A model generated the notes under the pieces. It was given only the letters and a program-made list of their open reading frames with translations, was not told the DNA's origin and ran no database searches. From an uncultured Bacilli bacterium (GTDB taxonomy: Bacteria; Bacillota_I; Bacilli_A; RF39; UBA660), in assembly GCA_947632255.1 (NCBI GenBank), contig CANROL010000001.1, positions 1 through 25,358 on the forward strand: a stretch of DNA of 25,358 nt, read 5' to 3'. Within the stretch, counting starts at the first letter, position 1. Every line of letters starts with the position of its first letter. A program made the translations under genes and the position numbers. This document shows, piece by piece, positions 1 through 25,358 of this stretch.

Positions 1-2
1 AT

Positions 3-74
3 AACACCCGCATACCATCAAGTGAAATTGATAAATTTATAAAAGAACTTGAACATAATTCAGTTAAATGCTAA
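3..74 (+). CDS. 3' end of a gene entering from the left (NTRIPSSEIDKFIKELEHNSVKC*), possibly a small HTH/excisionase-like protein
   Basis: Open frame 3 from the window edge to TAA at 72-74, followed by hairpins and converging on the minus-strand operon. Only 23 codons are visible. Confidence 0.35.
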   Translation, partial: NTRIPSSEIDKFIKELEHNSVKC

Positions 75-99
75 AAATAAAGCACTGATTAGCATTTTT

Positions 100-129
100 A
101 AAAGCAACGCCCTTTATGTGCTTGCTTTT
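100..129. terminator. Probable bidirectional intrinsic terminator
   Basis: AAAAGCAA(100-107)...TTGCTTTT(122-129) with A/T tracts on both sides, between convergent ORFs. A second inverted repeat AAATGCTAA/TTAGCATTT lies at 66-97. Confidence 0.6.
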
Positions 130-168
130 TTAATATATTATTTCTTAATTATGCTTTTAGTTTAATGT

Positions 169-891
169 TTACTTATTTTCATTATATTTTATCCATTCAC
201 TATATATTTCATTAAAATTATCAATTTTTTCAATACCAATTTTTAAAACATCTTTTATATTTACATTTGGGCAAATTTTAATATAATCAAAAATCTTATC
301 ATATTTATTTGACTTATTGCTCATTATCAAAGAATATATAGCATACAAACAAGCTTTATTTAAATCAATTCCTAAATTATTTTTGGCCATATCAAAATCA
401 ACTTCAAAAGTATCATAAATTTCATCTGAATTATCATAATCTGGATTTCCAACTTCTTCGCAAGTATAATTAGTATTAATTATTGATTCAAATAATGTAA
501 TAACTCTACCGTATTCTCTATATAAAACCAATTTTTTTATTAATTCATAAGTATCAGCAAATACTTCTTCTAATTCATGAGTGGGGTAATATACATAATC
601 AATATCAGCATCATAATAGCTATAAGTACCAGTTTCATAAGAATAGCCCTTAAAGCATATTTCCCCATTTTCTATTTCTTCATATTTTGTCAATATTTCA
701 TTATATTTTTTTAAAATATCTTCATCTATATTATTTTGCTCACCTTTAAAATTTTTGATTTTACAAATTATATATTCATAATAATCTGAGGGTAATTTAT
801 CTATTAATCCGTTTATTAAATCTATAACTTCATGAGCGGATAAAGTTTTTAATTCTTTATTTAATTCCATTTTAAAATTTTCTATATTCAT
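169..891 (-). CDS. Hypothetical acidic protein, last gene of the accessory operon
   Basis: 240-aa ORF, co-oriented with the operon, no recognisable catalytic motif. Confidence 0.75.
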   Translation of the reverse strand: MNIENFKMELNKELKTLSAHEVIDLINGLIDKLPSDYYEYIICKIKNFKGEQNNIDEDILKKYNEILTKYEEIENGEICFKGYSYETGTYSYYDADIDYVYYPTHELEEVFADTYELIKKLVLYREYGRVITLFESIINTNYTCEEVGNPDYDNSDEIYDTFEVDFDMAKNNLGIDLNKACLYAIYSLIMSNKSNKYDKIFDYIKICPNVNIKDVLKIGIEKIDNFNEIYSEWIKYNENK

Positions 892-913
892 GTTTTAAAC
901 TTCCAAGATTTAT

Positions 914-1342
914 CTAAATATATTTTATATTATTATCCTCACACCATTCAATTGCCAACTCTTTATATTTTTCATCTCTAAACTTATACCAATCATCAAT
1001 AATATCATAATTAATACACGTATCTTTAAATCTTCTAAATGCTCCACTTCCATTTATAGCAATATATAACTGATTATAAAGTCTTTCATCCTCAATTGTT
1101 TCAATAAATTCCTCCATCATATTATATTCATCAATATAAAATTTTGTTGGTAAACCAATATATTCATCATATATTTCCTCACATTCATCTTCTGATATAT
1201 CCGTGTATTCATTAATATAAATTATTTCACCATTCTTTGGATTTAAATAAGCTTCAGTATCTTGTCCCATATTAACAAATTCTAAAGCATCAATTATATC
1301 ATTTAATTTTACTTTCATAACTTTATCATTTTTATTAACCAT
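914..1342 (-). CDS. UPF0158 family protein
   Basis: KLNDIIDALE...YLNPKNGEIIY...MEEFIETIEDERLYNQLYIAINGSGAFRRFKD...WYKFRD...AIEWCEDNNI matches the UPF0158 pattern. Confidence 0.85.
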   Translation of the reverse strand: MVNKNDKVMKVKLNDIIDALEFVNMGQDTEAYLNPKNGEIIYINEYTDISEDECEEIYDEYIGLPTKFYIDEYNMMEEFIETIEDERLYNQLYIAINGSGAFRRFKDTCINYDIIDDWYKFRDEKYKELAIEWCEDNNIKYI

Positions 1343-2375
1343 TTTTATTATCCTCTTTCATTAACTCAACAGGCGTCCAGCCATTGTTTACCCATATTCT
1401 TGAATTATTATATATATCAGCGAGAAAATCTAATATTTTTTGAATATTCTCTTGAGTTATACCTACTTCCTGTTCATTAAGCATCTCAAGTAAAGGTTTA
1501 ATATTATCATCACAATATCTATTCATATCCGAGATTAATTTAATAATTTCTTCAATAGTATCTGATGATACCTTTTCTTTCTTTAAATAATTTTTAAACT
1601 TGATCTTAGCTTCAGTTTCTTCATAATAATTATAATCAGAATATTTAAGTAATTCTTCTAATTTAATTGGTTTTCTTTTTATAATTTTCTGTCTTGAAAT
1701 AATGTCTATTATTTCCTTTTTTAAATTTTTATCTCGTAAAACTCCATGAGCAAAATACATTTTATCATTTATTACATATATTTCCATATTATCAATTCTC
1801 TCACCAGAAAATAATGTTTTAGTTGGGGCTTCTAATTCTTTACCATTTCCATAATATAAACTATAGTAATAATTTAATTCACTACATGGTACCAAACCAT
1901 ACAATTCAACCATTGCTCTAATTAAATTATATACCTTTGTATTTTCCTCAACAGTTTTTTCAAATTGTTTTAAATCTATCTTTTTAATTACATTATAAAC
2001 ATCATCAGTCATTGAAATATAAGTTTTATTATTAATTTCAAATATAAAAATTAAACCCGTTGCATACAAGAAATAATATGTATCGGCACTCATATCATCA
2101 TCTTGAATAGTACCTTTATTATTCATTAAATCTTTTAATAAATTAAATTCTTTATCTATAAATCTTTCAATTAAATAGGTTATTATTTCTTCATCAGTAA
2201 GCGCGGTATATATTATTTGAATAAGTTCTTGTTTAGACTTATTACTTAATCTACAAAGATATAGAAGATTTCCTATATATTTTAAATCTTTAACAGTTAA
2301 ACCCTGAAGCAGTTCTATTAAATCTTTTATTATTAAAGAATCAACTGCATTTTCTAAATCAAATTGTTTTATCAT
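1335..2375 (-). CDS. Uncharacterised protein of the type usually ending in a SEC-C motif (absent here), with an N-terminal Rho_N/HeH-like helix pair
   Basis: N-terminal LQGLTVKDLKYIGNLLYLCRLSNKSKQELIQII; VELYGLVP; C-terminal YNNSRIWVNNGWTPVEL. Overlaps its neighbours by 8 and 17 nt. Confidence 0.65.
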   Translation of the reverse strand: MIKQFDLENAVDSLIIKDLIELLQGLTVKDLKYIGNLLYLCRLSNKSKQELIQIIYTALTDEEIITYLIERFIDKEFNLLKDLMNNKGTIQDDDMSADTYYFLYATGLIFIFEINNKTYISMTDDVYNVIKKIDLKQFEKTVEENTKVYNLIRAMVELYGLVPCSELNYYYSLYYGNGKELEAPTKTLFSGERIDNMEIYVINDKMYFAHGVLRDKNLKKEIIDIISRQKIIKRKPIKLEELLKYSDYNYYEETEAKIKFKNYLKKEKVSSDTIEEIIKLISDMNRYCDDNIKPLLEMLNEQEVGITQENIQKILDFLADIYNNSRIWVNNGWTPVELMKEDNKNG

Positions 2376-2736
2376 AGCATATATCTCCTAATAACTTCTT
2401 AATTATTTGTTTTATCTCAGTTGGAATATAATAAGAATAATGATTTCCATTATCATAAATAAAAATCACTAAAGATTCCATTTCTTCCTCATAAGGTGCC
2501 ACCCATTCAGAGTTTTCTTGATTAAGTAATCTTTTAAAATACATTTTAGTAGGTTTATCATCTTTATAAATATCTAACCAAAAATCAAAATCATCTAAAA
2601 TTTCATCTTTTAACTCATTTATATTATCAACACCAAATTCTTCAAGTTTTTCCTTAAGTAGTTCTTCATCCAAAGCCTTTAATGAAGATAATAAATCGAT
2701 ATTTCCTTTTGTTACTAAATACTTTTTAAACTTCAT
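2359..2736 (-). CDS. Hypothetical protein resembling the N-terminal domain of the downstream 346-aa protein
   Basis: 125-aa ORF with AGGAG RBS; VIFIYDNGNHYSYYIPTEIKQIIKKL resembles LIFIFEINNKTYISMTDDVYNVIKKI. Confidence 0.65.
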   Translation of the reverse strand: MKFKKYLVTKGNIDLLSSLKALDEELLKEKLEEFGVDNINELKDEILDDFDFWLDIYKDDKPTKMYFKRLLNQENSEWVAPYEEEMESLVIFIYDNGNHYSYYIPTEIKQIIKKLLGDICYDKTI

Positions 2737-2749
2737 TCATTACTCCTTT

Positions 2750-3346
2750 TTATCTTGCTTCATAACCATTCTTTATTAAAAGAACTAATCCTTTTAAATT
2801 TTTATTATCCGTTTTTAAATTATATTTTCGATAATCATATTTTTTATCAGTATCATATCCTGCTGTAAAATAGCTATTAGAATAGCCTAACTCATCAGTT
2901 TCTAATACTATATCTTTTAATTCTTCACTAGTTATATCATCTAACATTCCTAAGCCTTCACCTTGAGTTATTAAAGGATAATTCTTAGCATCATTAAAAC
3001 TTTGCAATTCTTCACATCCTAAATATGTAATTACAAATGTAGTGGGAGAACCATAGTCATATTCCATTTCCATAGTATCATTTTCTTTTAAATCAAGACT
3101 ACTTAACTTTGTTGTAATGGCACTTACTTTATTTTCATCATATATAGTATCTCTTGGATTTAATCTACAATCATAAATAATATCCTTATAAGCTATATTA
3201 AACATATGATATGCCAAAGAATTAAATGTTGCAAGTATCGTATAAGCAAGATCTGCTACAGTCATTCTATCAGTTATCTCAATTTCCCTCCATATTTTAT
3301 TTTCTAACCCTTCTATTCCTACATTAAATTTTAATACTTTATTCAT
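2750..3346 (-). CDS. pRiA4b ORF-3 / MM3350-like family protein
   Basis: IWREIEI...TVADLAYTILATF...HMF...MEYDYGS...YPLITQGEG motif order. GGAGG RBS; start overlaps the upstream stop by 1 nt. Confidence 0.8.
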   Translation of the reverse strand: MNKVLKFNVGIEGLENKIWREIEITDRMTVADLAYTILATFNSLAYHMFNIAYKDIIYDCRLNPRDTIYDENKVSAITTKLSSLDLKENDTMEMEYDYGSPTTFVITYLGCEELQSFNDAKNYPLITQGEGLGMLDDITSEELKDIVLETDELGYSNSYFTAGYDTDKKYDYRKYNLKTDNKNLKGLVLLIKNGYEAR

Positions 3347-4959
3347 TACTTTACCTCCATCTTATTAGTAATTAAATTAACAAATTTCACTTTATTTTCA
3401 CTATTTAAAACATTCATTATTTCTTCTTTGAAAGCTTTTCTATTACGATATAAAGGATACATCTCCTCAATCATATTATAAATAAATAATGAAGAATCGT
3501 TAATTTCATTCATCTTTTTTATATATTTACATAAACTGCGATATCGTTCTCGATCAGTTGCCCATTTAGCTTTTTCAATTATTCCTAGTTTATAAAAATC
3601 TAATAATTCTTTACTATATTTATCTTTTAATACATTTTGATAATCATAAAGTTTAGCCAAATCAGGATCTTTTTTAATTAAACCAAACAATTTATCGGGC
3701 TCATTTTCTTCTGCATAAATATTTTCTAAAATTCCCCGATTATTAGATTTTATTTTAGAGATTATTTCTTCCTTTAAATTTTTCCATTCAGAAATATTAC
3801 ATAAATTTTTTAATTCTTTATATCTTTTAAAATCATTAGTTTCAATTATTACTTCTGGTAATATTTCTTTCTTTTCTTGAAGCATATTATTTTCATCATA
3901 TACTTCTATTAATTTATCATAAGCCATATCCTTTCTTACATGATTTTTAATATCATCTTTTAGCATTTTTACTATTTCTTGAATTTTATTTTCATCTTTT
4001 AAATATTTAATTAATAAGTCTTTTACACCATAAATATCCACATTTTGATAACATATTTTTATAGCTTCATCTTTATCAATGTAATCATAAACTAATGATA
4101 TTTTATCTAAAGTACAATTAACAAAAATTCCATATGAAAATTGACAATTATCTAAAATTTTTATTACATTTTGTGCAGAATTTTTATCATGAACATAAAG
4201 AATAAAAGCATAAAGAGGAGCATCAGAAAAATCACCTAATTCATTGTTGCTAGCAATAGTATTTGCCCATTTTAAAAATTCTTTATAATATTCATCTTCA
4301 TATAATAATTTACTCGTCGAAGAACATAACATATAAAGCGAATCTTGATACTCACCATTAGATCCATCCATAAAAGTATCTTTTATAAAAAAATATGTAT
4401 GTTTAATCAATTCAAAAGCATTATTAAAGTTCTCTTCATCGATAAATTTTTCTATTTTATATGTAACTCTTGATATTAAATCCACAAAATATCTTCCATT
4501 ATAATAATTTACAAATCCATCTTTATCGCTTATATTTTTTAATTCATACTGCATTTCAGCATAAATTTTATTAAGCTCTGAAGTTGATTTATTTTTTCTT
4601 TTGCTTTTTTGAGCTCCTACTTCTAGCTCTGGAACCTCGTTATCAACTAAATAATATAAAACTGCCGCGATATGCTTACACATAAACTCCCCACCTTCTG
4701 AATAAGGGCAAGAACAATAACAAGCTTGAATTTCACCATTTTTAATTTCTAATTCCACTTTATAAATCTCAGATCCATCAATATAAGCATAGACATTATC
4801 TTTTTGATACCAAATATCACGAATTCTATTTTCATTATAATAACTCTGGCCTCGAGAAAGTATACTATATTCAAAATAATCCTCAAATTCGACATTTTCT
4901 AAAAACTTTTTCATCATATTTTCCTTTTTTAATTCTATATTTATCACACCAGTAAACAT
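3346..4959 (-). CDS. SWIM zinc-finger protein with helical C-terminal region (start may be ATG at 4917)
   Basis: ILSRGQSYY...VYAYIDGSEIYKV...CSCPYSEGGEFMCKHIAAVL (CxC-xn-CxH); C-terminal YRNRKAFKEEI. AAGGA lies before ATG 4917. Confidence 0.85.
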   Translation of the reverse strand: MFTGVINIELKKENMMKKFLENVEFEDYFEYSILSRGQSYYNENRIRDIWYQKDNVYAYIDGSEIYKVELEIKNGEIQACYCSCPYSEGGEFMCKHIAAVLYYLVDNEVPELEVGAQKSKRKNKSTSELNKIYAEMQYELKNISDKDGFVNYYNGRYFVDLISRVTYKIEKFIDEENFNNAFELIKHTYFFIKDTFMDGSNGEYQDSLYMLCSSTSKLLYEDEYYKEFLKWANTIASNNELGDFSDAPLYAFILYVHDKNSAQNVIKILDNCQFSYGIFVNCTLDKISLVYDYIDKDEAIKICYQNVDIYGVKDLLIKYLKDENKIQEIVKMLKDDIKNHVRKDMAYDKLIEVYDENNMLQEKKEILPEVIIETNDFKRYKELKNLCNISEWKNLKEEIISKIKSNNRGILENIYAEENEPDKLFGLIKKDPDLAKLYDYQNVLKDKYSKELLDFYKLGIIEKAKWATDRERYRSLCKYIKKMNEINDSSLFIYNMIEEMYPLYRNRKAFKEEIMNVLNSENKVKFVNLITNKMEVK

Positions 4960-4984
4960 TTTACTTCTTTTTATATTAAAGCTA

Positions 4985-6178
4985 TTAGCTATTCTTTAAA
5001 ATCAACTCCCTTAACTTATCAATTTGTCTATTTAATAAAATACATAATCTGTTAATTCTATTATCACTCATTTTAGTTAAATATTGATACTTATGTAATA
5101 AATCATCAAACCATTCCACAACACCATCTAATTTAGATATATCAATTCTTTTTAAATTTTTTACAACTTTTATTATTTCATCAAAAGGTTTTTCTTCATA
5201 AAATAATCTGCCACTTCCTGAAATATGTACTTCATCTTCATCATAATATTCAATGTTTAAACTTTGACCATTGTCAAATATAGGAGCAACATCAATCCAT
5301 TTTAAAGTGTTAACATCTCTAATAACTCCAAAGTTATTTAAATGTCTATCTTCATTCATAATTAGATAATCTAAAATATACATATTCTCTACTTTTTCAC
5401 GAGCATTCTTTATATTATTTTCTTCTAATTTTTTTATATATTCTTCATAATCTTCAACATTATTATATCTTTTCATATCATTTCTAATCTGATAACAAGT
5501 AATAAATTCTGTATCTTTAGTTATAAAACAAGGACATTTAGATACCACCATATCTTTATATATATCTATTGTATACTCTACATGATCAAATCCTAATCTT
5601 TTACATATTTCACTAGCCAATACTTCATTAAATGGTTGTAATACTTCATTTTTATAACCACCTTTTAATAAATATCTTGTTCCATCTTCAATAATCCAGG
5701 CTTTTTTAAGCATTCCATCAGTTGTATTATTAGGAGTTTTTAAAGATGATTCTTTGGTTATAATTTTACTATTCGTAGATAAAGAAGCTTCCATAAATTC
5801 TGCATAATCAAAGTCATTATCAAAGAAATTAATATCATCGTATGAAATATTACTACCAACTGGCTTTAACCAGTATTGATCTGATAATGATAAGCCAAAA
5901 GCCTTATCTAAAAGTTCGTAGGGAGCAGTTATATTAAGTCTATGAAGTAACAAATCTAATTTATCACGCCATGAAGGAATACCTCTTCCTTTAAACCACT
6001 CACTTAAATTAGTTCTAAAAGGTGTATCATTAATATCATCTTCAATGTAAAAGCTATTTAAAATATAAGGAGCATAATTAATATTTTTAACTTCATAAAT
6101 TCTTGTAAAAACACTAGTTGCAGTATCATATTCTATAGTTAATACTTCAATATTTTTATTCATTAAAATACATTGCAT
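4985..6178 (-). CDS. HipA-like (HipA_C) Ser/Thr kinase
   Basis: TTDGMLKKAW, YLLKGG, NEVLASEIC, NEDRHLNNFG catalytic loop, APIFDNGQSL; N-terminal GLSLSDQYW of the Firmicutes HipA-like subfamily. Confidence 0.85.
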   Translation of the reverse strand: MQCILMNKNIEVLTIEYDTATSVFTRIYEVKNINYAPYILNSFYIEDDINDTPFRTNLSEWFKGRGIPSWRDKLDLLLHRLNITAPYELLDKAFGLSLSDQYWLKPVGSNISYDDINFFDNDFDYAEFMEASLSTNSKIITKESSLKTPNNTTDGMLKKAWIIEDGTRYLLKGGYKNEVLQPFNEVLASEICKRLGFDHVEYTIDIYKDMVVSKCPCFITKDTEFITCYQIRNDMKRYNNVEDYEEYIKKLEENNIKNAREKVENMYILDYLIMNEDRHLNNFGVIRDVNTLKWIDVAPIFDNGQSLNIEYYDEDEVHISGSGRLFYEEKPFDEIIKVVKNLKRIDISKLDGVVEWFDDLLHKYQYLTKMSDNRINRLCILLNRQIDKLRELILKNS

Positions 6179-6207
6179 ATCCTCACCTCATTCGTTTTAT
6201 TGCCATT

Positions 6208-6236
6208 ATTGTACCATGGATACTTTAAAATGTAAA
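6208..6236 (-). promoter_or_regulatory. Sigma-A promoter of the accessory operon
   Basis: TTTACA(6236-6231)-17 nt-TACAAT(6213-6208) with TG extension; GAGGTGAGG RBS before the kinase. A second TGnTATAAT lies at 6254-6262. Confidence 0.65.
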
Positions 6237-6292
6237 TTAATTGATGAATACTCATTATAACAAAACTTTTTATTTATTTAATTTTAAAAGAT

Positions 6293-6601
6293 TTAATTAA
6301 CTACACAATGACTATCCCCACCTCCGGCATTAATGTGGTTAGATACCATTATTACATCATTACCTTTACCATAAAAGCTTTGTGCTTTCTTAGGCCTGTT
6401 AGTGGAATCCAGTGTTACATCACTATCTCTAGTAAGTGAGTTTTCTATACCTAATTCATTTAATCTATCAGCCATATATTTACTTATCATTAAAGTATAA
6501 TCCTTTTCAACAATCCCATTAGCACTTGTACCAGGATCAACTCCTCCATGCCCAGGATCAATAACCACCTTTTTAGTTGCTCTACCATCTACAATATCCA
6601 T
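6293..6601 (-). pseudogene. 5' fragment of an N-acetylmuramoyl-L-alanine amidase (Amidase_3, CwlC-like)
   Basis: VVIDPGHGG, EKDYTL, LTRDSD and SNHINAGGG are present, then SHCVVN*. The C-terminal half with the catalytic Glu is missing. AGGTGA RBS precedes ATG 6601. Confidence 0.85.
6299..6340. repeat. att-like imperfect inverted repeat at the amidase breakpoint
   Basis: AACTACACAATG(6299-6310)-17 nt-CATTAATGTGGTT(6328-6340), centred near 6319 in the Gly-Gly codons. Confidence 0.5.
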
Positions 6602-6616
6602 GTTTATCACCTAATA

Positions 6617-6644
6617 TAAAGTATGTTTAAAAATTATTTATGTT
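6617..6644 (-). promoter_or_regulatory. Possible sigma-K/sigma-E-type promoter for the amidase
   Basis: AACA-15 nt-CATACTTTA matches the CATAnnnTA -10 element. AT-rich context weakens this. Confidence 0.35.
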
Positions 6645-6688
6645 AAAATAATATTTTAAATATAAATTTTTTTTAAATTTTTGCAAAT

Positions 6689-6732
6689 AAAAAGCAACAT
6701 CACCACATATAAAAATTTTTGTAGGATGTTAC
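6689..6732 (-). terminator. Intrinsic terminator after the DUF4352 gene
   Basis: Minus strand GTAACATC...GATGTTGC followed by TTTTT. Confidence 0.55.
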
Positions 6733-6747
6733 CAAATTTTTTTATTT

Positions 6748-7311
6748 CTAATCTAATGTCCATTGAAAAGTATAATCATCATCAAATAAAACGTTTTCAT
6801 AATATCTAACTTTAAGTCCCATATCATTTTGTTTCTGCTCCCAAATAATTACACCTTCAACTTTGCCACCTGCATCAAGTTCCCCACTATTTAATTCAAT
6901 ATCATCTTCAGCGGTAATACTATATACAGAAGCTTCAACACCATCGCCATTAACCATTTGGAAGTCTAAAGCATTATAAGATACTTTTTTATCACTATTA
7001 TTTTCAATTTTAATAGTTACTTTTACATACTCGTACCCATCTTTTGCTTGAAAATACTCATTAGTACCTTTTGTTTTTTCAATTTTAGTAATTGAATATT
7101 TAACATCTTTATAGGTTACAACATCGCTTTGCTTATATTCCTTTTGGAAGTCATCTTTATTACTTCCGCCACCTATAATAGCTCCAATAATGATAACTGC
7201 TAAAACTCCTAATATTACCCATCTAACAAGATGTGATTGTTTCTTTTTGCAATTTGGACATACTTTAGCTTTATTATCAATTTCAGTTTGACAATATTTG
7301 CATTTTTTCAC
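6748..7311 (-). CDS. Membrane-anchored DUF4352 protein with N-terminal zinc ribbon
   Basis: CKYC-x10-CPNC, a hydrophobic helix, then KVTIKIENNS...YNALDF...LNSGELDAGGKVEGVI. GTG start with AGGAGG RBS. Confidence 0.8.
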   Translation of the reverse strand: MKKCKYCQTEIDNKAKVCPNCKKKQSHLVRWVILGVLAVIIIGAIIGGGSNKDDFQKEYKQSDVVTYKDVKYSITKIEKTKGTNEYFQAKDGYEYVKVTIKIENNSDKKVSYNALDFQMVNGDGVEASVYSITAEDDIELNSGELDAGGKVEGVIIWEQKQNDMGLKVRYYENVLFDDDYTFQWTLD

Positions 7312-7354
7312 TATAAATTCCTCCTTTCCTATTTATTATATCATATATCTCAAC

Positions 7355-7390
7355 GAATAGGTGAGAATAATTTCATTGAATAAGTGAGAA
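7355..7390. repeat. Direct repeat pair GAATA(G/A)GTGAGAA, candidate operator
   Basis: 7355-7367 and 7378-7390, 12/13 identical, 23 bp apart, between divergent genes. Confidence 0.5.
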
Positions 7391-7417
7391 AATATATTTA
7401 AGAAAGGTGTTGTCATA

Positions 7418-7672
7418 ATGAATAATAAAAATGATGAAAACTATATTTATTATCTTGTGGCACAAAATCTCAAAAAACAACGAAAATTAAAAGGGTTAAC
7501 CCAAAACGAATTTGCAGAATTATGTAATTATAGTGATGGTTTTATAATGAATATTGAAAGTGAAAAATACCATCAAACCTTTAGTTTAGGTACATTGTGG
7601 AAATTTGCTGAAGTATTAAACATAGATATAAGAGAATTATTTAAACCACTAGATGAAAAAAAAGATAATTAA
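7418..7672 (+). CDS. XRE-family HTH transcriptional regulator
   Basis: NLKKQRKLKGLTQNEFAELCNYSDGFIMNIES...SLGTLWKFAEVLNIDIRELF. Confidence 0.85.
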   Translation: MNNKNDENYIYYLVAQNLKKQRKLKGLTQNEFAELCNYSDGFIMNIESEKYHQTFSLGTLWKFAEVLNIDIRELFKPLDEKKDN

Positions 7673-7754
7673 AATTTTCATCTTATTTAATCTTATAATA
7701 AACTTATTTTCTAATATCTTTTTTTCTTACCGATTTTATTAATATTTAAATCAA

Positions 7755-8621
7755 CTATTTTTTAGAATTATTTTTTACTAATTGATAAATAAAATAACCT
7801 GCTCCACCTATTAAAGCAAAAGAACCAAAAGAAGTAAAAATATCAAATTCATCCTTATCATCAGTTTGATTATCAATTAATTCCTCCTGAATATCAACCA
7901 TCTCGTTCTCATTTTCTTATTCAACTATTAAAATATAATCTTGTTTTGAGCCATTTTCAGCTGTAACCCTTACAATAATTTCATTATGTCCTACTTGTAA
8001 AGTTTCGTTACCTATAATCTCCACTTTAGCATTAGGATCTTCTAATTCATAAGTAATGTCCATTTTCACTTTATCATTAGTAATAGTTATTACATCACTT
8101 ATAAATAAATTAAAATTTACTTCTTTATTGGCAACTAATATTTTAATATTTTTATTATCACTTAATACTTTTTCTCTAGTAATATTTATCATATAATTTT
8201 TAACATTTCCATTTTCAGATGTTACCTTAATATTTATAATATTTTCACCAAGTGTTAAATTGAGATTTTTTTTATAATCTAAAACTGCGTTAGAATCATT
8301 TGCAACTACAAATAATGTAACATTTTCTTTTTTAGTAGAATAGAGCATTTTATCTACAATAGAAATATTTTCACCATCAATTGTTATTTTTTTTAAAGAA
8401 ACATCACTGCTTTTAACTTTTTCAGTTACTAGTGGATTATTACCAGATGAATTTGAAGAATTTGATGAACTACTTGAGCAACCACCATGTTTCGAACAAC
8501 ACCCCCTATGACAATCACTACAACTAGGGCTAATTGTACCATCTTTACAAACAATATTCGCCTTTACAATAATTGGATAAAAAAATAATACTATCAAAAA
8601 TAAGCTAATAATTCTTCTCAT
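7755..8621 (-). pseudogene. Surface protein (Cys-rich DUF3761-like motif, Ser linker, two cadherin-like beta-sandwich repeats, C-terminal TM anchor) with an internal TAA at 7917-7919
   Basis: Likely start ATG 8621 (GGAG RBS). After the TAA the frame continues 53 codons ending FTSFGSFALIGGAGYFIYQLVKNNSKK* (TAG 7755-7757). Confidence 0.7.
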
Positions 8622-8709
8622 AAAACTCCACACTTCTGTTAACATTATTGTACACAAAATTAATATCATTTTAACCAACATTTTATTTTAAATATTAATA
8701 AATTTCATC

Positions 8710-8742
8710 AAAAAAAGAAGATAACTTCAAATCATCTTCTTT
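8710..8742 (-). terminator. htpG terminator
   Basis: AAAGAAGAT(8714-8722)/ATCTTCTTT(8734-8742) stem with a T-tract on the minus strand. Confidence 0.6.
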
Positions 8743-8751
8743 AATAATATT

Positions 8752-10578
8752 TTATTTAACCAACATATCACAAATTAAATCAGTTATTTCAGTTGGATTA
8801 TCTATTGGCAAACCTTCAATTAATCTAGCTTGAGCATATAAAACTTTCGTATATTTCTTAAGTTCATCTTTATCTTTTTGATATAAATCTTGTAGTTTTT
8901 TAACAATTGGATGTTGAGCATTTATTTCTAATACTTTTTTAGCATTAACCCCATCATTTGTTGGCATAGCATTAATTGTTTTTTCCATCTCAACAGATAT
9001 TTCACCTACAGTAGATAAGCAAACTGGATGATTAGTTAATCTACTTGTAAATTTAACATCTTCAACATCTATTTCTTCTTTCATTAAAGTTAATAAGTCT
9101 TTAGCTTCATCATTTAATTTTTTAAGTTCTTCTTTTTCTTCTTCTGTTTCAGCATCTATATTATCAGAACAAACATTTTTAAATTCTTTATCCTCAAACT
9201 TATTCATTATTTTAAAGACAAATTCATCTAAATAATTAGTACATAATAAGACATCTTTTTCTTTATTAATTAAAGCTTCTACTTGAGGTAACCTTTTAAT
9301 TTGTTCATTTGTTGTACCACATGCATAATATATATCTTTTTCATCTTTATTATTATCTAAATATTCTTTTAAAGTAACTAATTTATCTTCTTTAGAAGAA
9401 TAAAACATTAATAAATCTTGTAACTTTTCTTTATCCATACCATAAGAATTATAAATTCCCGCCTTAATTTGTAAACCAAATGCTTCCCAAAATTTAAGAT
9501 AGTCTTCTCTTCTATCACTTATCATATTAACAAGTTCATTTTTAATATGTTTTTCAATATTGGTAGCAATTGTTTTTAAAACTCTATTTTGTTGTAACAT
9601 CTCTCTGGAAATATTAAGCGATAAATCAGGAGAATCCACAACACCTTTTACAAAACTAAAGTAATCAGGAATTAAATCCGCACACTTTTCCATGATTAAA
9701 ACTCCATTAGAATAAAGTTGTAATCCCTTTTCATAATCTTTAGAATAATAATCATAACTAGCATGAGATGGAATATATAATAAAGAGTTATACTCTAAAG
9801 TACCTTCTGCTTTAGTATGAATATGACTTATAGGTTTATCATAATCAAAGAATTTATCAGCATAAAAAGTATTATATTCCTCTTCAGTTATTTCAGATTT
9901 ATTTCTCTTCCATAATGGCACTAGACTATTAATAGTTTCTAACTTTGTTTCTTTATCATCTTTTACTTCCATTTTAATTGGATAAGTTATATAATCAGAA
10001 TATTTTTTAATTAAATTTCTAATTTCATATTCCTCTAAGAAGCGGTTATATTCTTCTTCATCTTTAATTGTTAAAATAACATCTGTACCATAGTTATCAC
10101 GCGTAGCTTTCTTAATTGTATAACCTTCAATGCCACTTGATACCCAAGTATTTGCTTCTTCATTTTCAAAAGCTTTTGATACTACTTCAACTTTTGATGC
10201 TACCATGAATGCTGAATAAAAACCAACTCCAAATTGTCCTATTATATCAATATCTTCTTTTTTCTTATTTTGTTCTTTAAAATCAAAAGATCCACTTTTG
10301 GCAATCGTTCCTAAATTAGTTTCTAATTCTTCTTTCGTCATTCCTATACCATTATCAGATATAGTTAAAGTTCTTTTTTCTTTATCAACTTTAATGACAA
10401 TTGCAAAATCATCTTTCTTTACTTTTAACTTCTTATCTGTAAGTGACCTATAATGTAATTTATCAATTGCATCCGAAGCATTAGAAATTATTTCTCTTAA
10501 AAATATTTCTTTGTTCGTATAAATTGAATTAATCATTAATTCCATTAATCTTTTAGATTCAGCTTTAAATTCTTTCAT
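8752..10578 (-). CDS. htpG: Hsp90 chaperone HtpG
   Basis: EIFLREIISNASDA, DNGIGMT, NLGTIAKSG, IGQFGVGFYSAFMV, LSLNISREMLQ. Confidence 0.97.
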   Translation of the reverse strand: MKEFKAESKRLMELMINSIYTNKEIFLREIISNASDAIDKLHYRSLTDKKLKVKKDDFAIVIKVDKEKRTLTISDNGIGMTKEELETNLGTIAKSGSFDFKEQNKKKEDIDIIGQFGVGFYSAFMVASKVEVVSKAFENEEANTWVSSGIEGYTIKKATRDNYGTDVILTIKDEEEYNRFLEEYEIRNLIKKYSDYITYPIKMEVKDDKETKLETINSLVPLWKRNKSEITEEEYNTFYADKFFDYDKPISHIHTKAEGTLEYNSLLYIPSHASYDYYSKDYEKGLQLYSNGVLIMEKCADLIPDYFSFVKGVVDSPDLSLNISREMLQQNRVLKTIATNIEKHIKNELVNMISDRREDYLKFWEAFGLQIKAGIYNSYGMDKEKLQDLLMFYSSKEDKLVTLKEYLDNNKDEKDIYYACGTTNEQIKRLPQVEALINKEKDVLLCTNYLDEFVFKIMNKFEDKEFKNVCSDNIDAETEEEKEELKKLNDEAKDLLTLMKEEIDVEDVKFTSRLTNHPVCLSTVGEISVEMEKTINAMPTNDGVNAKKVLEINAQHPIVKKLQDLYQKDKDELKKYTKVLYAQARLIEGLPIDNPTEITDLICDMLVK

Positions 10579-10593
10579 TTAACATTCTCCTTT

Positions 10594-10620
10594 TTAGCAC
10601 TCTAAATAATTAACTGCTAA
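10594..10620. promoter_or_regulatory. CIRCE (HrcA operator)
   Basis: TTAGCACTC-N9-AACTGCTAA versus consensus TTAGCACTC-N9-GAGTGCTAA, between the promoter and the RBS. Confidence 0.85.
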
Positions 10621-10624
10621 TATG

Positions 10625-10653
10625 ATTATAGTATACCGACATCTAAAAGTCAA
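10625..10653 (-). promoter_or_regulatory. Sigma-A promoter of htpG
   Basis: TTGACT-17 nt-TATAAT. Confidence 0.85.
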
Positions 10654-10716
10654 TAACAAATTAATATTAATTACTCTACCTTTATTTTTAATCTAAAATA
10701 CCAAAGAAAAAAGGAA

Positions 10717-11544
10717 TTATTTATCATAATCCTCTAAAAAACTTTTATAAACACCATCTTTTTTAACCCCTAAAACACAATTTAAATTAATATTATCTAA
10801 AGCTTTAAATATATTGTAATCAATATCTTCATTTACTTTTCTTAAATTTTTAATAAGTTCTTTCATTTCTTCTCTTTTACTAATATTTGTATCTTCTAAA
10901 GCTAACTTTTCAGTAAAACGACAAGCGCAATTAAGAAAAGTTAAATTATTATATTTCTTCCAAGCAATTATTGATTCTTCTTTAACTAAAAATAATGGTC
11001 TAATAAGTTCTAAACCTTTAAAGTTATCACTATGGAGTTTAGGCATCATGGTTTTAACTTCCGAACCATAAAACATAGACAGTAAAGTTGTTTCAATTAC
11101 ATCATCAAAATGATGTCCTAAAGCAATTTTATTACATCCCAGTTCTTGCGCTTTATTATATAAATGTCCCCTTCGCATCCTTGCACACATATAGCATGGA
11201 CTTTTTGTATCCATGGTGTCTACCGCTTCAAAAATATCACTGTGAAACATTTCTAAATCTATATTCAAAGTTTTAGCATTTTCTAAAATTAAATTTTTAT
11301 TTTCTTCATTATAACCTGGATTCATTGTAACAAAATGCAAATTAAAATTAATTTTACCATGTCTTTGCAATTCTTGCATACATTTAGCTAACAAGAAGGA
11401 ATCTTTACCTCCACTTATGCAAACCATAATATTATCATTCTCTTGAATTAACTCATAATCTTGCACAGCTTTAACAAAACGACTCCATATTTCTTTACGA
11501 AATCTTTTAATTATACTTCTTTCTATTTCTTGATATCTTTCCAT
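10717..11544 (-). CDS. ttcA: tRNA 2-thiocytidine synthase TtcA family
   Basis: PP-loop ISGGKDS, CYMC, GHHFDD, LIRPL, CAC. Confidence 0.88.
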   Translation of the reverse strand: MERYQEIERSIIKRFRKEIWSRFVKAVQDYELIQENDNIMVCISGGKDSFLLAKCMQELQRHGKINFNLHFVTMNPGYNEENKNLILENAKTLNIDLEMFHSDIFEAVDTMDTKSPCYMCARMRRGHLYNKAQELGCNKIALGHHFDDVIETTLLSMFYGSEVKTMMPKLHSDNFKGLELIRPLFLVKEESIIAWKKYNNLTFLNCACRFTEKLALEDTNISKREEMKELIKNLRKVNEDIDYNIFKALDNINLNCVLGVKKDGVYKSFLEDYDK

Positions 11545-13723
11545 CTTCCACCTCTATATTTTTAAGTCTTAAAGCATTTAATACCACACATAAACTTGAT
11601 AACATCATACTTGCGCTAGCAATCATTGGATTTATCTCTAAACCAATATTTTTAAATAATCCCATGGCAATAGGTATCATTAAAATATTATAAAAGAAAG
11701 CCCAGAATAAATTTTGTTTAATATTTTGTAAAGTCTTTTTAGCATAATCTAACAATACAACTATATTAGTAAGATCTTCATTTACAATTACAACATTTGC
11801 CGAATTACTAGCAATATCAGTGCTACTTTTAAAACTTACCCCTACATTGGCACTTGTAAGTGATGGGGCATCATTAATACCATCCCCAACCATCATGACC
11901 TTTTCATTCTTCTCTTGAAGCATTTTAATATAAGCATTTTTATTTTTAGGTAGAGTATTTGCCATAATTTCATCAATTCCTAACTCATCCCCAATATTTT
12001 TAGCAGTTGCTTCATTATCACCCGTTAACATTACTATTTTATAGCCTCTAGATTTTAAAGCCTTAATCATAGCTTTAGCATCACTTCTAATAACATCTTT
12101 TATACCAATTATTCCTATAATTTTAGCATTTTCGACAATATACACAATAGAATTTCCTTTTTCGACTAATTTTTCTTCATCATCTAAATATTCATTCTTT
12201 ATATCTTTTAATATTTTAGCATTGCCAAGCAAATAAGTTTTAGCACCAATTTTACCATTTACCCCCAGCCCTGCATATTCTTGATAATTAGTAACTTTAA
12301 GATTTTTATATTTATTTTTACTTAAAGCTTTAGCTAAAGGATGAATCGAATTTTCTTCAATATTAGCAACTATATTAAGTAAATCTTTATCACTATATTT
12401 ACTATAATTATAAATTTTACTAATTGCTAATTTACCATTAGTCAAAGTTCCTGTTTTATCAAAAACAATCATCTTAACTTGTGATGCTTCTTCTAAAACA
12501 TGACTTTCTTTAATTAAAACACCCTTTTTGGCTAAAGAACCTATTGCCACGACAATAACAAGAGGTGTTGCAAGCCCTAAACTACAAGGACACGCAACGA
12601 CTAAAACTGTAACTAAATGAATTAAAGCATTATTAAAAGATGAACCAATTAATAAATAAATCAAAAATGTTAAAAATGCTAAAACTATAATCACAGGTAC
12701 AAAATAAGCACTAATTCTATCTACTAAACGCGAAATATGCATTTTAGTATTACTAGCTTCCACGACCATATGCACCATCTCGGAAATTGTCGATTTTGGT
12801 CCTATTTTATCAGCTTTATATAAAACTACCCCATCATAATTAATCGAACCCGCAACAACTTTATCATGAATACTTTTCTTAACTGGCAAAGATTCCCCAG
12901 AAATAAATGATTCATCAAAATGAGCTGTACCTTTTAGAACTTCCCCATCTACCGCCACCCTCATTCCTGGTTTAACAATTAAAGTATCACCAACTTTTAC
13001 TTCATCAATAGTAACTTCTAATTCTTGATCATCTCGAATAACTACTGCTGAAGAAGGTGTTACTTGAACTAATTCTTTTATAGCATCTTTAGTCTTTTCT
13101 CGACTATTTTTATCTATATATCTACCTATTTTAATAAATAAAATAATCATACAAACAGATTCAAAATATAAATTATGACTTAAATGAACATGTCCTAAAA
13201 ATATTAAAATCATATTTACTAAACTATAAATAAAACTAACAATTATTCCTAAAGCTACTAAAGTATCCATATTAGGACTTTTATGTATTATATTTTTTAT
13301 TCCTCGAAAAAGAATATCAAAACCAAATATTAAATAAGGAATAGTTAAAATAAATAAAACAAAAGCATAACTTTTAGGACTTTTCATTATATCTAAAAAC
13401 TTAAATATAGGTAAATTTATCATATGTCCCATAGTAATATACATAATAAAAATCATTAAAATACCTATTAAATATATTTTAGTATTATCTTTTTTATTTT
13501 CTAACTTTTCATCAAAAACACCAGCATATTTATATCCTGTTTCATTAATATATTTACCTAAAGTATCAATACTAACACTATCATCATATTGTATTAAAGC
13601 TTGCGCAAGTACTAAATTTACTGAAGCATCAATTACTCCTTTTTGTTTATTTAAATATTTTTCTAAAGTATTAGAACAAGCTGAACAAGTCATACCTTCT
13701 ACTTTTAATATTACCTTTTGCAT
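11507..13723 (-). CDS. copA: Copper-exporting P1B-type ATPase (start taken at ATG 13723)
   Basis: GMTCSAC HMA domain, SGES, CPC, DKTGT, HP, GDGINDAP, YN and MMLSS motifs; AAAGGGG RBS. Confidence 0.9.
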   Translation of the reverse strand: MQKVILKVEGMTCSACSNTLEKYLNKQKGVIDASVNLVLAQALIQYDDSVSIDTLGKYINETGYKYAGVFDEKLENKKDNTKIYLIGILMIFIMYITMGHMINLPIFKFLDIMKSPKSYAFVLFILTIPYLIFGFDILFRGIKNIIHKSPNMDTLVALGIIVSFIYSLVNMILIFLGHVHLSHNLYFESVCMIILFIKIGRYIDKNSREKTKDAIKELVQVTPSSAVVIRDDQELEVTIDEVKVGDTLIVKPGMRVAVDGEVLKGTAHFDESFISGESLPVKKSIHDKVVAGSINYDGVVLYKADKIGPKSTISEMVHMVVEASNTKMHISRLVDRISAYFVPVIIVLAFLTFLIYLLIGSSFNNALIHLVTVLVVACPCSLGLATPLVIVVAIGSLAKKGVLIKESHVLEEASQVKMIVFDKTGTLTNGKLAISKIYNYSKYSDKDLLNIVANIEENSIHPLAKALSKNKYKNLKVTNYQEYAGLGVNGKIGAKTYLLGNAKILKDIKNEYLDDEEKLVEKGNSIVYIVENAKIIGIIGIKDVIRSDAKAMIKALKSRGYKIVMLTGDNEATAKNIGDELGIDEIMANTLPKNKNAYIKMLQEKNEKVMMVGDGINDAPSLTSANVGVSFKSSTDIASNSANVVIVNEDLTNIVVLLDYAKKTLQNIKQNLFWAFFYNILMIPIAMGLFKNIGLEINPMIASASMMLSSLCVVLNALRLKNIEVEDGKISRNRKKYN

Positions 13724-13741
13724 TTTAAATTCCCCTTTCAA

Positions 13742-14413
13742 TTATTTAATATTATTTACTACTAAATTAACTCCTTCTTTTCTATATATATTATATAAAT
13801 CTAAAATTATAGTTAAATTATGTTTCTTTTTATTTTTTAACTTATCAATATACTTTAGTACCTTTTTATTATCATCTCTAAATAGATACAAACCTGTTTT
13901 AAACCATATTCCTTCAATATTTATAAGTCTTGAAAACATAATTATATTTTGATCTACATTGCTACTTAATGCTATATCAATAATCTTATATGTTTTATTA
14001 GTTATTAAATCTTCTAATTCAACATAACCATCAGAAGATGTACTTACAATTTTAAAAAATGATAAAATAGAGCTATCCATAGCTTTTAAAAAATTGATTT
14101 TATCTTTATTTCGATATTTCTTGTTATCTAAGTATATTTTAGTTAAACAATCAAAATCAGGAAAATTAGGATAAACGCATAATTCGATAAATACTTGAGT
14201 GTCTATAGGATCTCTTAAATCTAAACCAATGTTTAAAGATTTCTTATTATCTATTTCTTCAAGTAAATAACCTACATTTTTATTTAATTCTTTTGTTACA
14301 TCAAAATCACTATTATTAATCATATCATTTAATATTAAATAATGCATATGTCTACATTGGTAATATTTTTTTATATGATCTTTTTGCTTTAAATTTTCAT
14401 TATATTCAAACAT
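13742..14413 (-). CDS. Hypothetical protein
   Basis: 223-aa ORF with GGGAG RBS, between SNF2 and copA. Confidence 0.75.
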   Translation of the reverse strand: MFEYNENLKQKDHIKKYYQCRHMHYLILNDMINNSDFDVTKELNKNVGYLLEEIDNKKSLNIGLDLRDPIDTQVFIELCVYPNFPDFDCLTKIYLDNKKYRNKDKINFLKAMDSSILSFFKIVSTSSDGYVELEDLITNKTYKIIDIALSSNVDQNIIMFSRLINIEGIWFKTGLYLFRDDNKKVLKYIDKLKNKKKHNLTIILDLYNIYRKEGVNLVVNNIK

Positions 14414-14428
14414 ATTTATCTCTCCCTT

Positions 14429-17400
14429 TTAATTATCTAAATCTAATAAATTCTTAATATCTTTTTCGGTTAAAGAAGCAAGTTCAACATCATTAACTTT
14501 ATTTTTTTCTATTAAATCATCACTTAATTTTTGCTTTTTCTTTTGTAATTCTAATATTTTTTCTTCTATTGTTCCTTTAGTTATAAGTTTTATTACTTCA
14601 ACAACTTTAGTTTGGCCAATTCGATGAGCTCTATCAGTTGCCTGATTTTCTACTTGAGGATTCCACCATAAATCTAAGTGAATTACAACATCAGCGCTAG
14701 TTAAATTAAGACCAGTACCACCACTTTTAATAGTTATTAAAAAAGTATTTGTCTTATCATTATTAAATTTATCAACTAATTCTTTACGATTTTTAGCACT
14801 AACACTACCATCAATTGTATAAAAAGTAATACCCGCCTCCATAAACTTTTCTTTAACTATTTCTAATGCCGACTTAAAACTTGTAAAAATAAGTATTTTA
14901 TGATTATTACTAATAATTTCTTTAACTATTTCCACTAAATTTTCTATTTTAGTACTTTCGCCTTCATAGTTATCAAAAATAAGATGAGGGTCAATACATA
15001 ATTGTCTTAATCTAGTTAAAAGAACAATAATTTTTGTCCGTGAAGAATTAAAATCATTAGCGCTTAAAATATTAGCAACTTCATCTCTCACTTCTTCGAC
15101 AACTTTTTTATACAATCTCTTTTGATTTTCACCTAAATCAATATAAATATTATTTTCAACTTTTTCAGGTAATTCTTTTATAACATCACTTTTCTTACGA
15201 CGCATAATAAATGGTGAAGTAACATTTTTTAACTTTTCAATTTTCTCATTATAGCTATCATCACCTTCATGAAAATGATATTTTAAATTAAATTTTGTTA
15301 AATTACCTAAAAATCCTGGCATAATAAAGTCAAAAATACTCCATAATTCGACAATTGAATTTTCAAGTGGTGTTCCCGTTAAAGCATATTTAGTATTAGC
15401 TTTTACATTTTTTACAGCTTTACTAATTAGAGCCATCGGATTTTTTATATTTTGAGCTTCATCAATAAACATAGCTTTAAAGGTTAAGTTATCATATTTT
15501 TCAATATCTTCTCTTAAAGTTCCATAAGAAGTAATAATAACTTGTTCATCAATATTTTCTACTTCTTTAATCCTATTTGAACCATGAATAATTTTATAAG
15601 ATATTTCTTTACCATATAAGTCAAATTCTGTTGCCCAGTTATAAACTAAAGCTGTAGGACAAACAACTAAAAACTTAGCCTTTTTATCTTCTTTAATTAA
15701 TTCTTTCATTAAATAAATTGATTGAATAGTTTTACCAAGACCCATTTCATCTGCGAGAATGCCCCCTAAATCACACTTATAAATTGTATATAACCATTTA
15801 ACTCCTTCTTTTTGATATTCTCTTAATATATTATCTTTAATATCTAATTTTATTTTATTATATTTTTTAAAATTATCAATAAAGTCATCAAATAAATTAT
15901 TAGTCTCTAAATTAGGATACTTTTCCTTTTTTAAATAATCTAAATAAATAGCTTGATATTTTGGAATTATCCCTGAACTATCTTGTTCTTTTAAATTAAT
16001 ATTTAAATCATCTACTAAATCATTTAAAGAATCTAAATCTTCATTATTTAAATCAATTATATTACCATTTTTTAAACGATAATATTTCTTCTTTTTTCTT
16101 AAAGAACTAAGTAATTTATCTAATTCTTTACTATCAACATCTTGAACTTGAAAATCATAATGCATAATATTATCACTACCTATAGCAAAATTACTTTTAA
16201 CTTTAGGCTTTTTAATAATATTTGTATTCTTAACTTTTTCTGAAGTAAATACTTGGTATTTATTAGTTAACTTACCTAAACCTTCATCTAAGAAATCAAC
16301 AATATCATCTATCTCATTTAGAACTATCTTTTTATTATCCACGATAAAATTATAACTTTTTAAATCTTCAATTACCTGATTTTCAAAATCTATATCTCTT
16401 ATAATATCATTAGGTTTTTTAAAATAATCTACTTCGACATTGTTATATAATAATTTAACTTTACAAGTAATGCTATCTTGATTAAAGTCAAAATATAATT
16501 TAACATCTTCAGTATTAAGTAATCCTATCTCTGAAATATTTTCATCAATAATCAAATCTTTTTTAACAATAGATAAAATTCCTTTACTAAAATTATTTAA
16601 TTCATCTTTTGAAAAAACTAACTCTTTTAAATTATTACTATTTAAAGTTTTTAATAAATTAGCTTTATCTTTATCTAAATAATATATTTTATTATTAGCC
16701 ATAACATATTTAAAATTACTTAATAAAGGTGTTATTTGTTGATAATCAAAGTTAAGAACATAGTTATCTTTATCTTTATTTAATTTAACATTAAAAGGTA
16801 AACCATCAATAATTCCTTTGACTAAAGTTCCATTAAAATAAAATTCATGATCATGTAATAATCTAAGTATTGGCACCATTTTATTTTCATAAAATAATAA
16901 AGTGCTATTTTCATAATTATTTAAAATATATTCGATAATCTTTTCATCTTCGGAATTAAAATAATATAAATCAGGATTATAAGTAAAATCTTTACCAAAA
17001 TATACTTCTCGATCTTGATTAACATAAGCCAATTTAAAATTACCAATTTTTTGACCTAAAGAATATAATTTAGAAGTACCTATTTTAATTTTAAGTTCTA
17101 ATGATTTATTATAGTAATAATCAGAAAATTCTAAATCATATCTTACTTTTAATTCTTCTCGAGCATAATTTTTTTTCATTTTAGCCATATCTAGAATTAT
17201 TTTTTTAGATATAGTTTTTATATCGTTTACATTTAATTTAGTTAATTCATCACCATACTTAATTATAACCGCGGGAACATGAGGACATGAATGGATAGTA
17301 CTAAAGTTTCGACAACTACAGCCAAAAGATAATAATTTACCATCTTCAAAAACTAATTTAACATGAGCATCAATATTATTATTATTTTTTATTTCATAAA

Positions 17401-17527
17401 GATATAGTTTTGCATTGTCTTCATCATTTTTTAATTTTAAAGTAATGTCTTTTTTATCTATAAGATAAGCTTCTCTTATATTAAAATCATATATATACCT
17501 TTTTATTATTTCCAATAAAGAATTCAT
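14429..17527 (-). CDS. SNF2/SWI2-family helicase-like ATPase with N-terminal SWIM finger
   Basis: CSCRNFSTIHSCPH; ILADEMGLGKT, IDEAQ, LTGTPLEN, GGTGLNLT, QATDRAHRIGQ. Confidence 0.95.
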   Translation of the reverse strand: MNSLLEIIKRYIYDFNIREAYLIDKKDITLKLKNDEDNAKLYLYEIKNNNNIDAHVKLVFEDGKLLSFGCSCRNFSTIHSCPHVPAVIIKYGDELTKLNVNDIKTISKKIILDMAKMKKNYAREELKVRYDLEFSDYYYNKSLELKIKIGTSKLYSLGQKIGNFKLAYVNQDREVYFGKDFTYNPDLYYFNSEDEKIIEYILNNYENSTLLFYENKMVPILRLLHDHEFYFNGTLVKGIIDGLPFNVKLNKDKDNYVLNFDYQQITPLLSNFKYVMANNKIYYLDKDKANLLKTLNSNNLKELVFSKDELNNFSKGILSIVKKDLIIDENISEIGLLNTEDVKLYFDFNQDSITCKVKLLYNNVEVDYFKKPNDIIRDIDFENQVIEDLKSYNFIVDNKKIVLNEIDDIVDFLDEGLGKLTNKYQVFTSEKVKNTNIIKKPKVKSNFAIGSDNIMHYDFQVQDVDSKELDKLLSSLRKKKKYYRLKNGNIIDLNNEDLDSLNDLVDDLNINLKEQDSSGIIPKYQAIYLDYLKKEKYPNLETNNLFDDFIDNFKKYNKIKLDIKDNILREYQKEGVKWLYTIYKCDLGGILADEMGLGKTIQSIYLMKELIKEDKKAKFLVVCPTALVYNWATEFDLYGKEISYKIIHGSNRIKEVENIDEQVIITSYGTLREDIEKYDNLTFKAMFIDEAQNIKNPMALISKAVKNVKANTKYALTGTPLENSIVELWSIFDFIMPGFLGNLTKFNLKYHFHEGDDSYNEKIEKLKNVTSPFIMRRKKSDVIKELPEKVENNIYIDLGENQKRLYKKVVEEVRDEVANILSANDFNSSRTKIIVLLTRLRQLCIDPHLIFDNYEGESTKIENLVEIVKEIISNNHKILIFTSFKSALEIVKEKFMEAGITFYTIDGSVSAKNRKELVDKFNNDKTNTFLITIKSGGTGLNLTSADVVIHLDLWWNPQVENQATDRAHRIGQTKVVEVIKLITKGTIEEKILELQKKKQKLSDDLIEKNKVNDVELASLTEKDIKNLLDLDN

Positions 17528-17549
17528 ACTACACCTCTAACTCCCCATT

Positions 17550-17578
17550 AGTATAGCAAATTTTATTTTTGATGTAAA
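17550..17578 (-). promoter_or_regulatory. Sigma-A promoter of the SNF2 operon
   Basis: TTTACA-17 nt-TATACT with TG extension. Confidence 0.65.
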
Positions 17579-17580
17579 TA

Positions 17581-18477
17581 TTAACTTATTTTTCTAAATT
17601 TAGCTACAAAAAATCCTTCATATTCCCAACTAGGCAAAACGGTTATTACTTCATTAAATTTCGATGGCAACTTATTAATATCACTGAAGTAATTACTAAT
17701 ATCCAGCAATTCTACTCTATTTGTTGCTAATAACTTATTAACTATTTCTTCATTTTCTCTTTTTAAAATAGAACAAGTAGAATAAACTAAAATACCACCT
17801 ACTTTTAATAAATCTAAAGTTTTCATAATTAAATCACTTTGTATTTTATTAACATTATTAATTAATTCCCTATTAAAATTATCATCTATTTTATCACCTT
17901 TAATATTTAAAGTACCAGCCCCACTGCAAGGTGCATCAAGTAATATTTTATCAAAACTAAAATTATTATCTAAAAACCTAGCATCTTTATTTAATATTAC
18001 ACATTTTTTAACACCTAATTTATTTAAATTATATTGTAATCTCTCATATCTTATTTTATTTTTTTCTACAGCAGTTATTATTGCTTTATTATTAGTAAGT
18101 GAGGCAATTTCACTAGTTTTTCCACCAGGAGCCGCGGTCATATCTAATATATTTTCCCCCTCTTTAGGATCTAAAACAAGCACAGGTAACATTGATGATA
18201 AACTTTGTAAATATATCTTTCCTTCTCGATATATCTCTAATTTTCGCAAATCTTCTTCTGTTTTATTTAATATTATTAAAGCATCATCATACCAAGAAAT
18301 ATCGTTATATTTAACATTTTCTTTATCTAAAATATTTAATATCTCTTCTTTAGTAGTTTTAAGAGTATTTATTCTAATACTTACAACTCTTTTAGATTTT
18401 AAACCATCTATAATTAACTCTACATCTTTATCATTATAATCTTCTTTTAATAATGTTTTAAATTCATTAATATCCAT
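17581..18477 (-). CDS. RsmB/NOP family RNA m5C methyltransferase, core domain only (start taken at ATG 18477)
   Basis: IYLQSLSS, LDMTAAPGGKT, DAPCSG, YSTCS, EGFFVA; AAGGTGG RBS. Confidence 0.9.
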   Translation of the reverse strand: MDINEFKTLLKEDYNDKDVELIIDGLKSKRVVSIRINTLKTTKEEILNILDKENVKYNDISWYDDALIILNKTEEDLRKLEIYREGKIYLQSLSSMLPVLVLDPKEGENILDMTAAPGGKTSEIASLTNNKAIITAVEKNKIRYERLQYNLNKLGVKKCVILNKDARFLDNNFSFDKILLDAPCSGAGTLNIKGDKIDDNFNRELINNVNKIQSDLIMKTLDLLKVGGILVYSTCSILKRENEEIVNKLLATNRVELLDISNYFSDINKLPSKFNEVITVLPSWEYEGFFVAKFRKIS

Positions 18478-18512
18478 TCCTACCACCTTAAAGAAAAAGA
18501 CTTTATTCAAGT

Positions 18513-19124
18513 CTATTCTATATATTTTATTACTACTCTTCTATTAGGCTCTTCCCCAGTACTTTCTGTTTTAATGTTTTTATAATTAGAAAGAACATTA
18601 TGAACAATTCTTCTTTCATAAGAATTCATTGGATCCATTTCCACATCAACCTTAGTATTTCTTACTTCGCGAGCTAAATTTTTAGCTAATCTTTCTAATC
18701 TACTTATTTGTCTATCTTTATAATCTTCAACATCCAAAACAATTTTAGGTCCATCATTGGGGGCAATATTTTTAATAAATTGTCTAGTTAAAACTGTTAA
18801 AGCTTCCAAGTTTTGACCATTTTTACCAATTAAAATTGGATTATTATTAGAAAACATTTTAAACGTTGTTGTATCTTCTACTGTTGTAACTTCTATATTA
18901 ACTTGTAAATTCATCCCATTTACTATTGTTTTTAAAAATTCTTCAACAGCACTAATAATATCAACTTTTAAAAATCCTGAACATTCATAAGTTGTTCCTT
19001 TAAATAAACCTCCTTTTGTCTCTTCAAAAGAATATACTACTTCTTCTAAACTGGCATTTAATTTAGCTAGTACTTTATTTAAAGCATCATCTTTTGTTTT
19101 TGCTACTTCTTTTACTACATTCAT
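18513..19124 (-). CDS. jag: RNA-binding protein Jag/KhpB/EloR
   Basis: Jag_N; KH (LIGKNGQNLEAL); R3H (PMNSYERRIVH); located after yidC. Confidence 0.93.
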   Translation of the reverse strand: MNVVKEVAKTKDDALNKVLAKLNASLEEVVYSFEETKGGLFKGTTYECSGFLKVDIISAVEEFLKTIVNGMNLQVNIEVTTVEDTTTFKMFSNNNPILIGKNGQNLEALTVLTRQFIKNIAPNDGPKIVLDVEDYKDRQISRLERLAKNLAREVRNTKVDVEMDPMNSYERRIVHNVLSNYKNIKTESTGEEPNRRVVIKYIE

Positions 19125-19141
19125 TTCTACTACCTCATTTC

Positions 19142-20134
19142 TTATTTATTTTTAACCTTTTTAGGTTTTATAACCACTGGTTTATTCTTTTCCTTATCAT
19201 CTAACTTTTTAAAGACAAAGTTTTGAATTACTACAAAAGCATTCGTCGCAATCCAGTATAAAGCTATTGCTGTTGATAAATATAGTGATGCTACTGAAAT
19301 CATAATAATCATAAACTTAAACATAAATGACATTTGTTTAGCCATATCATCATTACCTACATTATTATTGTTTCCCATCGCATTTTTAAATGATAAATAA
19401 GTTGTTAAAATAGTAAGTAAAATAATTACAATATATAACCATTCATGATATTCTAATAAACCAACAATTGGGGTTTTACCTAATGTTAATCCTAAAAACT
19501 TATCCTCGAATATCGCCGGTGTTCTATTTATTGCTTGTAAGAAAGCAAAGAACAAAGGTAATTGAATGAAAGCGAGTAAACAACTTCCAAAAGGACTGAT
19601 ATTATATTTTTTATAGACCATCATCATTTCTTGAGATTTAGCAAGCATCGCTTCATTATCCGTTTTATTCGCGTATTTCTTTTCAATTCTCGCTAACTCT
19701 GGTTGAGCTTTTTGCATATTACTTGATTGTTTCATAGTCTTACGAGATATAGGCATTAATATTAATCTAATAGCTAAACCTATAATTATAACCGAAAGGC
19801 CAAAACTATTAATTAAATATCCTAACTTTAATATTATATAAGCAAGTGGCTTAACAAATAGTCCTTCCCAAATACCTTTAGCTTTATTACTAGATAATTT
19901 AAATTCGGAACATTTAGGCAATTTATCATACTTAATTTTTGTTTGATCTTTATATTTTTCATATAACTTATCTAATTCTTTATCTTCGGGCTTACACAAA
20001 ATATCTTTTTGTAATACTTGACCTGTTGCTTCATATTCTACTGGTTTTTTATTATCCATTATGTAGTTACTATTTCCACATGCCGTTAGAATTAAAATCA
20101 TTACTACTAAAATGCTAATCTTTATTTTTTTCAT
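19142..20134 (-). CDS. yidC: Membrane protein insertase YidC/SpoIIIJ (lipoprotein)
   Basis: LTAC lipobox, IRLILMP, QPELARI, GSCLLAFIQLP, LYWI. Confidence 0.93.
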   Translation of the reverse strand: MKKIKISILVVMILILTACGNSNYIMDNKKPVEYEATGQVLQKDILCKPEDKELDKLYEKYKDQTKIKYDKLPKCSEFKLSSNKAKGIWEGLFVKPLAYIILKLGYLINSFGLSVIIIGLAIRLILMPISRKTMKQSSNMQKAQPELARIEKKYANKTDNEAMLAKSQEMMMVYKKYNISPFGSCLLAFIQLPLFFAFLQAINRTPAIFEDKFLGLTLGKTPIVGLLEYHEWLYIVIILLTILTTYLSFKNAMGNNNNVGNDDMAKQMSFMFKFMIIMISVASLYLSTAIALYWIATNAFVVIQNFVFKKLDDKEKNKPVVIKPKKVKNK

Positions 20135-20459
20135 TGTTTCCTCTTTCTAAAGATTTAATTAATTCATCTTCCATTACTTCGTATGATAAACTAATAATAT
20201 CTCTCTTAACCATTATAATATAATTATAAGTATTTTTAAACATTTTTTTATGATTATCAATAATCATTCTAAGTCTTCTTTTAATTTTATTTTTCTCAAC
20301 AGCATTCCCACATTTTTTACTAACTGCTAAACCAAACATAGGATACTTATTAAATCCATCCTTATAATATATATTATAATATTTAGATTTTATGTATTTA
20401 CCAGTTTTAATTATATCATTAAAATCATCATTTTTTTTAATAACCTCATACTTTTTCAC
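20115..20459 (-). CDS. rnpA: Ribonuclease P protein component
   Basis: GLAVSKKCGNAVEKNKIKRRLR motif; GTG start; synteny. Confidence 0.93.
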   Translation of the reverse strand: MKKYEVIKKNDDFNDIIKTGKYIKSKYYNIYYKDGFNKYPMFGLAVSKKCGNAVEKNKIKRRLRMIIDNHKKMFKNTYNYIIMVKRDIISLSYEVMEDELIKSLERGNNEKNKD

Positions 20460-20516
20460 ATTATCACATCCTAAAAATTCTTTTTAAGAAAAAAAAGTAC
20501 CACTATAAAAAAGTGG

Positions 20517-20639
20517 TTATCTAGCTAAAACTTTACGACCTTTCTTACGTCTATTATTTAAGACATTAGATTCTTTACGAGCAAAAAATCCATGCTTTTT
20601 AGCTTTCTTACGATTATTTGGTTGATATGTTCTCTTCAT
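20517..20639 (-). CDS. rpmH: 50S ribosomal protein bL34 (not in the ORF track)
   Basis: [40 protein letters not shown]; GGAGG RBS. Confidence 0.95.
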
Positions 20640-20674
20640 AACATCCACCTCCCTTAAAAATTTCAAGTAGTTTC

Positions 20675-20703
20675 ATTATAATATTTTCTTAGGCTTTAGT
20701 CAA
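20675..20703 (-). promoter_or_regulatory. Sigma-A promoter of the rpmH-rnpA-yidC-jag operon
   Basis: TTGACT-17 nt-TATAAT. Confidence 0.85.
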
Positions 20704-20744
20704 GAATTTTTAAGTTAAAATTTGAGTTTAGGATATTAAATAAT

Positions 20745-21536
20745 TTATTTATTATCTTTTTTTACTTTTAAAACTCTAGCTTTTAACAACGGCTTATCTA
20801 AATTAGCATAATATTTTAATACTTCTTCTGTTTTAGCAGGTTCATATTTAAATTTTTCTAAATACCTTGCAATAACTTCACTATCTCCTAATAATCCATA
20901 TTGTTCATTAATATATTTTTTATCAATCTTGATTAATCCAACTAAATATATGAAATTCCATAATTTAAGTTTAAGTCCCATATTTCCTTTATAATATTCA
21001 TCTTTTTCCATAAAGGTATTAATTTCATTAAAATTATTTACACCCGGTAAATTATTATTTATAACATAAATCATCTTACATAAAGTATCCATTCCTTTAT
21101 AATCAAGTTTTAATTTTCTAAACATAGGAATAATTATTTTTAATTTATTAATTTCCGAAGCTTCAAAATAACCTATAAGAAAATAATCTAAATATTTTTC
21201 AAATGTTGGAACATCATTAATTTTTCTAATTAATTTAGAAAGAGATTTTCCAAATTCTAAATTAAATTGTTGAACAACTTCTTTCTTTTTTTCTAAATTA
21301 TCTAAATCCATATCAAGTGACAATGAATATGGAATATGAAAATCAAATATAAAAAAGCGTTTTTTTCCACCACAATTAAATTGTTGTAAAAAATAAATGG
21401 CATCTTGCATTTTTCTCTTTCTTATTAAAGATAATTGTCCTAAATTAATACTTTCATTATCATCTAAATCATATGCCTCTCCATATAATAGTCTATACAA
21501 ATTTAGCATAGTCTTTTCATCAAAATTTAAATCCAT
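20745..21536 (-). CDS. Hypothetical protein with a YwgA/Panacea(DUF4065)-like N-terminal motif (start taken at ATG 21536)
   Basis: RKRKMQDAIYFLQQF...FDFHIPYSLSLDMDLDNL; AGGAG 9 nt before the ATG; TTGCTT-16-TATAAT at 21558-21585. Confidence 0.55.
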   Translation of the reverse strand: MDLNFDEKTMLNLYRLLYGEAYDLDDNESINLGQLSLIRKRKMQDAIYFLQQFNCGGKKRFFIFDFHIPYSLSLDMDLDNLEKKKEVVQQFNLEFGKSLSKLIRKINDVPTFEKYLDYFLIGYFEASEINKLKIIIPMFRKLKLDYKGMDTLCKMIYVINNNLPGVNNFNEINTFMEKDEYYKGNMGLKLKLWNFIYLVGLIKIDKKYINEQYGLLGDSEVIARYLEKFKYEPAKTEEVLKYYANLDKPLLKARVLKVKKDNK

Positions 21537-21610
21537 CAAAACCAACTCCTAAGTTATATTATACTTAAAAAAATTAATAAAGCAATACATAAAATATAAA
21601 TTGTTAGTAA

Positions 21611-21952
21611 TGTGGATAATTTTTTTCATAAACAAGTTATTAACAAATAAACATTTAAACAAACTCATCCAAGCATATCTTATCAACACGTTTTTTCTTT
21701 ACAATTGTTTATAATTAACTACTTACTAACATTTTACAAAATTCGACAAATCTCGGTATTATCTAACAAAACAAGGCAATAATAAACATTTATTAACATT
21801 TTTAACAATAACTATCAAATATTAACATTGTTAATTGTTTATTAAAATCTAATTCTTAAAGTTGATATGTTTATAACCTTAATTATTGCCCTAAAAACCT
21901 ACCCAAAATAGTGTTTATAACATGTTAATAAACTTTTTTATTTTTTTTAACA
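21611..21952. other. oriC, DnaA-box cluster upstream of dnaA
   Basis: TGTGGATAA 21611; TTATTAACA 21637, 21790; TGTTAATAA 21923; TTATCAACA 21680; TGTTTATAA 21706, 21868, 21912; further degenerate boxes. Confidence 0.85.
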
Positions 21953-22025
21953 TAAAGTCTTTTCTTTTTTATTTTTTTGCATTATAATTAGTCTATAAAC
22001 GGTATAGACTGCGGGGTGAAGGTTT

Positions 22026-23375
22026 TTGGGTAAAGATGAATTACTAGCATCTTTCTTAACCAATATTGCTAAAGAAATAAGTCCAACATCATTTACAGCC
22101 TGGTTTAACAATTTAAAAATTGTTTCTTTAACTAATGATTCCATAATATTTGAAGTTCCCATGGAAATTCACAAAAAAATGCTCGGGGACAATTATTATG
22201 CGATGATTGAGAAAGTACTAAAAAATATAACTAATATAGATTATGATATTGATTTTGTTTTAGAAAATGAAATTGATATACCCGAACAAGTTGTTACTAA
22301 TCCTATTATTTCTAATAACGATTTTAATACTAATCTTAATCCTAATTTAAACTTTGATAATTTCGTAGTTGGGGATACTAACCGCCTAGCTAAAGTAGCC
22401 GCGATGGCTGTCGCGGAATCCCCTGGTCGTATTCATAATCCTTTATTTATATATGGCAAAAGTGGTCTTGGCAAAACGCATTTAATGCACGCGATTGGAA
22501 ATTATATTGTTGCTAATTCTAATCGAAAAGTCTTGTATTGTACCTGTGATGAATTTATGACAGAATATACCAACATAGCTAATCCCGATAATGCAAAAAA
22601 TTCAATAGAATACGCCACCGAATTTAAAAATAAATATCGTAACATTGATGTTTTAATAATTGATGATATTCAGTATTTAGTGGGTGCCGAAAAAACGCAG
22701 CAAGAATTCTTTAATACTTTCAATTATCTTCATCAATCAAATAAACAAATAATTATAAGTAGTGACCGTTCCCCAGATGATTTAAAAATTTTAGAGGAGC
22801 GCTTACGATCAAGATTTATGTGGGGCCTTCCGGTTGATATATACCCACCTGATTTTGACTTAAGATGTCGAATTATCAGGAAAAAAATCGAAAATTCGAG
22901 TATTGCCAACTTAATCACGGATGAAAGTATTGAATATATTGCTAATTCTTGTCAAAACGATATTCGTTTTCTAGAAGGTGCCGTAAATCGACTTATGGCA
23001 TATACAGCCATGATAGTTCCTAAAAGTATTGATTTAGAATTTACCTGTGAAGCTTTAAAAGATTTTGTTAATAAAAACATTTATTCTAACAATAATATCA
23101 CCAAAATTCAAAAAGCTGTCGCAGATCATTATAATATAACAATTGATGATTTAAAAGGTAAAAAAAGAAGTAATAAAGTTGCTCATCCTCGTCAGCTAGC
23201 TATGTACTTATGCCGACTTGAAACTGATGAAACATACCCAAGAATTGGCTTAGAATTTGGAGGAAGAGACCACTCAACAGTAATATTTGCCTGTGATAAA
23301 ATAGAAAAAGAATTAGAAACCGACACCAATGGCGAATTAGAAAGGACTATAAAAGAAATAAAAGCTAAATTGTAG
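22026..23375 (+). CDS. dnaA: Chromosomal replication initiator DnaA (TTG start)
   Basis: NPLFIYGKSGLGKTHL, IIDDIQ, RLRSRF, RDHSTV; GGGGTG RBS. Confidence 0.98.
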   Translation: MGKDELLASFLTNIAKEISPTSFTAWFNNLKIVSLTNDSIIFEVPMEIHKKMLGDNYYAMIEKVLKNITNIDYDIDFVLENEIDIPEQVVTNPIISNNDFNTNLNPNLNFDNFVVGDTNRLAKVAAMAVAESPGRIHNPLFIYGKSGLGKTHLMHAIGNYIVANSNRKVLYCTCDEFMTEYTNIANPDNAKNSIEYATEFKNKYRNIDVLIIDDIQYLVGAEKTQQEFFNTFNYLHQSNKQIIISSDRSPDDLKILEERLRSRFMWGLPVDIYPPDFDLRCRIIRKKIENSSIANLITDESIEYIANSCQNDIRFLEGAVNRLMAYTAMIVPKSIDLEFTCEALKDFVNKNIYSNNNITKIQKAVADHYNITIDDLKGKKRSNKVAHPRQLAMYLCRLETDETYPRIGLEFGGRDHSTVIFACDKIEKELETDTNGELERTIKEIKAKL

Positions 23376-23502
23376 ATAACTATTTAAAAAAGTGTGCATA
23401 ACTAATCATTTATTAACAATAAAAATATTAAAATAACTCCTAAATAAAAGGAAAAAACAAGTTGCTAACATTATTAACAGTATTATAAATAATATAATAA
23501 AT
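23371..23502. other. oriC, dnaA-dnaN cluster with AT-rich unwinding region
   Basis: TGTAGATAA 23371, TGTGCATAA 23393, TTATTAACA 23410 and 23471, TTGCTAACA 23462, then an all-A/T run from 23481. Confidence 0.8.
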
Positions 23503-23520
23503 TAGAAAGAAGGAATGTAT

Positions 23521-24639
23521 ATGAAATTCACAATCGAAAAAAATATAATATTAGAAGGCTTAAATAATGTAATAAGAGCTATCTCAACTAAAAATGTTAT
23601 ACCTGTTTTAAATGGTATTAAATTTAAACTTAAAAATGAAGGTTTATTCTTAACCGCTAGTGATTCAGAACTTACTATTAAAGTATTAATTGAATCTAAA
23701 GAAATAAAACAAATAAATAATCTAGGTGGTATCATAATTCAAAGTAAATATATTCTTGATATAGTTCGTAAAATGCCTAGTGATTTAATTAATTTTGAAG
23801 TAATAGATGGAGTTAAAGTAAAAATTTATACTGATAATAGTCAATATAATTTAAATTGTTTAGATATAAATGATTATCCCGATGTTAAATTAGAAGAAAA
23901 TAAAGATCCAATAGTTATTTCTGGTGATATTTTAAAGGCTATAATTAATGAAACATCTTTTGCTATATCTACCCAAGAATTACGTCCAATTTTAACTGGT
24001 GTCAAATTTAACTTTGTCAAAGATACACTTGAAGTCGTTGCTACAGACTCATACCGTCTAGCTCAAAAAAATATTAAACTAGCCCAAGCTGTTGAAAAAG
24101 ATTTTGAAATAGTTATCCCTGGTCGCAATATTATGGAATTAGAAAGAATTATTACTGATGAAGATCCCGTTGAAATTCACATCTTTAATAATAAAGTTCT
24201 ATTTAAATATAAAAATATTAATTTTCAAACTAATTTATTAAGTGGTACATATCCTAATACTTCTAATTTAATACCTAGTGAATTTGCCTATATAATTAAA
24301 GTTAATAAAAAAGATTTTAATGATGCCATCGATAGAGCGGCTCTTCTTACAGTTGGCAAAGATAAAAATATTGTTAAAATGTTACTTGATAATACTAAAA
24401 TGTTAATTAGTTCTTATGCTTCAGAATTAGGCAAAACTGAAGAACAATTAACAGTAGAAACCAACAATAAAGAAAAATTAGAAATATCTTTTTCTGCTAA
24501 ATATATGTTAGAAGCTATTAAAACTTTAAATGAAGATGAAATATTACTTCTCTTAAATAGTGATATTAAACCTTTAATAATCAAATCTTTAACTGATGAA
24601 TCTCTAATTCAACTAATTTTACCAATAAAAACTTATTAA
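23521..24639 (+). CDS. dnaN: DNA polymerase III beta clamp (start taken at ATG 23521)
   Basis: IPVLNGI, LTASDSE, VATDSYRLA, GTYP, LILPIKTY. Confidence 0.97.
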   Translation: MKFTIEKNIILEGLNNVIRAISTKNVIPVLNGIKFKLKNEGLFLTASDSELTIKVLIESKEIKQINNLGGIIIQSKYILDIVRKMPSDLINFEVIDGVKVKIYTDNSQYNLNCLDINDYPDVKLEENKDPIVISGDILKAIINETSFAISTQELRPILTGVKFNFVKDTLEVVATDSYRLAQKNIKLAQAVEKDFEIVIPGRNIMELERIITDEDPVEIHIFNNKVLFKYKNINFQTNLLSGTYPNTSNLIPSEFAYIIKVNKKDFNDAIDRAALLTVGKDKNIVKMLLDNTKMLISSYASELGKTEEQLTVETNNKEKLEISFSAKYMLEAIKTLNEDEILLLLNSDIKPLIIKSLTDESLIQLILPIKTY

Positions 24640-24659
24640 AATTGTTAGTAAACCTTTAA

Positions 24660-24745
24660 TTATTCACAAAAAAATAAAAAAAATTACAAAAATTTAATAG
24701 TTTTTCCACAATTCGACAAATTTCGCCCTCTTTTTATGTTATAAA
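24660..24745 (+). promoter_or_regulatory. comK upstream region with two DnaA boxes, a Spo0A-box-like site and an extended -10
   Basis: TTATTCACA 24660, TTTTCCACA 24702, TTCGACA 24712, TGnTATAAA 24737-24745; AAGGGGG RBS. Confidence 0.55.
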
Positions 24746-24775
24746 TAAGTTATTTCATGAAAGGGGGCAATCTTT

Positions 24776-25234
24776 ATGCCAGATAATAATTATATTATTA
24801 ATTCTAAAACTTGTGCTTTATTAGCAATTGGCAACGAAACAAAAATAATTGAAAAAAGTCGAACCTTAAATATTAATGCTGAAATAAGTTCTATTATATC
24901 AAGTAATTGTTACGCTAATTGTTCTACTTTAGAAGGTCGTCAAAAAGCTAGTGCATATCTTATAGGAACTAATTATAAACCACCAATTATTTTAAATGAA
25001 AAAACTGGGATAATCTTAATTCCAACTCATTCTAATCGTAATAAAAAATGTAATTGGTTAGTTTTAGCAAATATCTTAAATTATTATCCTGGACCTAACA
25101 AAATGGTTCAAGTAGAGTTTAATAATAATATGAAAATTGATGTTCCAATAAGTTATTCAATTTTTGATCGCCAAGTACTTCGTGCCACTCGTTTAGAATC
25201 AATTTTAAGAGGTCGAAAAAATCAAAAATTTTGA
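24776..25234 (+). CDS. comK: ComK-family competence transcription factor
   Basis: YIINSKTCAL, TKIIE, CSTLEGR, YKPPIIL, LIPTHS, CNW match the ComK family pattern. Confidence 0.8.
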   Translation: MPDNNYIINSKTCALLAIGNETKIIEKSRTLNINAEISSIISSNCYANCSTLEGRQKASAYLIGTNYKPPIILNEKTGIILIPTHSNRNKKCNWLVLANILNYYPGPNKMVQVEFNNNMKIDVPISYSIFDRQVLRATRLESILRGRKNQKF

Positions 25235-25273
25235 GTTTCCGTGTTTTGAAAGCACTGGAAATATATAAGTGCT

Positions 25274-25310
25274 AAACGCCACTTTTCAAATGATGAAAAG
25301 TGGCGTTTTT
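25274..25310 (+). terminator. Intrinsic terminator after comK
   Basis: Perfect 15-bp stem AAACGCCACTTTTCA/TGAAAAGTGGCGTTT, 5-nt loop, T-run. Confidence 0.85.
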
Positions 25311-25321
25311 AAGGCAAAAAA

Positions 25322-25350
25322 ATGAAAACACCCAATTGTTATAGTATAAT
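25322..25350 (+). promoter_or_regulatory. Possible sigma-A promoter for the next gene beyond the window
   Basis: ATGAAA-17 nt-TATAAT. Confidence 0.45.
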
Positions 25351-25358
25351 AAAATTAG

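Follow-up and report, generated by a model that had tools for sequence, protein, structure and literature searches.

The window analysed here, a 25,358-nt stretch from an uncultured Bacilli bacterium, carries seven minus-strand ORFs at 169-6178, all co-oriented and tightly packed (Table 1). A single transcription unit headed by a HipA-like kinase, as proposed in the initial annotation, is supported, with the catalytic motifs of the kinase intact. The proposed family assignments to HipA_C, SWIM, PRiA4_ORF3 and UPF0158 were borne out by Pfam, and the acidic protein belongs to no family; the 125-, 346- and 240-aa ORFs had no Pfam match. NCBIfam gave zero matches for any operon protein, and in PHROGs the kinase was the sole operon protein matched, to families of no assigned function.

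Table 1. Features of the operon and of its insertion site in the window
Feature	Coordinates	Strand	Details
Amidase_3/LysM cell-wall hydrolase, N-terminal fragment, 105 aa	6293..6610	-	cut by the element
Left junction of the element	6302..6316	-	GAT + AGTCATTGTGTA, terminal inverted repeat, right after amidase codons ...NAGGGD
Promoter of the kinase cassette	6208..6236	-	TTTACA, 17 nt, extended -10 TGgTACAAT
HipA/CtkA-like Ser/Thr kinase, 397 aa	4985..6178	-	Pfam HipA_C; PADLOC PDC-M03A
SWIM zinc-finger protein, alpha-solenoid body	3346..4959	-	longest ORF 537 aa; likely start Met15/16 at ~4917
PRiA4_ORF3 (MM3350-like) protein, 198 aa	2750..3346	-	Pfam PF07929
One gene of ~463 aa, split	1335..2736	-	125-aa ORF 2359-2736 + 346-aa ORF 1335-2375
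UPF0158 protein, 142-aa ORF	914..1342	-	likely start Met9; Pfam PF03682
Acidic protein, 240 aa	169..891	-	helical, beta-hairpin insert, no family
Operon end	1..168	.	weak minus-strand hairpin ~125-95, followed by the 3' end of a convergent gene

The kinase matches Pfam HipA_C with 35.1 bits against a cut-off of 30.5 (E 1.4e-8, residues 155-303) and the PADLOC candidate model PDC-M03A at 1.2e-20. Its best solved relative is CtkA of H. pylori (PDB 3akj; profile E 2e-12, residues 182-308), to which both the catalytic loop EDRHLNN (276-282) and the FDNG motif (301-304) align, these two motifs being invariant in 10 homologues (alignment A6). A further conserved stretch, TTDGMLKK (152-159), resembles the Gly-rich/P-loop motif with its autophosphorylated Ser/Thr and may correspond to it. 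Among 40 same-genus genomes, 10 have full-length homologues with 58-88% identity. Most sampled genomes carry the kinase without any of the partners, so it is not an obligate toxin requiring these proteins. With regard to the promoter proposed ahead of the operon, matches in a promoter scan of this AT-rich DNA were no commoner than in shuffled sequence (74 versus 74.4), whereas the site itself is conserved at the kinase homologues: a -35-like box, TGnTAtAATAAT and an AGGTGA Shine-Dalgarno sequence precede them in most of the 15 loci compared, and similar elements are kept whatever genes adjoin. The kinase promoter is really supported because of this conservation. In the loci compared, solo kinases are followed by a hairpin and operon copies run directly into the next gene. 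The kinase thus forms a self-contained cassette, equipped with a conserved promoter and, where it stands solo, also with a terminator of its own.

The initial annotation counted seven genes, including two related uncharacterised proteins. The seven ORFs lie at the positions given, but there are six genes, since those two ORFs are the halves of one gene of ~463 aa. They are not paralogues (BLASTP E 0.077) and correspond to the N- and C-terminal parts of a 461-477-aa gene that is undivided in 7/7 of the closest relatives. The halves are parted by a frameshift of 1 nt within an A-run near 2362-2375, and alignment A1, numbered by the residues of an intact relative (L034), continues uninterrupted over the break, with one X at that point. 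An assembly error was considered and ruled out by Logan contigs: contigs from two independent studies span the site without a gap and give the same reading, and the split is therefore real. The protein is predicted to consist of a helix-extension-helix (HeH, Rho_N-like) motif, two winged-helix domains and a C-terminal helical bundle, and distant family members carry Rho_N and SEC-C. An AF2 model of an intact relative reached a pLDDT of 93.6; the fold search with the whole model returned no significant PDB match, and the winged-helix structure matches hold at the domain level only, with middling scores (Z 5-6).

Together with this gene, four others make up a second unit that extends from the kinase stop codon to the end of the transcript, so that the operon is a composite of the kinase cassette and five non-enzymatic genes: SWIM/alpha-solenoid, PRiA4_ORF3, HeH plus tandem winged-helix (split here), UPF0158 and the acidic helical protein. 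The SWIM protein scores 31 bits against a Pfam SWIM cut-off of 19.6 (E 1.7e-7), its CxCxnCxH signature (C82, C84, C94, H96) is invariant in 16 relatives (alignment A3), and its mid-region matches PPR/TPR-like repeats. The PADLOC candidate model PDC-S62 covers the N-terminus alone in the window copy and ~400 positions (9e-21) in the relative at locus L050. The PRiA4_ORF3 match is clear (60.3 bits versus 26.6, E 2.5e-16), with PDB 2i1s as a structural relative (E 2e-4, residues 3-170). UPF0158 scores 46.3 bits versus 21.1 (E 5.9e-12), and its match to AFV1 ORF99 is marginal (E 0.012). Relatives of the acidic protein form 24 clusters, with UPF0158 directly upstream in 3/3 independent contexts; its AF2 model (pLDDT 91.4) found no PDB match, and its AFDB matches were uncharacterised clusters only. 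Profile-profile comparisons of the partner families revealed no shared domain or, at most, marginal matches; the strongest was that of the acidic protein with the SWIM mid-region (E 0.008, probability 5%).

Two details of the proposed layout had to be revised. Homologues indicate later starts for the SWIM and UPF0158 proteins, and the largest gap would accordingly be ~70 nt rather than 25 nt or less. The terminator placed at the operon end was not recovered by a terminator scan, which leaves only the weak A/T-rich hairpin listed in Table 1. A convergent plus-strand gene is represented there by its last 24 codons, with its stop at ~72 (read by translation), and the contig terminates inside the element, beyond the operon end.

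Carriage on a mobile element, which the initial annotation had suggested, is now documented: an amidase gene is split, and each junction carries an inverted repeat. The window fragment covers positions 1-80 of 174 of the Amidase_3 model, and the C-terminal part of the gene (GAEIIYALRNS... followed by four LysM repeats) lies on another contig of the same assembly (C70:4702-5650). When joined, the halves reproduce the NAGGG(D/E)GAE of the intact homologue, and the intact homologue at L033 reads NAGGGEGAEVYY over the break. The 12-mer AGTCAWTGTGTA occurs twice in the 1.02-Mb assembly, at the left junction and, inverted, at C70:5654-5665, and zero times in the control. At the same site, a complete 9.2-kb relative (L091) has the same inverted repeats at its flanks and encodes a large serine recombinase of 536 aa. 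Hence an Amidase_3/LysM gene is the specific insertion site of the element, and the operon forms the left-hand (first) cargo of that element. The accessory nature of the unit is also supported by the SWIM gene, which was not found in 24 same-genus species, and by the restricted occurrence of the kinase noted above. No recombinase could be assigned to this copy, whose contig ends inside the element; the best homologue in the source assembly is on an unlinked contig (C34, 40% identity), and contig-end overlaps linking contigs were not found. A search for an empty site by synteny through htpG yielded nothing shared past that gene, which is patchy in the genus (9/41).

Gene-interrupting elements with large serine recombinases are represented in Bacillus subtilis by skin in sigK and SPbeta in spsM. 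As in those cases, the host gene is interrupted at one exact point, and the complete relative that occupies this site has a gene for a large serine recombinase; the present element bears inverted repeats immediately within its two junctions. Unlike skin and SPbeta, the cargo here is not a prophage, and excision with restoration of the amidase gene is a prediction only. A prophage origin was considered and rejected, since the window spans the oriC region (dnaA, dnaN, rnpA, yidC and jag) and no member of UPF0158 or of the 463-aa family was recovered from the phage collection.

The comparison of gene neighbourhoods bears on the proposal of a conserved seven-gene system, which does not hold: one gene had been counted twice, and the full set was found in no other locus compared. 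The nearest case is a 3.5-kb contig (L048) with kinase-SWIM-PRiA4-UPF0158-acidic protein and no 463-aa gene. The kinase and the 463-aa gene form a pair in five loci (L033, L034, L035, L037 and L038) and are followed by UPF0158 in a sixth (L036); another locus has kinase-UPF0158-acidic protein (L045), and a kinase-free one has PRiA4-SWIM-UPF0158-acidic protein-463 family (L050). In G014, a 463-family gene lies immediately upstream of the kinase. The same families thus recur near each other, but order and composition shuffle. SWIM and UPF0158 stand side by side in either order, and in 14 UPF0158 loci sampled across the class SWIM is adjacent in two (L084, L093) and fused in a third (L086). In a Vescimonas replicon, a SEC-C protein is followed by UPF0158 with a 4-nt overlap. 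UPF0158 is the hub of these associations, adjoining or fused to SWIM and adjoining the 463-aa/SEC-C family, in both Bacilli and Clostridia. The set is modular rather than fixed, with five partner families in differing orders, with or without the kinase.

Because the 463-aa gene is frameshifted here and two genes in L048 look damaged (SWIM truncated, PRiA4 frameshifted), relaxed selection is suggested, and this copy might be decaying cargo with no present function. Such decay is improbable, considering that the remaining five ORFs are undamaged and show good conservation (kinase 75-93%; UPF0158 74-80%, even with differing neighbour genes) and that the second half of the split gene starts with an ATG of its own, preceded at 9 nt by AGGAG. 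In the wider 463-aa family, moreover, the N- and C-terminal modules also occur as independent proteins, and hence a split gene may be tolerated.

Elsewhere, the neighbours of these families include Wadjet jetABCD, Fic, Type ISP R-M, a Gabija-like pair, AbiE (AbiEii), Thoeris, HEPN-MNT and a reverse transcriptase; no recognised defence gene lies beside the operon within the window. The five partners belong to a recurring, shuffling, UPF0158-centred neighbourhood, usually in variable regions beside known defence systems. Since the genes recur beside known phage-defence systems in related gut bacteria, a role as a conflict module is plausible, by guilt by association. The PADLOC check gave two matches at the candidate level and no named system, in agreement with the view that no named system has this composition: PDC-M03A models match the kinase alone, no other operon protein matches any PDC-M03 model, and PDC-S62 meets the SWIM N-terminus. 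The operon is thus like these candidates in its kinase and SWIM family and unlike PDC-M03 in having no matched second component, while PDC-S62 comprises one gene; the two models are unvalidated predictions. No paper describing PDC-M03 or PDC-S62 was found, nor one describing these genes together in the literature on UPF0158, PRiA4_ORF3/pRiA4b, PDC-M03 and PDC-S62.

It has been reported that Hip kinases pair with varied DNA-binding partners, as in the HipBA, HipBST, hipRF, hipIN and hipJS types (PMC8262856), and that a HipA-like kinase with a non-HipB partner (DS-6/HipAD) provides kinase-dependent phage defence (PMC13092281). The operon resembles such modules in its HipA_C-type Ser/Thr kinase with a DRHxxN loop and a DxG motif, and in the location of the kinase gene beside non-enzymatic partners of DNA-binding-type fold on mobile or variable DNA. 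On the other hand, Pfam and NCBIfam detected no HipB, HipS, HipR or HipN partner domain among the operon proteins, and Pfam detected no DUF3037/DUF1829, in contrast to DS-6/HipAD; a lone HTH_3 gene (7418-7672) is encoded on the opposite strand, 1.2 kb upstream. The partners are instead SWIM, PRiA4_ORF3, HeH-winged-helix, UPF0158 and acidic proteins, located downstream in variable number and order, and this kinase, a putative toxin, is often solo. CtkA (JHP0940) of Helicobacter pylori shares the kinase core and also lies in a strain-variable region, but at 325 aa it has no counterpart of the ~150-residue N-terminal region; it is described as acting on host cells, and nothing suggests secretion of the kinase here.

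The favoured reading, given a probability of roughly 0.4, is that of a composite operon engaged in genetic conflict and carried by a mobile element, with the kinase as effector and the partners as its sensors or restraints. The module would act in phage or plasmid defence or in addiction of the element. The kinase might arrest growth by phosphorylating a translation component, as with HipA-family toxins, and the DNA- or protein-binding partners could sense for it or restrain it, as proposed for HipB, HipR, HipN and the DS-6B protein of HipAD. UPF0158 and a SWIM or SEC-C-family partner may also function as a unit without the kinase. The phosphorylation-switched multiprotein module put forward in the initial annotation is likewise hypothetical. 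A point against the favoured reading is that the gene set varies in composition and order, unlike most fixed multi-protein systems. As partners occur without the kinase, the coupling may reflect only a shared promoter or an insertion hotspot. It is conceivable, albeit somewhat unlikely, that two or more unrelated units share one transcript, namely a solo kinase cassette and a UPF0158-centred set serving the element (e.g., in excision or transfer control, host nucleoid modulation or counter-defence), with no kinase-dependent system. The kinase and the partner set are each found alone, the partners are cargo of serine-recombinase elements in L091 and L005 (two recombinases flank L005), all partners are predicted binding proteins with zero enzyme domains, and UPF0158 is fused to GNAT or SWIM and never to a kinase. 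However, the 463-aa gene lies directly behind the kinase in 6/7 close relatives of the lineage, far above chance for a single-copy gene, and 2/3 independent acidic-protein contexts are also behind a kinase. Phage records yielded neither UPF0158 nor the 463-aa family, which argues against phage counter-defence, though a role on elements of another kind is unaffected.

Another alternative, also improbable, is that the five downstream genes are an orphan immunity or antitoxin-like array, resembling polyimmunity loci, in which each protein neutralises a different toxin. Small or acidic non-enzymatic proteins in shuffled order within variable regions would fit such an array, as would the long co-directional series of assorted small genes at the Vescimonas locus. 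No polymorphic-toxin gene was found in the window or in the sampled loci, however, and none of these family names appears in the portion of a polymorphic-toxin survey available as text (PMC3482391). The conserved pairings and the natural SWIM-UPF0158 fusion point to partner proteins that work together rather than independently. A wider proposal, rather unlikely at present, is that UPF0158, a zinc-knuckle scaffold (SWIM/solenoid or SEC-C/Rho_N winged-helix), PRiA4_ORF3 and the acidic protein form an undescribed non-enzymatic sensing or regulatory complex on Bacillota mobile elements that can be plugged into effectors, here the HipA/CtkA-like kinase and elsewhere a fused GNAT acetyltransferase. 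If true, this pluggable complex would represent a new modular conflict system.

Phage defence by HipA-family kinases with non-HipB partners has been shown only recently, and the present locus extends the picture to a kinase family, common among gut Bacilli, with a new, shuffling partner set. It also offers a first shared context for UPF0158, PRiA4_ORF3, bacterial SWIM-solenoid proteins and the Rho_N/SEC-C proteins of Bacillota, a context of conserved pairings, one natural fusion, mobile-element carriage and defence-island neighbours that makes their function directly testable. The element in the amidase gene is a compact case in which one integration site holds different cargo in different genera.

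Seven co-oriented ORFs were found on the minus strand at positions 169-6178 of the window, as described in the initial annotation, and Pfam agrees with its motif-based HipA_C, SWIM, PRiA4_ORF3 and UPF0158 families. The remaining ORFs (125, 346 and 240 aa) have no Pfam match, and NCBIfam names none of the seven. A PADLOC run gave candidate-level matches only (kinase to PDC-M03A, 1e-20; SWIM N-terminus to PDC-S62, 7e-11); therefore no named system fits the operon, consistent with the earlier statement that no named system of this composition is known.

The operon contains six genes rather than the seven first counted, since the 125-aa and 346-aa ORFs are one gene in relatives; these ORFs are also not paralogues (E 0.077), and the "two related uncharacterised proteins" once proposed are parts of a single one. 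Searched with the 346-aa ORF as the query, species-representative genomes gave seven loci, in all of which both parts form a single ORF of 461-477 aa (the 463-aa family), with the alignment unbroken across the window's ORF break. At this point relatives read ...YESKFNLENA; in the window, ...YDK and QFDLENA fall in successive frames, offset by one additional base within an A-run. The frameshift is real in the population, because Logan contigs of two separate studies span the site gap-free. The split may be tolerated, as the 346-aa half has its own ATG with AGGAG 9 nt upstream, and in the wider family (575 matches) the ~118-aa N-module and ~340-aa C-module are often separate proteins.

The 463-aa protein has a confident predicted fold (pLDDT 93.6), and a SEC-C motif occurs in 10 of 53 family members and Rho_N in 6 of 53. 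The SWIM protein carries an intact CxCxnCxH finger followed by a PPR/TPR-like solenoid, and the 240-aa acidic protein at the operon end is confidently predicted (pLDDT 91.4) to be helical, with a beta-hairpin insert; structure searches found no solved or annotated relative for it. No enzyme domain was detected in any of the five partner proteins.

Features of the window, the relative element and the related loci (L, comparison loci; G014, a comparison genome; C70, another contig of the source assembly)
Feature	Location	Strand	Remarks
HipA_C kinase	4985-6178	minus	397 aa; Pfam
SWIM protein	3346-4959	minus	537 aa; Pfam
PRiA4_ORF3 protein	2750-3346	minus	198 aa; Pfam
UPF0158 protein	914-1342	minus	142 aa; Pfam
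223-aa protein	13742-14413		no family; follows SNF2 helicase
SNF2 helicase	14429-17527		with SNF2_assoc domain
dnaA, dnaN	22-24.6 kb		
rnpA, yidC, jag, rsmB, SNF2 helicase, P-type ATPase, htpG	upstream of operon		
Rho_N-like helix-extension-helix motif	463-aa protein		predicted
Winged helix	463-aa protein, residues 148-260		TFIIH p52, ORC/Cdc6, ArsR-type; Z 5-6
Extended winged helix	463-aa protein, residues 256-353		TFIIIC tau138; Z 6.0
Helical bundle	463-aa protein		predicted
Amidase split sites	window 6293-6316; C70 (L102):4702-5665		
Complete relative element	L091:1454-10683		
Large serine recombinase	L091:6065-7675		536 aa; sequence motifs
P-loop ATPase	L091 element		631 aa; sequence motifs
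UPF0158 and 295-aa partner	L091 element		sequence motifs
MazG-like ORF	L091 element		sequence motifs
DinD/Bro-like ORF	L091 element		sequence motifs
Small P-loop kinase-like ORF	L091 element		sequence motifs
Kinase-463	L033, L034, L035, L037, L038		
463-family gene immediately upstream of kinase	G014		
Kinase-463-UPF0158	L036		
463-UPF0158	L039		behind AbiEii
Kinase-UPF0158-acidic protein	L045		
Kinase-SWIM-PRiA4-UPF0158-acidic protein	L048		order as in window, minus 463-aa gene
PRiA4-SWIM-UPF0158-acidic protein-463 family	L050		without kinase; SWIM and PRiA4 highly divergent
UPF0158-SWIM or SWIM-UPF0158 alone	L005-L013		
GNAT acetyltransferase-UPF0158 fusions	L081:1318-2202; L087:1540-2457; L092:7893-8882		

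The kinase is a separable cassette. At least 120 homologues at 82-93% identity were present among the matches listed in a protein search, and full-length homologues (58-88% identity) occur in 10 of 40 same-genus genomes; this conservation is not unusual, because the range resembles that of HtpG (65-84%). Its neighbourhoods are wholly different (recA/rny, methyltransferases, a DUF4143 ATPase, a YhcG nuclease), and across loci the gene is accompanied by its own promoter and Shine-Dalgarno sequence. Hairpins follow solo copies; copies with partners continue straight into the next ORF. The EDRHLNN catalytic loop and FDNG motif are invariant, and the closest solved structure is H. pylori CtkA, with weaker matches to HipT and HipA. 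Distant homologues (35% identity) lie on a few faecal phage contigs, and neither UPF0158 nor the 463-aa family was found in phage records.

The remaining five families make up a network of shuffled combinations with UPF0158 at its centre. Across contexts, UPF0158 retains 74-80% identity and the acidic protein 65-69%, and the latter is always located behind the former. In a class-wide sample of 301 genomes, 16 carry UPF0158; among the 14 of these loci whose neighbourhoods were inspected, it adjoins a SWIM protein in two (L084, L093) and a 463-family gene in one, and is fused to SWIM in one (L086) and to a GNAT domain in three. The GNAT fusions hint that UPF0158 might serve as an adaptor attachable to different enzymes. 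In a Vescimonas (Clostridia) replicon, the 463-family gene, annotated as "SEC-C metal-binding domain protein", overlaps UPF0158 by 4 nt. The refuting condition set in the initial annotation, a lack of co-occurrence in other genomes, thus does not apply to the sub-modules, which recur, but does apply to the full set, which was seen nowhere else.

Carriage on a mobile element, suggested in the initial annotation, and its separate remark on an amidase break ("skin-like element") are backed by the same evidence, an Amidase_3 gene split by insertion with inverted repeats at both junctions. The 105-aa Amidase_3 ORF, located shortly upstream of the kinase promoter, corresponds to the N-terminal portion of a gene encoding Amidase_3 and four LysM domains; the same assembly has the C-terminal portion on contig C70. 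The halves join exactly at ...NAGGGD|GAEIIY..., where the intact homologue reads NAGGGEGAEVYY. The 12-mer AGTCAWTGTGTA lies just inside each junction in inverted orientation and has no further occurrence in the 1.02-Mb assembly (a control pattern occurred zero times); outside the junctions are the imperfect direct repeats GCCGGAGGTGGGGAT and GCCAGGTGGTGAT. At L091, in genome G271 from a different genus of the same family, the same amidase site is occupied by a complete element of 9.2 kb that has the same inverted 12-mer repeats; its gene identities were read from sequence motifs. The copy in the source assembly is interrupted by contig ends and its recombinase was not located there, the best homologue in that assembly (contig C34, 40% identity) being unlinked. 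A PRiA4 gene adjoins the same right-hand inverted repeat at L040 and L041, and at the latter also the amidase C-terminal part. At L041, the 12-mer also forms an inverted pair ~1 kb apart (1416-1430 and 2450-2464) around the lone PRiA4 gene, its left copy inside a small ORF, which could be a mini-element or remnant. On C70, a short tandem repeat, TCTGCAGAG(A/C)(A/T)T in about four copies, was noticed at ~5890-5945 (minus strand), just past the stop codon that ends the element's last gene and ~230 nt before the right junction.

In related loci, operon-family genes adjoin a number of recognised defence systems; the neighbours comprise Wadjet, Fic, Type ISP restriction-modification, a Gabija-like pair, AbiEii, a C5 methylase and ImmA/IrrE, Thoeris, HEPN-MNT, a reverse transcriptase and large serine recombinases. 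Alongside the observed anatomy, modular recurrence, mobile carriage and defence-island neighbours of the operon, a combined reading is proposed at a probability of roughly 40%, in which the operon would serve in genetic conflict, with the kinase as the putative effector and the binding proteins encoded with it sensing or restraining it. Two precedents serve as the analogy: the pairing of Hip kinases with DNA-binding proteins of diverse kinds (PMC8262856), and the DS-6/HipAD system, in which a HipA-like kinase and a non-HipB partner provide kinase-dependent phage defence (PMC13092281). The strongest rival is that two independent units, the kinase and the partner set, share one promoter, because each is also found alone, which is the main weakness of the combined reading. 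As for the kinase part, it represents a variation on a known type. No description of the UPF0158-centred network was found in the literature searched, and if it is a working complex, it would represent a new module.

The source genome, from a Bacilli member of rabbit gut, is small and incomplete (1.02 Mb, 131 contigs, 73% complete), and the window, which is very AT-rich (GC 0.19-0.32), includes the replication origin region. SNF2-type helicases often bear a SWIM finger; Pfam detects no SWIM domain in that of the window, and its gene is unrelated to the kinase operon. The entire region from the SNF2 gene to the contig end may be variable, because htpG (8752-10578) was found in only 9 of 41 genomes of the genus and its flanks lack synteny.

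What the first reader, a model, noticed from the sequence alone, without database searches (positions are those of the whole stretch)
6293..6340. Amidase gene split at an att-like site: candidate skin-like gene-interrupting element
Seen: the Amidase_3 frame is conserved to SNHINAGGGD and then ends in SHCVVN*. The break lies in an imperfect inverted repeat (AACTACACAATG-17-CATTAATGTGGTT) centred on the Gly-Gly codons. Knowledge: serine-recombinase elements such as skin in sigK and SPbeta in spsM interrupt sporulation genes and restore them by excision. Inference: this is one att junction, the 3' half of the amidase and a recombinase lie left of the window, and excision would rebuild the gene.
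Basis: partly seen in the sequence, partly recalled or inferred. Interest (0 to 1): 0.75.

Follow-up and report, generated by a model that had tools for sequence, protein, structure and literature searches.

The report
Mobile island splitting a sporulation amidase
A cell-wall amidase gene with a late spore mother-cell type promoter is cut in two by a mobile DNA island of a serine-recombinase family; the same island family sits at the same codon in dozens of uncultured gut spore-formers and probably leaves during sporulation to rebuild the gene, but that excision is not shown.

Summary
Window 6293-6610 (-) is the first 102-105 codons of an Amidase_3+LysM gene, and it stops inside an attL site. 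The shared core AGGTGG lies at 6318-6323, the host arm at 6324-6345 and the element arm at 6295-6317.

The missing 3' half lies on another contig of the same assembly (C70), behind a matching attR. Joining the two in silico gives an uninterrupted 407-aa amidase.

In relatives both halves sit on one contig, 4.2-14.7 kb apart. They flank islands that carry a large serine recombinase (LSR) and mostly defence-type cargo. I found 23 complete elements and about 75 further attR junctions in metagenomes.

The amidase has no signal peptide. An AC-N16-CATAnnnTA motif, which I recognise as sigma-K-like, precedes it in 32 of 32 orthologs. In this genome the same motif also precedes gerE, cotE, cotZ, spoVIF and a bclA-like gene.

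Three points stay open:
- Excision during sporulation is inferred, not shown.
- This assembly lacks the recombinase; the contig ends inside the element.
- The elements move horizontally, so a plain insertion into a dispensable gene remains a live rival.

This scan has already met the same family on other DNA (e1-5217475, e1-3593984, e1-1240593, e1-1227069). My literature searches found no published description.

The parts
6293..6610 (-). 5' fragment of an Amidase_3+LysM N-acetylmuramoyl-L-alanine amidase gene. It is 105 codons from the GTG at 6610, or more likely 102 codons from the ATG at 6601, which follows the AGGTGA ribosome-binding site. The last five residues (SHCVV-N) and the stop codon come from the element.
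   Evidence: 89-76% identical to the 5' parts of orthologs in the same genus.
6617..6643 (-). Mother-cell (sigma-K-like) promoter motif of the amidase. AC lies at 6642-6643, followed by a 16-nt spacer and CATACTTTA at 6617-6625. The ribosome-binding site AGGTGA is at 6607-6612.
   Evidence: CATAnnnTA is present in 32 of 32 non-identical ortholog upstream regions and C at -17 in 29 of 32, while the flanks vary. In G000 the same motif precedes gerE, spoVIF, bclA-like, cotE and cotZ genes.
6324..6345 (-). Host (B) arm of attL. It lies in the codons for SNHINAG.
   Evidence: Identical in register to the attB of intact orthologs.
6318..6323 (-). Core AGGTGG shared by attL (window) and attR (C70). 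The crossover is inferred to lie inside it.
   Evidence: The core recurs, with single-base variants in a few junctions, across more than 50 attL and attR junctions.
6295..6317 (-). Element (P') arm of attL. In the sense direction it reads GGATAGTCATTGTGTAGTTAATT.
   Evidence: It is the inverted partner of the P arm beside the 3' half on C70 (TGTTACACATTGACTATCGCC). It matches the family consensus CGATAGTCATTGTGTAAC over GATAGTCATTGTGTA.
1..6317 (-). Left part of the integrated element, cut off by the contig end. All cargo genes run in the amidase direction: HipA-like kinase 4985-6178, SWIM protein 3346-4959, PRiA4_ORF3 2750-3346, ORFs 2359-2736 and 1335-2375, UPF0158 914-1342, ORF 169-891.
   Evidence: Pfam hits. 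The SWIM, PRiA4 and neighbouring genes recur at 69-81% nucleotide identity in loci L080, L069 and L058, which carry a recombinase of the same family. No tnpV and no recombinase in this part.

Best explanation
Window 6295-6345 is the attL junction of an integrated, non-phage mobile island. Window 1-6317 is its left part; the rest is unassembled apart from about 0.65 kb on contig C70. The island inserted by large-serine-recombinase recombination into the codons NAGG|GD of an Amidase_3+LysM gene.

That gene has no signal peptide and a promoter of the late mother-cell type. It is most likely a CwlC-like enzyme made in the mother cell, either for mother-cell lysis or for work on the spore envelope. 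Split, neither half can act: the His, Glu and His zinc-ligand motifs lie in the 5' piece and the conserved E-x-G-F motif lies in the 3' piece.

The most likely mechanism is that the recombinase recombines attL with attR in the terminally differentiating mother cell. This releases a circle and rebuilds the amidase, which the same promoter then expresses. The forespore keeps the island.

Shown:
- both junctions;
- the in-frame rebuild;
- the recombinase and att sites in relatives;
- the conserved promoter motif;
- sporulation genes in the genome;
- horizontal mobility of the island.

Inferred:
- that excision happens at all in this strain;
- that it is timed to sporulation;
- what triggers it.

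In 15 of 23 complete relatives, a tnpV gene sits 23-45 nt behind the truncated amidase's stop codon. Integration would therefore put it under the host's mother-cell promoter. This copy lacks tnpV.
For: Structure:
- The ORF and the domain are cut as described.
- The 3' half with attR lies on C70, and the join gives an intact 407-aa protein.
- The same split occurs in 8 of 25 genomes sampled in the genus, against 9 intact.
- In G003, G004 and G001 both halves lie on one contig, 14.7, 7.4 and 13.4 kb apart.
- Each of the four relatives' recombinases scanned shows the Pfam LSR triad.
- In 23 non-redundant complete elements of 4.2-14.7 kb, the recombinase is present in 23 of 23.
- The reconstructed attP is a near-perfect palindrome around CCAGGTGG.
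- 61 canonical and about 14 variant attR junctions occur in metagenome contigs.

Sporulation link:
- Spo0A is present in 31 of 31 genus genomes.
- SpoIVA and SpoVAD are present in 5 of 5 genomes tested.
- An uninterrupted sigK and a sigE-like gene are present.
- AC-N16-CATAnnnTA is invariant before the amidase in 32 of 32 orthologs.
- In G000 the motif marks GerE, SpoVIF, BclA-like, CotE and CotZ genes.
- The Amidase_3 domain starts at residue 5, so there is no export signal.
- cwlC and cwlH are late mother-cell lysis hydrolases in B. subtilis (PMC517825).
- The published intervening elements I read about all sit in sporulation genes: sigK, spsM, spoVFB, spoVR, gerE and yabG (PMC4191935, PMC5595907, PMC10747680).

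Gene not decaying:
- 83 of 91 distinct 3' halves pass a strict open-frame and motif test.
- Of the other 8, three are motif variants, three are catalytic-domain-only and two are truncated.
Against: - No attB or attP junction was seen. Logan contigs of four mouse-gut runs laid on the complete G003 element gave no listed attL-to-attR joint, only contig breaks at both cores.
- The attP pattern had 0 matches in metagenome and viral contigs, against about 75 attR.
- Recombinase identity does not track host amidase identity (Spearman -0.02 over 496 pairs). Recombinases 95-100% identical sit in hosts whose amidases are 45-55% identical. Intact halves can therefore simply reflect recent insertion.
- This assembly holds no cognate recombinase, no tnpV, and neither of the conserved left-end and recombinase-leader motifs.
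- The recombinase in relatives has a vegetative-type extended -10 (TGnTATAAT), not a sporulation promoter.
- TnpX-type recombinases can excise without a directionality factor, and serine-recombinase IMEs are known to sit in dispensable genes (PMC5704250).
Confidence: 0.55

Rival explanations
1. This is an ordinary integrative mobilizable island that uses a conserved catalytic-motif sequence of a dispensable amidase gene as a landing pad. It excises only sporadically, for transfer, and not as part of development. Carriers simply lack this amidase.
For: - The elements are clearly horizontally mobile and turn over fast.
- Their nearest solved relative is TnpX of Tn4451, and 15 of 23 carry TnpV.
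- TnpX needs no directionality factor, and site-specific serine-recombinase IMEs are reported to disrupt dispensable genes (PMC5704250).
- 9 of 25 genomes sampled in the genus carry the intact gene and 8 the split one, so both states are viable.
- No excised form was seen.
- The recombinase promoter looks vegetative.
Against: - The target is a gene with an invariant mother-cell-type promoter. Under this rival that is a coincidence, although it is the rule for the intervening elements shown to excise.
- In most relatives tnpV and the next ORF are placed to be read from that promoter.
- No conserved relaxase or mobilization gene appeared among the element core genes.
- Very few 3' halves are decayed.
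Confidence: 0.33
2. In this strain the island is immobilized because the recombinase has been lost, so the amidase is permanently knocked out and is on the way to decay.
For: - No cognate recombinase, tnpV or 30-aa leader ORF in the assembly.
- The left end diverges from the family consensus after GATAGTCATTGTGTA.
- A decayed example exists in L085: the recombinase is frameshifted into three pieces and the 3' amidase half is replaced.
Against: - The assembly is only 73% complete and lies in 131 contigs. The window contig ends inside the element and C70 ends 0.65 kb into its other end.
- Both att arms and the core are intact, and both gene halves are open.
- Rabbit-gut relatives with the same divergent left-end type (L079, L080) do carry a recombinase.
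Confidence: 0.1
3. There is no element at all: the truncation is a simple deletion, a pseudogene or an assembly chimera.
For: Only the truncated ORF itself supports this.
Against: - The 3' half with a matching attR is in the same assembly.
- Identical junctions occur in independent assemblies from mouse, rabbit, goat, human and other guts.
Confidence: 0.02

Closest known systems
gin, the gerE-intervening element of Bacillus cereus ATCC 10987 (GirC recombinase plus the 42-aa factor GirX; PMC5595907)
   Same: - It is a non-phage island that carries restriction-modification and other cargo.
- It is inserted by a large serine recombinase inside the coding region of a late mother-cell gene.
- It is flanked by a short common core with inverted arms, and excision restores the frame.
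- Its directionality factor is very small. The family here has a conserved 30-34-aa ORF directly upstream of the recombinase.
   Different: - The target gene is an amidase, not gerE.
- The hosts are uncultured gut Bacilli with genomes of roughly 0.7-1.6 Mb in the order sampled.
- Each element has one recombinase, of the TnpX type, often with TnpV.
- Size is 4-15 kb rather than 28.6 kb.
- Excision during sporulation is demonstrated for gin and not here.
skin in sigK (B. subtilis SpoIVCA; C. difficile CD1231 with CD1234) and SPbeta in spsM (SprA with SprB) (PMC5025042, PMC4191935, PMC5499854)
   Same: A mother-cell gene is split by an element that carries a large serine recombinase. In SPbeta and in C. 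difficile skin the directionality factor is under sporulation-sigma control (PMC5595907). The recombinase here has a vegetative-type promoter motif, which would fit the same division of labour.
   Different: - Those elements are prophages or prophage remnants. The core genes conserved across the elements here include no phage structural genes.
- The best phage-collection match to the recombinase is at most 34% identical.
- sigK itself is uninterrupted in these genomes.
Tn4451/Tn4453 integrative mobilizable elements of Clostridium (TnpX, TnpV, TnpZ; PMC5704250, PMC3158075)
   Same: - The best solved-structure match of the recombinase is the TnpX catalytic domain (2mhc, E 3e-25).
- TnpV (PF14198) sits at one end in 15 of 23 elements.
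- They are small cargo-carrying islands that presumably excise as circles.
   Different: - Tn4451 inserts with low specificity at a 2-bp target. This family uses one site in one gene.
- No conserved relaxase was seen.
- The cargo is defence-type rather than antibiotic resistance.
- The window's own copy lacks tnpV.
CwlC of B. subtilis (late mother-cell lysis amidase; PMC517825)
   Same: It has an Amidase_3 catalytic domain followed by a cell-wall-binding domain. The gene here has no signal peptide and a late mother-cell-type promoter.
   Different: - The wall-binding repeats here are LysM: 5 in the intact G021 protein, and 3 motif matches in the G000 join.
- Orthology to cwlC was not tested.
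- The function is inferred from architecture and promoter only.

Membership tests
Sporulation gene-intervening elements (skin, SPbeta, vfbin, vrin, gin, yin) | The element interrupts the coding region of a gene expressed in the sporulating mother cell. | tested here: inconclusive
   The interruption is shown. Mother-cell expression is inferred from the invariant AC-N16-CATAnnnTA motif. The motif also precedes GerE, CotE, CotZ, SpoVIF and BclA-like genes in G000. No expression data.
Sporulation gene-intervening elements (skin, SPbeta, vfbin, vrin, gin, yin) | The element encodes its own site-specific (large serine) recombinase. | tested here: inconclusive
   Met in 23 of 23 complete elements of relatives. 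Not found in G000's 73%-complete assembly; the element is split across contig ends.
Sporulation gene-intervening elements (skin, SPbeta, vfbin, vrin, gin, yin) | attL and attR share a short common core flanked by inverted arms, and a precise join restores the open reading frame. | tested here: met
   Core AGGTGG; the P and P' arms are inverted partners. The join gives a 407-aa ORF that is colinear with intact orthologs.
Sporulation gene-intervening elements (skin, SPbeta, vfbin, vrin, gin, yin) | Excision occurs during sporulation, in the mother cell. | not testable with these tools
   Only assembled contigs of public runs were available. No attB or attP joint was listed, and attP was absent from contig collections.
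Sporulation gene-intervening elements (skin, SPbeta, vfbin, vrin, gin, yin) | A directionality factor or the recombinase is under sporulation control. | tested here: inconclusive
   There are only candidates. tnpV lies 23-45 nt behind the truncated amidase, so it would be read from the host promoter. A 30-34-aa ORF lies upstream of the recombinase. Neither is present in G000.
Large serine recombinases | Resolvase catalytic domain, Recombinase domain and zinc-ribbon domain in a protein of about 500 aa. | tested here: met
   All three Pfam domains are present in each of the four recombinases tested, 525-529 aa. This applies to relatives' elements, not to a gene in the window.
Tn4451/Tn4453-type integrative mobilizable elements | A TnpX-like recombinase together with TnpV. 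| tested here: inconclusive
   TnpX is the best PDB match. TnpV is present in 15 of 23 relatives and absent from G000.
Tn4451/Tn4453-type integrative mobilizable elements | Low target specificity (a 2-bp target) and a relaxase with oriT for mobilization. | tested here: not met
   Insertion is at a single site in one gene in more than 90 junctions. No conserved relaxase appeared among the core gene clusters, although a dedicated relaxase search was not run.
Amidase_3 N-acetylmuramoyl-L-alanine amidases | A complete PF01520 domain. | tested here: met
   The window fragment covers profile positions 1-80 of 174. Intact orthologs cover 1-173. The joined G000 protein aligns across the junction without a gap. 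It is not CwlD: the CwlD-like paralog is on C53 (203.5 bits, just under the 221.55-bit cut-off).

The most novel reading that the evidence does not exclude
Integration wires the island's excision to the gene it interrupts. The host's late mother-cell promoter would read through the truncated amidase into the island's left end.

That left end holds tnpV and an 18-nt motif (TGTATAACAATTAAAGCC). The motif is complementary to a conserved stretch in the recombinase leader. The same leader stretch can also pair with the recombinase start-codon region.

The read-through RNA, or TnpV, would then switch on recombinase translation or activity only when the amidase is due. The island would cut itself out just in time and only in the mother cell. 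This would be a self-timed, promoter-capture form of developmental gene rearrangement, carried by a horizontally mobile defence island.
Probability: 0.15. Interest if true: 0.8.

Novelty: new member of a known kind. Interest (0 to 1): 0.55.

Why it matters
If excision is developmental, this adds a cell-wall amidase to the short list of genes rebuilt by DNA rearrangement during sporulation: sigK, spsM, spoVFB, spoVR, gerE and yabG.

It would also extend the phenomenon from cultured Bacillus and Clostridium to a large group of uncultured, small-genome gut Bacilli, where about a third of the genomes sampled in this genus carry such an island.

It would further mean that anti-phage defence and other cargo can spread on islands that cost the host nothing, because they sit in a gene needed only in a cell that is about to die.

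If excision is not developmental, the family is still a clean natural set of site-specific serine recombinases with well-defined attB and attP sites. It would also be a case of recurrent knock-out of a spore-release enzyme.

Tried and rejected
- The cognate recombinase, TnpV and the HTH_36 protein were sought in G000 with tblastn. None was found; only a 37%-identical recombinase on C34.
- Read laying on the complete G003 element with four mouse-gut runs. All runs are Logan contigs. Contigs break at both att cores in three runs, but no attL-to-attR joint was listed. Inconclusive.
- The attP pattern gave 0 hits in metagenome contigs and in viral contigs. An attR control pattern also gave 0 in viral contigs, so that collection does not hold the family at all.
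- dN/dS of split halves was tried as a test of retained function. The median is 0.24, but it is uninformative because the elements are horizontally mobile.
- The hairpin in the recombinase leader: both arms are invariant in 20 of 20 sequences, so there is no covariation for or against it.
- The base-composition profile shows no island signature; GC is 0.21-0.29 throughout the window.
- The reading that this amidase is CwlD was rejected. The CwlD-like paralog is on C53, and the split gene scores only 65.8 bits on that model.
- A prophage origin was rejected. The conserved core genes include no phage structural genes, and the best phage-collection match to the recombinase is at most 34% identical.

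Full report
**1. What is in the window**

The window is the first 25,358 bases of contig C1. The assembly is 1.02 Mb in 131 contigs and 73% complete. It comes from rabbit gut by the runs that hold it.

Pfam Amidase_3 covers only profile positions 1-80 of 174. Downstream in the gene's direction lie seven co-oriented genes, then the contig end: a HipA-like kinase, a SWIM protein, a PRiA4_ORF3 protein, two unknowns, a UPF0158 protein and one more unknown.

**2. The gene is split, not deleted**

In 9 genomes of the same genus the ortholog is a 401-469-aa open frame. In G021, the one inspected in detail, it has an Amidase_3 domain and five LysM repeats. In 8 genomes, including this one, the ORF stops after about 102-109 aa at the same place.

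A search with the intact protein found the 3' part in each of these genomes:
- this genome: C70:4702-5661 (-);
- G003: same contig and strand, 14.7 kb away;
- G004: same contig and strand, 7.4 kb away;
- G001: same contig and strand, 13.4 kb away.

Read in the gene's direction, the two G000 junctions are:
- window: ...AATGCCGGAGGTGG|GGATAGTCATTGTGTAGTT...
- C70: ...GTTACACATTGACTATCGCCAGGTGG|TGATGGTGCTGAA...

The shared core is AGGTGG (window 6318-6323). The two element arms are inverted partners, so the reconstructed attP is a near-palindrome. In G004 it is perfect: 18-nt arms around CCAGGTGG.

Joining the host sides gives a 407-aa ORF reading ...VSNHINAGGGDGAEIIYALRNSD.... It is 72% identical over 400 aa to the intact G021 protein, with no gap at the junction.

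**3. The element family**

Each complete element in relatives has a 525-529-aa protein with the Resolvase, Recombinase and Zn_ribbon_recom domains. Four of them are 76-83% identical to one another.

A scan of one genome per species returned 79 loci. Most are gut MAGs labelled uncultured Bacilli, Tenericutes, 'Clostridium sp. CAG:433' or 'CAG:710', or 'Mycoplasma sp. CAG:472'.
- In 20 of these loci both amidase halves flank the recombinase on one contig.
- In about 25 more the 3' half follows the recombinase within 1-6 kb.
- The attL and attR sequences are conserved throughout.

Twenty-three non-redundant complete elements measure 4.2-14.7 kb. Their shared genes are:
- the recombinase, in 23 of 23;
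- an HTH_36/DnaD_N-like protein, in 19 of 23;
- TnpV (PF14198), in 15 of 23;
- a roughly 100-aa ORF, in 12 of 23;
- a 30-34-aa ORF directly upstream of the recombinase, seen in most recombinase-bearing loci.

The rest is variable cargo. It includes type I restriction-modification, N6 methylases, Fic, a KAP NTPase and a Bro-N protein.

The best solved relative of the recombinase is the TnpX catalytic domain. The phage collection holds nothing above 34% identity. A P-arm-plus-core pattern found 61 canonical and about 14 variant attR junctions in metagenome contigs.

**4. This strain's copy**

- Its left end matches the family only over GATAGTCATTGTGTA. It lacks tnpV and the conserved left-end motif.
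- Its cargo genes recur at 69-81% nucleotide identity in loci L080, L069 and L058, which carry a recombinase of the same family; all three MAGs bear the 'Lapin' label.
- No cognate recombinase is in the assembly. Both contigs end inside the element, so this is as likely an assembly gap as a real loss.

**5. Is the amidase a sporulation gene?**

- The genus has Spo0A in 31 of 31 genomes. SpoIVA and SpoVAD are present in 5 of 5 tested. An uninterrupted sigK and a second sigE-like gene are present.
- In 32 non-identical ortholog upstream regions, split or intact, CATAnnnTA is invariant and AC lies 16 nt upstream (C in 29 of 32). The positions between vary freely. From my own knowledge of B. subtilis promoters, this is the sigma-K consensus. 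The logos are in PMC517825.
- A crude scan of G000 for the motif 8-45 nt before start codons gave 11 genes, against 4 and 7 for two scrambled controls. By Pfam the other ten include GerE, SpoVIF, a BclA-like collagen protein, CotE, CotZ and a family-2 glycosyltransferase.
- The Amidase_3 domain begins at residue 5, so there is no export signal. This fits a protein made inside the mother cell, as B. subtilis CwlC is (PMC517825).

**6. Does the element leave?**

On evolutionary time it does. Recombinase identity is uncorrelated with host amidase identity (Spearman -0.02 over 496 pairs). Recombinases 95-100% identical sit in hosts whose amidases are 45-55% identical. Sister species carry scar-free intact genes.

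That same mobility weakens the argument from intact halves, although decay is rare:
- 83 of 91 distinct 3' halves pass a strict test;
- three more are only motif variants;
- three have the catalytic domain but no LysM repeats;
- two are truncated.

One decayed case exists. In L085 the recombinase is frameshifted and the 3' half is lost.

Direct evidence for excision is missing. Contigs of four mouse-gut runs laid on the G003 element break at both cores but show no listed attL-to-attR joint. attP was not found in contig collections. The one exception is L051, which holds an attP inside a contig, probably a tandem, together with a secondary-site junction.

**7. How excision might be timed**

In most relatives the truncated amidase's stop codon lies inside a conserved motif, and tnpV starts 23-45 nt later. 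The host's mother-cell promoter should therefore read into tnpV. TnpV was postulated to be Xis-like (PMC3158075), although TnpX needs no helper (PMC5704250).

The recombinase itself has a TGnTATAAT extended -10. Its leader contains GGCTTTAGTTGTTATACA, complementary to the left-end motif. The duplex z-score is -3.7 to -7.2 in 15 of the 18 complete elements analysed, and two of the remaining three lack the motif at both places.

Part of that leader can also pair with the start-codon region. The pairing is invariant in 20 of 20 sequences, so it shows no covariation. These motifs also resemble the att arm motif GTGTAAC, so a recombinase operator is an equally good reading. I treat this as a lead, not a finding.

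**8. Comparison and verdict**

The structure matches the published class of sporulation gene-intervening elements. It is closest to gin in gerE, a non-phage element with a 42-aa helper, GirX (PMC5595907). Its recombination module is related to Tn4451 (PMC5704250).

My three literature searches returned no paper describing an amidase-intervening element. Earlier notes of this scan describe the same family on other genomes and reach the same reading.

I rate the structural claim at about 0.95. I rate developmental excision at about 0.5-0.6 for the family, and somewhat less for this strain.

Noticed in passing
L033:2790-2810 and L033:9960-10000 (same pattern in 15 of 18 complete elements); absent from the window: An 18-nt motif just inside attL (TGTATAACAATTAAAGCC) is complementary to a conserved stretch of the recombinase leader (GGCTTTAGTTGTTATACA). 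Some differences between the two are G-U compatible. Two of the three elements without it lack the motif at both places. It could be an RNA-RNA switch or a protein operator.
   Followed up: partly
L024:9946-10025 and 19 other loci (alignment A2): TGTTATAC in the recombinase leader can pair with GTATAACA at the start codon, leaving the ribosome-binding site in the loop. Both arms are invariant in 20 of 20 sequences, including synonymous sites of codons 2-4. There is no covariation.
   Followed up: partly
about 115-120 nt upstream of the recombinase start in L024, L033, L043, L057 and others: A conserved 30-34-aa ORF (MFNITETFKDDSPN...YIKSVINN) with its own ribosome-binding site lies directly upstream of the recombinase in most recombinase-bearing loci. 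Its size is close to the 42-aa directionality factor GirX of gin.
   Followed up: partly
L051:1842 and L051:11509: 'Clostridium sp. CAG:433' has an intact attP inside a contig, probably two elements in tandem. It also has a P-arm junction with non-amidase DNA. Its nearby intact amidase has lost the attB motif (SNMLGNIGSGAE in place of SNHINAGGGDGAE).
   Followed up: partly
L085:10001-13000: A decayed copy. The recombinase is frameshifted into three ORFs, the attR arm joins unrelated DNA, and a different 267-aa amidase follows. A second recombinase lies 2.4 kb further on.
   Followed up: partly
L013 / L109 (G023:C11) and L006 (G024:C2): Two genus members are broken at the same amidase codons but with a different element arm (GATACATATTTTGTGATT and GCAAGCAGATTTTGTGATT). 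In G023 the left-end genes also differ: a 171-aa and a 349-aa ORF on the opposite strand, then a type I restriction-modification-like gene trio. This points to a second element subtype using the same attB.
   Followed up: partly
G000:C34:475-2016 (L121): A second large serine recombinase, 37% identical to the family studied, lies upstream of a gene whose sequence looks SpoVAC-like (not scanned against Pfam) and beside GNAT-like and LysM ORFs. I did not determine what it is inserted in.
   Followed up: no
order-level survey: 103 of 201 genomes of the order have at least one recombinase matching the profile at E<=1e-100. The scores fall in several tiers, and some genomes hold up to four copies. 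These small genomes carry many serine-recombinase elements whose targets are unknown.
   Followed up: no
G000:C3:9615-9821, C11:11484-11723, C40:2690-3421, C106:2764-3297, C109:3341-3778: The AC-N16/17-CATAnnnTA motif close to the start codon picks out GerE, SpoVIF, a BclA-like protein, CotE and CotZ in this genome.
   Followed up: partly
Parts of it recur, in a different order, in loci L080, L069 and L058, which carry a recombinase of the same family.
   Followed up: partly
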